Positions 1 to 41,222 of a stretch of 41,222 nt of DNA are shown here, one piece after another (position 1 is the first letter of the stretch; every line of letters begins with the position of its first letter). Below the pieces are notes generated by a model. That model was not told where the DNA came from, did not search any database, and saw only the letters and a list, made by a program, of their open reading frames with translations. The translations under genes were made by a program, and so were the position numbers. Location of the stretch: positions 1 to 41,222 of IMG/VR virus record IMGVR_UViG_2588253749_000003, one strand, 5' to 3'. Source of the stretch: a virus. Its lineage: Duplodnaviria > Heunggongvirae > Uroviricota > Caudoviricetes.

Positions 1-1119
1 TCAAATAACCAACTTAACCCATTCCTGACCTCGAGTATCGTTATAGCGATCGGTGGTTGCCTGGACTTTATGCCCCAGTAATGTTTTTGTATCGACACCC
101 TGTGCCCGGTACAGCCGTTCTGACAGGGAACGTTGTTCATGAAATGTTGGTGGTGTTTTTCCTGCTGGTGGAATTATTCCAGCCAGGTCCCGTGCTTTGG
201 CAAAGTAATCGCTCAGGTTGTCTTTACTCATCGGCTTCGGTTGTTTCTGGTGCCGACTATGGATTAGATATGGACTTAATATTCTGTCTCGGCACCCATC
301 AATAACTTCTTTTAACGTTATCCCAATGGCATCACAGCGTAGTGTAAGCGGTAACGCCAGACGCATTCCGGTTTTTCCCTGGGTGATATGCAGGTGTTCG
401 TTCCACACATCTGAAAAACGCATGTGGCAAATGTCATCACGGCGCTGACCAGTAACAATCGCAAGAAGCATTGCGTTACGGATAAAGTGTTTTTCAGGCG
501 TTGCGTTGTAAATTTTTTGCCAGTCTTCCAGGGTGAGCCTGGCTCTGGTTACTTTAGGGATCGGTTTACGGGTAGCCTCCGGAGGATTCCATCCAGGAGG
601 AACTTCCCCTGCATGCTGTGCTTCTTTATAAATATCAACCCATAATCCACGATTTACTCTCGCTGTGCTGACCATGTCTTTATCCAGCCACTCATCCAGT
701 ATTAATGCAAAGTCTCTTACTTCCAGTTCTTTCAATGGGTGGTTTCCCAGACGGGAAACCAGGTATGCAGCCATTCGGGCTTTTTCTTTGTGAGTTGTAG
801 TTGCAATATCCCCATTTTTCAGTCGCGTGTCCTGTATTTTCAGATATCGATCAACCCATGCCTTTAATCTGATACCCCGACGTTTTGTTGCTGACGGACT
901 TTCATCAATTTTGCGCATGAAATATTCAGCTTCTGCTGCAGCTATTCGCTGATTGGCTGTGGAAGCGATTTTTTCTGCTTTGCCTTTGTCTGTTCCGAGA
1001 CCGTGAAATTTTCCAGTCACAGGGTTTTTATACTGGTAGTAAACCCTGCCAGTTCTGCGATCAAACTTTTCGTAAAGACCGGCTACGTCAGTGCTGTTTT
1101 TTCGTGGCCTCGGTGACAT
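1..1119 (-). CDS. int: Tyrosine site-specific integrase (lambda Int-like)
   Basis: 372-aa ORF; C-terminus ...TDRYNDTRGQEWVKLVI resembles the lambda Int catalytic Tyr region (recalled, not searched); AGGAG SD upstream of ATG at 1119; position at prophage edge next to an Xis-like gene. Confidence 0.88.
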   Translation of the reverse strand: MSPRPRKNSTDVAGLYEKFDRRTGRVYYQYKNPVTGKFHGLGTDKGKAEKIASTANQRIAAAEAEYFMRKIDESPSATKRRGIRLKAWVDRYLKIQDTRLKNGDIATTTHKEKARMAAYLVSRLGNHPLKELEVRDFALILDEWLDKDMVSTARVNRGLWVDIYKEAQHAGEVPPGWNPPEATRKPIPKVTRARLTLEDWQKIYNATPEKHFIRNAMLLAIVTGQRRDDICHMRFSDVWNEHLHITQGKTGMRLALPLTLRCDAIGITLKEVIDGCRDRILSPYLIHSRHQKQPKPMSKDNLSDYFAKARDLAGIIPPAGKTPPTFHEQRSLSERLYRAQGVDTKTLLGHKVQATTDRYNDTRGQEWVKLVI

Positions 1120-1357
1120 GAGTTAAAATCTCCTTCAGTGCATCATCATCGCCAGTATGAATTTCCGGCGCAATTCCCGTTTCACCAGGCCCAACAAATA
1201 CTGCCCGGCGATCTATCAGCCAACGCCCACGAATTTTTTGTGGCCTTGGAACGATGTATCCTAGTTTTCCGTATTTCACCAGGGTAGTGTTTGTTATTGG
1301 GAGACTGAACCGTTTTGGTTTCCACTCATCGAGCGTTATCAGGTACTGTTCGCTCAT
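1088..1357 (-). CDS. xis: Excisionase (Xis-like DNA-binding protein)
   Basis: Small ORF overlapping int start; MSEQYLITLDEWKPKRF... resembles lambda Xis N-terminus (YLTLQEW); ATG at 1357 with GGAG SD preferred over GTG at 1366. Confidence 0.7.
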   Translation of the reverse strand: MSEQYLITLDEWKPKRFSLPITNTTLVKYGKLGYIVPRPQKIRGRWLIDRRAVFVGPGETGIAPEIHTGDDDALKEILTHVTEATKKQH

Positions 1358-1418
1358 GGCTATCACTCCGGAACGCGCCAGTTGCAGAATACCAACGACA
1401 ACTGGCGACGGTTGAACA

Positions 1419-3890
1419 TTAAAAATCAGCCTGATTCGGAATCAGTTTTTGCCAGATAGCTGAAACGTATTTTGCCTGGTAACGGGCGTCATCAAGTGCA
1501 TTATGGCGCTCACCTTCGAATGGAATAGCCGTTCTGGCATCGAAGTCTATGGCTTTCCCCAGCTCAACGATTGTGCGTACATCGCGATCGTTGTAGTAAC
1601 GCCACGGGCAGGGGATCCCCTGCCGTTCGTATGAACGGCGCAAAATCGTGTTGTCGAAGTTGGCTCCATTTCCCCAAACCTGAACAAAAAATTCACCGGA
1701 GTTTTCGTCGATAAATTCCCGCAATTGTAACAGTGCATCATCTAACGGGATTTCATCGGTCATAATGGCAGATTGCGCTTCGCGTGATTGCTTAAGCCAC
1801 CATTTAATGGTGTCCCGATCAATGACTCCGCCAGCAGTTTCCAGATCGATAGTCTTACTAAATTCCGGTCCCATATCTCCGGTTTGCGGATCGAAAAATA
1901 TTGCACCTATTGAGATAATCGGGGCATCAGGATTTTTTCCCATGGTTTCAAGGTCGATCATTAGATGGTCACACGTCCTGCTGGTGGATGTGATAACGCG
2001 ATGACCGTTCACCGTAATTAAGGGATCTGCCGTCTCGCCAGTTTCACTATCGCTGGCGTGATCCTGAGCGCTGCCAGCATTCTCCTTGTGTGGGTGTTCA
2101 GCGCCTTCCATTTTCTCCGAATCGTCTTCCTGAACTTCAACCTGGTTCTTGTCATCGAATGTTTCCTGGTATGTTGCGTCGCCCATCACCGCACCACAAT
2201 CAGGGCAGTTGCCACCACCGCTCTGACCGCAGGCGGTGCAGATTTTTTCCGGTTCCTGTTGCACTACTGGTTCAGGTTGTTTCGTTTCTGGCTCGTTTTG
2301 TTGCGTATTTGGGCTGTTTTGTTCCGCTTTCTGGTCGTTCTGTTCCGTTTCTTGCTGGTTCTGGTTCACAGTATCGCGGGTCTGGATCCCCTTAACCCAT
2401 TTCGGATCATTCGGGTCGCTAATCCCTTCAATAAATTCACCACGTGATGCAGCAAGCAACTTATCGGCGTCAGGCTGGCTGATATTGGCTGCCTGCATAA
2501 TTTTGTTTACTTCGTCAGCGGTAACTTTTACCGGTTCTGGCTGTGCGGTCGTGTCAGATGCACCAGTATTTTGTTGTGAACCTGAGTATGTACTGTTTTT
2601 GCGGGCGAAATATTCTTCTTTCGTGATTTCAGTAGCCCCGGCAGCCAGCGCCTTATCCAGACCAGAAAGTTTGTTTGCGCGACCGTATTTTTCGCCATCC
2701 TTGTCGGTGAAGAGGAAGTAGAACGGCCCCTCACGCTCTACAGATGGTTCGACTTCCACTTTGCATTCGGTTTTTTCGTTGTCCGGAATTGCCGTTTCCA
2801 CTGCATCAGTTTCTGGTACTGGCGACGAGAGAGTATCAGTTGCGCTCTGATTTGTTCCTTCATCTTCAAACACGCCCTTTGTAGTCAGGTATTCAGTAAT
2901 GTATTTGTTCAGTGCCACAGGATCTTTGTGAATGTCGATCGGACGTTCACGGACAAGGCCAAAAATAGTCTGGCGGTCGTAGCGAAGGGCATCAGGCTGT
3001 TTGCGCATCGATGCCGAGATACGCTTCCAGTCTTCGCGGTCGTTGTCGATAACTTCATTTTTTGCCCAGCGATGGATGCTGCCGTCAATGTTTCCGGCAT
3101 CCACATCACCAGGCCAGAGAGCGTAGGCCAGTTCGTCATCCAGTGTTTTCCATGTCTGCTTGTATTCGCGATGAGTGGCAGCAATGACCGGGTTGATTTT
3201 TCCTGTTGAATTTTCAGTGTTCTGTTGATTGGCTCTGGCGCGGGCGAGATCAACAACAGACGTGTATTTTCCGGTTTCCTTGCGTTCACCTTCGCGACGT
3301 TTTTTCCAGATGCGCATCTCTGCCTGAATTTCGGGCCATTTAGCACCAGGAATACATTTATGCTTAACCCACCCAATGGCGTGCAACTTAAGCTCCGGAT
3401 ACATGGCGTTAACTTCTGGCATTTTCATCAACGCTTCAACGATATGTCCGTCGAATGTTGCCATGTCTTCCTGCAACAGTTCCTGTGCACTAATCACCAT
3501 ATCAACGGTGATGTTTTCACATGTGTCGAACTTAACCATGACAGCGTTCTGTACTTCAGGGGCCAGCTTGTCAAAAGTGACGTTCATCGGATTTGATTCA
3601 GTCTCAACCGGGACAAAGGAAGCTGACTCCTCATCCCAGCGGTTTTCCTGCATATATTCAGCATCCCAGGAATCGAGGGCAGGGCGGGGTATACCGGGTT
3701 TATCCTCGCAAACAAGAAATTTATAAGCGCAGTCCTGAGCAGCCGGATAATGTTCCAGGAATTGCCAGTGAAATTTTGCGCGGGCGCGGCGTTCGTCGCC
3801 AGCTTCAATGGCAGTGGCTACAGCGACTGCACCTTCTTCCTTTATTGCCTGTTCGTCCGGAATAGCGGCGCAAATAAAGACTTTACTCAT
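1419..3890 (-). CDS. Large early protein with C-terminal DnaQ-like DEDDh 3'-5' exonuclease domain, Cys4 zinc-ribbon and acidic/Gln-rich low-complexity linker
   Basis: 823-aa ORF; C-terminal motifs DLETMG (Exo I), WGNGANFDNTIL (Exo II), HNALDDARY (Exo III); CTACGQSGGGNCPDCG zinc ribbon; QNQQETEQNDQKAEQN... linker. Confidence 0.7.
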   Translation of the reverse strand: MSKVFICAAIPDEQAIKEEGAVAVATAIEAGDERRARAKFHWQFLEHYPAAQDCAYKFLVCEDKPGIPRPALDSWDAEYMQENRWDEESASFVPVETESNPMNVTFDKLAPEVQNAVMVKFDTCENITVDMVISAQELLQEDMATFDGHIVEALMKMPEVNAMYPELKLHAIGWVKHKCIPGAKWPEIQAEMRIWKKRREGERKETGKYTSVVDLARARANQQNTENSTGKINPVIAATHREYKQTWKTLDDELAYALWPGDVDAGNIDGSIHRWAKNEVIDNDREDWKRISASMRKQPDALRYDRQTIFGLVRERPIDIHKDPVALNKYITEYLTTKGVFEDEGTNQSATDTLSSPVPETDAVETAIPDNEKTECKVEVEPSVEREGPFYFLFTDKDGEKYGRANKLSGLDKALAAGATEITKEEYFARKNSTYSGSQQNTGASDTTAQPEPVKVTADEVNKIMQAANISQPDADKLLAASRGEFIEGISDPNDPKWVKGIQTRDTVNQNQQETEQNDQKAEQNSPNTQQNEPETKQPEPVVQQEPEKICTACGQSGGGNCPDCGAVMGDATYQETFDDKNQVEVQEDDSEKMEGAEHPHKENAGSAQDHASDSETGETADPLITVNGHRVITSTSRTCDHLMIDLETMGKNPDAPIISIGAIFFDPQTGDMGPEFSKTIDLETAGGVIDRDTIKWWLKQSREAQSAIMTDEIPLDDALLQLREFIDENSGEFFVQVWGNGANFDNTILRRSYERQGIPCPWRYYNDRDVRTIVELGKAIDFDARTAIPFEGERHNALDDARYQAKYVSAIWQKLIPNQADF

Positions 3891-3970
3891 GTTGTTTTAA
3901 CCTCATTACAGATTTAAGGGTGAACAAATCCCTGCCATTGCTGGCATATAAAAATGAAACCGGATATTAA

Positions 3971-4174
3971 TTACGGTGCTGTTTTAAGTCCTGCCGGGAT
4001 TTCGTTATTATCCATGTGAATAACTTTATCGACCGGATAACAGTTACCGGGAATTTTCTGTTCCGCTGCGGCAACCATGCATTCTTTCATTGAGCCGTAT
4101 ACGCCAGTAACCATGTCAACCGGTTCACCGGAAACAAGAAAAACCGTCAGAACAAGTGCAAATGTAGTATTCAT
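3971..4174 (-). CDS. Small predicted secreted protein (signal-peptide-like N-terminus)
   Basis: ORF with hydrophobic N-terminus MNTTFALVLTVFLVSG; AAGGA SD before internal ATG; no recognisable family. Confidence 0.35.
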   Translation of the reverse strand: MNTTFALVLTVFLVSGEPVDMVTGVYGSMKECMVAAAEQKIPGNCYPVDKVIHMDNNEIPAGLKTAP

Positions 4175-4361
4175 TGCCAGCATCCTTTTTGCATCAGGCG
4201 TAAACGGGCCAGCATTGAAACAATGCATATTTTATTTAATAGCTCCCGTTCTTGTTTTCTCTTGTTAATGGCATCTTCAGTAAATACTGGGTTACTGATA
4301 GTGACACCAATTTCAAAACAACCTTCAGACGTATTAACGTTTGGTAATAACGTTTCCATTA
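4171..4361 (-). CDS. Hypothetical small protein
   Basis: ORF with GAGG SD before ATG (METLLPNV...); in leftward early operon. Confidence 0.3.
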
Positions 4362-4930
4362 TCGCGTCCTCAACAATGAATTTTGTGATGCGGCGCCTGG
4401 TGCCTCCAGGTGACGTTAACCAGTTAATAATTAACGCCGGATACAGAGAACCCACCCATAAGAACCAATACGGAAGTCAACTGGCCTTTTTAACTGTTCC
4501 GCGTGCGCTGAGCCGCATTCACCGCATCACAAAATTCACTTTAAAAGGGGCGGCTATCATGGGAAAAACAAAACGGATACCCGCCAAAAGGTAATCAACA
4601 TGGGTTGTTGCAGCGGGGTTGTCACTCAGGCGTATGGTCAACCTGACAACCCGGTAGACATTTGCGAGGAACGGAGAACCCCCGCCATACTTACCGCCGC
4701 GCCATTTCGCGGAGTGCCACAACCGGAAGCGCACGGTCGACGAAAATTTAACGACAGGCTATCTATGAACCAACTACCTCGCCGTGCGCTTTCGCGTTAT
4801 GCTCTGACTTTTCAGGGATATATCCTTTCTGTAAACTGTCAGTGCCGGATGCTCACCCGTGTCCGGCGCACACACTCCACCTCACCCGTGGAGAACTCCT
4901 TAATTACCAACCCTCAGGAGGGTGAAATTT

Positions 4931-5122
4931 ATGACACAAGAAGAAAAAGTAATGTTTCTTATGCGCCTGGCTGTGGAAACCTTTAACGCCCATTGCCAGG
5001 TGCCCCTTTCACTATCTCACGCCATTTCTCTTGCTACCGAGCAAATGGGGGAAATTGACGCCATTTACAATACATTTGAAGCATTCTTGGATAAGAAGCT
5101 TATGGCAGAGAAGCGTCAATAA
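4931..5122 (+). CDS. Hypothetical small protein (convergent to left operon)
   Basis: Strong GGAGGG SD 8 nt upstream of ATG at 4931; 63-aa ORF; function unknown. Confidence 0.4.
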   Translation: MTQEEKVMFLMRLAVETFNAHCQVPLSLSHAISLATEQMGEIDAIYNTFEAFLDKKLMAEKRQ

Positions 5123-5705
5123 TCCTCATTACCCATCGTAAATTTACAGAAGTGGGCTTGATGTTGTGTTTTTCAAGCTCGCTCTTCATGATTTCCAGCA
5201 GCTTTGAGCTGATAATAAACAAATCAGGTGCATCGTTATTATTTTTATCCGCATCGTCTTTTTTCGTTTTTAACTCTTGCGGTGAATGTTCGAAAGCAAC
5301 TTGCAGGGTATTATTTTTAACATCCACAGAGCTTAAAATATGTGCATATGGATGTGCTATTGTGCGCCCCTGTAAATTTGCATCGTTTTCTAAATCTTTT
5401 GATTTCAACAGAACATCGGCAAGACTCTGAATCATGCAGAGATAATCAAAAACAGTTGCCGTTTCTGTTCTGATTGCTGAAATAACATGACCATTCAGGC
5501 AAACAGAAATTACCCGTTCATCAATATCGTTTTCCTGTTTTTGATTATCAGAACCATATAGCCCTGAAAAAGCATTGCGCACATTACGAACCATATTATC
5601 GATGGTTTCTTTTTTGGTGTATGCCGGGTCAATTTTCACCAGACTATCACCGAGTGTCGTTGCAGCAATTATCTGGATTTCTTTTGGTAAATCTTTAAAT
5701 TCCAT
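5100..5705 (-). CDS. Hypothetical protein (AT-rich accessory gene)
   Basis: 201-aa ORF in visibly AT-rich segment; no recognisable motif. Confidence 0.5.
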   Translation of the reverse strand: MEFKDLPKEIQIIAATTLGDSLVKIDPAYTKKETIDNMVRNVRNAFSGLYGSDNQKQENDIDERVISVCLNGHVISAIRTETATVFDYLCMIQSLADVLLKSKDLENDANLQGRTIAHPYAHILSSVDVKNNTLQVAFEHSPQELKTKKDDADKNNNDAPDLFIISSKLLEIMKSELEKHNIKPTSVNLRWVMRIIDASLP

Positions 5706-5727
5706 TATTAGCCTCGTTGGTTAACCA

Positions 5728-5946
5728 TTAACGTGGGTATGTAATCATTCTGGCAATGCTTAATGCCGCTGCTTTTTCCAGATTGGTGATATCCTGCTCC
5801 AGAGCGGACAGATTTTCAGCCTGCTTAGCCCTGGCTTCATTGGCCCATTTCAGGTCCTGCGCAGCCTTAATTTTCTGGTGCATCCACTCATAAAGTTCAT
5901 CATCGGTATAGTCTGGCGCGATGATGACGGGTTCTCGTTTCTGCAT
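5728..5946 (-). CDS. Hypothetical small protein (coiled-coil-like)
   Basis: 72-aa ORF, tightly spaced after next gene. Confidence 0.4.
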   Translation of the reverse strand: MQKREPVIIAPDYTDDELYEWMHQKIKAAQDLKWANEARAKQAENLSALEQDITNLEKAAALSIARMITYPR

Positions 5947-5976
5947 ACTGATTCCTCGCGGTGCTGCTTCGCTTAT

Positions 5977-6105
5977 CAGCCGTTAGATTTTGCCGGGCTG
6001 GAAAGCGCCTGTATAAACTCACTGAAGCTGAGAGCTTCTTCGCCTTTGGCAAGGCCTTCGAAGTATTCTTCGTAAGCCTTTTCCATGATTGTGTCGAAAT
6101 CCATA
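5977..6105 (-). CDS. Hypothetical small acidic protein (42 aa, below the track's 60-aa cutoff)
   Basis: Hand-translated MDFDTIMEKAYEEYFEGLAKGEEALSFSEFIQALSSPAKSNG; start 1 nt after stop of upstream ORF. Confidence 0.3.
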
Positions 6106-6261
6106 TCACTCACCTGAGTTTCTTTCCAGCCAGCGACGGGCACCATTTTCGGTTTTAAACGTTTTGCTTTTGGTATACGTCATCGCGGTGAACGTACCGT
6201 CCTGGTTGGGGAACACGCCACATACCAGAGATTCGTTGTTGCCAAGATCGATAGTATCCAT
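6106..6261 (-). CDS. Hypothetical small protein, first gene of leftward early operon
   Basis: ORF 6106-6342 in track; ATG at 6261 with GAGG SD (MDTIDLGNNE...) preferred. Confidence 0.4.
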   Translation of the reverse strand: MDTIDLGNNESLVCGVFPNQDGTFTAMTYTKSKTFKTENGARRWLERNSGE

Positions 6262-6442
6262 GCTGACCTCATTTCCCCTTAACGCCGGGGTAGCGGAACA
6301 AAAACCTGCTGCATAGTTATTAAAGTTGAACCCTGCCGTCATGTTCTTACGCCTCGGGCTGGCTACTTAACCCCTGACCACTGCCTGGTAACTCGAGGTA
6401 TTGCCCTGTATTGTGTGGGACGGGATGGGTTGGTATGGGAAA

Positions 6443-6485
6443 ACTATAGGAAATGCCTAATTACTTGTCAATAGGCTATGCCTAA
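6443..6485 (-). promoter_or_regulatory. PL-like leftward early promoter with operator palindrome
   Basis: Minus-strand TTGACA (6472-6467) and TATAGT (6448-6443), 18-nt spacer; adjacent 13-bp palindrome TAGGCTATGCCTA (6473-6485). Confidence 0.55.
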
Positions 6486-6579
6486 TAATTTGGGCGCAAC
6501 CTAATAGGTGATGGTTTGTGGAAGAGGTAGTAGGAGTTAACTAACGGGAACTAGGAATTTCCCGTCGGACCATATAAGT

Positions 6580-7056
6580 TTAAGTTCCTGTCTTGGTGAT
6601 GTTCTGGCTTTTCCGTTTTGATTCTTGATTTTTCAGATAGTTAGCTACCTTCATTTCCATTGCGGCAATGTAGGCGCGAACGTCATGATCAACCCAACTA
6701 GGCTCCGTAGCATTTCCAGATAAGATGAAAGCCACAATTGCTCTTTTTTCATCAGAGGCGGCTTGATAAAGGCTGTTTATGTCTAAAAGTTCACTTTTTG
6801 TATCTGAAGTGGATGGGGTTGGTATGGGGTATTCGTTAAGCCCCCAATGCTCTGGACCAACCACATCAGAAAAGAAACGCCATAGTTCTGGAAGTTTGTC
6901 TTTACTTATCGAACCTTTCTTAATCCAGTCATGGATTGATGGTGGTTGGACTTTGAAATGACGTGCGATTTCCGCCTTTGATTTGACGGCTCCTGATGCA
7001 ATTTTTTTGTTAATGGCCTGCTCTATCGCTCGGCCTAAGTCTTTACCACTAAGCAT
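6580..7056 (-). CDS. CI-like phage repressor (XRE-family HTH)
   Basis: 158-aa ORF divergent from cro-like gene; N-terminal HTH-like region; operator-rich divergent intergenic region. Confidence 0.72.
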   Translation of the reverse strand: MLSGKDLGRAIEQAINKKIASGAVKSKAEIARHFKVQPPSIHDWIKKGSISKDKLPELWRFFSDVVGPEHWGLNEYPIPTPSTSDTKSELLDINSLYQAASDEKRAIVAFILSGNATEPSWVDHDVRAYIAAMEMKVANYLKNQESKRKSQNITKTGT

Positions 7057-7110
7057 TGCTTAATAGTCTCCTATGCGCATCGCGTTAGGCAATCCCTACT
7101 CTCGATGTAT

Positions 7111-7153
7111 TAGGCATAGCCTATTGACAATTTCATTAGGCTAAGCCTAATAT
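7111..7153 (+). promoter_or_regulatory. OR/PR-like region: two operator palindromes overlapping a rightward sigma70 promoter
   Basis: TAGGCATAGCCTA (7111-7123) and TAGGCTAAGCCTA (7137-7149); TTGACA at 7124-7129 and TAATAT at 7148-7153 (18-nt spacer) upstream of cro-like ATG 7181. Confidence 0.6.
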
Positions 7154-7180
7154 TGTTGCGTGTTTTTTGGAGTTCATTCG

Positions 7181-7504
7181 ATGAAAAAAGATAACTATTC
7201 ATTCAAACGAGCTTGTGCTGTTGTCGGTGGGCAATCAGCAATGGCTAGGCTTTTAGGTGTATCTCCTCCAAGCGTAAATCAATGGATCAAAGGTGTACGT
7301 CAGTTACCTGCTGAGAGATGTCCTGCGATTGAACGAGCAACAAAAGGTGGTGTCCTGTGTGAAGAACTTCGTCCTGATGTTGATTGGACATACTTACGAC
7401 GCTCGTCATGTTATTCGCAGAATATGTCGATGAAGCAACCAAATGACGAAAACGATCATACCCGAAGCATCAAGAGGCAAATGATTCATGAAAATCAAAC
7501 ATGA
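7181..7504 (+). CDS. Cro-like / YdaS-like HTH regulator
   Basis: ATG 7181 with GGAG SD; HTH-like QSAMARLLGVSPPSVNQWIKG; divergent from repressor. Confidence 0.7.
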   Translation: MKKDNYSFKRACAVVGGQSAMARLLGVSPPSVNQWIKGVRQLPAERCPAIERATKGGVLCEELRPDVDWTYLRRSSCYSQNMSMKQPNDENDHTRSIKRQMIHENQT

Positions 7505-7913
7505 GCACATCCGCATGGCGATGAATGCCTGGGCATACCCTGATGGTGAGAAAGTTCCTGCAGCTGAAATAGCCCGGACTTATTTCGAACTGGGGATGAC
7601 GTTCCCTGAACTGTATGACGACAGCCATCCGGAAGCCCTGGCTCGCAATACCCAGAAAATTTTCCGCTGGGTAGAGAAAGACACCCCTGATGCAGTTGAA
7701 AAAATTCAGGCGTTGTTACCAGCGATCGAAAAGGCAATGCCACCTTTGCTGGTGGCCAGAATGCGCAGCCACAGTTCAGCTTATTTTCGGGAGCTGGTGG
7801 AGATGCGGGAGCGACTGGTGAGAGACGCTGATGATTTTGTCGCAGTGGCAATCGCCGGTTTCAATCAGATGAACCGTGGTGGCCCGGCAGGAAATGCTGT
7901 GGCAGTACATTGA
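7488..7913 (+). CDS. YdaT-like (CII-like) regulatory protein
   Basis: 141-aa ORF overlapping cro-like stop; N-terminus MKIKHEHI... and size recall Rac YdaT-family proteins (from memory). Confidence 0.55.
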   Translation: MKIKHEHIRMAMNAWAYPDGEKVPAAEIARTYFELGMTFPELYDDSHPEALARNTQKIFRWVEKDTPDAVEKIQALLPAIEKAMPPLLVARMRSHSSAYFRELVEMRERLVRDADDFVAVAIAGFNQMNRGGPAGNAVAVH

Positions 7914-7984
7914 CTGACAATAGCCATATCGAATCGCTTCCGGCAACTCGTGAGTAAAAAGATTCGGTATCAGAAGAGGTGAGT

Positions 7985-9055
7985 ATGGCTAACGCCTGGC
8001 TCAGATTATGGCATGACATGCCAAATGACCCTAAGTGGCGAACAATTGCCAGGGTGTCAGGGCAGCCAATTGCAACAGTGATGGCAGTGTATATCCACCT
8101 CCTGGTGAGCGCGTCACGAAATGTCACGCGAGGTCACATTGATGTCACGACAGAAGATTTGGCAAGTGCGCTCGACGTGACAGAAGAGGTAATTGATTCA
8201 ATTTTGCAGACGATGCAGGGGCGGGTACTTGATGGTGATTTAATCACTGGATGGGAAAAACGCCAGGTGCTGAAAGAGGACAACGGCAATATTTCGCAAA
8301 CCGCAAAATCTCCGGCAGAGCGCAAGAGGGCGCAGCGAGAGAGGGAAAGAAAGCGGGAACAAAATGGCGATTGTCACGGCGAGTCACGAAATGTCACGCA
8401 CATGTCACGACGAGTCACGACAGATAAAGATACAGATAAAGATACAGATCAAGAAGATCAAAACACTATGGTCCATGGCGTAAAAAACGCCACGAACCAG
8501 GCAGGGGATGTTCAGACCGTCACTCCTGGCCAGCCCGCAGGCACGACACCGGAAGCCGATTCAGCGTATGCGCTGAAAGCCGATTCGGGCGCTGTGCAGC
8601 AGGTGATGACCGCAAGGCAGGAGCAATCACACCAACTTCAGCAGCCTGAAGCCGATTCCGCCATTCAGCGGGAAGCCGATCGGGTAGTCCCGGAAAACAC
8701 CGGGCAGCCTGTGGGACGAGTGGATTATCCTGATGTGTTCGAACAGGTCTGGCGGGAATACCCGTTGCGTGCTGGGGCAAACCCGAAGAAATCCGCTTTC
8801 AGTGCCTGGAAGGCCAGATTACGCGAGGGGGTGTCACCAGAGGCCATGCTGGATGGCGTGAGGCGTTACGCAAGATACCTTGCGGCTACCGGGAAAACGG
8901 GAACGGAATTTGTTCAGCGAGCGACGACGTTTTTTGGACCGGACCGGAATTTTGAAAACCCCTGGCTGCTCCCGGTAAGCGGCACGAACAACCAGCGTTG
9001 TGTGAATCATATTTCTGAACCGGATACCGAAATTCCACCGGGCTTCAGGGGGTAA
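7985..9055 (+). CDS. Replisome organizer / replication initiator (O-like) with internal ori iterons
   Basis: N-terminus AWLRLWHDMPNDPKWRTIA fits phage replisome-organizer N-terminal pattern; two internal clusters of GTCACG direct repeats; GAGGTG SD before ATG 7985. Confidence 0.65.
   Translation: MANAWLRLWHDMPNDPKWRTIARVSGQPIATVMAVYIHLLVSASRNVTRGHIDVTTEDLASALDVTEEVIDSILQTMQGRVLDGDLITGWEKRQVLKEDNGNISQTAKSPAERKRAQRERERKREQNGDCHGESRNVTHMSRRVTTDKDTDKDTDQEDQNTMVHGVKNATNQAGDVQTVTPGQPAGTTPEADSAYALKADSGAVQQVMTARQEQSHQLQQPEADSAIQREADRVVPENTGQPVGRVDYPDVFEQVWREYPLRAGANPKKSAFSAWKARLREGVSPEAMLDGVRRYARYLAATGKTGTEFVQRATTFFGPDRNFENPWLLPVSGTNNQRCVNHISEPDTEIPPGFRG
8112..8152. repeat. Iteron cluster 1 (4 copies GTCACG/GTCACA at about 10-11 bp spacing)
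   Basis: gcGTCACGaaatGTCACGcgagGTCACattgatGTCACGacag read directly. Confidence 0.7.
8372..8447. repeat. Iteron cluster 2 (5 copies GTCACG) followed by tandem cagataaagata repeats
   Basis: ttGTCACGgcgaGTCACGaaatGTCACGcacatGTCACGacgaGTCACGacag then gataaagatacagataaagatacagat. Confidence 0.7.
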
Positions 9056-9095
9056 GTGTTGATTTCTGGTCATGAGGTAATTTTCAGGAGGACTT

Positions 9096-9518
9096 GTGGC
9101 AAAAGTTTTTACACAAGAAGAGCGAGAAAAAATTAAAGGGCAGGTTGTTGAACTCGTACGCCAGAGTGGGCGTGAGACGTTACGGCAACTGGAAGTCAAG
9201 ACAGGTGCGACAAGATATCTGATGAGCGTTCTCGCAAGAGAGCTGGTTGCCAGCGGCGATGTATACAACTCTGGTTACGGGTTATTCCCGTCTGAACAGG
9301 CGCGTAAGGACTGGCAAAATGCCCGTAAAAAGCTCTCAAGGGCAAAGCTGAAGAAACCATCTGCGGTTGATCCGGACCTTATCTGGTCATTACCTGACGG
9401 AGAAATACGTCGCTACGACAGGCGTCAGAACATAATCTGTCGCGAGTGCCGGAAGAGTGAGGTTATGCAGCGTGTGCTGGCATTTTATCAGGGTAATTTT
9501 CAGGAGGTGATGGCGTGA
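9096..9518 (+). CDS. Hypothetical protein
   Basis: 140-aa ORF, GTG start with AGGAGG SD upstream; no recognisable motif. Confidence 0.4.
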   Translation: MAKVFTQEEREKIKGQVVELVRQSGRETLRQLEVKTGATRYLMSVLARELVASGDVYNSGYGLFPSEQARKDWQNARKKLSRAKLKKPSAVDPDLIWSLPDGEIRRYDRRQNIICRECRKSEVMQRVLAFYQGNFQEVMA

Positions 9519-9811
9519 GGGTGAGGGTTTATATCGCCGGTCCAATGACGGGGTATGAAAATTTCAACCGTGAGGCGTTTCACAAGGCAGAAGAGGAACT
9601 GAAACGGGAAGGGCATACCGTCTTAAACCCGGCAGTACTTCCGGACGGGCTGACACAGCCGCACTACATGGATATTTGCATGGCAATGATTCGTTGTGTG
9701 GATGCGATTTACATGCTGAAAGGCTGGCAGCGGTCAGCAGGCGCTAAGGCAGAACTGGCGCTGGCGGAGAAACTGGGGCATGCAGTTATTTTCCAGGAGG
9801 AGGTACAGTGA
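9515..9811 (+). CDS. DUF4406-like / nucleoside 2-deoxyribosyltransferase-like small protein
   Basis: 98-aa ORF with RVYIAGPMTG motif typical of the deoxyribosyltransferase-like fold (from memory). Confidence 0.5.
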   Translation: MRVRVYIAGPMTGYENFNREAFHKAEEELKREGHTVLNPAVLPDGLTQPHYMDICMAMIRCVDAIYMLKGWQRSAGAKAELALAEKLGHAVIFQEEVQ

Positions 9812-10083
9812 ATATCGACGCAACAATGACGATTGGTACGGCCCTCAATACGGGGCTGGCGCTTCTTGGTTGGTGCTACATCATGTTCTGCTCATGGCGG
9901 TGGCTGTCACTGATGTTACTGAAAGAATGGAATAAACGCTGTAAACAGACGCAGCGGCAGAAGGCAATGAATGCGTTTTTTGAGACCTTCGATATTGACA
10001 GTATAGAACCAGGAGAGCCAGCTCGCGTGATTAGCAGAGGTGACGTTGTAATTCTTGTATACCGGAGTGAAGAGAAAGCATAA
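9808..10083 (+). CDS. Small membrane protein (hypothetical)
   Basis: 91-aa ORF with hydrophobic segment LALLGWCYIMFCSWRWLSLMLL; overlapping start/stop with upstream gene. Confidence 0.4.
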   Translation: MNIDATMTIGTALNTGLALLGWCYIMFCSWRWLSLMLLKEWNKRCKQTQRQKAMNAFFETFDIDSIEPGEPARVISRGDVVILVYRSEEKA

Positions 10084-10188
10084 TCCAAATCTGAATAATT
10101 AAATCCAGCACTGTAAATAAAATTTAATCCTTAACCGGAGGGATTTCTGCACCCTCAGAACATCAGGAGGCCGCCTGAAAGGGCGGTA

Positions 10189-10797
10189 ATGAAAATGACT
10201 GAATTAACAAAAGAACAATTAATCGAAGAAGCCAAATTAAAAATAGCGATTACGAAATGCCACCCCAATTCAGGGATGGCGCGAGTAGAGGGCGAGTTAT
10301 TCAAAATTGTATTGGCATCGCTGGAAGCAGAGCCAGTGGCATATCAGTATCGCCAGTGGGATGCAGAATATGATGAATGGGGAGAATGGGAAGATTGCGG
10401 GGAATATGCTTTCGAAAGATTTGTTGAGGAAGAGAAATGCCAGGAGGCAGGTGTTCAGACCCGTAAGCTATACGCCACGCCGCCAATGCTGGTGGTGCCG
10501 GATGAACGGGCTGCCTATGAGTTATTTATGGAGAAGCATTTCGGGGATTCTGTAGATCGCCGCAGGGTAAAAAATGGCGGTAGTGAATACATGGCATGGG
10601 ATATGGCGATTGGCTGGATTATCTGGTGTCACCGCGCCGCTATGTTTCAGGCCGGAAACTTTCGGAAAAATAAGAATTCGTCAACCAGCTCCCCGGCAAC
10701 TCCGGATGATTGGATAAGCTGTAGTGAGCGAATGCCGGATAGCAAAACAGCTGTTCTTGTTGCCAGGGAGTTTGACGGGAAAGGTGACTGCGAATGA
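10189..10797 (+). CDS. Hypothetical protein with DUF551-like C-terminus
   Basis: 202-aa ORF; C-terminal DDWISCSERMPDS resembles DUF551 signature (from memory). Confidence 0.45.
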   Translation: MKMTELTKEQLIEEAKLKIAITKCHPNSGMARVEGELFKIVLASLEAEPVAYQYRQWDAEYDEWGEWEDCGEYAFERFVEEEKCQEAGVQTRKLYATPPMLVVPDERAAYELFMEKHFGDSVDRRRVKNGGSEYMAWDMAIGWIIWCHRAAMFQAGNFRKNKNSSTSSPATPDDWISCSERMPDSKTAVLVAREFDGKGDCE

Positions 10798-10912
10798 AGT
10801 GGGCGACTTACATACCGGGACATCCTGATGCTAATGATGGTTGGATAATTCCTGGTGCGTCGTGGATTCCATCACACTGGATGCCGCTACCAGAACCGCC
10901 GCAGGAGGCGAA

Positions 10913-11176
10913 ATGATGGATGTAAAAGAGAAGGTTTTGCAGGTGATGCGTTCCCGTGCTGCCCTACAAGAGAAAGCTCTCGGTGGTGAATATCCATTCA
11001 CGATAGCAACCTGGAATCTGCGGTTGGCAATGGAGAAGGAATTTCCTGATGAAGAATGGCGTTCGGCAGATTTGCGCAAAATTCTTATAGAGATGGCTAA
11101 AGACGGAAAAGTATCCAAAGATACCCATGCCAGCCGGATTGGTCAGGCGGTATGGAGACTGGAGGCGAGGCAATGA
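10913..11176 (+). CDS. Hypothetical protein
   Basis: ATG 10913 with GGAGG SD; 87 aa. Confidence 0.4.
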   Translation: MMDVKEKVLQVMRSRAALQEKALGGEYPFTIATWNLRLAMEKEFPDEEWRSADLRKILIEMAKDGKVSKDTHASRIGQAVWRLEARQ

Positions 11177-11263
11177 GCTGGCCTGAAGCATTCACAACGG
11201 TAGGAACTGCAATGGCGGTTGCGCTGGTGGTGTATTCGATTTGCCGCTGGGGATAAATCGCCG

Positions 11264-11304
11264 AAAAAAGATCCCGACACAAACATGAGCCGGGATCTTT
11301 GATT
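11264..11304. terminator. Bidirectional rho-independent terminator
   Basis: Inverted repeat AAAAAAGATCCCG...CGGGATCTTT flanked by A-run and T-run, between convergent rightward genes and minus-strand TA pair. Confidence 0.5.
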
Positions 11305-11380
11305 TATATAGCCTACGAATCCGCCAGTAAGAGAGGGGGCGGACGGTTTATTCTAACACCGGAATGATGTGGGTAAAAGT

Positions 11381-11680
11381 TTATAAGAAATCGGTTTCAT
11401 AACTTTGCCCACCATGATAGATACCGACAATAAAGACTTTTCTGCCATCAACGGCAAAAGCAATAATCGTTCTGTGGCGGAAATGAGTTACCCGCATCCC
11501 CTGGCGAATATCATCGCGTTTATTGCCCCGATGCGGGAATGTAGAAAACCCATCAAGATAATCAAGAAGCGCATTGGCATAATTGTCAGCAATGACGCTT
11601 CCTGCTTTCTCCGTTATGTATCTGTGCAGGTTGATTATCTGCTGTTCGGCCTCAGGAGTAATGATGACTTCATATGTCAT
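11381..11680 (-). CDS. parE: ParE/RelE-family type II toxin
   Basis: 99 aa from ATG 11680; MTYEVIITPEAEQQIINLHRYI...IVGIYHGGQSYE fits ParE pattern; 5-nt gap after upstream antitoxin. Confidence 0.7.
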   Translation of the reverse strand: MTYEVIITPEAEQQIINLHRYITEKAGSVIADNYANALLDYLDGFSTFPHRGNKRDDIRQGMRVTHFRHRTIIAFAVDGRKVFIVGIYHGGQSYETDFL

Positions 11681-11685
11681 GCAGA

Positions 11686-11943
11686 TTACTTCCCGGATCG
11701 AATCGCAGCGCGAACCTGTGAAATGGAGCGTCCGTTGTTCGGGTTTTTGCGGATTGAATCCAGGGAGGGGGCGGCTGAATGCGTTAACCACGCTTCGATT
11801 GCTTTATCGCGCTCATTCAGTGCGCGAAGCCCTTCACGAATGACCTCGCTTTCTGAAGCATAGGCACCGGAAGCCACACGGGCGCGCACCATGTCAGCCA
11901 TCTCGTTAGTTAATGTAATGCTGAATTGTTGGGTTGTACGCAT
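11686..11943 (-). CDS. parD: ParD-family (ribbon-helix-helix) type II antitoxin
   Basis: 85 aa from ATG 11943 with GAGG SD; FSITLTNEMADMVRARVASGAYASESEVIREGLRAL matches ParD/CopG-type pattern. Confidence 0.7.
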   Translation of the reverse strand: MRTTQQFSITLTNEMADMVRARVASGAYASESEVIREGLRALNERDKAIEAWLTHSAAPSLDSIRKNPNNGRSISQVRAAIRSGK

Positions 11944-12024
11944 GGTAAACCTCAAGGAGTAGGATAGAACACTATTCGATGATAGCACGTTGCCTGTTGA
12001 CGACAACAGAAATCAGAGACAATA

Positions 12025-12351
12025 TTGCCGCACGCCAGCCTGAACAACTGGCACCTGCTGCGCCAGCAGAGACAACCAATGGCGCACAAAACCAAATTAC
12101 ACAATTCTGATACCGACCTTGCCATCCGGCACGGGCGGCGTTCTCACACATTCAAATATGACTGGTATCAGCACAATCCCTGCACCGAAGAACAGGCCGA
12201 GTGGCTGATTCAGAACTACCGCAGACGTGGTTACGAGTTTCAGAAAGACCTCAGTTCTGACTTCCGACACTGGATAATTTCCGTCAGACTCCCTTATTCC
12301 GAACGCCCACCGCGTCCGTCCCGCACATTCCAGCAACGGATCTGGAGGTAA
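12025..12351 (+). CDS. Hypothetical protein
   Basis: ORF from track; start uncertain; no motif. Confidence 0.3.
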   Translation: MPHASLNNWHLLRQQRQPMAHKTKLHNSDTDLAIRHGRRSHTFKYDWYQHNPCTEEQAEWLIQNYRRRGYEFQKDLSSDFRHWIISVRLPYSERPPRPSRTFQQRIWR

Positions 12352-12352
12352 C

Positions 12353-13408
12353 GTGCGGGTATTACTTCGATCTGTTCCGGTACCGGAACTTGGGCTGGTG
12401 GTCCTTAAGCCTGGTCGTGAATCCATGCAGGTATTCCGCAGCGGTCGTGTACTGGTGGAGCCGGAACCGAAAAGCATGCGCGGTCTGCCGTCCGGAGTCG
12501 TTCCTGCCGTTCGCCAGCCATTGGCGGAGGATAAATCACTACTGCCATTTTTCAGCGATGAGCGGGTGATTCGTGCTGCTGGCGGCGCTGGCGCACTGTC
12601 TGACTGGCTGTTACGCCATGTTAAATCCTGCCAGTGGCCTCATGGTGACTACCATCACAGCGAAACCGTCATACATCGTTACGGTACCGGTGCAATGGTG
12701 TTGTGCTGGCACTGCGACAACCAGCTGCGTGACCAGACTTCCGAATCACTCGGGCAGCTTGCTCACCAAAACCTGTCAGCATGGATGATTGATGTCATCC
12801 GCCACGCAATGAATGGCACGCAGGAGCGGGAATTATCGCTGGCTGAATTATCCTGGTGGGCAACCATAAATAACGTAGCGGACGCACTACCGGAGACGGT
12901 ATTACGTCGTTCGCTGGGATTACGCGCGGAAAAAATCCGCTCAGTATACCGCGAAAGCGACATCGTGCCGGGAGAGCAGACCTCCACCAGCATGCTGAAG
13001 CAGCGCACAAAAAATATTGCGCTACTGCCTCACGCCCACCAGCAAAACCCGCCACAGGAAAAGACGGTGGTCAGCATTGCCGTTGATCCGGAGTCACCGG
13101 CTCAGTATCTCCAGCGCCAGAAACCACGACGGGAAGAGATGCCTGTATACACGCGCTGGGTAAAAACGCAGAAATGCATGACGTGTGGCAATCAGGCAGA
13201 TGATCCGCATCACATCATTGGTCATGGACTGGGAGGGATGGGAACAAAGGCTGATGATTTGTTTGTTATTCCGCTGTGCCGTAAATGCCATAGCGAACTA
13301 CACGCCGGGGTAAAAGATTTTGAAGAAAAACACGGCAGCCAGCTGTTGTTGCTGATTCGTTTTTTAATGCACGCGAGAAATTCGGGTGTCCTGAAGTGGA
13401 AAGCATGA
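12353..13408 (+). CDS. DUF968-like (YdfU-like) protein with Cys/His cluster
   Basis: 351-aa ORF; C-terminal CMTCGNQADDPHHIIGHGLGGMGTKADDLFVIPLCRKCHSELHAG resembles DUF968 of lambdoid nin regions (from memory). Confidence 0.55.
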   Translation: MRVLLRSVPVPELGLVVLKPGRESMQVFRSGRVLVEPEPKSMRGLPSGVVPAVRQPLAEDKSLLPFFSDERVIRAAGGAGALSDWLLRHVKSCQWPHGDYHHSETVIHRYGTGAMVLCWHCDNQLRDQTSESLGQLAHQNLSAWMIDVIRHAMNGTQERELSLAELSWWATINNVADALPETVLRRSLGLRAEKIRSVYRESDIVPGEQTSTSMLKQRTKNIALLPHAHQQNPPQEKTVVSIAVDPESPAQYLQRQKPRREEMPVYTRWVKTQKCMTCGNQADDPHHIIGHGLGGMGTKADDLFVIPLCRKCHSELHAGVKDFEEKHGSQLLLLIRFLMHARNSGVLKWKA

Positions 13409-13774
13409 ATGACTGAACGCATAGAATTTGTTTTGCCTTACCCGCCAACGGTGAACACTTACTGGCGACGTCGTGGCAGCACATATTTTGTATCAAAAGC
13501 CGGTGAGCGTTATCGCCGTGATGTGGCGCTTATTGTTCGCCAGCAGCGGCTGAAATTAAACCTGTCCGGAAGGCTGGTGATAAAGATTATTGCAGAGCCA
13601 CCGGATAAACGTCGTCGTGACCTGGACAATATCCTGAAAGCACCACTGGATGCGCTGACGCATGCCGGACTTCTCATAGACGACGAGCAGTTTGATGAAA
13701 TCAATATTGTGCGCGGTCAGCGCGTTCCTGGGGGGCGGCTGGGCGTGAAGATTTACAAAATTGAGAGTGAGTGA
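13409..13774 (+). CDS. rusA: RusA-type Holliday junction resolvase
   Basis: 121-aa ORF; N-terminus FVLPYPPTVNTYWRRRG and conserved acidic residues; position before Q-like gene. Confidence 0.8.
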   Translation: MTERIEFVLPYPPTVNTYWRRRGSTYFVSKAGERYRRDVALIVRQQRLKLNLSGRLVIKIIAEPPDKRRRDLDNILKAPLDALTHAGLLIDDEQFDEINIVRGQRVPGGRLGVKIYKIESE

Positions 13775-14328
13775 TCGTAAATATGATATACCCGGAAATT
13801 ACAGGCAAAAGCGGCGAGCATTTACGTCTAAAAACGCTGGAAGCCGTCTGGATCCAGGGGAAATTACGGATGTGGGGGCGTTGGTCGTACATAGGTGGTG
13901 GCAAACCAGGAAATATGTTCAATCAGTTGCTGGCATCCAAAACACTTACAAAAACTGCGATCAATGAAGCTCTGCGCAGAATAAAAAAATCAGGGATTGA
14001 TAAAACTGAGCTGGAAGCGTTTTTGCGTGAGATGATCAACAGCAAGCAAAAGAGCGGGCTGGCTTATTGTACTGATGCCGAGGCGTTATGTATCGATCGG
14101 GTAATTAGTGAAGTGTTGGCAGAGCATCCGGGATTGATTTGTATCCTCCGACAAAGATATGAAGGGCTGGGTATGAGCAAGCTGAAAATGGCAGAACAGT
14201 TAAAAAAGAATCACCCTGACTGGAGCCTGAAAACTTGTAGAAATCGCATTGATGTTTGGTTGGCGATGGCTGAAACCATGCTTTTCCTTCCAATGTGCGT
14301 GGCACTTCGGTGCTTTTCTGATAACTGA
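13771..14328 (+). CDS. Late-gene antiterminator Q-like protein
   Basis: 185-aa ORF directly after rusA and upstream of late genes; call mainly positional, start codon uncertain. Confidence 0.5.
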   Translation: MIVNMIYPEITGKSGEHLRLKTLEAVWIQGKLRMWGRWSYIGGGKPGNMFNQLLASKTLTKTAINEALRRIKKSGIDKTELEAFLREMINSKQKSGLAYCTDAEALCIDRVISEVLAEHPGLICILRQRYEGLGMSKLKMAEQLKKNHPDWSLKTCRNRIDVWLAMAETMLFLPMCVALRCFSDN

Positions 14329-14357
14329 TGATAGAAGTGCATCAGCTATCAATCTTG

Positions 14358-14386
14358 TTGACGTTCATCAAGGTCTGGACAATACT
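14358..14386 (+). promoter_or_regulatory. Candidate sigma70 promoter for the ATPase/RloB-like module
   Basis: TTGACG (14358-14363), 17-nt spacer, AATACT (14381-14386), about 30 nt upstream of ATG 14418. Confidence 0.35.
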
Positions 14387-14417
14387 TACGTTAAGTTCCA
14401 ACATATGGAAGATAAGA

Positions 14418-15608
14418 ATGATATTTACACGATTGAGATTTATCAATTTGTACGCTTTTGAGGATGCAGAGCTTAACCTGTCCTATCCAAGGAAACCTGT
14501 AAACATGCCTCTTGATGGGGAGTTTTTGGCTGGACGGCCTAAATTTTACTATAAAAAAGTCTGTATCATAACGGGGGGAAATGCTTCAGGTAAGACGTCA
14601 CTAGGGCGAATTCTTTGTGGAATTCAGGTGTTTCTAAGAACCAAAGAGTTGCGGAGTAATCTGCGAGTGAATAATAAAAATAATGATGCTTCGTTTGAAG
14701 TGGACTTTGCTACGGAGGATCATTTTCATCATCGTTTGTATGTACGCTTTGCTACCAGTGAAGGCGGAGCGCACATAATCAAAGAAATTAAATATGGTTT
14801 TGTTCAAATAGCATTAAATGATTCTTGCCATAAAACCACAGAAAAACTGAATCAACTCTTTTCTGGAAGGGCCCCAGAAGATACAGAATATTTTTTTCAG
14901 GAACTAGCTACTGATAGCGAACCAGTTGTATTGGAGTTTTTCAAGCAACTTAAGTTTTTTGGTGGATGGTACTATTTGTTGTCTGAAACTAAAGAGAGTA
15001 CCACTGCAATTTCAGGAATGAATAAAAATATTCTTGAAAGGATAATTCGCACTTTCGATTCAAGTATTATAGGAGTTACCGAGATGCTGGAGTCTGAAAG
15101 TGACGGGGATGAAAATAAATCATCTGCGGTTTATCTGATTAAATTTAAAAACTCTGATTCTCTTGTCGTTACCAGTAAAGGTGAAATAATTAACTCAGAC
15201 CGTCTTTCTCGAGGAACATACGAGGCAGTGACGGTAGCGCATTTTATAAGCGCTATTATCTCTGATTGTGAAAGACTAGGTAAGCAATCTCTAATACCAT
15301 CAATGACTTATTTTCTTGACGAGAAATTGGCTTATACACATTCAGAGTTAGAGCGTATGATTGTGGCGCTGATTATATCTAATTTGAAAGAAAATACTCA
15401 GTTTTTCTATACAACGCATAACATGGATATTTTTGAGTTGGATCTGCCTGTTCATTCGTTCATTTTTATTAAAAAAACGAAAGACTATTCGGAGTTTGTT
15501 GAAGCAAATTCAGTTGTTAAAAAAAATGACCGTAGCATGCGAAACGCTGTTGAGAGAGATGTCTTTGGTGTCTTACCTGACACATCATTAGTATCGGAGC
15601 TACTCTGA
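14418..15608 (+). CDS. ABC-type (AAA_21/OLD-like) ATPase, candidate defense component A
   Basis: Start MIFTRLRFINLYAFED (typical RecF/SMC-like N-terminus); Walker A GGNASGKTS (14574-14597); signature-like LSRGT; Walker B YFLDE; H-loop FYTTHN; visibly AT-rich. Confidence 0.75.
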   Translation: MIFTRLRFINLYAFEDAELNLSYPRKPVNMPLDGEFLAGRPKFYYKKVCIITGGNASGKTSLGRILCGIQVFLRTKELRSNLRVNNKNNDASFEVDFATEDHFHHRLYVRFATSEGGAHIIKEIKYGFVQIALNDSCHKTTEKLNQLFSGRAPEDTEYFFQELATDSEPVVLEFFKQLKFFGGWYYLLSETKESTTAISGMNKNILERIIRTFDSSIIGVTEMLESESDGDENKSSAVYLIKFKNSDSLVVTSKGEIINSDRLSRGTYEAVTVAHFISAIISDCERLGKQSLIPSMTYFLDEKLAYTHSELERMIVALIISNLKENTQFFYTTHNMDIFELDLPVHSFIFIKKTKDYSEFVEANSVVKKNDRSMRNAVERDVFGVLPDTSLVSELL

Positions 15609-16141
15609 TGGCGGGGTTGTCTAAAATAAGAATAATTTTTGTCGAAGGTGAAACAGAAAACTCTCTTTTTCTGAAGATGAAACAACAGAGAGTTATTGAT
15701 GCCAAATCAATTGTAAAAAGAAACTTTTGGCAAGAGAGCATAAGAAATTATGCGATTACTATTCCGAAGGGAAGTGATATACTAATTGTCTTTGATAGTG
15801 ATGAAGTGGAGCAATCTGCAAGATTCATTGAAAATGTAAAGTTCCTTAAAAACAGAGGGCATAAAGTTTATCTTTTGCAGCAGAAAAGAAATTTTGAGGA
15901 GGAGTTGGCCTGGTGTTGCGGAATTCCTGTAAAAAAACTAATTGCTGGGTTCTGTGCAAAAAAAACATCGGGTATAAATGATTTCAAGAGAGATTTTATT
16001 GCTTGTAACAATCAACTTTCAAAGTTACTGAAAATGGGCATGCAGGAAACTAAGTGGTTTACAAGAGATTTACATGCTGTATTGGAGCCTGTTGCAAGTT
16101 TTAAGTCATCTTTTTCTAAACATTTCAGGTTAACAAGATGA
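15608..16141 (+). CDS. RloB-like / TOPRIM-like small protein (DUF4276-like), candidate defense component B
   Basis: ATG overlaps upstream stop (TGATGG); N-terminal IIFVEGETE motif and downstream ILIVFDSDE (DxD) consistent with TOPRIM-like fold. Confidence 0.6.
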   Translation: MAGLSKIRIIFVEGETENSLFLKMKQQRVIDAKSIVKRNFWQESIRNYAITIPKGSDILIVFDSDEVEQSARFIENVKFLKNRGHKVYLLQQKRNFEEELAWCCGIPVKKLIAGFCAKKTSGINDFKRDFIACNNQLSKLLKMGMQETKWFTRDLHAVLEPVASFKSSFSKHFRLTR

Positions 16142-16276
16142 TTTATTTTCTTTTTTGTTCAGCTGATTGTTTTTGTTTGTAAAATGTCTTGATTTTTTGC
16201 CAATAAACTGTTTCAATCCAGCTACGCTTCGCAAAGCTGTACCGCGAGGCGAATAGCAGACATGGACACCTGAAAG

Positions 16277-16300
16277 AACCCGCTTTATGCGGGTTTTTTT
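16277..16300 (+). terminator. Rho-independent terminator
   Basis: GAACCCGCtttatGCGGGTTTTTTT hairpin plus T-run. Confidence 0.6.
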
Positions 16301-16423
16301 ATGCCTGAAAAACGGCACAGAACATTAAACGCGCTGGTAGTTGTGAATACTGGTCTTTCAGCTTGCTGGCTTTTTCGACAAGAGGTATTGGTATATCACG
16401 TTAACCAGAAAAGGGAAAAAGGC

Positions 16424-16621
16424 ATGCTAAAACAGCAGGATATGACCGAAACCGCCAGAGTGGTGTTTAATGAATTAAGCGTCACCGAACCGGCGACCGT
16501 CGGGGAAATTGCGCAGAATACTTACCTTTCACGCGAACGCTGCCAGTTAATACTGACTCAGCTTGTTATGGCGGGTCTGGCAGATTATCAGTTCGGTTGT
16601 TACAGACGCCTTCCTCAGTGA
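16424..16621 (+). CDS. Small helix-turn-helix/winged-helix-like protein (hypothetical)
   Basis: 65 aa from internal ATG; upstream of methyltransferase; weak SD. Confidence 0.35.
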   Translation: MLKQQDMTETARVVFNELSVTEPATVGEIAQNTYLSRERCQLILTQLVMAGLADYQFGCYRRLPQ

Positions 16622-16771
16622 AGGTTTTTTAATTTGTGGTAATGGGCGGCTGGTGGGTGTTAGCGGCACCTGCCAGCCATCTGCTCATGCGTTGGGGTCA
16701 CAAGCAAACCTCAGGCCCATCTGCTTTGCGCAAAAGCGGTATGAGCCTATCAGAGAAGTGCTTATTGATCT

Positions 16772-36010: not shown

Positions 36011-36435
36011 TGGAACTGTGGCTGACGGTGAACGGCAAACGCACCAGTGCCAGCGCACCGCTGGACCCGCTGACCCGCGCCGTGGTGATTTCCCTGTTCA
36101 CCTGGCGGCGGGCGGAGCCTGATGACAACGCCGACGTCCCGATGGGATGGTGGGGGGATACCTGGCCTGCGGTACAGAATGACCGTTACGGCTCCCGACT
36201 GTGGCTGCTTCAGCGCAGCAAACTGACCAATCAGCTGGTGCAGACGGTAAGGGGGTATATCCGCGAATGCCTGCAATGGATGATTGATGACGGTGTGGTG
36301 TCCCGTATTGATCTGGATATCCGCCGCACCGGGATTAATGAACTGGGTAACAGTATCACTCTCTGGCGACGTGACGGACCGGTAATGATTTCTTTTGATA
36401 ATCTGTGGAGTGCGATAACGCATGGCGGACAGTGA
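36007..36435 (+). CDS. Baseplate protein (GP46/W-like)
   Basis: 142-aa ORF, position and size. Confidence 0.55.
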   Translation: MMELWLTVNGKRTSASAPLDPLTRAVVISLFTWRRAEPDDNADVPMGWWGDTWPAVQNDRYGSRLWLLQRSKLTNQLVQTVRGYIRECLQWMIDDGVVSRIDLDIRRTGINELGNSITLWRRDGPVMISFDNLWSAITHGGQ

Positions 36436-37504
36436 ATTTCAGCGCCCGACGCTGGCAGAAAATATCAGTATGCTCCGTAACGATTTATTCGCCAGGCTGG
36501 ACGTCAGTGACCCACTCCGGCGCATGGATGAAGACGTGCGGGCAAAGGTGTATGCGGCGGCGCTGCATACGGTTTACGGTTACATCGATTATCTGGCAAT
36601 GAACATACTGCCTGACCGGTGTGATGAATCCTGGCTGGCGCGACATGCTGCGATGAAACGGTGTCCGCGCAAGGGGGCCACGGCTGCCAGCGGGTATATG
36701 CGCTGGGAAGATGTCAGCGATGACCTGAAGGTGACCGCCGGGAGTGTTATTCAGCGCGATGACCTGGTTCAGTACACAGCAACTGCCGATGCAACCAGCT
36801 CCAGTGGTGTCCTGCGCGTGCCGATCGCCTGCTCAACTGCAGGTGCGGTCGGTAATGCTGACGACGGTACGGCATTAATCCTGGTCACGCCGGTGAATGG
36901 TCTGCCGTCGTCTGGTGTGGCTGATACCCTGACCGGCGGATTCGATACTGAAGATCTGGAAACGTGGCGCGCCCGCGTCATTGAGCGGTATTACTGGACG
37001 CCTCAGGGCGGGGCTGACGGGGATTATGTCGTCTGGGCTAAAGAAGTGCCTGGTATTACGCGCGCATGGACATACCGTCACTGGAGAGGAATAGGAACGG
37101 TAGGGGTGATGGTGGCGACAAACGATCCGGAACATCCGGCTCCGGATGAAAGCGTCATTAATGCAGTCAGAGAGCACATTCTTCCTCTGACACCGGTTGC
37201 CGGAAGCGGATTGTATGTATTCGGTGCCACAGAAAAAGTCATCCCGATGACGATTGCATTATCGAAAGACACACCGCAGATCAGGACTGCAATAAAAGCA
37301 GAGCTGAATGCACTGATGTTACGGGATGGTGTGCCAGAGGGGCGTATGTATCTGTCCAGAATCAGTGAGGCCATCAGTTTGTCTGCTGGTGAAGTGGCCC
37401 ACCGGTTAATCGTCCCTTCATCGGATATTGACCTGGGGGAGACCGAGCTTCCGGTGCTCGGCGAGATCACCTGGCAGGCTTATGACCCGGCAAGGAGTAA
37501 ATAA
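36422..37504 (+). CDS. Baseplate J-like protein
   Basis: 360-aa ORF, position and size. Confidence 0.65.
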   Translation: MADSEFQRPTLAENISMLRNDLFARLDVSDPLRRMDEDVRAKVYAAALHTVYGYIDYLAMNILPDRCDESWLARHAAMKRCPRKGATAASGYMRWEDVSDDLKVTAGSVIQRDDLVQYTATADATSSSGVLRVPIACSTAGAVGNADDGTALILVTPVNGLPSSGVADTLTGGFDTEDLETWRARVIERYYWTPQGGADGDYVVWAKEVPGITRAWTYRHWRGIGTVGVMVATNDPEHPAPDESVINAVREHILPLTPVAGSGLYVFGATEKVIPMTIALSKDTPQIRTAIKAELNALMLRDGVPEGRMYLSRISEAISLSAGEVAHRLIVPSSDIDLGETELPVLGEITWQAYDPARSK

Positions 37505-38463
37505 TGGATTCGTTACAGGATGATTATAAAAAGCTGCTGTACGGACTGATGCCGCCGGGGCCTGCATGGAGCGATACCGACGGCGTGCTTGATGGTCTGG
37601 CACCATCGCTTGTACGTGTTCATCAGCGGGCTGATGAACTGATGGCTGAAATCGATCCTGGTCAGTCAACAGAGCTGATTGAACGTTATGAAGAATTGTA
37701 TGGTTTACCTGACACCTGCTCTCCTGTTGGAGCCCAGACATTACGCCAGCGTCAGCAACGGCTGGAAGCAAAAGCCAATGTGGCTGGTGGCATAAATGAG
37801 CAGTTCTTCCTGGAGCAGCTTGAGGCGCTGGGATATACCGGCGTGACGATCGAACAGTTCCAGCACCTGGATGCAAGCCCCGATCCGGAATGGGGTGATC
37901 GCTGGCGTTATTTCTGGCGTGTGACGTTGCCGGTGGATGCCGGTGCTCAGTGGCAGACATGTTCGGACACCTGTAACACACCGATCCGGACGTGGGGTGA
38001 TACGGTTGCGGAATGCGTGATTAATAAATTATGTCCGTCGCATACTGTTGTCCTTTTTGCATATCCGGATGAGTCTGGTGAAGTGCAACAAGCCGCCCTG
38101 ACTATAAACAGCCTCTCCTTTCAGGCCGGACACAAGACGACTGAGCCATTAGCGATTAATCATACAGGTGTTCATTTTGCGGTTGTTCCGGCACTGACAG
38201 GTAAGCCGCTGACAATTAACCGGATTAACTTTTATGCCGCCCGTCCGATGGCAGAACCACTGGTACTCAGCAGGGCGCAATTGCACTCAGGTCTGCCGAC
38301 AACGGACCCCATGACCATGAACAGCGCACAGTTGCAGACGGGATACAGGACCCGCTCCCCCGTACCGGTTAACAGTATGCAGTTGCAGACAGCCAGCAGA
38401 ACCCGTGAACCGTTATTGATTAATCACCCGGGACTGCATTTTGCTGTGGTCACGTCCGAATGA
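37504..38463 (+). CDS. YmfQ-like (DUF2313, Mu gp48-like) tail protein with C-terminal repeat extension
   Basis: 319-aa ORF; C-terminal half has two EPL(A/L)INH(T/P)G(V/L)HFAVV repeats and two NS(A/M)QLQT repeats. Confidence 0.55.
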   Translation: MDSLQDDYKKLLYGLMPPGPAWSDTDGVLDGLAPSLVRVHQRADELMAEIDPGQSTELIERYEELYGLPDTCSPVGAQTLRQRQQRLEAKANVAGGINEQFFLEQLEALGYTGVTIEQFQHLDASPDPEWGDRWRYFWRVTLPVDAGAQWQTCSDTCNTPIRTWGDTVAECVINKLCPSHTVVLFAYPDESGEVQQAALTINSLSFQAGHKTTEPLAINHTGVHFAVVPALTGKPLTINRINFYAARPMAEPLVLSRAQLHSGLPTTDPMTMNSAQLQTGYRTRSPVPVNSMQLQTASRTREPLLINHPGLHFAVVTSE

Positions 38464-38486
38464 CATAAAATAAAAGGAGAGCCGCT

Positions 38487-39119
38487 TTGAATATTATTAA
38501 ACTCGAAAGTTTTCGACAAATTCCGGCGAATGAGGGATTGTGCGAGAACTATTATTCAACAAATATTATTTCAGCACTGAACGAAAACGGTGTCACGCTT
38601 ATCAATGATATGTCCGGTTCTGTAACATCCGTCTGTCGTGGCACTCAGGCCGTAAATACTGTAGAAAGAACGGGGCTGATTTTTACGACACCCTCATATG
38701 TCACACTGTACAGCACACTTCCGGACTTAAAAGCCTCAGCTGTACAGCTGGGATTTCGTCTGACATTAAGTGCGGGAAAGAAATATTCATCTTCGCCATC
38801 CCACATCAGGATTAATGGCTATTCATTTACAACCCCGTATCCTGATGAAGCAGCCAGTTATTACTATGAAATTTTCGCAACGCGAAACGAAAACGGCTAT
38901 GTCTCAGCCAGTCTGTACTGCAACCGCTCATTAGTTGGAAATACATCGTTTTATGTACCAGATGACCGGACTGACAAAATTCAGGTGAGTATTGGTGGTG
39001 GTAACAATATTTTTTCATCGGGTGCATCCGGCACGTTAATGCTGGGTGATATGTACTGTGGAACAGTGACATACGGTAGAAATAATAGTGCAGAAACCCG
39101 CCCTGCTCGGAAGCATTGA
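38487..39119 (+). CDS. Hypothetical tail-associated protein
   Basis: 210-aa ORF in visibly AT-richer segment between baseplate and tail fiber genes. Confidence 0.4.
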   Translation: MNIIKLESFRQIPANEGLCENYYSTNIISALNENGVTLINDMSGSVTSVCRGTQAVNTVERTGLIFTTPSYVTLYSTLPDLKASAVQLGFRLTLSAGKKYSSSPSHIRINGYSFTTPYPDEAASYYYEIFATRNENGYVSASLYCNRSLVGNTSFYVPDDRTDKIQVSIGGGNNIFSSGASGTLMLGDMYCGTVTYGRNNSAETRPARKH

Positions 39120-39537
39120 GGTCAGATACAGCCCGGTAACGGCATTTACCGGTGGAAGCGCCAAAAACTCACTGAATAAAGATATTGTCACGGGGCTGAA
39201 CACCTCTGACAGCGAGGCCGGATATCTGATGCTCTCGCCGTCCCTGAATGCCGCACAGGCCACGTTTGGTGCGGTGGATAACGTCAACAGTGATGTTGTG
39301 GCCGTTATGGCCTCGGTCACTTACCGCGGTGCTGATGCCCCCAATAACCGCCTGGCCTGGAAAGTGAAAAATGGCAGCCATGCAGGCGCAACGATTACAG
39401 AGAATGGCGTACAAAGCGACACAAACAGCTGGACGACTGTCTCACAGAGTTTTATGGCCCAGCCAGGCGGAGAAACGCCTTTCACAAAGGGTGAACTGAC
39501 TTTCACAGCGGAATTGTTTAATCAGGCAAGGACATAA
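39088..39537 (+). CDS. Hypothetical protein (GTG start; overlaps upstream ORF by 32 nt in another frame)
   Basis: 149-aa ORF; may be separate gene or frameshifted continuation. Confidence 0.3.
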   Translation: MQKPALLGSIEVRYSPVTAFTGGSAKNSLNKDIVTGLNTSDSEAGYLMLSPSLNAAQATFGAVDNVNSDVVAVMASVTYRGADAPNNRLAWKVKNGSHAGATITENGVQSDTNSWTTVSQSFMAQPGGETPFTKGELTFTAELFNQART

Positions 39538-39567
39538 TTCTGATATTTAATTCACGGGAGGTTTAAT

Positions 39568-40677
39568 ATGCACAGAATTGACACTCCGACAGCAGTTAAA
39601 GATAAATTTGGCCCGGGCAAGAACGGATTTACTGACGGGAATATTCGTACAGGGCGTCATGCCACCTGGCTGAACAGTGCCATGTGGGATGCCCTTCAGG
39701 AGGAAATCTGTGGTGTCATTGAGAAGGCCGGGATAAAACTGAATAAAGAGGAACACGACCAGTTATATAAAGCCATATTATTACTGGTTGGCGGTGCAAT
39801 TAACGAAGAGGCATTGCTGATAAAAAATAATCTTTCGGATGTCGAAGACAGTGATGAGGCTGTTGAAAACCTCGGATTAAAACCCACGGTGGATAAGGCA
39901 AAAAATGCCGTTCAGCGTGATGGAGACACCATGACCGGGGAGCTGAAAATCAGTGGTGTTAATGCACTGAGGATTTTCAACGAAGCCTTTGGTCTGATTT
40001 TTCGTCGTTCGGAAGAGTGTCTGCACCTCATTCCTACCCGGGAAAATCAGGGCGAGAGTGGTGATATTGGGCCGCTACGCCCCTTTACGCTTAATCTCAG
40101 GACCGGTCGCATAACTATGGGACACGGTCTGGATGTTACAGAAGATGTATTTGCAGGCCGTTTAGCGATTAACAGCAGTAACGGAACGTGGATTCAGATG
40201 CGTGACAACAACGTTATTTTCGGGAAAAACAGGATAAATACTGATGCTGCTCAGGCGCTTCTGCGTCAGGATCATGCAGACAGAAAGTATTTCCTGGCTG
40301 GTCTTGGGAATAAGCAGTTTGGCATTTACATGATAAATAATAGCCGTACGGATAATGGTACGGACGGTCAGGCGTATATGGATGATGCGGGAAACTGGCG
40401 ATGCGGGCGTCAGGTTATACCGTCAGACTACGGAAACTTCGATGCCCGCTACCAGACCAAAACAGGTGGCGTACAGAATTTTCAGTATACCAGTGAGGTG
40501 TTTTACAACCCGGGCGGGAACGAGCACAGCTGGACGTTTCGAGCACCTTCTGGTTGTGTTTTGTCAGGCATTAATGTTCAGGATACTGGCCGTAACTCTG
40601 CAGACAATATCGGTGGCGTGTATTACAAACAGGCTCAGATTTATATTAATGGTGCATGGCGATCTGTATCAGGTTAA
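39568..40677 (+). CDS. Tail fiber protein
   Basis: N-terminus MHRIDTPTAVKDKFGPGKNGFTDGN... typical conserved tail-fiber N-terminal domain of enterobacterial prophages. Confidence 0.7.
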   Translation: MHRIDTPTAVKDKFGPGKNGFTDGNIRTGRHATWLNSAMWDALQEEICGVIEKAGIKLNKEEHDQLYKAILLLVGGAINEEALLIKNNLSDVEDSDEAVENLGLKPTVDKAKNAVQRDGDTMTGELKISGVNALRIFNEAFGLIFRRSEECLHLIPTRENQGESGDIGPLRPFTLNLRTGRITMGHGLDVTEDVFAGRLAINSSNGTWIQMRDNNVIFGKNRINTDAAQALLRQDHADRKYFLAGLGNKQFGIYMINNSRTDNGTDGQAYMDDAGNWRCGRQVIPSDYGNFDARYQTKTGGVQNFQYTSEVFYNPGGNEHSWTFRAPSGCVLSGINVQDTGRNSADNIGGVYYKQAQIYINGAWRSVSG

Positions 40678-40691
40678 TTAAGGAGAAAATA

Positions 40692-41222
40692 ATGGAACTC
40701 TCAAACATTACGCGTTACTACCCTGAAGACATGCCTTATGGTGACGGCATTCAGTATTTCCGTAGTGAAGACGGGCAGGATTTTTATGAATCACTGGATA
40801 AATTCACGAAGAAATACAAGCTGTGCACGCATCCTGAAACCGGCGTTATTTATTCCGTGGCGGAAGATGTATCCCGTCTTTATCCCGTTGGTTTTACCAT
40901 TGTGGAAGTGGATGAACTACCGGATGGTTTTTGTATAGAGGCGCGCTGGTATTATAAAGACGGTGAAGTACTACCGGTCCCTGTTGATTACAGGCAGCAG
41001 GCAGAGTCGGAGCGTGCACGTCTTACTGCGATTGCTGAACGGGAAATATCCGATAAGAAGACGGATTTACTTTTGGGAATCATCGGTGATGAAGAAAAAG
41101 AAAAGCTGACAGTCTGGCGCATTTACGCGAAATTGCTGCAGGCGATGGATTTCAGCACCATCACTGATAAAACCTCATATAACGCCATTGAATGGCCCGT
41201 CTCTCCGGAAGCCTCTTCCTGA
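40692..41222 (+). CDS. Tail fiber assembly protein (Tfa-like chaperone)
   Basis: ATG 40692 with AGGAG SD; immediately after tail fiber gene; ends at window edge with TGA. Confidence 0.55.
   Translation: MELSNITRYYPEDMPYGDGIQYFRSEDGQDFYESLDKFTKKYKLCTHPETGVIYSVAEDVSRLYPVGFTIVEVDELPDGFCIEARWYYKDGEVLPVPVDYRQQAESERARLTAIAEREISDKKTDLLLGIIGDEEKEKLTVWRIYAKLLQAMDFSTITDKTSYNAIEWPVSPEASS

What the first reader, a model, noticed from the sequence alone, without database searches (positions are those of the whole stretch)
6443..7153. Immunity region with three 13-bp palindromic operators overlapping divergent promoters
Palindromes of form TAGGC-N3-GCCTA occur at 6473-6485 (next to a leftward TTGACA/TATAGT promoter), 7111-7123 and 7137-7149 (bracketing a rightward TTGACA-18-TAATAT promoter upstream of the cro-like gene), flanking the CI-like repressor gene. 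The 13-bp operator sequence may define the immunity specificity of this phage.
Basis: seen in the sequence. Interest (0 to 1): 0.4.

Follow-up and report, generated by a model that had tools for sequence, protein, structure and literature searches.

The report
RacR prophage repressor operators, both sides
The palindromes are real and are the already-published binding sites of the RacR prophage repressor in an E. coli Rac-type prophage, so this is an ordinary, known phage on/off switch; the only part I could not find in the literature is the second site cluster on the far side of the repressor gene.

Summary
TAGGC-N3-GCCTA occurs exactly three times in 41 kb (6472-6484, 7111-7123, 7137-7149; 0.01 expected). 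One-mismatch sites at 6447-6459 and 7086-7098, and a two-mismatch site over the repressor start codon (7050-7062), complete a layout of four sites on the right and two on the left.

The gene between the clusters is RacR: it passes the NCBIfam equivalog cut-off and is 91% identical to K-12 RacR. It is flanked by YdaS (Cro-like) and YdaT (CII-like).

The motif, RacR binding to the racR-ydaS intergenic region (EMSA, DNase I footprint) and the TTGACA-18-TAATAT promoter are published for K-12 Rac. About 20% of complete E. coli genomes carry this cassette.

I did not find the left pair described for RacR. It overlaps a leftward TTGACA-17-TATAGT promoter. Comparative evidence supports it strongly:
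- The same operator/-35/operator/-10 module lies downstream of RacR-type repressor genes in 25 of 62 loci across Gamma- and Betaproteobacteria, and in 114 of 119 viral contigs found by the DNA motif alone.
- Half-sites are 59/60 conserved against K-12, versus 145/196 for other non-coding positions.

Verdict: a known lambdoid-type switch, with low interest.

The parts
6443..6471 (-). PL-type leftward promoter: -35 TTGACA (6471-6466), 17-bp spacer, -10 TATAGT (6448-6443). Predicted start is near 6436. It points into ydfA, ydfC, dicB, exo, xis and int.
   Evidence: Promoter scan, 11 of 12 matches. Both hexamers are identical in K-12 Rac. The same operator/TTGACA/operator/-10 module is found in 25 relatives. 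The transcription start is inferred, not measured.
6447..6459 (.). OL1: TAGGAAATGCCTA (1 mismatch). Covers the spacer and the first 2 bp of the PL -10.
   Evidence: Its position mirrors OR1 at PR.
6472..6484 (.). OL2: TAGGCTATGCCTA (perfect). Abuts the PL -35, 25 bp centre to centre from OL1.
   Evidence: Together with the -35 it forms a 23-bp perfect inverted repeat with 7108-7130.
6491..6514 (.). Possible weak third left site or half-site: TGGGCGCAACCTA (2 mismatches), plus the conserved block AACCTAATAGGTGATGG. Uncertain.
   Evidence: two-mismatch sites are at chance level across the window. The block 6498-6514 is identical in K-12. Its 19-bp offset differs from the 25-bp rule. Unexplained.
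6580..7056 (-). racR, the repressor (158 aa).
   Evidence: NCBIfam NF049929 equivalog, 246 bits against a cut-off of 200. 91% identical to K-12 RacR. Annotated racR in RefSeq. Model: N-terminal helical HTH domain, disordered linker at residues 80-89, helical C-terminal domain.
7050..7062 (.). OR4: TAAGCATTGCTTA (2 symmetric mismatches), centred on the racR start codon. This is the published O3.
   Evidence: Identical in K-12. The equivalent site in relatives is TAGGCAATGCTTA. PMC9638921 places an operator whose n3 spacer overlaps the ATG.
7086..7098 (.). OR3: TAGGCAATCCCTA (1 mismatch).
   Evidence: Identical in K-12.
7111..7123 (.). OR2: TAGGCATAGCCTA (perfect). Abuts the PR -35.
7137..7149 (.). 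OR1: TAGGCTAAGCCTA (perfect; the 17-bp palindrome ATTAGGCTAAGCCTAAT). Covers the spacer and the first 2 bp of the PR -10. This is the published O1.
   Evidence: In PMC9638921 the lowest RacR concentration protects the ydaST promoter region.
7124..7153 (+). PR-type rightward promoter (PydaST): TTGACA, 18 bp, TAATAT.
   Evidence: Same hexamers and spacing as the K-12 promoter, which was mapped by primer extension and -10 mutagenesis (PMC9638921, PMC11879457).
7181..7504 (+). ydaS, the Cro-like gene (107 aa).
   Evidence: Pfam YdaS_toxin 3.8e-30 and P22_Cro 1e-8. 85% identical to K-12 YdaS.
7481..7498 (.). YdaT box: ATGATTCATGAAAATCAA, at the ydaS/ydaT junction.
   Evidence: Matches the published reference repeat ATGATT-n6-AATCAA (PMC11879457).
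7488..7913 (+). ydaT, the CII-like gene (141 aa).
   Evidence: Pfam YdaT_toxin 6.8e-10. PHROG 163, CII-like activator, 3.9e-45. Only 33% identical to K-12 YdaT.
6262..6436 (-). PL leader: C-rich at its 5' end and not structured. It is shared with phages that have a different repressor.
   Evidence: homology with vB_EcoS-666R9 starts near 6435. Fold z-score +1.5. No Rfam match.

Best explanation
This is the immunity switch of a Rac-type lambdoid prophage of E. coli.

Right-hand cluster. RacR dimers bind 13-bp inverted repeats with the half-site (A)TTAGGC. Four sites lie between racR and ydaS, centred at 7143, 7117, 7092 and 7056 (spacings 26, 25 and 36 bp). OR1 covers the -10 and OR2 abuts the -35 of the strong rightward promoter, so together they shut off ydaS (Cro-like) and ydaT (CII-like). 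OR3 and OR4 cover the racR promoters and the start of what is probably a leaderless racR mRNA, which gives autoregulation.

Left-hand cluster. Two sites downstream of racR (centres 6453 and 6478, 25 bp apart) bracket a mirror-image leftward promoter in the same way. They keep the early-left operon silent (ydfA, ydfC, dicB, exo, xis, int).

Status of each step:
- Shown here: the sites, their geometry, their selective conservation, and their co-occurrence with the RacR N-terminal domain.
- Shown by others on the K-12 orthologue: RacR binding and repression at the right-hand cluster.
- Inferred: RacR binding and repression at the left-hand pair, and the exact transcription starts.
For: Site statistics. 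Promoters. Repressor identity. Neighbouring genes.

K-12 Rac has the same six sites. Between the two lineages, half-site positions are 59/60 identical and promoter hexamers 20/20, against 145/196 for other non-coding positions (Fisher p = 5e-6).

Across 61 genomes, sites recur upstream of the repressor gene at about -60, -35 and on the ATG. In 25 of 62 loci a pair of sites 24-26 bp apart lies 62 bp to 2.5 kb downstream of the gene, always as operator, TTGACA, 5-7 bp, operator, -10, pointing the same way as the repressor gene. Twenty shuffles of all loci gave 0 such pairs.

Reverse test: 114 of 119 viral contigs found by the DNA module alone encode the RacR N-terminal domain upstream on the same strand.

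The operators follow the N-terminal domain whether the C-terminal domain is RacR-type or Peptidase_S24.

Literature: EMSA with three complexes, and ChIP (PMC5700373). DNase I footprint, the (T/A)TAGGC-n3-GCCTA(T/A) operators, and mapping of PydaS (PMC9638921). Leftward Rac genes, including ydaF and ydaG, rise 40-70-fold or more when RacR is depleted (PMC6765115, PMC11014345, bioRxiv 10.64898/2026.09.06.749655).
Against: No binding or promoter assay exists for the left pair in any paper I could read. OL1, OR3 and OR4 each deviate from the consensus, so their occupancy is unknown. De-repression of the leftward genes could partly reflect read-through from the racR promoters past the Rho-dependent terminator inside racR (PMC4150792), rather than firing of PL. 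YdaS may use the same sites, as Cro does, so the sites are not necessarily exclusive to RacR.
Confidence: 0.9

Rival explanations
1. The palindromes are mainly the sites of the Cro-like protein YdaS, not of RacR.
For: ydaS belongs to the same mosaic cassette as racR and the operators: 85% identical to K-12 YdaS, whereas ydaT is only 33% identical. In the sister prophage CP-933P, the YdaS and repressor footprints overlap (PMC8630535). PMC11014345 describes RacR and YdaS as competing for the operators.
Against: The RacR footprint and EMSA cover these repeats in K-12 (PMC5700373, PMC9638921). The motif follows the RacR N-terminal domain across very distant hosts. Shared use by both proteins is likely; exclusive use by YdaS is not.
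Confidence: 0.05
2. The left-hand pair is a non-functional relic of a duplication of the PR region. The 23-bp perfect inverted repeat would then be a copy, not a working promoter and operator.
For: 6465-6487 and 7108-7130 are 100% complementary over 23 bp, which could reflect a recent copying event.
Against: The pair, the -35 and the -10 are retained in 25 diverged loci, at distances from 62 bp to 2.5 kb and with different spacer sequences, and in 114 of 119 viral contigs. Half-sites and hexamers are invariant against K-12 while flanking non-coding DNA differs by 26%. The leftward genes are de-repressed when RacR is lost (PMC6765115).
Confidence: 0.04
3. The matches are chance palindromes in AT-rich intergenic DNA.
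For: Two-mismatch matches are at chance level across the window (10 found, 11.8 expected).
Against: Exact sites: 3 found, 0.01 expected. Sites with one mismatch or fewer: 5 found, 0.73 expected, all within two 40-65-bp clusters at 25-26-bp spacing. The cross-genus conservation also argues against chance.
Confidence: 0.01

Closest known systems
racR-ydaS-ydaT immunity region of the E. coli K-12 cryptic prophage Rac (PMC5700373, PMC9638921, PMC11014345, PMC11879457)
   Same: The same repressor family (91% identity) and the same operator consensus (T/A)TAGGC-n3-GCCTA(T/A). The same four right-hand sites, including the one over the racR ATG. The same TTGACA-18-TAATAT ydaS promoter and the same YdaT box. 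K-12 also has the two left-hand sites, at the same offset from the racR stop codon.
   Different: This copy lies in a different prophage, inserted between potC and potB. Its left arm is Qin-like (ydfA, ydfC, dicB) and its ydaT allele is only 33% identical. The N3 spacers of OR1 and OR2 differ. The left-hand promoter and operator pair is not described in the RacR papers I could read.
Bacteriophage lambda OR/OL with PR, PRM and PL (CI/Cro switch). Lambda details are from established knowledge and as summarised in PMC8630535.
   Same: Repressor gene flanked by two outward promoters, each overlapped by tandem palindromic operators about 2.4 helical turns apart. Divergent cro-like and cII-like genes. 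Probable leaderless repressor mRNA. A repressor that forms octamers (PMC11014345).
   Different: 13-bp core sites instead of 17-bp sites. Four right and two left sites instead of three and three. OL lies about 100 bp past the repressor gene, with no rexAB in between. The RacR C-terminal domain is not an S24 peptidase, so there is no RecA-stimulated self-cleavage. PMC9638921 reports that YdaS does not repress racR.
CP-933P prophage switch of E. coli O157:H7: PaaR2 / YdaS / YdaT with PR933P, PRM933P and PL933P (PMC8630535)
   Same: The same gene order and the same YdaS and YdaT partners. Four repeats in the intergenic region. A tested PL with OL sites downstream of the repressor operon. An octameric repressor, with a looping idea already proposed.
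   Different: An unrelated repressor (PaaR2) and a different repeat (consensus GTTTAGTAA, 18-bp palindromes). A toxin-antitoxin pair is co-transcribed with the repressor.
Qin prophage DicA/DicC with the dicB promoter (from my own knowledge; the operon is discussed in bioRxiv 10.1101/2023.04.14.536235)
   Same: The left operon here (ydfA, ydfC, dicB) is the Qin-type dicB operon, lying downstream of and co-oriented with the repressor gene.
   Different: The repressor here is RacR, not DicA. No DicF RNA was detected by Rfam in this window.

Membership tests
RacR repressor (NCBIfam NF049929, equivalog) | Whole-protein score above the curated cut-off | tested here: met
   246.3 bits against a cut-off of 200, covering residues 1-145. 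91% identical to K-12 RacR over 158 aa.
RacR repressor (NCBIfam NF049929, equivalog) | Divergent ydaS-ydaT operon next to the gene | tested here: met
   YdaS_toxin 3.8e-30 and YdaT_toxin 6.8e-10. RefSeq annotation of the identical locus.
Published RacR operator set | Inverted repeats (T/A)TAGGC-n3-GCCTA(T/A) in the racR-ydaS intergenic region, one over the ydaS promoter and one over the racR ATG | tested here: met
   Sequences compared with K-12. Motif from PMC9638921.
Published RacR operator set | Direct binding by RacR protein | not testable with these tools
   Shown for K-12 by EMSA, ChIP and DNase I footprinting (PMC5700373, PMC9638921). Half-sites here are identical to K-12 at 59 of 60 positions.
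Lambdoid CI/Cro-type immunity switch | Repressor and cro-like genes transcribed divergently, with three or more tandem operators overlapping both promoters | tested here: met
Lambdoid CI/Cro-type immunity switch | A second operator cluster overlapping a leftward early promoter on the other side of the repressor gene | tested here: met
   By sequence and comparative evidence only. No binding or reporter data.
Lambdoid CI/Cro-type immunity switch | Repressor with a LexA-like S24 self-cleaving C-terminal domain (SOS induction) | tested here: not met
   No Pfam domain in RacR. The C-terminal domain is helical and has no convincing PDB match. Relatives with the same N-terminal domain and the same operators do carry Peptidase_S24.
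Lambdoid CI/Cro-type immunity switch | N-terminal domain with the lambda-cI / XRE helix-turn-helix fold | tested here: inconclusive
   Model mean pLDDT 80.5. The best Foldseek hits are XRE-type HTH domains (ClgR, HipB, lambda cI N-terminal domain, C proteins), with target-normalised TM about 0.6. All have E-values of 0.17 or worse. Sequence search of the PDB found nothing. PMC11014345 reports the same similarity from modelling.
Lambdoid CI/Cro-type immunity switch | Long-range OL-OR cooperation through repressor octamers | not testable with these tools
   RacR elutes as an octamer (PMC11014345). Both clusters have a pair of sites 25-26 bp apart, and the clusters are 639-690 bp apart. Looping has not been measured.

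The most novel reading that the evidence does not exclude
RacR works as a lambda-style looping octamer. One tetramer sits on the left pair (6447-6484) and one on OR1-OR2 (7111-7149), closing a loop of about 640-690 bp around racR itself. The authors of the octamer result instead proposed four dimers on the four intergenic repeats. A second point is that this operator, promoter and N-terminal-domain module is an ancient portable unit, shared by self-cleaving (S24) and non-cleaving repressors from Enterobacterales to Burkholderiales and Pseudomonas. On that view RacR is a CI-type repressor whose SOS-sensing domain was swapped out.
Probability: 0.45. Interest if true: 0.35.

Novelty: already known. 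Interest (0 to 1): 0.18.

Why it matters
The finding itself adds little. The operator sequence, its binding by RacR and the rightward promoter are published for K-12 Rac, and this locus is one of more than a thousand near-copies in sequenced E. coli.

The modest added value is the left-hand operator and promoter pair. It gives a direct, testable reason why loss of RacR de-represses the whole left arm (kilR or dicB, recET or exo, xis and int), and therefore why it triggers toxicity and excision. It also offers a concrete alternative reading of the published RacR octamer.

The conservation of one operator across repressors with different C-terminal domains is a tidy example of domain swapping in phage repressors. 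It also means that co-resident prophages of this family should cross-repress one another.

Tried and rejected
- Rfam scans of 4500-8500 (E-value mode) and of the whole window (gathering mode) found no RNA family in the immunity region or the PL leader, and no DicF.
- The PL leader folds no better than shuffled sequence (z = +1.5), so I dropped the idea of a structured antitermination RNA.
- Sequence search of the PDB gave nothing for RacR. The Foldseek search gave only weak XRE-type HTH hits.
- The two-mismatch site at 6491-6503 as a true third left operator: two-mismatch sites are at chance level, K-12 has three mismatches at the same place, and the spacing is 19 bp rather than 25 bp. It remains only a possible half-site.
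-, the conservation test against K-12, read the wrong record and should be ignored. One search is the corrected run.
- Conter et al. 1996 (J Bacteriol, Rac kil gene), which might describe a RacR-controlled leftward promoter, is not held.
- No RacR ChIP-seq or SELEX paper was found.
- The five viral contigs with the DNA module but no N-terminal-domain hit do not contradict the rule. Four have under 1.7 kb of stored upstream sequence, taken up by inserted genes; the fifth (L102) has upstream sequence, but no repressor-like ORF was found there.

Full report
**1. The observation.**
Reading 6200-7500 and searching for TAGGC-N3-GCCTA gives exactly three perfect sites in 41,222 bases. They are 6472-6484 (TAGGCTATGCCTA), 7111-7123 (TAGGCATAGCCTA) and 7137-7149 (TAGGCTAAGCCTA). 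The expectation is 0.01, and none of 100 shuffles reached three.

Allowing one mismatch adds only 6447-6459 (TAGGAAATGCCTA) and 7086-7098 (TAGGCAATCCCTA), giving 5 sites against 0.73 expected. At two mismatches the window as a whole is at chance level. One of those matches, TAAGCATTGCTTA at 7050-7062, is symmetric and sits on the repressor start codon.

The geometry is regular. On the right, the site centres are 7143, 7117, 7092 and 7056. On the left they are 6453 and 6478.

At each promoter one site abuts the -35 on its upstream side, and the other covers the spacer and the first two bases of the -10. The block made of the operator plus the -35 is a perfect 23-bp inverted repeat between the two promoters (6465-6487 and 7108-7130).

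**2. What the genes are.**
- The ORF at 6580-7056 (minus strand) has no Pfam or PHROG hit. It does pass the NCBIfam equivalog model for RacR (246 bits against a cut-off of 200) and is 91% identical to K-12 RacR.
- To its right are a YdaS/Cro-family gene (7181-7504) and a YdaT/CII-like gene (7488-7913).
- To its left are ydfA (DUF1391), ydfC, dicB, an exonuclease, an excisionase and an integrase.
- The 2-kb region is 100% identical to a prophage inserted between potC and potB in E. coli Z0117EC0005.
- The 721-bp cassette carrying both site clusters is present in 1085 of 5426 complete E. coli genomes, nearly always as a single copy.

**3. What is already published.**
- Krishnamurthi et al. 2017 (PMC5700373) noted three GCCTAA/TTAGGC repeats in the 123-bp racR-ydaS intergenic region. 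They showed RacR binding by thermal shift, ChIP-qPCR and EMSA (three complexes), and showed repression of a ydaS reporter.
- PMC9638921 mapped the transcription starts. It showed the ydaS promoter to be TTGACA, 18 bp, TAATAT, footprinted RacR with DNase I, and defined the operators as (T/A)TAGGC-n3-GCCTA(T/A). O1 lies on the ydaS promoter and O3 over the racR ATG.
- Later papers speak of four inverted repeats and show that RacR elutes as an octamer (PMC11014345). They also describe the YdaT box ATGATT-n6-AATCAA, which activates a reverse promoter (PMC11879457).

The window carries all of these elements. The YdaT box is at 7481-7498.

**4. The left-hand cluster.**
K-12 Rac has the same two sites downstream of racR, with the same TTGACA-17-TATAGT promoter. 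I found no description of them in any of these sources:
- the RacR papers, which say the RacR regulon, including the racR-proximal ydaFG operon, is not characterised (PMC11014345);
- a search for RacR ChIP or SELEX work;
- the KilR and Rho papers.

Four lines of evidence say the pair is functional.

(a) Conservation against K-12. Operator half-site positions are 59/60 identical and promoter hexamers 20/20, against 145/196 for the remaining non-coding positions (Fisher p = 5e-6).

(b) Conservation across genomes. I examined 61 loci from one-genome-per-species bacterial genomes that encode a relative of RacR. Sites recur upstream at about -60, -35 and on the ATG. In 25 of the 62 loci examined (the 61 plus this window), a pair of sites 24-26 bp apart lies downstream of the repressor gene, between 62 bp and 2.5 kb from the stop codon. 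It always takes the form operator, TTGACA, 5-7 bp, operator, -10, pointing away from the gene. Twenty shuffles of all loci gave no such pair. The hosts include Mixta, Morganella, Proteus, Erwinia, Achromobacter, Burkholderia, Bordetella, Lysobacter, Comamonas and Herbaspirillum.

(c) The reverse test. I searched viral contigs for the bare DNA module TAGGCNNNGCCTATTGACANNNNNNTAGGC. Of these, 114 encode the RacR N-terminal domain upstream on the same strand. The other five do not contradict the rule: four have under 1.7 kb of stored upstream sequence, and in the fifth no repressor-like ORF was found.

(d) Published transcriptomes. The leftward Rac genes, including ydaF and ydaG, rise 40-70-fold or more when RacR falls (PMC6765115, PMC11014345, bioRxiv 10.64898/2026.09.06.749655).

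**5. How it most likely works.**
RacR dimers recognise the half-site ATTAGGC. The flanking A and T are enriched at positions -2 and -1 in 143 distinct sites.

- Occupancy of OR1 and OR2 blocks RNA polymerase at the rightward promoter.
- Occupancy of OL1 and OL2 does the same at the leftward promoter.
- OR3 and OR4 overlap the racR promoters. In relatives, a -10-like hexamer sits exactly six bases before the ATG. This fits the leaderless racR transcript reported for K-12 and means the last operator covers +1, which would give autoregulation.

The 25-26-bp spacing is what lambda uses for cooperative pairs.

Two matching pairs of sites about 640-690 bp apart, combined with an octameric repressor, make a lambda-like loop plausible. 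That step is inference only.

**6. What the repressor is.**
The AlphaFold model (mean pLDDT 80.5) has three parts: an N-terminal helical domain, a disordered linker (residues 80-89) and a helical C-terminal domain.

Foldseek finds only weak matches, all with E-values of 0.17 or worse. The best of them are XRE / lambda-cI-type helix-turn-helix domains aligned to the N-terminal domain, and none is convincing for the C-terminal domain.

In Betaproteobacteria, Lysobacter and Pseudomonas the same N-terminal domain is fused to a Peptidase_S24 domain, and those loci have the same operators and left-hand pair. The operators therefore follow the DNA-binding domain. RacR looks like a CI-type repressor in which the self-cleaving domain has been replaced.

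**7. Limits of the cassette.**
- Phages with a different repressor share the block 6274-6435. A mosaic joint therefore falls at the predicted start of the leftward transcript.
- On the right, ydaS is 85% identical to K-12 but ydaT only 33%, so a second joint lies at the ydaS/ydaT boundary.
- The immunity module proper is thus about 6436-7510.

**8. Verdict.**
The system is already known, being RacR/YdaS/YdaT of Rac-type prophages. The motif is a family-wide specificity, not a phage-specific one. What is new relative to the literature I could read is a well-supported prediction of the left operator and promoter pair, and its deep conservation. Interest is low.

Noticed in passing
L013, L016, L019, L024, L026, L036, L046, L061 (repressor genes starting at 3001, or at 1268 in L061); also proteins P0101, P0102, P0114: The RacR N-terminal DNA-binding domain is fused to a Peptidase_S24 (LexA/CI-type) C-terminal domain in Achromobacter, Pigmentiphaga, Bordetella, Sphaerotilus, Lysobacter, Pseudomonas and Herbaspirillum. 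The same TAGGC-N3-GCCTA operators and downstream pair are present at most of these loci (in the Pseudomonas locus L046 only the start-codon site and two sites about 70 bp apart). The enterobacterial RacR C-terminal domain has no Pfam match. This looks like a domain swap that removes SOS self-cleavage.
   Followed up: partly
window 6262-6436 (minus strand): The 175-nt leader of the leftward transcript is conserved (about 86%) in phages that carry a different repressor, and the homology begins at the predicted +1. It is C-rich at its 5' end (CCCAUACCAACCCAUCCCGUCCCACAC), no more structured than shuffles, and has no Rfam match. This would suit a Rho loading site, but that was not tested. The 78-aa ORF 6106-6342 extends into it, but K-12 has a stop codon there, so the extension is probably not coding.
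   Followed up: partly
window 7455-7498: A YdaT box (ATGATTCATGAAAATCAA, 7481-7498) lies at the ydaS/ydaT junction. On the minus strand a good -10 (TATGAT, 7460-7455) with a poor -35 places the box centre near -41.5. This is the position expected for an activator-dependent promoter, like lambda PRE or the published PracR4. It is kept although this YdaT is only 33% identical to K-12 YdaT.
   Followed up: partly
window 6498-6514: The block AACCTAATAGGTGATGG, just upstream of OL2, is identical in K-12 Rac although its surroundings diverge. It contains CCTA-A-TAGG, which is two half-site cores in the opposite (tail-to-tail) arrangement. It could be a weak third left site or the site of another factor. 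Unexplained.
   Followed up: no
window 6544-6565: A hairpin, ACGGGAA-(8 nt)-TTCCCGT, lies 15 nt after the racR stop codon. K-12 keeps it through one double (compensatory) change, G-C to A-T. It has no U-run, and the terminator scan did not call it.
   Followed up: no
window 6427-6439 and 6816-6828: An exact 13-nt direct repeat, GGGTTGGTATGGG. One copy is at the start of the leftward leader. The other is inside racR, where it encodes the PIPTP linker. A chance match is unlikely in 821 bases. The meaning is unknown; it may be an old recombination joint.
   Followed up: no
window 4171-4359 and 17871-18117: The left operon carries dicB (Qin-type), but Rfam detects no DicF RNA anywhere in the window. 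Three tRNA genes sit in the late region of the prophage.
   Followed up: no
window 7050-7062: The operator over the racR ATG (TAAGCATTGCTTA) contains the CTAAG/CTTAG-like sequence reported to be bound by the restriction-modification controller C.Csp231I in K-12 (ACTAAGCATTGCTTAATATTCTC in PMC9638921). This prophage should therefore be open to the same lethal cross-talk.
   Followed up: no

Follow-up and report, generated by a model that had tools for sequence, protein, structure and literature searches.

Two arrays of the hexamer GTCACG and the A-rich run that adjoins them very probably form the vegetative replication origin of a lambdoid-mosaic prophage, an origin placed inside the gene for its own initiator. 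Taking three or more same-orientation, helically phased copies of one motif as the mark of iterons, we found four copies in one array and five in the other, and sequence comparison supports the view that these repeats behave as initiator-specific binding sites. Origins within initiator genes are classical, being known from lambda, P22, and SPP1; here the logic of lambda and SPP1 recurs with another protein family and another repeat grammar, a result that is tidy rather than surprising to the specialist. The same layout recurs in hundreds of related phages, with a separate motif for each group. Descriptions of the arrays were absent from the literature that we searched, though an earlier one may exist.

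Repeat arrays within the initiator gene

The prophage was analysed as one stretch of 41,222 nt, called the window throughout, in which the elements considered here are the following:

7124–7153, plus strand: sigma-70-like promoter (TTGACA-18-TAATAT), predicted by consensus scan only, with a count not above that in shuffles
7985–9055, plus strand: replication initiator gene from the list of open reading frames (356 aa), holding both arrays and the A-rich stretch
7985–8368, plus strand: N-terminal winged-helix domain (aa 1–128), putatively iteron-binding
8113–8149, plus strand: array I, comprising GTCACG at 8113–8118, GTCACG at 8123–8128, GTCACA at 8133–8138, and GTCACG at 8144–8149
8176–8181, minus strand: single inverted GTCACG, 33 nt past the start of the fourth array-I unit, located by pattern search
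8373–8419, plus strand: array II, comprising five exact GTCACG units that start at 8373, 8383, 8393, 8404, and 8414
8420–8466, no strand assigned: A-rich, low-GC stretch with a repeat and two GATC sites, a candidate DNA-unwinding element
8469–8499, no strand assigned: imperfect hairpin or palindrome with 13-nt arms and a 5-nt loop (dG -8.7 kcal/mol, z -2.8)
8987–9052, plus strand: C-terminal tail NNQRCVNHISEPDTEIPPGFRG (codons 335–356), a match to the tail at the C-terminus of host DnaT

The initiator matched PHROG 3729 (phrog_3729, 'replication initiation protein') with an E-value of 2e-256 and falls in a 99%-identical cluster of 5786 member sequences (P0121) that NCBI names 'phage replisome organizer'; it matched no Pfam family. 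Its gene stands last in the order repressor (minus strand), YdaS, YdaT, and Rep, and the predicted promoter, which precedes the cro-like ydaS, ydaT, and the initiator, would carry transcription across the arrays. Downstream lie a DUF977/Ren-like gene (9096–9518) and then a nucleoside deoxyribosyltransferase-like gene. The initiator is not followed in the window by any P-, DnaC-, or DnaB-type gene; some relatives that share the N-domain do carry such genes.

In the protein, a disordered linker joins a DnaD-like winged-helix N-domain to a C-domain with a DnaT-like tail. Modelling of the N-domain returned a winged helix with DnaD-NTD as its nearest structure, a fold assignment that we hold with moderate confidence. 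The long disordered linker (aa 128–248, pLDDT ~30) made the full-length AlphaFold model poor (overall pLDDT 49.8), with a C-domain not reliable enough for a fold search. The tail motif SEPDxxIPPGFRG sits at the extreme end of the protein and aligned end to end with DnaT in PDB chains 6aep, 2ru8, and 9zbt (phmmer), with database E-values that are weak (0.017–0.5) because the match spans only ~22 residues. Residues 156–179 of NCBIfam DnaT (NF002770) were matched at an E-value of 0.0014, far under the cut-off, and a PDB profile search with the full-length alignment returned the DnaT tail only. The DnaT DNA-binding domain (PF17948) was not found in the window C-domain at E<=1; an E. coli variant with the same N-domain matched it at 9.6e-18.

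Units are spaced by 10/10/11 bp in array I and by 10/10/11/10 bp in array II, and 260 bp separate the two arrays. Only the 6-bp core is conserved within these direct repeats, the flanks being variable. Array I supplies codons for aa 43–55, covering the last part of helix 3 together with a flexible loop (pLDDT <50 for aa 47–52 in the full-length model), and array II, which we take to be the probable origin core, lies within the disordered interdomain linker (codons 130–145). The initial annotation had described two arrays with a GTCACG core, of four and five copies about one helical turn apart; the sequence, repeat finders, and a pattern search agree with it within 1 nt, except that one of the four array-I units reads GTCACA and that the inverted copy had been overlooked.

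The arrays are beyond chance. Among chains of at least four 5-mer units spaced by 9–12 bp, arrays I and II were the only ones in the whole 41-kb window, and 5000 codon shuffles of the initiator gene gave a chain of four twice and a chain of five never. The units also occupy all three reading frames (2,0,1,0 in array I and 1,2,0,2,0 in array II), so the repeat is written in the DNA and not in the protein.

Directly 3' of array II begins the lowest-GC 40-nt segment of the gene (8420–8459, 30% GC), and the A-rich stretch of which it is part is a candidate DNA-unwinding element. Tandem Repeats Finder placed (ACAGATAAAGAT)x2.9 at 8420–8454, encoding TDKDTDKDTDQ, in agreement with the tandem repeat for DKDTDKDTD noted there earlier; GATC sites follow at 8447–8450 and 8456–8459. 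The same stretch codes for an acidic/lysine linker, TDKDTDKDTDQEDQ, so its composition could be under protein-level selection. The hairpin just to its right was considered as a counterpart of the palindrome to the right of the A-rich region in lambda and set aside: z is only -2.8, and the inner stem is not kept in an O157 prophage that has the same C-module. It is possibly incidental.

Conservation across homologous loci

We compared 77 homologous loci from different species, with N-domains 31–99% identical (a further 80 IMG/VR loci were uninformative, their N-domains all being 100% identical to that of the window). Phased chains of at least three units occurred at the same places in 69 of the 77, and 60 of the 77 scored at least 4, a score reached by 0 of 385 codon shuffles, 1 of 72 upstream flanks, and 1 of 75 downstream flanks. 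Across the family, intervals of 10 bp (234) and 11 bp (42) were counted. Two arrays were present in 41 loci, one in 28, and none was detectable in 8. All 41 two-array loci had the identical motif in both arrays, at a median separation of 260 bp, and where a single array was present, the distal one was retained in 26 of 28 cases. GTGAC at the position equivalent to the inverted unit was found in ~18 of 22 GTCAC-class loci, and also in Pseudomonas, Aeromonas, and E. coli variant loci.

The low-GC stretch recurs as well: at 60 of 67 homologous loci, the distal array was followed by 40 nt lying at least 10 GC points under the gene mean (GC 0.37 compared with 0.57, with a purine fraction of 0.75), and (GATAAA)n was present past the distal array in all GTCAC-class loci.

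At the level of codons, third positions within the array-I hexamers had an entropy of 0.17 bit, compared with 1.39 bit outside them (p=2e-5), among 22 GTCACG-class sequences (the window and 21 loci from different species or phages), and four-fold degenerate sites within the hexamers were invariant. The DNA is under selection beyond the protein code.

At least six motif classes track initiator clades, with GTCACG, CGAACGC/AACGC, GCAACG, GTAACG, GACGC, and CTACG each following clades of the N-domain. This match spans Enterobacterales, Burkholderiales, Xanthomonadales, and sphingomonads despite differing neighbour genes and C-domains, and GTCACG arrays with the same N-domain were found joined to at least four types of C-domain or partner gene. 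By these comparisons the motif tracks the N-domain, and not the C-domain or the neighbour genes. Recombinants in E. coli break at ~8442 and ~8460, which indicates that the N-domain, the arrays, and the A-rich run travel as one module; the three stay together across C-domain swaps. Records deposited as phages (vB_EcoS-640R1, Tritos, and Evi) carry the module at 96.5–99.3% identity, from which it appears to work in viable phages.

Alternative roles for the repeats

The arrays might be bound by the initiator for control only—in autorepression, as a transcriptional roadblock, or in copy-number 'handcuffing' like that of the extra iteron sets of the P1 and F plasmids—with replication starting elsewhere. 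Array I lends itself to this reading, lying as it does in the coding region of a structured domain without an A-rich neighbour, and two separated arrays of the same motif recall control iterons; for array I alone, a control-only role may well apply. As an account of the whole locus we consider it unlikely, however, given the low-GC, purine-rich stretch that directly follows the distal array in 60 of 67 loci and the preferential retention of that array when only one is present. The 41-kb window, moreover, has no further phased array that could mark a second origin of the SPP1 oriR kind, and in lambda (PMC5043065) and SPP1 gene 38 (PMC6316719), intragenic repeats are described as belonging to the origin itself.

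It is improbable that the repeats are bound not by the encoded protein but by another factor, such as a host protein, the repressor, YdaS/YdaT, or DUF977. The moderate fold assignment of the N-domain leaves some room for such a factor, but it would have to account for motif classes that follow the N-domain clade across host orders, neighbour genes, and C-domains. GTCACG is absent from the racR/ydaS intergenic/operator region (7056–7160), for which reason an operator function of the motif was rejected, and elsewhere in the window it occurs outside the arrays as scattered single copies only. Nor did we find a DnaA box with at most one mismatch in 7900–9100.

Very little probability attaches to the repeats being a functionless by-product, generated either by a recurring peptide motif (SRNVT...VTT) or by slippage within a low-complexity linker. 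The two arrays do encode partly alike peptides, ASRNVTRGHIDVTTED and ESRNVTHMSRRVTTD, and the neighbouring DK repeat, which differs in copy number among relatives, is plainly slippage-prone. Units in other frames, however, code for GH, CH, and MS yet retain GTCAC, distant clades have the same hexamer with unrelated loop peptides, and the 10/10/11 phasing is kept family-wide. A protein-level repeat is ruled out because the units stand in three frames and their synonymous sites are frozen, and the by-product explanation as a whole is largely refuted.

That the repeats act in mRNA, with GUCACG serving an RNA-binding protein or translational control, is scarcely credible: every array unit does lie on the coding strand, but the conserved 10–11-nt period is that of the B-DNA helix and has no obvious meaning in RNA, an inverted unit is conserved on the opposite strand, and no Rfam family matched at the locus.

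Proposed mechanism and comparison with known origins

For an origin bound by its own initiator, we propose that the 356-aa protein would recognise the 6-bp core through its N-terminal winged-helix domain. Because the units recur every 10–11 bp in one orientation, bound monomers may be aligned on one face of the helix, and could form a cooperative oligomer on array II. The resulting strain would open the adjacent A-rich, 30%-GC stretch (8420–8466), and the C-terminal domain, ending in the tail motif of host DnaT, would bring in the host helicase-loading machinery. Array I and the inverted unit, 260 bp upstream, are probable participants, either by looping or in an auxiliary or control capacity. 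The steps of binding, oligomerisation, melting, and recruitment of the helicase are thus predicted from the sequence; the searchable literature yielded no binding, melting, or replication experiments on this initiator family.

A more elaborate and rather doubtful possibility is that the family shares an undescribed design, in which two helically phased arrays, the proximal one coding for a flexible loop in the DNA-binding domain of the initiator itself, would both be bound ~260 bp apart, and a looped or wrapped complex would control firing at the distal array and a (GATAAA)n unwinding element. The DnaT-mimic tail would in that design replace a P-type partner and plug into the host restart/helicase-loading machinery. 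Since the proximal array would be part of the loop's coding sequence, the iteron sequence would dictate the loop's amino acids, and expansions of the array would come in frame-preserving 21-bp (two-unit) steps, each adding 7 residues. If this design holds, the motif classes (GTCACG, CGAACGC, GCAACG, GTAACG, and others) would be groups of replication specificity or incompatibility among prophages. A related idea, that the array-I loop peptide itself reads the hexamer ('self-referential recognition'), was rejected: in distant clades GTCACG is used although array I is absent and the loop peptides are unrelated.

The locus had initially been likened to the lambda O/ori arrangement, with a putative intact theta-type origin and a protein predicted to bind its own coding sequence, and its gene had been called O-like. 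Iterons beside an A-rich candidate within the initiator gene bear out the first comparison in part, but the gene is not O-like by descent and the repeat grammar differs. The protein had no match to PF04492 at E<=0.1, BLASTP aligned it with lambda O only in the low-complexity linker (E 0.04), and hhalign of the N-domain profile gave lambda O a probability of 0.05%; the structural model of the N-domain is nearest to DnaD-NTD.

The likeness is one of arrangement. As with lambda O, the window initiator gene is part of a cro-cII-like operon that stands downstream of the immunity region; in both, the origin (putative in the window) is within the initiator gene between the coding regions of an N-terminal origin-binding domain and a C-terminal domain, lambda iterons occupying O codons 117–145 and array II codons 130–145. 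The iterons of ori-lambda, inside O, precede a 40-bp A+T-rich region that opens (PMC5043065), and the A+T-rich region of the window is likewise 3' of the repeats. A type-specific module of N-domain and repeats with an exchangeable C-domain is also common to the window and the lambdoid system. Lambda, on the other hand, has four 18–19-bp sites with internal dyad symmetry, each for an O dimer, whereas the window has, in two arrays, nine direct 6-bp cores at one per helical turn, besides an inverted one, and array I is inside the coding region of the DNA-binding domain. The helicase-recruiting P-type partner of lambda has no counterpart in the window, where there is a DnaT-like tail instead.

In SPP1, the direct repeats of oriL bound by gp38 are within gene 38, beside an AT-rich unwinding element (PMC6316719). 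The window shares with it the name 'replisome organizer' (NCBI) and the placing of direct repeats, along with an AT-rich stretch, in the organizer's own gene. Within gene 38 we found three copies of AACAATGATAACAA with a 9-bp step at codons ~139–150, the same relative place; these are putative gp38 boxes. The model of the N-domain is DnaD-NTD-like. In comparison with the organizers of Gram-positive phages (TIGR01714/PF09681), the window protein scored 15.5 bits against TIGR01714, far under the cut-off of 49.8, and hhalign gave no N-domain match to SPP1 gp38. SPP1 also differs in having a second origin, oriR, elsewhere and the loader and helicase genes 39 and 40; the window has neither a phased array elsewhere nor such genes adjacent.

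The Rac prophage of K-12, for which an active origin (oriJ) has been reported (PMC3945230), shares the operon context of the window (racR-ydaS-ydaT-initiator). Its YdaU has the same layout, with short repeats in the linker ((G/A)TGTTCAAAC), then AATAAAGATACAGATAAAGATC, and then a C-terminal IPPGFRG tail. The N-domain of YdaU, however, is DUF1376 (PF07120), its repeat motif and spacing differ, and ydaU is followed by the DnaC-like ydaV.

Iteron plasmids (the RepA/pi/TrfA family) and phage P4 (ori/crr) likewise have initiator-specific direct repeats beside an A+T-rich unwinding element, and extra distant arrays that serve control or are needed in cis. Plasmid iterons are typically 17–22 bp long, lie outside the rep gene, and are usually accompanied by DnaA boxes, whereas the window has a conserved core of 6 bp, arrays inside the gene, and no DnaA box.

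A rule emerges from the homologous loci—the same hexamer every 10–11 bp at ~+130 and ~+390 nt, then an A-rich run—that would allow the origin and its specificity class to be predicted for a large fraction of proteobacterial temperate phages, and would give predictions on cross-activation and on competition for initiators among co-resident prophages. The DnaT-like tail suggests a route by which an initiator lacking a P, DnaC, or DnaB partner could get to the host helicase loader. The locus also offers a clean natural example of dual coding, because DNA sites for protein binding both limit synonymous change and set the form of a protein loop. The gene is widespread: of 5426 complete E. coli genomes, 1646 have it in prophages (at least 80% coverage), and its usual annotation is 'hypothetical protein' or 'phage replisome organizer', the origin being left unmarked. 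Its N-domain family comprises more than 2000 representative clusters and has no Pfam model.

Repeat arrays within the initiator gene

All repeat elements are contained in a single open reading frame at 7985-9055 (356 aa), the putative initiator gene, and comprise two rows of GTCACG units (array I, proximal; array II, distal), an inverted unit, and a short tandem repeat. The two clusters and the tandem repeat had been described in the initial annotation, and their coordinates were reproduced to within one base when the sequence at 7700-9300 was reanalyzed with repeat finders and a GTCACG search; the inverted unit, recovered by pattern search, is an addition.

Features of the initiator region
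8113, 8123, 8133 (GTCACA) and 8144, + strand: array I, four units, spacing 10/10/11
8373, 8383, 8393, 8404 and 8414, + strand: array II, five exact GTCACG units, spacing 10/10/11/10
8176-8181, - strand: single inverted GTCACG unit
8420-8454: (ACAGATAAAGAT)x2.9 tandem repeat (Tandem Repeats Finder), encoding TDKDTDKDTDQ
8420-8459: candidate DNA-unwinding element, the lowest-GC 40-nt interval of the gene (30%), directly 3' of array II
8987-9052 (aa 335-356), + strand: DnaT-like tail with NNQRCVNHISEPDTEIPPGFRG at its end, nearly identical to the extreme C-terminus of host DnaT
6580-7056, - strand: divergent RacR-like repressor, upstream of the initiator

The arrays are not random—they are the sole chains of at least four 5-mer units at 9-12-bp spacing in the whole 41-kb window, and among 5000 codon shuffles of the initiator gene a 4-unit chain arose twice and a 5-unit chain never. 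Because units are found in each of the three frames (2,0,1,0 in array I; 1,2,0,2,0 in array II), the repeat is a feature of the DNA and not of the peptide. In the AlphaFold model, array I codes for aa 43-55, at the end of helix 3 and in a low-confidence loop, and array II and the adjoining aspartate-lysine (DK) run are coded within a disordered linker. We also compared 22 GTCACG-class sequences (the window and 21 loci from different species or phages), finding a mean third-codon-position entropy of 0.17 bit inside the four array I hexamers versus 1.39 bit at the other 89 positions (Mann-Whitney p=2e-5), with invariant four-fold degenerate sites such as V47 (GTC), T48 (ACG), and V54 (GTC). The array I hexamers are under constraint at the DNA level.

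The low GC content beside array II recurs across the family: the 40 nt past the distal array have a mean GC of 37% versus 57% for the gene, with a drop of at least 10 points in 60/67 loci (Wilcoxon p=1e-12), and its coding strand has a purine content of 75%. At every GTCAC-class locus it consists of (GATAAA)n, read in frame as (DK)n, and this A-rich composition could serve both the DNA, through easy melting, and the protein, as an acidic/lysine linker. GATC (Dam) sites (8447-8450 and 8456-8459) lie where the (GATAAA)n run ends on its 3' side and recur at equivalent places in enterobacterial members (L092, L093, L097, L102, L111, L171); they could be a coincidence of the codons used (GAT-C..) or could make the unwinding region sensitive to methylation.

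The initiator protein and its neighbours

Along its entire length, the initiator aligns with PHROG 3729 'replication initiation protein' (E 2e-256). It falls in cluster P0121 (5786 members), for which the NCBI name is 'phage replisome organizer'; a Pfam search returned zero domains. AlphaFold models aa 1-97 of the N-domain confidently (mean pLDDT 81.6), with helices at 4-14, 16-25, 29-45, 56-63, and 67-77 plus a hairpin, followed by a disordered linker (aa 128-248) and a helical, poorly resolved C-domain. The gene had been called O-like, and descent from lambda O can be rejected: there is no PF04492 match, BLASTP similarity (E 0.04) is confined to low-complexity linkers, and the hhalign probability is 0.05%.

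Besides the repressor, a YdaS/Cro-like gene (PF15943) and a YdaT/cII-like gene (PF06254) lie upstream, and a DUF977/Ren-like gene and then a deoxyribosyltransferase-like gene lie downstream. Among the window's reading frames, domain and PHROG searches revealed no P, DnaC, or DnaB gene after the initiator. The protein's final 22 residues (…VNHISEPDTEIPPGFRG) can be aligned from end to end to the C-terminal tail of DnaT from the host (…VNTVSEPDSQIPPGFRG; PDB 6aep, 2ru8, 9zbt), and the same ending is seen in K-12 Rac YdaU and many relatives. In E. coli, the C-terminal domain of DnaT makes ssDNA filaments and docks on PriA, and its acidic linker binds PriB (PMC13377028); the tail may represent mimicry of this restart-primosome protein by phage initiators that have no P/DnaC partner gene.

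Conservation and exchange of the N-domain and arrays

With the first 162 aa of the protein as query, tblastn recovered phage relatives from 100% to ~32% identity. Pseudomonas phage phi1 and Aeromonas phage pAEv1818, with N-domains 70% identical to that of the window, carry GTCAC(G) at both array places with the same 10/10/11 spacing, despite differing C-domains and partner genes. In an E. coli variant (L003) whose C-domain is of the DnaT type (PF17948) and which has a P gene directly downstream, array I comprises six units, with a matching 7-residue loop insertion, and array II comprises five. In distant relatives, both array places are unchanged and the motif is replaced, for example by CGAACGC in a Manatee Spring virus (L005), GCAACG in Ralstonia phage Firinga (L007), and AACGC in L006.

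With each species represented by a single genome, a scan yielded 80 loci with N-domains 31-99% identical, 77 of them long enough for scoring with a detector that takes the best 5-mer with copies chained at least three times at 9-12 or 20-22 bp in the first 650 nt of the gene. Chains were found in 69/77 real loci, with a score of at least 4 in 60/77; codon-shuffled copies reached that score in 0/385 cases, and the counts for upstream and downstream flanks were 1/72 and 1/75. Two arrays with a common motif were present at 41 loci and a single array at 28, the distal one in 26/28. Array I is missing in many distant clades, whereas the distal array with its A-rich run is nearly universal. Unit spacing was overwhelmingly 10 bp (n = 234; 11 bp, n = 42; 9 bp, n = 8; 12 bp, n = 2), and the median distance between the starts of the two arrays was 260 bp. 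Motif classes—GTCACG, CGAACGC/AACGC, GCAACG, GTAACG(C), GACGC, and CTACG, most having a core that ends in ACG—co-vary with N-domain clades.

Eight of the 77 homologues have zero detectable phased arrays, including L113, L119, L125 (Ventosimonas/Entomomonas), L132, L149, L161, and L168; some retain (GATAAA)n or a purine-rich run with one or two AACGC-like units, and these loci may be decayed prophages or an origin form missed by the detector. Array I also varies in copy number (L003 2214-2271; L091; L127; L130), its extra units appearing as in-frame loop insertions—two units, or 21 bp, add seven residues (TCHGVSL) in E. coli and E. albertii variants, and insertions at a Pseudomonas locus are far longer. 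The loop accepts any peptide that the iterons encode.

Among complete E. coli genomes, 1646/5426 contain the 1.2-kb query at a coverage of 80% or more. One partial match (H59) breaks at ~8442 and retains only the N-domain, arrays, and DK run, and four others (H55-58) begin at ~8460 and cover only the C-domain; the N-domain is therefore inherited as one block with the two arrays and is combined with various C-domains, as would be expected of an origin-specificity module. Lambda O has a classical N/C split, and the module boundaries here match it. A C-domain-only partner in an E. coli O157 prophage (L170, NZ_CP022050.2) has the same C-domain and a third, unrelated-looking N-domain (MRDYAKVSPRFWL…), with two copies and a third partial unit of AAGGGGCTT at 1165-1198 and three copies at 1421-1452, both at 11-bp spacing, the latter just before a (GAACAG)n run encoding a QEQEQE linker. 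The two-array plan may reach beyond the window's N-domain family.

The prophage as a whole is a mosaic. Its left arm (integrase, exonuclease VIII, immunity, replication, Q) is ~92% identical to the E. coli phage records vB_EcoS-640R1/813R8, Evi, and Tritos, 16.3-25 kb is ~92% identical to Stx2e phage phiP27 (methylase, terminase, portal), and 21.7-37.1 kb is 94.8% identical to structural genes of Shigella phages SfII/SfI/SfIV (terminase, portal, tail sheath, and other tail proteins). Three tRNA genes lie in a row at 17871-18120—tRNA-Met(CAT), tRNA-Arg(TCG), and tRNA-Arg(TCT)—and similar clusters occur downstream of Q in Stx/lambdoid phages.

A putative origin and its relation to known systems

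Although the O-like ancestry proposed initially does not hold, the comparative evidence lends good support to another part of that proposal, a probable origin whose iterons lie within the gene for its initiator. The origin may also be an intact one of the theta type, and the protein would bind its own coding sequence, as first suggested. We propose that the predicted winged-helix N-domain would bind the hexamer; one unit in a single orientation per helical turn would place bound proteins on one face and favour a cooperative filament on array II, upon which the A-rich stretch would open and the C-domain, with its DnaT-like tail, would recruit the host helicase-loading machinery. Array I and the inverted unit may form an auxiliary or control array. 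The concept is classical, and the family is very large and un-annotated, offering a clear example of dual coding and an easily testable specificity code.

This logic of repeats within the initiator gene beside an AT-rich stretch is shared with ori-lambda, where iterons inside O precede a 40-bp A+T-rich region (PMC5043065), and with SPP1 oriL, where the direct repeats bound by gp38 are located in gene 38 itself, adjoining an AT-rich unwinding element (PMC6316719). On inspection, the lambda iterons lie at O codons 117-145, and SPP1 gene 38 (L173) contains AACAATGATAACAA three times at a 9-bp step (8996-9027, codons ~139-150), the same relative position as array II. The window differs in protein family, in repeat grammar (a 6-bp direct core per 10-11 bp versus the 18-19-bp dyad sites of lambda), in having two arrays, one within the region coding for the DNA-binding domain, and in lacking a partner loader gene. 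The arrays are undescribed in the literature searched, which did not extend to key older reviews.

An active origin, oriJ, has been reported in Rac (PMC3945230). K-12 YdaU has a DUF1376 N-domain, ends in the same IPPGFRG tail, and contains linker repeats (G/A)TGTTCAAAC, then AATAAAGATACAGATAAAGATC (L171, NC_000913.3, locus 2977-3140), the stretch after the (G/A)TGTTCAAAC-type repeats being AATAAAGATACAGATAAAGATCTAAAAACAGATCCCCCCC. This layout of linker repeats and adjoining stretch is the same as in the window gene, and 2977-3140 in ydaU is a candidate position for oriJ, an origin known from experiment.

Just right of the A-rich stretch, at 8469-8499, lies an imperfect hairpin with 13-nt arms and a 5-nt loop (dG -8.7 kcal/mol, z -2.8), scored as terminator-like on the - strand; its inner stem is not kept in the O157 locus, and its placement recalls the palindrome right of ori-lambda.

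Follow-up and report, generated by a model that had tools for sequence, protein, structure and literature searches.

The window, the whole 41,222-nucleotide stretch of viral DNA analysed here, carries a compact cassette of three plus-strand genes, each of which begins with a GTG codon. The first (9096-9518) encodes a 140-residue protein of the DUF977/Ren-like type ('LygF', YdaW family), the second (9515-9811) a 98-residue DUF4406 protein that begins MRVRVYIAGPMTGYENFNREAF, and the third (9808-10083) a 91-residue DUF4752 protein. Consecutive genes overlap by 4 nt in a GTGA sequence, with the start codon lying over the preceding TGA stop (9515-9518 and 9808-9811), and an AGGAGG Shine-Dalgarno sequence stands ahead of all three starts. 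These overlaps bear out the proposal of an earlier note on this DNA that the 98-residue frame is translationally coupled to both of its neighbours. Because most homologues of the 98-residue protein begin M-K/R-V/I-Y, the GTG at 9521 is a possible alternative start for the DUF4406 gene; Shine-Dalgarno spacing and the RefSeq annotation favour 9515.

A 16-nt boundary motif that includes the Shine-Dalgarno sequence, GGTAATTTTCAGGAGG, recurs along the cassette. One copy lies 5' of the DUF977 gene (9076-9091, plus strand). An exact repeat within the 3' end of that gene (9492-9507, plus strand) supplies the Shine-Dalgarno sequence for DUF4406, and a degenerate copy with three mismatches, GTTATTTTCCAGGAGG (9785-9800, plus strand), supplies the one for DUF4752. 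When up to three mismatches are allowed, the motif has five matches against 0.35 expected.

Over its first 10 kb, the window is collinear in gene order with a Rac-like lambdoid prophage of E. coli, with genes for an integrase, an excisionase and a RecE-like exonuclease, dicB, ydfA-C, racR, cro/ydaS-like and ydaT-like genes, and a replisome organiser. The same prophage is integrated beside potC/potD in E. coli strain 602354. Two E. coli chromosomes contain the segment 9096-10083 with 100% identity, and there RefSeq labels the three products 'DUF977 family protein', 'DUF4406 domain-containing protein' and 'DUF4752 family protein'. Directly 5' of the cassette lies a replication initiator, or replisome organiser, gene (7979-9055, plus strand; phrog_3729 replication initiation protein, E=2e-256), the product of which RefSeq names a phage replisome organizer.

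Further upstream, a consensus scan located a candidate PR-like sigma-70 promoter, TTGACA-18-TAATAT (7124-7153, plus strand), with 10 of 12 hexamer positions matched. It lies between racR (6580-7056, minus strand) and the cro/ydaS-like HTH gene and points away from racR. Judged by its match to the consensus, this promoter would drive an early-right operon that holds the DUF4406 gene. A scan for plus-strand terminator-like sites between the promoter and 10083 found none, and the description of the region as an early operon, made in the earlier note, is therefore fair. Within this window, DUF4406 is an unremarkable accessory gene, annotated before, in a mosaic lambdoid early operon.

The upstream 140-residue protein had been regarded as unknown, which does not hold: it matches Pfam DUF977 (E=1e-31) and the Ren-like exclusion protein family phrog_142 (E=3.8e-48), and phage records name it LygF. 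A C-terminal motif is common to this protein (ICRECRKSEVMQRVLAFY) and lambda Ren (VFKECRQSAAMKRVLAVY; E=2e-6), the lambda Ren reference sequence having been verified before the comparison, and the gene occupies the position of Ren, directly 3' of the replication genes. The downstream 91-residue protein belongs to DUF4752 (Pfam E=3.8e-43). It had been called a small membrane protein, and its N-terminal stretch is hydrophobic, but its maximum 19-residue Kyte-Doolittle hydropathy (1.41, residues 9-27) falls just under the value of 1.6 usually taken as the threshold for a transmembrane helix. A membrane location is therefore plausible.

The surroundings of the DUF4406 gene vary among close relatives. 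Three different replication modules precede the DUF977-DUF4406-DUF4752 trio in Salmonella Gifsy-like prophages. In Edwardsiella, the DUF4406 gene lies in the early-left arm and is followed by a Rv2179c-like 3'-5' exonuclease gene and then by DUF4752, and in a Vibrio prophage it adjoins the integrase gene. Among 80 close IMG/VR copies, which represent near-identical E. coli sequences only, DUF977 is directly upstream at 57 of 79 loci and DUF4752 directly downstream at 8 of 80; the protein usually encoded there has 226 residues (49 of 78 loci). In E. coli genomes, the gene that usually follows DUF4406 is labelled ead/Ea22-like by RefSeq, in a listing separate from that of the 226-residue protein. 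With neighbours so varied, neither DUF977 nor DUF4752 is an obligate partner, and the counts reject both in that role. In Enterobacterales, the DUF4406 gene belongs to the mosaic accessory modules of the early operon.

The 98-residue protein had been assigned a nucleoside 2-deoxyribosyltransferase (NDT)-like fold of the DUF4406 type. It matches Pfam DUF4406 (PF14359) at full length (128.6 bits, E=1.3e-37, residues 4-93 on positions 2-91 of a 91-position model; gathering score 22 bits) and PHROG 355, labelled 'nucleoside 2-deoxyribosyltransferase', with E=2.3e-48. The sub-threshold Pfam echoes are confined to DUF1937, DUF7768 and Nuc_deoxyrib_tr (PF05014). The last of these scores 14.0 bits (E=0.056), below its gathering score of 28.8 bits, so that one of the two HMM families suggested earlier as a check was recovered and the other was not. 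An NCBIfam scan of the protein gave no matches, and none of the three proteins of the cassette matched a PADLOC defence-system model (E<=1). The identical protein is annotated in E. coli genomes as RefSeq WP_001297796.1, 'DUF4406 domain-containing protein'. It is a catalogued family member in a very common prophage module, and its detection was already known.

Close homologues of the protein number 623, and dN/dS against the Salmonella orthologue is 0.12-0.14, which indicates purifying selection. Of 5426 complete E. coli genomes, 1328 carry the gene, at a total of 1653 places (107 on plasmids), and it also occurs in 528 phage records with hosts that include Arthrobacter, Vibrio, Gordonia, Mycobacterium, Pseudomonas, Aeromonas and Rhizobium. 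A profile search of 1.84 billion representatives yielded 17,966 clusters with a cut-off of E<=1e-3 and 6,371 with E<=1e-10. A literature search found no functional study of DUF4406, PF14359, DUF1937 or PA1492, and mentions of DUF4406 were only incidental. Some database names for family members are misleading. The GenBank label 'MazG-like pyrophosphatase' on Elezi gp29 and MiaZeal gp166 is a mis-annotation, as scans show both to be stand-alone DUF4406 proteins, and the size of Coral gp53, a 135-residue actinophage homologue, suggests by itself that the label 'deoxycytidylate deaminase' is also one.

Structure prediction, another check that had been suggested, agrees with the family assignment. 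With a 49-sequence alignment as input, AlphaFold2 returned a model of the 98-residue protein with a mean pLDDT of 91.2 and a pTM of 0.85 and with the topology β1(4-8)-α1(19-31)-β2(35-37)-α2(48-59)-β3(64-67)-α3(75-87)-β4(90-93). In a Foldseek search of the PDB, the best 43 ranks are NDT-superfamily chains only (probability 1.0; query-normalised TM-score, TMq, 0.62-0.78). They include NDTs of Trypanosoma, Leishmania and Chroococcidiopsis, MilB, BcmB, human and rat DNPH1, and PA1492; TIR folds rank after NDT, DNPH1 and MilB. The best 40 matches are all to NDT, MilB or DNPH1, with TMq 0.67-0.78. Dozens of phage models in BFVD, named 'deoxyribosyltransferase' or DUF4406, match with TMq up to 0.92. 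By sequence, PDB searches with the protein and with the 49-sequence profile found no solved structure, only weak chance matches to unrelated proteins.

The predicted model has the flavodoxin-like three-layer alpha/beta fold of the superfamily named N-(deoxy)ribosyltransferase-like, Pfam clan CL0498, which covers NDT-type and related families (PMC7308715). From the Pfam, PHROG, AlphaFold2 and Foldseek results, the fold assignment of the earlier note was therefore correct, and it agrees with what databases already record. The chain stops after strand 4 (residues 90-93), the aligned structural targets being 125-165 residues long; the C-terminal strand and helix of DNPH1 and NDT are therefore absent.

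Conservation was computed over 137 representative clusters (50% identity). Ser74 and Phe22 are conserved in 100% of these, Glu80 in 99%, Gly76, Tyr51 and Pro39 in 98%, Gly9 in 97%, Asn18 in 92%, Arg19 in 90% and Tyr6 in 85%, with Tyr in 116 clusters and Phe in 17 (12%) at this last position. The broad 137-sequence DUF4406 profile was aligned by hhalign with human DNPH1 (checked against PDB 8qhr), L. leichmannii NDT (LlNDT, checked against 1f8x) and a DNPH1 orthologue alignment. In the resulting register, Tyr6 (codon at 9530-9532, plus strand, as are all that follow) corresponds to Y24 of human DNPH1 and Y7 of LlNDT, Cys55 (9677-9679) to D80 and D72, Ser74 (9734-9736) to S98 and D92, Gly76 (9740-9742) to G100 and G94, and Glu80 (9752-9754) to E104 and E98. 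The alignments are collinear but statistically weak, with a probability below 7%. The register is supported because both references agree and the order of secondary-structure elements fits, and because 15% of the family has Asp exactly at position 55, in 'YMQID' or 'YLRRDL', resembling 'HEQDLEW' of DNPH1. Alignments of a narrow enterobacterial profile with single DNPH1 and NDT sequences produced spurious local matches and were rejected. A homologue search seeded with human DNPH1 gave only vertebrate orthologues among the matches listed and added little profile depth.

In this low-weight, sequence-level alignment, the [S/D]-x-G-x-x-x-E motif is present as S74-A-G76-A-K-A-E80, and Tyr6 supplies the strand-1 Tyr/Phe of the NDT/DNPH1 core. 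Which of these two residues strand 1 carries is considered to determine whether the enzyme prefers deoxy substrates (Tyr) or tolerates ribo ones (Phe; PMC7308715; PMC12884076). Rat DNPH1 binds the 5'-phosphate through Ser87 and through the backbone of Gly89 and of the strand-1 loop, and its Glu93 binds the hydroxyls of the ribose (PMC3834327). The invariant Ser74 is the small, uncharged Ser of the DNPH1 type at the 5' position. NDTs have Asp, not Ser, at the equivalent position, where it binds the 5'-OH. On the grounds of Ser74, Tyr6 and Glu80, the protein therefore looks less like a nucleoside transferase than like an N-glycosidase that acts on a 2'-deoxynucleotide (5'-phosphate).

Two elements of the DNPH1 site are missing. 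In the helix that precedes strand 3, Cys55 stands in place of the general-acid Asp (DNPH1 D80, LlNDT D72), and position 55 across the 137 clusters is Cys in 93 (68%), Asp in 20 (15%) and Thr, Ala, Gly or Ser in the rest. Relocation of the general acid to Asp53 is unsupported, because only 43 of the 93 Cys55 sequences have Asp there; across the family, Asp53 is conserved in only 41%. The second element is the C-terminal segment, which in DNPH1 and NDTs completes the active site of the neighbouring subunit (Ser117'/Met119'). This strand 5 and helix, which give Ser and Met to the partner site, are absent from the 98-residue protein.

More distant lineages provide information on the metabolic context of the family. 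Four distant queries gave 149 DUF4406-bearing loci, which reduce to 51 lineages at 70% identity. The flanking genes are very diverse, with 196 sequence clusters among 204 flanking ORFs on either strand. A Pfam scan of the 129 same-strand ORFs within two genes of DUF4406 in these 51 lineages found PF18909, the dATP/dGTP diphosphohydrolase N-terminal domain, to be the commonest family (n=4), followed by DNA methyltransferases (three of the C5 type, two of the MT-A70 type) and then integrases (three). A PF18909 gene shares a 4-nt overlap with DUF4406 in L114, L130, L132 and mycobacteriophage Aminay, and in phage MiaZeal it lies two genes downstream of DUF4406, beside a MazG-like gene. In-frame fusions combine DUF4406 with a PF04447 dATP/dGTP pyrophosphohydrolase (L103), a PF21448 dNMP kinase (L129) and DUF6378 (L104), and one joins PF18909 to a following DUF4406 (L226). 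Two further UniProt entries in BFVD, named for the PF18909 domain, match the DUF4406 fold. The informative fusions surfaced only when more distant lineages were sampled; long proteins among the top 150 representatives carried no informative second Pfam or PHROG domain.

Given the linkages to PF18909, PF04447 and dNMP kinase, enzymes that produce dAMP or dGMP, or that consume dNMPs, are thus recurrent partners of DUF4406, and such fusion and coupling is the classic Rosetta-stone signature of a dNMP-acting enzyme. All fused or coupled relatives examined carry Asp at position 55, whereas the window protein carries Cys55, and identity between them is only 30-44%, so this association evidence comes from a different subclade. 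In the window's own prophage, no pyrophosphohydrolase or dNMP kinase gene adjoins DUF4406.

The best explanation, which we consider about evenly balanced between right and wrong, is that the 98-residue protein is a DNPH1-like dNMP N-glycosidase in minimal form, produced together with the replication proteins early in the lytic cycle. As to substrate class and chemistry, we infer that a stand-alone DUF4406 enzyme would hydrolyse the N-glycosidic bond of a 2'-deoxynucleoside 5'-monophosphate, as DNPH1/Rcl does. Glu80 would serve as nucleophile and ribose ligand, with Tyr6 orienting it and disfavouring a 2'-OH, and Ser74, Gly76 and the strand-1 loop (GPMTG, Asn18, Arg19) would hold the 5'-phosphate. 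Cleavage would release a free base and deoxyribose 5-phosphate. Such an activity may sanitise or skew the dNMP pool during replication, or may remove a nucleotide that is sensed or converted by host immunity. Against a dNMP N-glycosidase, hydrolysis of dNMPs without restraint would seem to burden a phage that is replicating, and the Cys55 read from the sequence in place of the general-acid Asp, together with the missing C-terminal half-site, would also count against it.

For the Cys55 clade of enterobacterial prophages, analogy with defence systems points to a more specific role, which we regard as distinctly unlikely. Here the protein would act in counter-defence or pool sanitation by destroying a specific non-canonical or signalling deoxynucleotide (e.g. 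m6-dAMP, dIMP/dAMP) before the host senses or uses it, and the change from Asp to Cys would reflect an altered substrate or chemistry. T5 Dmp depletes dAMP and blunts Kongming (bioRxiv 2024.12.20.629578), and m6-dAMP is the trigger of PUA-Cal-HAD (bioRxiv 2026.01.15.699771).

The fold is also structurally compatible with a TIR/DrHyd-like glycohydrolase that would act on NAD+ or ADP-ribose-derived molecules, either in counter-defence, by destroying immune signals of the host, or as a prophage toxin or exclusion factor. This appears fairly unlikely. No TIR family in Pfam matches even at E<=1 and no PADLOC model matches, the Ser-x-Gly-x-x-x-Glu register fits the phosphate and ribose ligands of DNPH1, and the fusion partners of relatives are dNTP pyrophosphohydrolases and a dNMP kinase, none of them NAD-related. 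A viral survey has in addition found DrHyd NADases to be under-represented in phages.

There is a slim chance that the protein binds nucleotides without catalysis and serves as a sponge or sensor, sequestering a nucleotide ligand. At 11 kDa and stand-alone it is like known phage sponges, it has lost both the general-acid Asp and the C-terminal half-site, and inactive members of this Rossmannoid clade have been described as nucleotide sensors. The near-invariance of the catalytic Glu (99%) and of the strand-1 Tyr/Phe across the 137 clusters, in a family of about 18,000, is nevertheless the pattern expected for catalysis and not for binding alone, and the fusion of relatives to same-pathway enzymes suggests that metabolites are channelled.

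A true nucleoside 2-deoxyribosyltransferase, swapping bases between deoxynucleosides for salvage, is what the label of PHROG 355 and of homologues in many phage records implies, and NDTs are among the top fold matches; we still find it very unlikely. Its Nuc_deoxyrib_tr score of 14 bits falls short of the 28.8-bit cut-off. An invariant Ser, as in nucleotide hydrolases, takes the place of the Asp with which NDTs bind the 5'-OH (LlNDT D92), the protein lacks the C-terminal tail that forms part of the active site in NDTs, and the fusion partners of relatives make or consume dNMPs, not nucleosides. A spurious or decaying frame, conceivable because many Rac-type prophages are defective and the surrounding region is mosaic, can hardly be credited: the conservation data exclude it, with a full-length HMM match, purifying selection, an intact Shine-Dalgarno sequence and coupling, identical sequence in unrelated strains and the wide occurrence of the gene in complete E. 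coli genomes.

DUF4406 is among the larger uncharacterised phage protein families, with about 18,000 clusters and a presence in a quarter of complete E. coli genomes. Reading the 98-residue protein as a dNMP N-glycosidase replaces an 'unknown function' label with a concrete and cheaply testable hypothesis that specifies a substrate class, catalytic residues and a Cys/Asp split between clades. The Asp-type clade is wired to dATP/dGTP pyrophosphohydrolases, and the Cys-type clade is found in enterobacterial prophages. If the hypothesis is true, a widespread base-excising step would be added to phage nucleotide metabolism, and it could bear on nucleotide-based immune signalling. New here are the retention of the DNPH1-type motif and Tyr, the Cys55 and missing C-terminus, and the links of Asp-type relatives to dNTP pyrophosphohydrolases and a dNMP kinase.

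Compared with known systems, the 98-residue protein is a full-length member of Pfam DUF4406 and PHROG 355 and does not differ from them. PA1492/DUF1937 (PDB 1T1J) is 19% identical to it, belongs to a different Pfam family and is itself uncharacterised. Lactobacillus-type NDTs (PF05014) have the fold and the catalytic Tyr and Glu positions in common with it, but they use a 5'-OH-binding Asp and a C-terminal Tyr carboxylate, whereas the 98-residue protein has Ser and lacks the tail.

DmtZ, from PurZ0 Z-genome phages, has the NDT fold and acts as a dAMP N-glycosidase/transferase; it is either fused to a Dut-like dNTPase or lies next to one (PMC12884076). Compared by description, it is similarly a phage NDT-fold protein that acts on a dNMP and is tied to a dNTP-hydrolysing enzyme, and DUF4406 relatives have analogous fusions. 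DmtZ has Asn instead of Asp at the general-acid position, which also varies in DUF4406. Unlike the 98-residue protein, DmtZ has about 145 residues and a five-stranded sheet and belongs to the dZ pathway.

The 2'-deoxynucleoside 5'-phosphate N-hydrolase DNPH1/Rcl, also an hmdUMP hydrolase, and the CMP N-glycosidases MilB and BcmB are about 45 residues longer than the 98-residue protein. They have no significant sequence similarity to it. They have a strand 5 and C-terminal helix with trans-acting Ser and Met that are missing here, and a general-acid Asp where the 98-residue protein has Cys55. In common with DNPH1, it keeps the Ser-x-Gly-x-x-x-Glu motif for phosphate, ribose and nucleophile functions and the strand-1 Tyr.

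The position of DUF4406 proteins that aligns with the canonical general-acid site, encoded at codon 9677-9679 of the window (residue 55 of the 98-aa protein), divides the family. Cysteine occupies it in 68% of sequences and aspartate in 15%, with Thr, Ala, Gly or Ser in the rest. Wherever a relative was found joined, by fusion or coupling, to a dATP/dGTP pyrophosphohydrolase or a dNMP kinase, it has aspartate; the enterobacterial prophage clade carries cysteine. The glutamate predicted to be catalytic lies in the Ala-rich SAGAKAELALAEKLG helix. When the 98-aa protein was compared with phage genomes by tblastn, alignments ended at residue 74 almost throughout, probably owing to masking of this helix by the BLAST low-complexity filter, and the coverage figures for phage genomes therefore fall below the true match length.

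Among the 51 lineages to which the DUF4406-bearing loci reduce at 70% identity, DNA methyltransferases form the second most frequent neighbour class, with three of the C5 type and two of the MT-A70 type. Loci L144 and L198 are among those with methyltransferase neighbours, and in Gordonia phage NancyRae, too, a methyltransferase lies immediately 3′ of the DUF4406 gene. With such small numbers, this adjacency could reflect chance or could hint at modified-nucleotide substrates. Exonucleases release (d)NMPs, and in individual examples (L007/L008, L003, L017 and L016) their genes repeatedly adjoin DUF4406. In an Edwardsiella prophage (L007/L008, 4296-4901), a Rv2179c-like 3′-5′ exonuclease overlaps the 3′ end of the DUF4406 gene, while in Arthrobacter phages an annotated ‘exonuclease’ is directly 5′ of it. 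Escherichia phage C130_2 carries an exonuclease-recombinase-SSB arrangement upstream, and Gordonia phage Sombrero a DnaQ-like subunit nearby.

DUF4406 genes also occur on plasmids, at 107 of 1653 E. coli places, as exemplified by NZ_CP077569.1 (4179-4429); one plasmid copy, at 68% nucleotide identity, resides on a plasmid of 92.9 kb. These E. coli plasmids may be phage-plasmids. At the IMG/VR locus L111, a single ORF (2219-2791) encodes, with no intervening stop codon, a YdaS/Cro-like HTH domain at residues 20-77 followed by a DUF4406 domain at residues 93-184, which could represent either a genuine fusion or an artefact of calling ORFs from the first start codon.

Each of the three cassette genes (DUF977, DUF4406 and DUF4752) is directly preceded by a copy of a 16-nt motif, GGTAATTTTCAGGAGG, at 9076-9091, 9492-9507 and 9785-9800, two copies being exact and one degenerate. 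The motif contains the Shine-Dalgarno sequence of the gene that follows and, for the gene before it, encodes the C-terminal ‘..FQE’. Allowing up to three mismatches, 5 matches were observed against 0.35 expected. As a possible module-boundary or coupling sequence, it may favour mosaic exchange. Over 9096-10083, two E. coli genomes are 100% identical to the window and then depart from it directly 3′ of DUF4752, where they encode a Q-family antiterminator, whereas the window holds a 202-aa DUF551-containing ORF (10189-10797). This difference in gene content places a mosaic joint in the 10084-10188 spacer.

Further downstream, 17871-18120 holds three plus-strand tRNA genes, for Met(CAT), Arg(TCG) and Arg(TCT), directly 3′ of a DNA methylase gene and 5′ of the lysis genes. 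The first, Met(CAT) here, is labelled tRNA-Ile by RefSeq in related prophages, a label that presumably reflects the potential of a CAT anticodon for lysidine modification.

Upstream of this N6_N4 DNA methylase (16772-17821) and downstream of a DUF1133/Q-like antiterminator (13771-14328) lies a plus-strand gene pair spanning 14328-16141. Its first member, a 426-aa ATPase ORF (14328-15608), matches PADLOC AbiLi (E=7.6e-26) and shows weak Pfam matches to AAA_15/AAA_21. The second, a 177-aa ORF that overlaps it by 1 nt, returned no match in Pfam or PADLOC. Together, the two ORFs probably constitute a two-gene abortive-infection moron resembling AbiL.

Follow-up and report, generated by a model that had tools for sequence, protein, structure and literature searches.

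Organization of the locus

A parD-type antitoxin gene and a parE-type toxin gene lie one directly after the other on the minus strand of the 41,222-nucleotide stretch of viral DNA analyzed here (hereafter the window, meaning the whole stretch), together with a hairpin terminator, a promoter-like site and a candidate operator region. These elements make up a cassette that is flanked by a small open reading frame (ORF) of the opposite strand (Table 1). The antitoxin of 85 amino acids is encoded first and the toxin of 99 amino acids immediately after. In the sequence and the ORF list, parD extends from an ATG at 11943 to a TAA stop at 11688–11686, encodes the peptide FSITLTNEMADMVRARVASGAYASESEVIREGL, and is preceded by a GAGG Shine-Dalgarno sequence at 11953–11950. 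The ATG of parE is at 11680, and only five nucleotides (TCTGC) separate it from the parD stop. A preliminary description, made from the letters of this DNA, had reported two minus-strand ORFs of these lengths 5 nt apart, which proved exact to the base.

Table 1. Features of the parDE cassette and its left flank, in window coordinates.
Feature	Position	Strand	Description and basis
Flanking small ORF, 27 aa	11173–11256	plus	hydrophobic, MSWPEAFTTVGTAMAVALVVYSICRWG; left anchor of the slot, outside the TA cassette
Whole mobile cassette	11258–12028 (771 bp)	minus	terminator, parE, parD, promoter/operator; locus comparison
Hairpin terminator	11267–11300	either	core stem GAUCCCGGC/GUCGGGAUC with AAA and U6 flanks; RNA folding
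parE-type toxin gene, 99 aa	11381–11680	minus	Pfam, PHROGs, AlphaFold/Foldseek, PDB profile, dN/dS
parD-type RHH antitoxin gene, 85 aa	11686–11943	minus	Pfam, NCBIfam, PHROGs, PDB matches, dN/dS
Candidate operator region	11963–12007	minus	read by eye from the sequence; conservation in three-way alignment
Predicted sigma-70 promoter-like site	11979–12006	minus	promoter scan

Assignment of the antitoxin and the toxin

The 85-aa protein scored 32 bits against the Pfam family ParD_antitoxin (PF03693; cut-off 21; E = 1.7e-7) and 54.1 bits against the NCBIfam model antidote_CC2985 (TIGR02606; cut-off 46.2; E = 1.2e-14), both matches spanning residues 6–51, i.e. the ribbon-helix-helix (RHH) part of the protein. 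Among PHROGs it matched phrog_6494 ('antitoxin', 'moron' category; E = 8.8e-56). A search of the PDB returned seven solved ParD antitoxins at E < 0.01, including 3kxe, 7ycv, 6x0a, 7b22 and 8c24, with 3kxe_C as the best match, and an identical protein is held in RefSeq as WP_001297790.1, 'ParD family antitoxin'. With scores over the curated cut-offs of both Pfam and NCBIfam, the ORF is assigned to the ParD-class RHH antitoxins.

The toxin scored 41.5 bits against Pfam ParE_toxin (PF05016; cut-off 23; E = 2.1e-10), matched phrog_5232 ('toxin', also in the 'moron' category; E = 3.9e-43), and is identical to RefSeq WP_001297793.1, 'type II toxin-antitoxin system RelE/ParE family toxin'. The ParD/ParE-like identity put forward in the preliminary description is thus borne out by the scores of three profiles. 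A search of NCBIfam with the toxin gave zero matches, hence the protein has no equivalog-level name. Both the PF05016 model and the RefSeq name span ParE toxins and RelE-type RNases alike, and the branch to which the toxin belongs was therefore tested separately. At issue was whether it could be a ribosome-dependent mRNA endonuclease of the RelE, YoeB or HigB type instead of a gyrase poison, in which case the module would arrest translation; the Pfam match and the RefSeq name fit either activity.

An AlphaFold (AF2) model of the toxin, built from 24 homologues (pLDDT 88, pTM 0.79), was compared with the PDB using Foldseek. All structures at ranks 1–22 were ParE toxins, with TM scores of 0.78–0.84, and RelE-type structures were also present in the list, though lower, RelBE2, YoeB, YafQ and HigB showing TM scores of 0.41–0.65. 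By closest sequence and fold, the toxin did not fall among the RelE/YoeB/HigB/YafQ mRNases. Searches of all PDB chains with the toxin sequence and with its family profile retrieved ParE-type toxins only, the profile matching four; the chains matched included Mesorhizobium ParE, PrpT and M. tuberculosis ParE1, and no RNase-type chain was found at E ≤ 10 in the profile search of all PDB sequences. In addition, the partner antitoxin is of the CC2985/ParD class. These observations make an mRNA endonuclease very unlikely. Combined, the Pfam match, the PDB profile search and the Foldseek comparison of the predicted model place the toxin on the ParE branch of the RelE/ParE fold, at an identity of no more than 23% to any characterized ParE among the structure matches.

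The association of the two genes is found elsewhere. The toxin homologues of Yersinia prophages, of an Enterobacter island and of Desulfovibrio each have a ParD gene (85–91 aa) immediately 5' of them. The pair does not consist of chance ORFs, because curated HMM cut-offs were passed, dN/dS ratios were well below 1 (see below) and the pairing recurs in other genera. The locus thus combines a two-gene operon, an RHH antitoxin of the ParD/CC2985 class, a ParE-branch toxin and conserved pairing, and membership of the ParD/ParE type II toxin-antitoxin (TA) family is supported by the agreement of HMM, sequence-to-PDB and predicted fold evidence. The three-component PaaR-PaaA-ParE class was considered as well and rejected: the 771-bp cassette holds two genes only, and its antitoxin has an RHH domain of its own.

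Terminator, promoter and candidate operators

The hairpin downstream of parE was analyzed by RNA folding; a simple terminator scan had not reported it, its loop being longer than 8 nt. In the minus-strand RNA the fold has −20.7 kcal/mol (z = −3.4; one of 200 shuffled sequences was as stable) and a U6 run comes after it; in the plus-strand RNA the energy is −14.8 kcal/mol (z = −3.6) and the hairpin precedes UUUGAUUUAU. The hairpin is conserved in phage ArgO145. The terminator of the preliminary description, said to act in both directions, is therefore real: judged from its sequence, it would terminate the TA operon convincingly and could plausibly, if less strongly, terminate plus-strand transcripts.

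Upstream of parD, a promoter scan predicted a sigma-70-like site with a −35 element TTGTCG (12006–12001), a 16-nt spacer and an extended −10 element TGcTATCAT (11987–11979), a site with 9 of 12 matches that also has the TG. ArgO145 and an orphan-parD locus described below carry the same two hexamers, although the latter is only 86% identical overall. Two further elements were read in this region, namely a near-palindrome, GTTGTCGTCAAC, over the −35 element (12007–11996), and half-sites CTATC/GAATAG/CTATC, spaced by about 9 bp, covering −10 to +1 (11985–11963). Palindrome and half-sites are invariant in a three-way alignment that included the 86%-identical copy, and both are considered candidate ParD operators. 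A repeat search of the promoter region with a seed of 6 gave nothing useful for the operator.

Boundaries and prophage setting of the cassette

The window corresponds to a Rac/Qin-like lambdoid prophage of E. coli. Upstream of the cassette are an integrase, an exonuclease, a repressor-like ORF, the Cro-like YdaS, YdaT, a replication gene, DUF977, DUF551 and eaa; downstream are a hypothetical gene, DUF968, RusA and a Q-like DUF1133 gene. The cassette lies between the replication genes and Q, opposite in strand to the early-right operon. A RelB-RelE pair, which E. coli TD225-C4 carries near its immunity region, does not appear among the ORFs of the matching part of the window. The prophage also contains an AbiLi-like ATPase module at 14328–16141.

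In a comparison with E. coli RM9245, homology to the window ended at 11257 and restarted at 12029, the gap being filled in RM9245 by a hok/sok cassette, and the limits of the parDE cassette were therefore set at the nucleotides enclosed by this break. Phage ArgO145 has window positions 11173–12026 at 96% identity but in other surroundings, the small ORF and the parDE cassette being located beside an anti-repressor near the integrase; the unit therefore moves as a block. With its own predicted promoter, a hairpin terminator, an orientation opposite to that of the surrounding genes and sharp junctions at 11257/11258 and 12028/12029, the cassette has the traits of a phage moron. This agrees with the preliminary description, which had seen in the pair opposite-strand cargo inserted between the replication and nin regions, a placement that the gene content on either side upholds.

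A slot shared with hok/sok

The start of the small ORF overlaps the stop of the gene upstream (ATGA). It was found in 1,292 of 5,426 E. coli genomes, with parDE adjoining in only about 309, and the block to the right of the cassette (12029 onward) was found in 3,245 E. coli genomes. In both E. coli O157:H7 NE92 and RM9245, a Hok/Gef gene occupies the space between the same two junctions, and the slot of RM9245 gave a full-length match to the Rfam sok family (113 bits). The small ORF precedes hok/sok in these two strains and in phage 933W. Between the hok cassette of the slot and hokW-sokW of 933W and VT2-Sakai, where the small ORF again comes first, identity is 88.8%. On this comparison, type II parDE and type I hok/sok are alternative occupants of one site. 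The presence of hok/sok in the same slot suggests that what is selected there is a TA function in general and not gyrase poisoning in particular. The only mildly new point offered by the locus is that other prophages have a hok/sok TA cassette between these very junctions, and boundaries defined at base level in a slot common to parDE and hok/sok would offer a clean natural experiment on TA function for lambdoid prophages.

Distribution, selection and previous annotation

Three E. coli chromosomes match the region at 100% identity. Full-length copies of the pair were found in 327 of the 5,426 complete E. coli genomes, at 375 places, all of them chromosomal, and many hosts of the intact pair belong to Shiga-toxin-producing serotypes. 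Four phage records carry the pair, including that of the Stx2a phage ArgO145, in which it is annotated as a TA system. An exhaustive HMMER search for relatives of the toxin returned 1,184 clusters at 50% identity with E ≤ 0.001, and 229 with E ≤ 1e-10. Truncated toxin fragments are also present in databases (P0029–P0035).

Pairwise dN/dS ratios among five copies were 0.06–0.21 for the toxin and 0.04–0.32 for the antitoxin, mostly 0.04–0.2, indicating purifying selection on both genes. Such values bear on whether the pair might be a decaying, non-functional remnant. Prophage cargo often decays, and the truncated fragments just mentioned, as well as the loss of parE in some Stx2a phages, would be in keeping with decay. 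Against this, both reading frames are intact here and full length in the genomes counted above, dN/dS is low throughout, and the promoter hexamers have stayed unchanged even in diverged copies, so that a remnant is scarcely credible.

The TA call itself is already known: RefSeq, PHROGs and the ArgO145 record all name both genes as a TA pair. As such the pair adds little, being an ordinary, already annotated member of a well-known kind. Searches of the literature on ArgO145, on ParDE of Stx or lambdoid phages, and on ParDE in abortive infection gave no experimental work on the subfamily.

Orphan parD genes in Stx2a phages

In Stx2a phages of the PA2/PA8 type, and in 37 E. coli genomes, the match to the pair is limited to its parD half. 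In the two orphan loci examined, sequence of 86% nucleotide identity runs from the promoter through parD to the fifth codon of parE; past it, a lipoprotein-like ORF (phrog_9924, of unknown function) and an orphan HigA-like HTH gene take the place of the rest. The N-terminal 48 residues of the orphan ParD are those of the window protein, with 0 non-synonymous versus 8–10 synonymous changes. In the C-terminal 37 residues, 13 positions differ, the hydrophobic pattern is kept and dN/dS is 0.24–0.31. The alignment indicates that the orphan parD is what remains of this parDE cassette once parE is truncated after codon 5.

Orphan ParD and HigA antitoxins in EHEC phages were reported in 2025 and their meaning left open (PMC12502783). 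A link between orphan ParD and an intact parDE cassette was not found stated in that report, and ancestry from the cassette would explain the ParD antitoxins that it noted without explanation. What is worth carrying forward from this locus is confined to the boundaries of the cassette, its allelism with hok/sok and the origin of the orphan ParD.

Relation to characterized systems

The best match of the toxin in both sequence and fold is Mesorhizobium opportunistum ParD3-ParE3/ParDE (5CEG, 6X0A; phmmer E = 0.007, profile E = 1.1e-5, TM 0.80–0.83, 22–23% identity). Its antitoxin was matched too, and it has the same two-gene layout of RHH antitoxin and ParE toxin as the window. By contrast, the M. 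opportunistum system is chromosomal and alphaproteobacterial, and the C-terminal halves of the antitoxins of the two systems are not alignable by sequence. Caulobacter crescentus ParD1-ParE1 (3KXE) is likewise related, the window antitoxin passing the CC2985 model and the toxin showing TM 0.81 and 19% identity to 3kxe_A. C. crescentus ParD1-ParE1 and ParDE of plasmid RK2 are classical gyrase-poisoning addiction modules. Whereas those are carried by chromosome or plasmid, the carrier here is a lambdoid prophage, and action on gyrase would be expected by analogy.

Other relatives are prophage-borne. PaaR2-PaaA2-ParE2 of cryptic prophages of E. coli O157:H7 (5CW7, 5CZF) shares the ParE fold (TM 0.78–0.80, 18% identity) and, like the window pair, resides in E. 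coli lambdoid prophages; however, it consists of three genes, and PaaA2 needs the regulator PaaR2, whereas the window has two genes and an antitoxin with its own RHH. ParESO-CopASO of Shewanella oneidensis CP4So also combines a prophage-borne ParE toxin with an RHH-type antitoxin; the system differs in its CopA/CopG-type antitoxin, its host and its phage. ParESO-CopASO is reported to maintain the excised circular prophage, a role proposed for the window pair (PMC8706911). Pseudomonas Pf4 PfiT-PfiA (9W3A) includes a prophage toxin of the ParE/RelE superfamily with TM 0.81 and 16% identity to the window toxin, though its carrier is a filamentous phage and its toxin is longer, with a distinctive C-terminus. 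This pair is reported to modulate phage production (PMC7264888, PMC13048266). Finally, hokW-sokW of 933W and Sp5/VT2-Sakai, a close relative of which fills the junctions 11257|12029 in other prophages, is likewise a small autonomous TA moron, although its toxin is an unrelated membrane peptide and its antitoxin, unlike that of parDE, an antisense RNA.

Proposed mechanism and role in the prophage

Based on the gene order, families, fold, conservation, selection, sharp junctions, promoter-like site and terminator described above, we consider it probable that the cassette is a self-contained moron bearing a classical autoregulated ParD-ParE type II TA module in a lambdoid prophage. Toxicity, neutralization, the gyrase target and autoregulation are those expected of the ParDE family (PMC10886550). 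In a lysogen, the operon would be transcribed from its own sigma-70 promoter, and a ParD dimer, formed via the N-terminal RHH domain, would bind the repeats overlapping this promoter and repress it. The C-terminal half of ParD (residues ~49–85) would wrap around ParE and neutralize it. ParD would be the protease-labile partner, and ParE would be set free once the supply of antitoxin stopped, be it by loss of the prophage, by transcription shut-off by an infecting phage, or by convergent early-right transcription after induction. Free ParE would then poison DNA gyrase; DNA would break, the SOS response would be induced, and the cell would cease to grow or die. On balance, the cell would become addicted to the prophage, which would also compete with other mobile elements.

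Poisoning of gyrase is the weakest step of this mechanism. ParE toxins are gyrase inhibitors, but a ParE fold is no warrant of the target: ParE2, from an E. coli O157:H7 prophage, was reported neither to bind GyrA59 nor to inhibit gyrase (PMC10886550), and it is for this reason that the step may be doubted. As to the role of prophage ParE systems, they have been described as stabilizing or modulating prophages (PMC8706911, PMC7264888). The pair could serve prophage stabilization, as for ParESO-CopASO, exclusion of other phages, or help during induction.

Exclusion could take the form of abortive infection, as the preliminary description also raised: an incoming phage would stop host transcription, ParD would decay and ParE would kill or arrest the cell before the infecting phage had finished its cycle. 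The cassette is cargo with its own predicted promoter, expressed in the lysogen according to this reading, and the same prophage contains the AbiLi-like ATPase module mentioned above. In Yersinia prophages, the homologous pair lies near the superinfection-exclusion gene sieB, and the intact orphan parD of Stx2a phages could be a counter-measure, an idea raised in PMC12502783. However, neither protein matched any anti-phage defence model of PADLOC-DB 2.0 (no family at E ≤ 1), and a literature search on ParDE with abortive infection or phage defence gave no paper that describes ParDE-mediated defence in its title or abstract. Abortive infection as the main role is thus possible but doubtful; it is compatible with the addiction module, rather than exclusive of it.

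Help during induction would resemble the action of hokW-sokW, in that converging early-right transcription would silence parDE, and the freed ParE would damage the DNA of the host or arrest it and improve lysis or phage yield. The position of the cassette between the replication genes and Q, its orientation facing the early-right operon, and its allelism with a hok cassette so similar to hokW-sokW are consistent with this, and hokW-sokW aids Sp5-mediated lysis and doubles phage release after mitomycin C (PMC8621323). Yet the argument is one of analogy, and a gyrase poison might equally hurt the replication of phage DNA; we regard such a role as unlikely.

The shared slot and the orphan genes can be read jointly. 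The slot after the 27-aa ORF may be a dedicated TA exchange site of E. coli lambdoid prophages, in which the unrelated modules parDE and hok/sok are swapped at identical junctions, and the orphan parD of PA2/PA8-type phages, derived from the cassette, may be an anti-addiction or anti-exclusion factor. This reading is speculative and rather unlikely. If true, the orphan parD could let Stx2a phages enter, or coexist in, hosts with a ParDE prophage. The pair is common in Shiga-toxin-producing E. coli, where a gyrase poison could in principle feed the SOS-dependent induction of Stx phages. Were ParE such a poison, its release would trigger the SOS response and could induce resident lambdoid prophages, including Stx prophages.

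Alternative occupants of the parDE position

Comparison with other lambdoid prophages placed the junctions bounding the parDE cassette at 11257/11258 and 12028/12029 of the window, and showed that exactly these junctions are occupied in other lambdoid prophages by a hok/sok type I toxin-antitoxin (TA) cassette, to which hokW-sokW of phages 933W and VT2-Sakai is 88.8% identical. On these comparisons, the position looks like an exchange site for TA systems. On its left side lies a short hydrophobic ORF of 27 amino acids. Of 5,426 E. coli genomes, 1,292 contain this ORF, and either parDE or hok/sok follows it immediately 3'; it may be translated, or may serve just to anchor recombination. A PHROG search with this ORF returned a weak match to phrog_4612 (E = 0.009).

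The right edge of the cassette carries a plus-strand promoter-like site directed toward the DUF968-RusA-Q genes; its -35 element and that of the parDE promoter overlap, both sites being predicted. In the Stx2a phage ArgO145 its AATATT reads TATATT. With 9 of 12 matches, this site may be a chance occurrence. A stretch resembling a tRNA T-arm was found in ArgO145 and PA2-type phages, and is absent from the window; it may be a remnant of a tRNA or att site at a former point of integration or recombination.

Location and description of the features analyzed
Feature	Record	Coordinates	Strand	Description
hok/sok cassette	L009 (E. coli RM9245)	2586-3067		Hok/Gef CDS; Rfam sok match, 113 bits
hok/sok cassette	L008 (E. 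coli O157:H7 NE92)	2588-3497		Hok/Gef CDS
hok/sok cassette	L017 (phage 933W)	2501-3022		
27-aa hydrophobic ORF	window	11173-11256	+	MSWPEAFTTVGTAMAVALVVYSICRWG; ATGA overlap with stop of upstream gene
Promoter-like site	window	11997-12026	+	TTGACG-18-AATATT
tRNA T-arm-like stretch	L001 (phage ArgO145)	about 5830-5930		GGGGTTCGAATCCCGACGG; upstream of parD promoter
tRNA T-arm-like stretch	L003 (PA2-type phage)	about 1860-2000		GGGGTTCGAATCCCGACGG; upstream of parD promoter
Orphan parD	L003 (PA2-type Stx2a phage)	1194-1960 (locus)		
Orphan parD	L004 (PA2-type Stx2a phage)	3300-4277 (locus)		
Antitoxin gp08, as annotated	L001 (phage ArgO145)	5487-5693		68 aa; begins at internal Met
AbiLi-like ATPase (426 aa) and 177-aa partner	window	14328-16141	+	
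Three tRNA genes	window	17871-18117	+	Rfam tRNA, 56-72 bits
Immunity-region genes	window	7160-7913	+	Pfam 'YdaS_toxin', 'YdaT_toxin'

Orphan antitoxin genes and the antitoxin start

Orphan antitoxins in PA2-type phages have been reported, without explanation (PMC12502783). At the two loci analyzed here, the orphan parD is 86% identical to parD of the window, the DNA-binding halves of the two ParD proteins being 100% identical. The promoter and the first five codons of parE are retained beside it; in place of the remaining parE codons stand an orphan HigA-like HTH gene and a lipoprotein-like ORF (phrog_9924).

The start annotated for gp08 of ArgO145 would cost the ribbon-helix-helix domain its N-terminal beta-strand. 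RefSeq PGAP instead uses the start that gives an antitoxin of 85 amino acids, which has GAGG as its Shine-Dalgarno sequence.

Other genes of the window

The 426-aa ATPase matched AbiLi in PADLOC (E = 7.6e-26) and, weakly, Pfam families AAA_15 and AAA_21. Its 177-aa partner, which begins at the end of the ATPase gene, showed no family match. The two genes make up an inserted segment of ~1.8 kb that follows the Q-like gene, and are a candidate abortive-infection module. From the coordinate offset, not from alignment, this insertion was judged missing from the related prophage of E. coli TD225-C4, which is identical to the window across the 1-kb TA region.

A DNA methyltransferase ORF (16772-17821) closely precedes the three tRNA genes, which are followed by genes annotated by PGAP as holin and endolysin in the TD225-C4 prophage, the same placement as in Stx-type lambdoid phages. 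The YdaS/YdaT genes occupy the cro and cII position of a lambdoid prophage, so that the 'toxin' in their Pfam names is not evidence of another such pair. The gene matching 'YdaS_toxin' also matches P22_Cro and HTH_3.

Follow-up and report, generated by a model that had tools for sequence, protein, structure and literature searches.

Some of the best-studied abortive-infection devices, such as Old, Gabija and PARIS, combine an ATPase with a Toprim protein. For AbiL-type pairs, to our knowledge, neither a trigger nor a target nor a structure is known.

AbiL, PARIS and MADS3-4 have a common design, in which an ABC ATPase is combined with a Toprim protein (PMC11464382). PARIS acts through sequestration, followed by trigger-induced release and tRNA cleavage (PMC11464382), and deletion of ariA is not toxic (PMC9122126). 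Its detection rule takes an AriA that scores above the Pfam cutoffs for AAA_15 or AAA_21, which are 32 and 27 bits (PMC9122126). In AAA + TOPRIM_OLD pairs, which are validated toxin/antitoxin pairs, toxicity comes from the Toprim protein and is neutralised by the ATPase (PMC10440598).

We identified, in an E. coli B7A-type lambdoid prophage, an AT-rich insert of two genes, here referred to as gene A and gene B, directly 3′ of a Q-like antiterminator gene. All positions are those of the window, which is the whole stretch of 41,222 nucleotides that was analysed. We consider the insert to be a candidate mobile anti-phage cassette carried as prophage cargo, a split pair of ABC ATPase and Toprim nuclease with AbiL as its closest described system, that would act by superinfection exclusion or abortive infection; we put the probability of this reading at about 70%. 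The earlier note had proposed a defence module from the sequence, and the computational checks that it suggested all pointed in the predicted direction, less strongly for gene B than hoped. It is plausibly defence cargo of a known kind and not a new principle. The features of the region are as follows:

14358–14386, + strand: candidate sigma-70-type promoter, TTGACG-17 nt-AATACT, from a scan and from conservation across loci
14396–14410, no strand assigned: 15-bp palindrome TTCCA-N5-TGGAA, some 10 nt 3′ of the −10 hexamer; a candidate for an operator or for an anti-SD hairpin
14418–15608, + strand: gene A, for a predicted ABC (AAA_15/AAA_21, SMC/Rad50-like) ATPase of 396 aa, AbiLi-like; proposed sensor and regulator
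15608–16141, + strand: gene B, for a predicted minimal Toprim-type protein of 177 aa whose C-terminal half is helical; proposed Mg-dependent nuclease effector (toxin)
16181–16192, + strand: right junction, a 3′-end remnant (…AAAATGTCTTGA) of the original Q-like gene of the backbone, where conserved prophage sequence resumes; from the empty-site alignment with strain 504838
16277–16300, + strand: intrinsic-terminator hairpin AACCCGC-TTTAT-GCGGGTT with a T-run (folding z −3.9), the first terminator 3′ of gene B; backbone and not mobile module

Position and boundaries of the module

The GC content is 0.33–0.39 inside the module versus 0.47–0.57 in its flanks, which bears out the AT-richness that had been noticed by eye. 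The location between Q and the lysis genes was likewise correct, as the gene directly upstream codes for a Q-like antiterminator (phrog_753, E 1e-74), with DUF968/HNH and RusA genes farther upstream, and the genes downstream are those of a methyltransferase, three tRNAs, holins and an endolysin. Related prophages, for example that of strain 504838, align with an empty site at the same place. Of 5426 complete E. coli genomes, only 7 carry the module, and in more than 600 E. coli genomes the match starts only at query position 1853, or position 16181 of the window.

The two genes, proposed before to be translationally coupled, overlap by 1 nt; the stop codon of gene A and the start codon of gene B share the sequence TGATG at 15606–15610, one base off the TGATGG at 15605–15610 given before. 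A GGAG lies 8 nt 5′ of the gene B ATG.

We also considered whether the downstream prophage tRNAs could be a PARIS-style counter-defence tied to the module. This link was unsupported, since a module-free prophage has the same tRNA cluster.

The ATPase gene

The open reading frame of gene A spans 14328–15608, and we placed its start at the ATG at 14418 (MIFTRL...), which is also the RefSeq start and whose Met is invariant in 36 homologues. A longer version of 426 aa, starting from 14328 and overlapping the Q stop codon, is used by some gene callers (P0025). It was rejected because the homologues begin at the Met of MIFT and the stretch upstream of it is a conserved non-coding region with the promoter and the palindrome.

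All the ABC ATPase motifs that had been read from the sequence were found, in order: Walker A (GGNASGKTS), signature (LSRGT), Walker B (YFLDE) and H-loop (TTHN). In the 36 family sequences there is no variation at the key residues of these motifs, namely N55, G58, K59 and T60, R262, S264, G266 and T267, D301 and E302, and T332, H334 and N335. Gene A is not a transporter ATPase. Its best defence match was the PADLOC model of the defence ATPase AbiLi (PDLC02335; E 3.4e-25, 86.8 bits, residues 3–390), and this model was matched by 36/36 gene A homologues, at best with E 6e-32. Weaker PADLOC matches were those to mad3 (E 4.5e-11; 32/36 members), AriA (E 6.5e-8; 16/36 members) and PtuA. In Pfam, AAA_15 scored 30.3 bits (cutoff 32.1) and AAA_21 22.2 bits (cutoff 27).

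The AF2 model of gene A (pLDDT 85) superposed on the ATPase heads of PtuA, SMC (4i99) and Rad50 (3qku), which Foldseek retrieved with E 1e-10, and showed no long coiled-coil helices. Comparison of the gene A sequence with solved structures gave no useful match, and no kleisin-like partners of gene A were found. Judged by its motifs and its predicted fold, gene A is an ABC ATPase of the AAA_15/21 type, similar to SMC, Rad50 and RecF.

The predicted Toprim-type gene

Gene B carries the IIFVEGETE and ILIVFDSDE motifs pointed out before, and their key acidic residues were conserved in 140 family representatives, in which E13, G14, E17, D63 and D65 are each either invariant or kept in at least 90%. 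Q92, N95, E97, E99, F126 and K127 are conserved as well. Toprim domains are defined by a core in which strands and helices alternate, a conserved Glu immediately following strand 1 and a DxD where strand 3 ends (PMC12065111). In the AlphaFold (AF2) model of gene B (pLDDT 91), strands and helices follow one another in the Toprim order, and the acidic residues occupy these canonical places, with strand 8–12 followed by E13-G-E-T-E17 and strand 57–63 ending in D63-S-D65.

The suggestion of a TOPRIM/RloB-like fold held for the predicted Toprim order and the Glu and DxD at catalytic positions, whereas the matches to known families were weaker than hoped. Gene B itself had no significant Pfam match, and no RloB match even at E<=10. 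Among the 140 family members, the only recurring Pfam matches, all of them weak, were to the Toprim clan (OLD-like_TOPRIM, RloB, DUF3226 and Toprim), with OLD-like_TOPRIM matched by 10 members and RloB (PF13707) by 4, at best with E 9.5e-4. DUF4435 (PF14491) was matched neither by gene B nor among the recurrent families listed for these members. The commonest match of the family was the AbiLii model PDLC02337 (69/140 at E<=0.01, best 5.9e-7), which gene B itself matched with E 0.0015 and 17 bits over profile positions 31–53 of 170 only. A few members matched HEC-01B or mad4, and the AriB model was absent among the PADLOC matches of gene B and its family. No HNH nuclease match was found in gene B.

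Profiles built from 18 and from 140 sequences gave only chance matches to solved structures, such as eIF4A and a RAD GTPase, and the NCBIfam matches of gene B were discarded as noise. The PHROG families of both genes have no annotated function. From its model and conserved motifs, gene B is predicted to be a Toprim-type protein.

Candidate promoter, palindrome and terminator

The module had been credited with a promoter of its own at 14358–14386. The site is present, but taken alone it is no better than chance, since a scan of the region found 6 promoter-like sites versus 6.4 expected by chance. What speaks for it is conservation: the TTGACG −35 hexamer, the 17-nt spacer and an (A/G)ATA(C/A)T −10 hexamer are kept 5′ of homologous modules behind four different left flanks (the window, L010, L018 and L011).

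The palindrome TTCCA-N5-TGGAA occupies the same 15-bp span, 19–26 nt 5′ of the gene A ATG, in 11 of the 12 loci checked, and it persists although gene A identity drops to 33%; a looser form of the pattern turns up in the background at 0.007 per 30 nt. Gene A has no Shine-Dalgarno-like sequence other than the 3′ half of the palindrome. The corresponding RNA hairpin is only −3 to −5 kcal/mol. The palindrome may act as a translational brake or as an operator for autoregulation.

The terminator at 16277–16300 had also been attributed to the module. The hairpin is real; however, it is phage-backbone sequence and not the module's own, as it lies in the backbone (16181 onward) and follows the Q-like gene directly, at the same distance, in prophages that have no module. 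Thus, a module-specific terminator was rejected at this site, and across loci no conserved terminator was found 3′ of gene B.

Pairing, spread and genomic context

In each of the 22 loci for which upstream DNA was present, gene A and gene B homologues lie side by side; these loci belong to three phyla (Pseudomonadota, Bacillota and Fusobacteriota). In one locus set the adjacency was 19/19, and the pair was found additionally in Fusobacterium and Lachnospiraceae. The identities of the two proteins fall in parallel across loci, and the homologues are two separate open reading frames in every locus examined. The gene B profile retrieved 607 clusters at 50% identity; the family is abundant in Bacillota, and its members measure 165–185 aa with ATPase partners of 360–400 aa.

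The pair sits in places typical of defence cargo. In lambdoid prophages the module follows two unrelated Q families (the window and L010). In Klebsiella P2-like prophages, a homologue of the pair lies between portal and gpA, the interval known as the old/tin defence hotspot (PMC9122126). Other homologues were found beside prophage integrases, on a 12.7-kb mobilizable plasmid, and in an island that also holds a transposase and further AAA_15 pairs. A tblastn search with gene A of 72,556 plasmids retrieved only an Acinetobacter plasmid.

Comparison with described systems

The parallel with AbiLi/AbiLii, PARIS and OLD-type ATPase and Toprim systems drawn before was sustained, while that with PD-T4-4 was dropped, as no PADLOC PD-T4-4 model was matched at E<=1. 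The caveat that the module might be a divergent or undescribed variant was accurate.

AbiL of Lactococcus lactis ('AbiL' in PADLOC), compared through the PADLOC models, is the closest named relative. The two have in common a two-gene operon, carried as cargo on mobile elements, in which the ATPase gene precedes that of a small Toprim-type protein. They differ in that AbiLii is assigned to Pfam RloB (PMC10440598), of which gene B has no match, and in the size of the ATPase, which is 453 aa in AbiLi (PMC13064643) versus 396 aa in gene A.

PARIS is similar in having an ABC ATPase that serves as sensor and a separate Toprim nuclease effector, often encoded by phages or satellites, and by analogy it is likely the mechanistic template for the module. 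On the other hand, gene A falls under both cutoffs of the PARIS rule (30.3 versus 32 and 22.2 versus 27 bits), gene B is half the size of AriB (~35 kDa) and has no DUF4435, and AriA has the helical inserts IS1 and IS2 (PMC11464382) whereas the gene A model has no long coiled-coil helices.

P2 Old and the OLD family combine the same two activities, ABC ATPase and Toprim, and the Klebsiella homologue of the pair sits in the old/tin locus of P2. With hhalign, the signature, Walker B and H-loop of gene A were each aligned to those of Old, and VEGETE and FDSD of gene B fell on VEGKTE and ADCD (E 0.0016, probability 16%). The similarity is marginal, and in OLD classes 1–2 the ATPase and Toprim are fused in one polypeptide, whereas here they are two open reading frames.

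The NetFlax pairs of AAA (D29) and TOPRIM_OLD (D44, RloB-like, and D60) domains (Ernits et al. 2023), likened here by description, also join a small Toprim protein to an AAA/ABC ATPase; for these, toxin neutralisation was shown but phage defence was not. In HEC-01 and in the MADS proteins Mad3/Mad4, the Toprim partner is likewise separate from the ABC ATPase; their matches to our pair are weak and partial, and no Hma or MADS neighbour genes were present around the module. In case of Septu (PtuAB), the gene A fold is closest to PtuA, but the PtuA HMM matches are weak and gene B gave no match to an HNH nuclease, the type of partner that PtuA has.

Proposed function and alternatives

In the lysogen, the cassette would be transcribed from its own promoter, the conservation of which was observed across loci. 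The palindrome at the start of the transcript could then serve as operator or brake, and the TGATG overlap would lead to the two products being made in fixed proportion. As in PARIS and in the antitoxin-toxin pairs of AAA and TOPRIM_OLD, the ATPase would keep the Toprim protein inactive. A phage cue would act on the ATPase, in which the residues for ATP binding and hydrolysis are all conserved, and the gene B protein would be released or activated. It could then cut nucleic acid through a metal site formed by Glu, DxD and ExE. Perhaps the target is tRNA, which AriB and P2 Old cleave, or DNA, which GajA cleaves, and in either case the infected cell would be halted.

Counting against this defence reading are gene B, which has no significant Pfam match, a marginal AbiLii match, no relative among solved structures in the profile searches and an alignment to P2 Old of 16% probability, and the related ATPase and Toprim candidate HEC-01, which gave no protection in a published coliphage panel.

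The pair could instead be primarily an addiction module, by which the prophage or plasmid that bears it is stabilised, with gene B as toxin and gene A as antitoxin and with no sensing of phages. Pairs of AAA and TOPRIM_OLD proteins do act as toxin and antitoxin in neutralisation assays (PMC10440598), the tight coupling of the genes and the palindrome at the promoter recall autoregulated toxin-antitoxin operons, and the presence of the module on a small mobilizable plasmid would also fit. Yet gene A retains every catalytic residue, which would be superfluous in a passive antitoxin, the module occupies documented defence hotspots, and loss of the ATPase gene is tolerated in PARIS (PMC9122126). 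We regard this explanation as unlikely; it overlaps with the defence reading, since many modules of the toxin-antitoxin kind are themselves defence systems.

That the pair acts on other mobile elements, such as plasmids and satellites, and not on lytic phages, as SMC-like anti-plasmid systems do, appears still less probable. Wadjet-type systems also combine ABC/SMC-family ATPases with Toprim nucleases, and the inactivity of HEC-01 in a coliphage panel would fit such a function, but gene A has neither long coiled coils nor kleisin-like partners and its best HMM matches are Abi and phage-defence ATPases.

A role in the prophage life cycle, as RecF/SbcCD-like DNA processing or recombination for replication or packaging at the distal end of the early-right operon, is suggested by the recombination and replication accessory genes upstream (DUF968/HNH, RusA and Q) and by the resemblance of the ATPase to Rad50, SMC and RecF heads, but is very improbable, as most related prophages do not have the pair, including one of the same Q-to-lysis gene order, while unrelated elements (P2-like phage, plasmid and chromosomal islands) do, and the module is compositionally foreign with its own conserved candidate promoter.

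Within the anti-phage reading, we tentatively raise the possibility that gene B and its ATPase partners form a distinct, widespread and uncurated family, a 'minimal split OLD', separate from AbiL/RloB, PARIS, MADS and HEC-01 and with a trigger and target of its own; its proteobacterial branch would use TTCCA-N5-TGGAA as operator, with autoregulation of ATPase and Toprim as in toxin-antitoxin systems.

Significance

The family offers a very small and cleanly bounded version (396 + 177 aa) of the ATPase and Toprim design with its native candidate promoter. Since it also comes with natural pairs of E. coli prophages with and without the module, with a conserved candidate operator and with homologues that sit in the validated old/tin hotspot of P2, it would be a convenient model. 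Questions suited to it are how a minimal ABC ATPase keeps a Toprim nuclease in check and sets it free, how general tRNA cleavage is in this class, and how lysogens regulate such cassettes.

There is also a gap in annotation, as this putative effector family has no Pfam model, and censuses of defence systems probably undercount it. Nearly all source-named database entries label the gene B family 'hypothetical protein'.

Gene content and boundaries of the cassette

The region under study matches, at 100% identity, positions 3296230-3298201 of NZ_CP035812.1, the chromosome of enterotoxigenic E. coli B7A, and the element that hosts it is a lambdoid prophage. The interval is filled by two co-oriented ORFs, here referred to as A and B.

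14358-14386, promoter candidate from a scan (TTGACG, 17 nt, AATACT)
14396-14410, 15-bp palindrome (TTCCA-N5-TGGAA)
14418-15608, + strand, gene A, ATPase of 396 aa (RefSeq start and homologue alignment)
15608-16141, + strand, gene B, small Toprim-type protein of 177 aa

The mechanical ORF of A opens at 14328. However, the RefSeq start is the ATG at 14418, 36 homologues (363-432 aa) align from this same, invariant methionine, and other loci conserve the preceding 89 nt as non-coding sequence; A was therefore taken as 14418-15608. The 426-aa version of some gene callers (P0025) was rejected, its extension being spurious judging by the homologues and the conserved promoter and palindrome. The upstream in-frame ATG at 14328 (extension 14328-14417) overlaps the stop of the preceding Q-like gene as TGATG, an arrangement matching the A/B junction. 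At that junction, the end of A and the beginning of B share TGATG (15606-15610), with GGAG 8 nt upstream; the translational overlap claimed in the earlier note thus exists, one base away from the position it gave (TGATGG, 15605-15610). The segment was also described there as AT-rich, and indeed its GC content is 0.33-0.39 over 14400-16200 versus 0.47-0.57 on either side.

Upstream of the cassette lie a RacR-like repressor region, a ParE/ParD pair, a DUF968/HNH protein, RusA and a DUF1133 protein, and downstream a small hypothetical gene, a DNA methyltransferase, three tRNAs, a TerB-family protein, two holins, an M15 endolysin and terminase. The DUF1133 protein matches phrog_753 (E 1.2e-74) and is a Q-like antiterminator, so the "Q-to-lysis" placement made from the sequence alone is correct.

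The cassette is an insertion in this backbone. It is carried by 7 of 5426 complete E. coli genomes, and in over 600 others the match is confined to the final 120 nt of the query, from 16181 onward. Strain 504838 has the same backbone (DUF968, RusA, DUF1133, small ORF, methyltransferase, tRNAs, holins), with the Q-like gene directly followed by the sequence from 16181 onward. In the alignment, positions 16170-16192, downstream of B, keep the last ~20 nt of the 504838-type Q gene (…AAAATGTCTTGA), which places the right junction at about 16181. Folding of the 130-nt region (-39.9 kcal/mol, z -3.9) bears out the hairpin at 16277-16300. Since the sequence from 16181 onward follows Q directly in prophages lacking the cassette, the hairpin is a backbone element and not, as had been supposed, the cassette's own terminator. 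No conserved terminator was found 3′ of B across the other loci, each context providing its own.

Gene A encodes an intact ABC ATPase

Against Pfam, A gave sub-threshold matches only (AAA_15, 30.3 bits with a cutoff of 32.1; AAA_21, E 1.7e-4; SMC_N). The PADLOC AbiLi model (PDLC02335) matched residues 3-390 with E 3.4e-25 and was matched by all 36 aligned homologues (best 6e-32); weaker PADLOC matches were mad3 (4.5e-11), AriA (6.5e-8), PDC-M12A and PtuA. The ABC motifs read earlier from the sequence are invariant in these 36 homologues: Walker A (N55, G58, K59, T60), signature (R262, S264, G266, T267), Walker B (D301, E302) and H-loop (T332, H334, N335). The AlphaFold model of A (pLDDT 84.8, pTM 0.86) showed an ABC head that carries a short alpha/beta insert and lacks any long coiled coil, and its Foldseek matches were PtuA of Septu and retron complexes, SMC head and Rad50 (E ~1e-10). 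A housekeeping transporter ATPase, the alternative named in the earlier note, was rejected; the NCBIfam matches to CcmA and RecF were noise (E 0.01 or worse).

Gene B encodes a Toprim-type partner

The HMM search advised for both proteins gave weaker matches for B than for A. B itself had no meaningful Pfam or NCBIfam match, and its match to the PADLOC AbiLii model (PDLC02337) was marginal (E 0.0015, over a short stretch). A word-indexed search found 24 relatives only, all of them lacking a Pfam domain and almost all annotated as "hypothetical". Scanning 1.84 billion representatives in full with the B family profile (HMMER) gave 607 clusters at E<=1e-3, 373 of them at E<=1e-10, with proteins of ~165-185 aa. 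Among 140 members, G14 and D65 are invariant, and E13, E17, N39, D63, N76, Q92, N95, E97, E99, F126, K127, L140 and W151 are at least 90% conserved.

The Pfam families recurring among these 140 members, all as weak matches, belong to the Toprim clan only (OLD-like_TOPRIM 10, OLD-like_TOPRIM_1 4, RloB 4, DUF3226 3, Toprim 2, Toprim_2 2), each unrelated family appearing once. The AbiLii model matched 69 of the 140 (best 5.9e-7), and the other PADLOC matches were mostly Toprim effectors (HEC-01B, PDC-M38B, GajA, an ATPase-Toprim model, Old, mad4).

Structure prediction, also advised earlier, gave a confident model of B (pLDDT 91, pTM 0.87) with the strand and helix order of a Toprim fold: strand 8-12, helix, strand 34-37, strand 57-63, helix, strand 86-92 and a helical C-terminal half. 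In this model E13-G-E-T-E17 directly follows strand 1 and D63-S-D65 ends strand 3, and this predicted placement of E13 and D63-S-D65 agrees with the published definition of the Toprim signature. Foldseek found no match to the model at E<=1e-3, and B sequence profiles found no relative among solved structures. With hhalign, the B profile aligned to the P2 Old sequence (E 0.0016, probability 16%), placing VEGETE on VEGKTE (Old 394-402) and FDSD on ADCD within the C-terminal Toprim region of Old; A likewise aligns to the signature, Walker B and H-loop of Old.

We conclude that B is a Toprim-superfamily protein with its predicted metal-binding site intact, akin to, but not covered by, the curated RloB, OLD and DUF4435 models.

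A and B form a conserved unit on mobile elements

In all 19 loci with upstream DNA (19/19), an A homologue lies directly upstream of the B homologue, with junctions from an 8-nt overlap to a 12-nt gap. The two proteins diverge together, the A/B identities falling in parallel (79/65, 72/63, 58/52, 55/53, 42/37, 39/31, 35/33, 34/31, 33/30, 33/34 and 29/31%). The strict pairing is kept in Fusobacterium animalis and a Lachnospiraceae genome, where B is preceded by a 362-370-aa ATPase of AAA_21 type that has 29-30% full-length identity to A (E 1e-50). A and B are thus a conserved unit on mobile elements, found also on 12 IMG/VR viral contigs and in the following settings.

L010, lambdoid prophage with a Citrobacter koseri-type A homologue: after an unrelated antiterminator (PF03589), before holins and endolysin
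L011, Rac-like E. coli prophage: between potC/potD-like genes (Pfam domains) and integrase; 9 of 5426 E. coli genomes
L004 and L005, Klebsiella P2-like prophages: between portal/terminase genes and gpA
Acinetobacter prophage Ab105-3phi: adjoining the integrase
Acinetobacter mobilizable plasmid of 12.7 kb: carries the pair
L006, Oligella: adjacent to a transposase and to two further pairs of AAA_15/21 and small-protein genes

In Klebsiella the pair sits between gpA and gpQ, where P2 carries old and tin, a locus established as an anti-phage hotspot (PMC9122126); the cassette occupies cargo positions in defence hotspots. The same Klebsiella hotspot holds, on the opposite strand (5866-6615 of L004/L005), a 249-aa gene with no Pfam match, which may be another cargo gene. 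In Oligella urethralis (L006, 1-3819), directly upstream of A and B, two more AAA_15/AAA_21 ATPase genes, each with a small gene lacking a Pfam domain (145 and 166 aa) next downstream, and an rve transposase gene form what looks like a small island of ATPase-plus-small-partner pairs.

Promoter and palindrome upstream of A

On its own the promoter proposed at 14358-14386 carries little weight, being one of 6 promoter-like matches in 3.2 kb where 6.4 are expected by chance. However, the same -35, 17-nt spacer and (A/G)ATA(C/A)T -10 occur upstream of the cassette in four different left flanks (the window, L010, L018 and L011), and the promoter evidently travels with the genes.

Comparison of loci also revealed the palindrome at 14396-14410, absent from the earlier list. 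It lies 19-26 nt before the ATG of A in 11 of 12 loci checked (the window, L003, L004, L006, L008-L011, L018, L019 and L023) and always spans exactly 15 bp, including in Pelistega, Oligella, Acinetobacter and a metagenomic virus, where A identity is only 33-39%. The background of the looser TTCC-N5-9-GGAA is 0.007 per 30 nt over all sequence compared. Neither L024 nor the start regions in Fusobacterium and Lachnospiraceae have the palindrome; TTCCAA-ATA-TTGG, which resembles it and lies ~110 nt upstream, after TATAAT, in the Lachnospiraceae locus, may be due to chance. The palindrome follows the -10-like hexamers by ~7-10 nt, and its 3′ half is the sole SD-like sequence. It is possibly an operator for autoregulation, as in TA operons, or an anti-SD hairpin; as RNA it would fold weakly (-3 to -5 kcal/mol), with no compensatory changes across the loci compared. 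The conserved palindrome is a concrete regulatory lead.

Relation to known systems and proposed mechanism

The A/B cassette shares its architecture with AbiL, PARIS and split OLD systems. For AbiL, the ATPase corresponds through the AbiLi profile, whereas B lacks the Pfam RloB domain of component ii and matches AbiLii marginally. A defining feature of each of PARIS, Septu, MADS, HEC-01 and the fused OLD classes is absent from the pair. We therefore rate the family as a minimal and uncurated branch of ABC-ATPase plus Toprim defence systems, rare in E. coli and broadly distributed. Our literature search found no published test of it. The principle is already familiar, and the family is unannotated, compact and experimentally tractable.

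In PARIS, the AriA ATPase sequesters the Toprim nuclease AriB, and sensing of a phage protein releases it to cleave tRNA (PMC11464382). P2 Old is reported to be an abortive tRNase, AAA + TOPRIM_OLD pairs act as antitoxin and toxin (PMC10440598), and AbiL has been grouped with PARIS, P2 Old and AAA + TOPRIM_OLD systems (PMC13064643). By analogy with these systems, A would gate a Toprim nuclease whose release would lead to abortive infection or growth arrest. A defence function of the cassette is probable (roughly 0.7); that the target is tRNA rather than DNA is given somewhat less than even odds.

Other features of the prophage

The ParE/ParD pair of the early region (11381-11943, - strand), a RelE/ParE-family toxin with a ParD antitoxin, is a second TA-type cargo module. 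The 349-aa DNA methyltransferase (16772-17821) has no adjoining restriction gene and is conserved backbone between Q and the lysis genes. Between it and the TerB-family gene, the tRNA genes (17871-18120) are CAT (Met per ARAGORN, Ile in the RefSeq annotation), Arg-TCG and Arg-TCT; a shortened form of the cluster is also present in a prophage without the cassette, so it is not linked to it.

The backbone segment 16181-16300, present after the Q-like gene in >600 E. coli genomes, is strongly structured (z -3.9), with a terminator at its end and, in our reading, a weak promoter-like TTGATT-17-TTCAAT. It gave a full-length, sub-threshold Rfam match (21.6 bits, E 0.15; gathering score 50) to isrK, which is encoded in the Gifsy-1 prophage. 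Rfam describes isrK as a Salmonella sRNA family that binds Hfq. Possible identities of this segment are a late-promoter leader with a tR′-like terminator and an IsrK-like sRNA.

Follow-up and report, generated by a model that had tools for sequence, protein, structure and literature searches.

A repeat-bearing C-terminal extension of a Mu gp48-like baseplate wedge protein, a candidate portable adaptor for a PHROG 8291 protein

A phage is usually retargeted to other hosts by exchange of its fibre tips. Anchor-branch systems with multiple receptor-binding proteins (RBPs), as in CBA120, G7C and Klebsiella phages, rely on branching domains of the T4 gp10 type. The baseplate wedge proteins TssG, gp7 and Mup48 are homologous and are present once per wedge; TssG acts as an adaptor by means of two protruding loops, each of which engages a TssK trimer, an RBP-like protein, at its 15 N-terminal residues (PMC6300606). 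Typical members of the family that holds Mu gp48, E. coli e14 YmfQ and P2 gpI (PF10076, DUF2313) end at about 190-200 residues.

We analysed a 41,222-nucleotide stretch of DNA (the window; IMG/VR record IMGVR_UViG_2588253749_000003), which is a complete prophage, from integrase through tail fibre. Its gp48 homolog (gp48-ext, Table 1) resembles the Mu gp48/YmfQ family in the N-terminal 190 residues (PF10076 Phage_Mu_Gp48 match on aa 13-187, E 7.2e-25, 88 bits against a gathering cut-off of 37.4; phrog_203, baseplate wedge subunit, on aa 1-205, E 1.7e-73). The gene also has its canonical place, after gp45, gp46 and gp47 and before a tail-fibre gene (PF06890 at 35462-36010, PF07409 at 36007-36435, then PF04865 and gp48-ext). 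The encoded protein, however, adds 124 residues of tandem repeats that belong to no family.

Table 1. Features of the gp48 region of the window.
Feature	Coordinates	Strand	Basis and remarks
Baseplate J/gp47 gene, directly upstream of gp48	36422-37504	+	PF04865, E 1e-53
gp48/YmfQ baseplate wedge protein gene with C-terminal repeat extension (gp48-ext)	37504-38463	+	ORF, 319 aa; PF10076, phrog_203
gp48 core domain, aa 1-190	37504-38073	+	homologous to phiP27 L53
Inserted cassette relative to phiP27 (repeat extension and partner gene)	38074-39557	+	phiP27 alignment gap, 1.48 kb
Repeat 1, aa 197-213, AALTINSLSFQAGHKTT	38092-38142	+	17-aa periodicity, alignment A1
Repeat 2, aa 214-233, EPLAINHTGVHFAVVPALTG, internal cap copy, first segment of the earlier described pair	38143-38202	+	self-comparison, A1
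Repeat 3, aa 234-250, KPLTINRINFYAARPMA, missing from the 6-copy relative L034	38203-38253	+	periodicity, A1
Repeat 4, aa 251-267, EPLVLSRAQLHSGLPTT	38254-38304	+	periodicity, A1
Repeat 5, aa 268-284, DPMTMNSAQLQTGYRTR	38305-38355	+	periodicity, A1
Repeat 6, aa 285-301, SPVPVNSMQLQTASRTR	38356-38406	+	periodicity, A1
Repeat 7, aa 302-319, EPLLINHPGLHFAVVTSE, C-terminal cap, second segment of the earlier described pair	38407-38460	+	self-comparison, A1
Partner gene, PHROG 8291, about 349 aa, TTG start, AAGGAG upstream	38487-39537	+	a 1-nt insertion divides it into two ORFs, 38487-39119 and 39088-39537
Extra A (AA to AAA), frameshifts partner gene	39094-39094	+	alignment to L004; visible in sequence
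Tail-fibre gene (ordinary), 369 aa, phiP27 L54-type N-terminus	39568-40677	+	phrog_6859 tail fibre, E 2e-170
Tail-fibre assembly protein (Tfa) gene, reaching window end	40656-41222	+	PF02413 Caudo_TAP, E 1e-21

The extension and its repeats

A first-pass annotation of the sequence had described a YmfQ-like protein with an extra, internally repeated C-terminal part. The domain matches above bear out the YmfQ-like identity, and the 319-aa ORF and both segments described as duplicated are present where it placed them. That the extension is extra was also confirmed, as gp48-ext does not fit the single-domain size (about 190-200 aa) of the PF10076 family. Nearly all of the 119 homologs that we found were 187-211 aa long, mostly about 193-196, and among them the extension was common only to P0001-P0003 and P0049. 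Query coverage was at most 62% in all 77 phage records matched by gp48-ext in tblastn; residues 1-195 were 91.8% identical to phiP27 in the same type of search. The gp48-ext gene was present at 99-100% identity in 35 complete E. coli genomes.

Residues 197-319 consist of a 17-residue unit, xPLxINxxxLQxGxxxx, that occurs seven times in tandem, with 20 residues in copy 2. The single duplication of about 48 nt reported earlier is real as a pair: EPLAINHTGVHFAVV (aa 214-228) and EPLLINHPGLHFAVV (aa 302-316) share 12 of 15 residues, and DNA at 38142-38186 is 73% identical to 38406-38450 across 45 nt. It is incomplete as a description, however, for the pair is a cap repeat (consensus EPLxINHxGxHFAVV) that occurs at copies 2 and 7 of the seven-copy array. 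Both of the NS(A/M)QLQT motifs that had been noted were found (NSAQLQT at aa 274-280 and NSMQLQT at aa 291-297). Self-comparison upheld the repetition, and the internal similarity of the extension is far above chance: ungapped BLOSUM62 self-diagonals scored 128 at an offset of 17 aa and 91 (best score, 33 residues, copies 1-2 against 6-7) at an offset of 88 aa, whereas shuffling these 124 residues 300 times gave a mean of 24, an SD of 4.4 and a maximum of 48. Tandem Repeats Finder reported no array in the DNA of the extension, so the repetition is old at that level.

Repeat modules that are only 33-47% identical in our module alignment (A1) still share the P, L, I/V, N, L and Q of the motif, and F118 and A119, in the C-terminal cap repeat, are invariant across A1. 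The (L/V)xFA(V/F) ending was retained in most of the distant module variants; one module (L008) is without it, and two others (L012 and L017) have diverged endings. The dN/dS of the extension was 0.34-0.60, in comparison with 0.04-0.14 for the gp48 N-domain, and the extension is thus a maintained coding sequence under purifying selection. The module matched no family in Pfam at E<=10, shaft repeat families included, or in NCBIfam, and comparison of the module profile with PDB sequences gave nothing significant (a single match at E 0.84, to an unrelated gp11). An AF2 monomer model of the full gp48-ext, built on a shallow 28-sequence alignment (mean pLDDT 53.8, whole-protein pTM 0.31), had pLDDT <50 nearly throughout aa 189-319, making the model of the extension unusable. 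Searches of the literature on YmfQ extensions, phiP27 tail genes, Mup48 and phage triple beta-spirals turned up neither the module nor PHROG 8291.

A cassette shared between phage backbones

The window aligns with phiP27 from 34237 to 38073, where the phiP27 gp48 gene ends and DNA homology stops, and again at 90% identity from 39558 to 40107, at the start of the phiP27 tail-fibre gene; between 38073 and 39558 there was no alignment to phiP27. The extension and the gene downstream of it, which belongs to PHROG 8291 (the partner), thus constitute one clean insertion between gp48 codon ~190 and the start of the tail fibre. Window positions 38120-39532, equivalent to the extension and the partner, were 97.2% identical to a genuine Mu-like prophage locus that carries com/mom (L002) and is otherwise unrelated to the phiP27-like prophage of the window. 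The second and sole other DNA match between the two, 40480-41005 at 81.6%, covers the end of the fibre and Tfa. Between the gp48 N-domains of the two loci substitutions have reached saturation (dN about 1), and the tail fibres of the loci have unrelated N-termini. We therefore rejected docking of the ordinary tail fibre by the extension, since a 97% identical cassette is found in two backbones with fibres of unrelated N-termini. A match annotated 'protein mom' (H158) was set aside as a deletion remnant within a degraded Mu-like prophage.

Among homologs the repeats are not ubiquitous, nor are they invariant; 58 of 5426 E. coli genomes carry the extension, making this a rare cassette. When searched by tblastn against 50,697 phage records, the extension alone and the intact partner each gave chance matches or none. 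An exhaustive HMMER search of 1.84 billion representative proteins found the module in only eight, always at the C terminus. A word-indexed database of 5.8 billion proteins, searched with the A1 profile, returned only seven proteins and missed known members, and was less informative than HMMER. The anchors to which the module is fused are the gp48 domain, in three lineages; Stf-type PF08400 stubs with or without PF03406 repeats; and a P2-H-type PF12571 stub. Most carriers other than gp48 are lambda-Stf-type N-terminal stubs; in the stub protein of L019 the module spans aa 265-353. Copy number does vary among relatives: gp48 fusions have 6 or 7 repeats, the third gp48 lineage has 4 or 5, and the overall range is 3-7.

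The module is nearly always followed by a homolog of the partner. In 35 of 38 loci this gene lay 1-32 nt 3' of the module gene, and in two more it lay in the same tail cluster. Two sets were tested. In the first, 12 contexts found by way of partner homologs (40-97% identity), 11 had a module-ending gene 1-32 nt upstream. In the second, 26 IMG/VR loci, the spacing was 22-30 nt in 24, the remaining two having the order gp48-ext, fibre, Tfa, partner. A six-frame motif scan of 16 loci and the window located a single repeat cluster in 14 of them, in every case where the gene preceding the partner ends, and none in L003 and L006. In L006, where the partner homolog is 40% identical, there is no clear module upstream, but a 64-aa ORF whose motif is degenerate. 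Module and partner also diverge together, since module identity of 33-47% accompanies partner identity of ~51%, and 87-89% accompanies 81-84%; co-divergence alone is weak evidence, because adjacent genes share history anyway. The module thus moves between phage backbones jointly with the PHROG 8291 gene.

The partner protein and a putative docking role

In the window the partner gene is frameshifted, and its two halves match phrog_8291 profile positions 1-204 (E 3e-142) and 203-349 (E 2e-98). The gene is intact in E. coli E300010 (349 aa) and in ETEC6; the intact allele (protein WP_001021379.1) matches the profile at E 4e-244, and the extra A was found in none of the 52 E. coli genomes having the same stretch. 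The system may therefore be inactive here, or the sequence may hold an error. The intact partner matched no Pfam family at E<=10 and no NCBIfam family. Its AF2 model (pLDDT 91, pTM 0.89) has two beta-sandwich domains, for which the closest Foldseek matches were uncharacterised siphophage proteins of roughly 300-400 aa (TM 0.6-0.67), one of them named 'virion structural protein'. The predicted fold has weak similarity to lectin folds: Foldseek matches in the PDB to concanavalin-A-type folds (legume lectins, X122 domains and BoNT Hc) had E ~1e-5 and probability 0.97-1.0 but TM of only 0.2-0.39 and rmsd of 8-10 A. The first 20 residues of the partner are among its best-conserved stretches, and per-region conservation revealed no hypervariable domain of the kind that marks a receptor-binding tip. 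The partner is probably an accessory RBP.

The pairing of module and partner and their joint movement suggest an adaptor role for the former, with the latter as the likelier host-range determinant. We consider it fairly probable that the extension is a portable C-terminal adaptor which tethers the downstream PHROG 8291 protein to whichever tail anchor it is fused to. The adaptor would be formed by 3-7 'PLxIN...LQxG' repeats of 17 residues in tandem, in most cases with a 'PLxINxxGLxFAVV' cap at the end, and would hold a protein of ~350 aa with two beta-sandwiches. In the window's prophage gp48 would be the anchor, a wedge protein homologous to T4 gp7 and to TssG of the type VI secretion system (T6SS), so that the phage would display an extra protein on its baseplate besides the normal tail fibre. 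From the sequences we infer that module and partner would bind physically, that the partner would be present in the virion and that it would take part in host recognition. The module occurs both on fibre stubs, expected to be trimeric, and on gp48, expected once per wedge, a combination for which no single structural model accounts. Other points against the adaptor reading are the L006 context, the weakness of the partner's lectin similarity, the broken partner gene of the window and the absence of the cassette from isolated phages.

A decidedly doubtful elaboration of the adaptor reading is that the 17-residue unit is a universal docking peptide, that each repeat or cap binds one partner copy or oligomer and that repeat number sets the valency of a lectin 'brush'. 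The number of repeats, 3-7, would then change by unequal recombination, and the brush would sit on a monomeric wedge protein in myoviruses or on trimeric fibre stubs in siphoviruses and myoviruses. If true, this would be an undescribed, anchor-independent attachment system for RBPs.

The repeats might instead be a short fibre shaft in their own right, of the beta-spiral or beta-helix type, with the downstream protein as a Tfa-like assembly chaperone or capping tip. The triple beta-spirals of adenovirus fibre and reovirus sigma1 have a period of ~15-17 residues (15-16 in the adenovirus shaft), a Pro-Leu start and alternating hydrophobics; the 17-residue unit has a conserved Pro-Leu and alternating hydrophobics at positions 3, 5 and 10, as is typical of fibrous beta repeats, but the resemblance is a lead only, with no statistical similarity in Pfam or the PDB. 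The partner gene does lie directly downstream, the usual place of fibre chaperone genes, and on Stf-type stubs the module comes after PF03406 fibre repeats. We nevertheless regard a shaft as unlikely, given that the partner matches neither Caudo_TAP (PF02413) nor any other chaperone family, that the real fibre is served by a separate Tfa gene, and that the predicted 350-aa two-domain beta-sandwich resembles a virion structural protein. Moreover, gp48 homologs are present once per wedge (PMC6300606), unlike a homotrimeric shaft.

The first-pass annotation was right about a gp48/YmfQ protein with an extra, variable extension, but its proposal that the repeats themselves contact the receptor and determine host range is very unlikely. 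A dN/dS 3-10 times that of the gp48 core, the differing copy numbers and the peripheral position of the wedge protein would all suit a receptor-contacting surface. The variation is modest, however, and the positions conserved between distant modules fit a structural or docking element better than a hypervariable receptor site; the module is 97% identical in DNA in two backbones, both times with the partner, and the latter, virion-protein-like and with a weakly lectin-like predicted fold, is the better receptor-binding candidate. It is highly improbable that the extension is a non-functional by-product of a cassette fused in frame to gp48 by chance in decaying prophages. The cassette was indeed seen in prophages only, with no isolated phage carrying it among the 50,697 records, several copies are frameshifted (the partner in the window, gp48-ext in L018), and some of the host prophages are degraded (L003 and L005). 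Against this, the open frame of the extension persists in many stub proteins and in each of three independent lineages of gp48, its dN/dS is below 1, its motif positions are conserved across deep divergence, and the window's own prophage is complete.

If the adaptor reading is true, a self-contained cassette of repeat adaptor and cognate binding protein would represent a different route to host-range retargeting. The cassette grafts naturally onto at least three kinds of anchor, namely gp48 (three lineages), the Stf N-terminal domain and the P2-H-type N-terminal domain, which span contractile and non-contractile tails. Being small and naturally occurring, it would be a model for equipping engineered phages or tailocins with a second receptor specificity. 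For PHROG 8291, and for a repeat family that bears no annotation, it would provide the first hypothesis of function.

Comparison with known attachment systems

Lambda-type Stf (PF08400, PF03406) with its Tfa has, like the module stubs, a functionally linked gene directly downstream. Stf, however, has a long shaft and a receptor-binding tip, whereas the module stubs end after the repeats, and the partner, in contrast to Tfa, is not a Caudo_TAP chaperone. With the anchor-branch systems the proposed arrangement has a common logic, a tail-anchored docking domain with a separately encoded RBP and modular exchange of host specificity. The docking element there is a T4 gp10-like domain, which Pfam searches did not find on gp48-ext or on any module-bearing stub; here it would be a short array of 17-residue repeats. 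Anchor-branch RBPs are tailspikes or depolymerases, while the partner is predicted to be small, built of beta-sandwiches and weakly similar to lectin folds.

The likeness to TssG and TssK lies in the two cap motifs of the window's gp48 homolog and the conserved N terminus of the partner, by analogy with which docking may be envisaged here. The docking elements of TssG are loops inside its C-terminal domain, whereas gp48-ext has an appended repeat array, and the partner is not TssK-like. With these differences, the gp48 fusion would parallel the recruitment of TssK by TssG in type VI secretion, pointing to a conserved logic of the baseplates of contractile injection systems.

The gp48 gene and its C-terminal repeats

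From the integrase through the tail-fibre assembly gene, the window makes up a complete phiP27-like myovirus prophage. Its early region contains a 426-aa AAA_15/AAA_21 (AbiEii-like) ATPase ORF followed by an overlapping 177-aa ORF (14328-16141, + strand); the two ORFs have a DUF968/HNH gene on one side and an N6_N4 DNA methylase gene on the other, and may be a prophage-encoded defence pair.

Genes around the gp48 fusion (window positions)
Gene	Position	Strand	Description
gp45	35462-36010		upstream of gp48-ext
gp46	36007-36435		upstream of gp48-ext
Baseplate_J/gp47	36422-37504		directly before gp48-ext
gp48-ext	37504-38463	+	ORF, 319 aa
partner	38487-39537		downstream of gp48-ext; PHROG 8291, family of unknown function

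gp48-ext is hit by Pfam PF10076 (Phage_Mu_Gp48) at residues 13-187, scoring 88 bits where the cut-off is 37.4 (E 7e-25), and by phrog_203 (baseplate wedge subunit) at residues 1-205, in agreement with the first-pass annotation of a YmfQ-like baseplate protein. Its C-terminal extension is, as also proposed there, an extra part: nearly all of the 119 homologs found are ~193-196 aa long, and in 50,697 phage genome records no record covers more than 62% of gp48-ext, the best match, phiP27, stopping at residue 195 (91.8% over residues 1-195). The extension alone matched none of these records. Of 5426 complete E. coli genomes, 58 contain the extension DNA, and 35 of these have the whole phiP27-type gene at at least 99% identity; the extension is thus neither ubiquitous nor invariant. 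When 1.84 billion representative proteins were searched exhaustively with HMMER, the repeat module of the extension turned up in only 8, and sequence searches of Pfam, NCBIfam and PDB gave no match to it. Homology-based annotation seems to be confused by the extension: in E. coli E300010 (NZ_CM128601.1, locus L004, 6001-6585) RefSeq lists gp48-ext as a 585-nt pseudogene ('missing C-terminus'); that genome has an intact 960-nt frame, the sole change in it being a silent A-to-G at window 38256.

A duplicated segment and two NS(A/M)QLQT motifs had been noted in the extension. Both motifs and the segment pair (45 nt at a spacing of 264 nt, 73% identical in DNA and at 12 of 15 residues in protein) are real, but the description as a single pair was incomplete, because the pair belongs to an array of seven tandem copies (residues 197-319) of a 17-residue unit, xPLx(I/V)Nxxx(L/F)(Q/H)xGxxxx, with three extra residues in copy 2. 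The BLOSUM62 self-diagonal of the extension scored 128 at offset 17 and 91 at offset 88, where copies 1-2 face copies 6-7; after shuffling of these residues, the mean score was 24 (SD 4.4, maximum 48). In distant relatives, the module typically has four ordinary repeats and a terminal cap ending ...GLxFAVVxxx, and the two noted segments are the two cap repeats of the array. Given the distant form, the window array reads as a partial internal duplication, (1 repeat + cap) + PALTG + (4 repeats + cap). TRF found no DNA-level tandem repeat in the array, which argues that it is old. Copy number varies within lineages: gp48 fusions have 6 or 7 copies (L034 versus L002), and a third gp48 lineage has 4 or 5, with different repeats duplicated in L036, L037 and L038. 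The AF2 monomer model of the extension was uninformative (pLDDT below 50).

The partner gene and its pairing with the module

An extra A at 39094 (AA to AAA) splits the window partner into ORFs 38487-39119 and 39088-39537. None of the 52 E. coli genomes with that stretch has the insertion, which is therefore a private mutation or a sequencing error. The partner family is small (27 clusters at 90% identity), and its source-named clusters are all from E. coli, bar one from Raoultella; we found no Pfam domain in its members and no member among deposited phages. The AF2 model (24 homologs; pLDDT 91, pTM 0.89) has two beta-sandwich domains. Its Foldseek matches at TM 0.6-0.67 are uncharacterised proteins of siphophages, roughly 300-400 aa long, one of which, from Achromobacter phage AchV4, is named a 'virion structural protein'; those to legume lectins, X122 domains and the binding domain of botulinum toxin are weak (TM 0.2-0.39). 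The first 20 residues of the partner are among its most conserved.

Every carrier of the module is a tail anchor, namely one of three gp48 lineages, an Stf-type PF08400 stub (with or without PF03406 repeats) or a P2-H-type PF12571 stub. The contexts compared below were reached from partner homologs spanning 40-97% identity.

Carriers of the module in the compared prophages
Locus	Carrier	Repeats	Partner
L005	remnant Stf-derived protein, lambdoid LT-II prophage	5	51% identical
L008	lambda-like Stf stub	4, no cap	363 aa
L010	uncalled stub ORF, Raoultella	5	382 aa
L012	Mu-like; normal 194-aa gp48, fibre, Tfa, then Stf-N stub with module	3	370 aa
L015, L016	phiP27-type gp48-ext, 87-89% identical	7	81-84% identical
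L017	third gp48 lineage, acidic linker	3	343 aa
L018	third gp48 lineage, Ig-like insert	4	354 aa
L019	Stf stub	5	362 aa

The module ended 1-32 nt before the partner start in 11 of 12 contexts (including the window, L002 and L004). The exception was L006, whose partner is the most distant homolog (40% identical). Before it lie (L006 6002-6988) a 257-aa Stf-N stub, whose C-terminal domain is a different one, and a 64-aa ORF with no more than a degenerate 'LPLVIKHAVVSVGH' motif, possibly an adaptor that is free-standing or has decayed. Among IMG/VR loci, the module was 22-30 nt upstream of the partner in 24 of 26, and the remaining two had the order gp48-ext, fibre, Tfa, partner. In L027 and L028 (1521-5053), which have this order, module and partner are non-adjacent within the same tail cluster, and the C-terminal part of gp48-ext has 6 matches to the repeat pattern. 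A six-frame scan of 16 loci and the window detected one repeat cluster each in 14, always ending the gene upstream of the partner, and none in L003 and L006.

The L010 Stf-N stub (~6039-6983, Raoultella planticola) is absent from the source annotation, and its frame is open. The gp48-Ig-repeat fusion of L018 (3861-4978, E. coli) is frameshifted into 138-aa and 257-aa ORFs; the fusion is intact in P0123, L036, L037 and L038. Besides its diverged module-partner pair, the degraded lambdoid prophage L005 has genes for heat-labile enterotoxin type II (6367-7512; Enterotoxin_a + LT-IIB). From their names, the E. coli strains ETEC6, ATCC 43886, TD225-C4 and E2528-C1, which carry the extension with the partner, are presumably ETEC or diarrhoeal isolates; their records give only host or source.

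Transfer of extension and partner between backbones

Homology to phiP27 stops at 38073 (gp48 codon ~190) and restarts at 39558, with the start codon of the tail fibre 10 nt further on; 38074-39557 is therefore a clean 1.48-kb insertion of the extension and the next gene (the cassette). A nearly identical extension is found in P0049 (324 aa, 143 member sequences) on a gp48 domain diverged to dN ~1, encoded in L002, a genuine Mu-like prophage that has com/mom. Strong DNA homology of the window to L002 is confined to 38120-39532 (97.2%), spanning the extension and the downstream gene, with a further 81.6% patch at the fibre end and Tfa. The tail-fibre N-termini of the two backbones are unrelated, and so the extension is matched to the downstream gene, not to the fibre.

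At window 40480-41005, the tail-fibre C-terminus and the first part of Tfa are ~81% identical to their counterparts in the otherwise unrelated Mu-like L002 and L012; this stretch is another mosaic joint in the fibre region, independent of the first. The related L012 (6391-8113) and L002 (11810-12148) attach the cassette differently: in L012 the stub and partner follow Tfa, and in L002 gp48-ext and the partner precede the fibre, with only a truncated Stf-N pseudogene after Tfa.

Interpretation and comparison with known adaptors

The evidence best supports a reading of the repeat array as a portable docking adaptor, which would tether the partner protein to whichever tail anchor carries the fused array. 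In the window prophage, the gp48 fusion would place an accessory, probably glycan-binding partner on the baseplate beside the normal fibre. Here we infer that module and partner bind, that the partner is incorporated in the virion and that a receptor is recognized. It is unlikely that the repeats instead make up a short fibrous shaft for which the partner serves as chaperone or tip, and there is only a small chance that the repeats bind a receptor themselves, the role suggested at first pass. Very improbable, in our estimate, is a fusion that arose as a neutral by-product in decaying prophages; dN/dS was 0.34-0.60 in the extension versus 0.04-0.14 in the gp48 core, indicating that the extension is maintained as coding sequence and changes faster than the core does, and its conserved positions are the motif residues.

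For a docking adaptor, the principle of modular attachment of receptor-binding proteins is already known. The known examples (anchor-branch RBPs, TssG-TssK and gp7-gp10) are built from other parts. Literature and family-library searches gave no description of the repeat module or the partner family, nor of their joint transfer among gp48, Stf-type and P2-H-type anchors. TssG, a homolog of Mu Mup48, P2 gpI and T4 gp7 that is present once per (TssF)2-(TssG)1 wedge unit, 'acts as an adaptor': each of its two protruding loops pushes hydrophobic residues into a cavity that the first 15 residues of TssK form in an RBP-like TssK trimer (PMC6300606). TssG-TssK is a direct precedent for an adaptor on a gp48 homolog, and the conserved first 20 residues of the partner may be set beside the TssK N-terminus.
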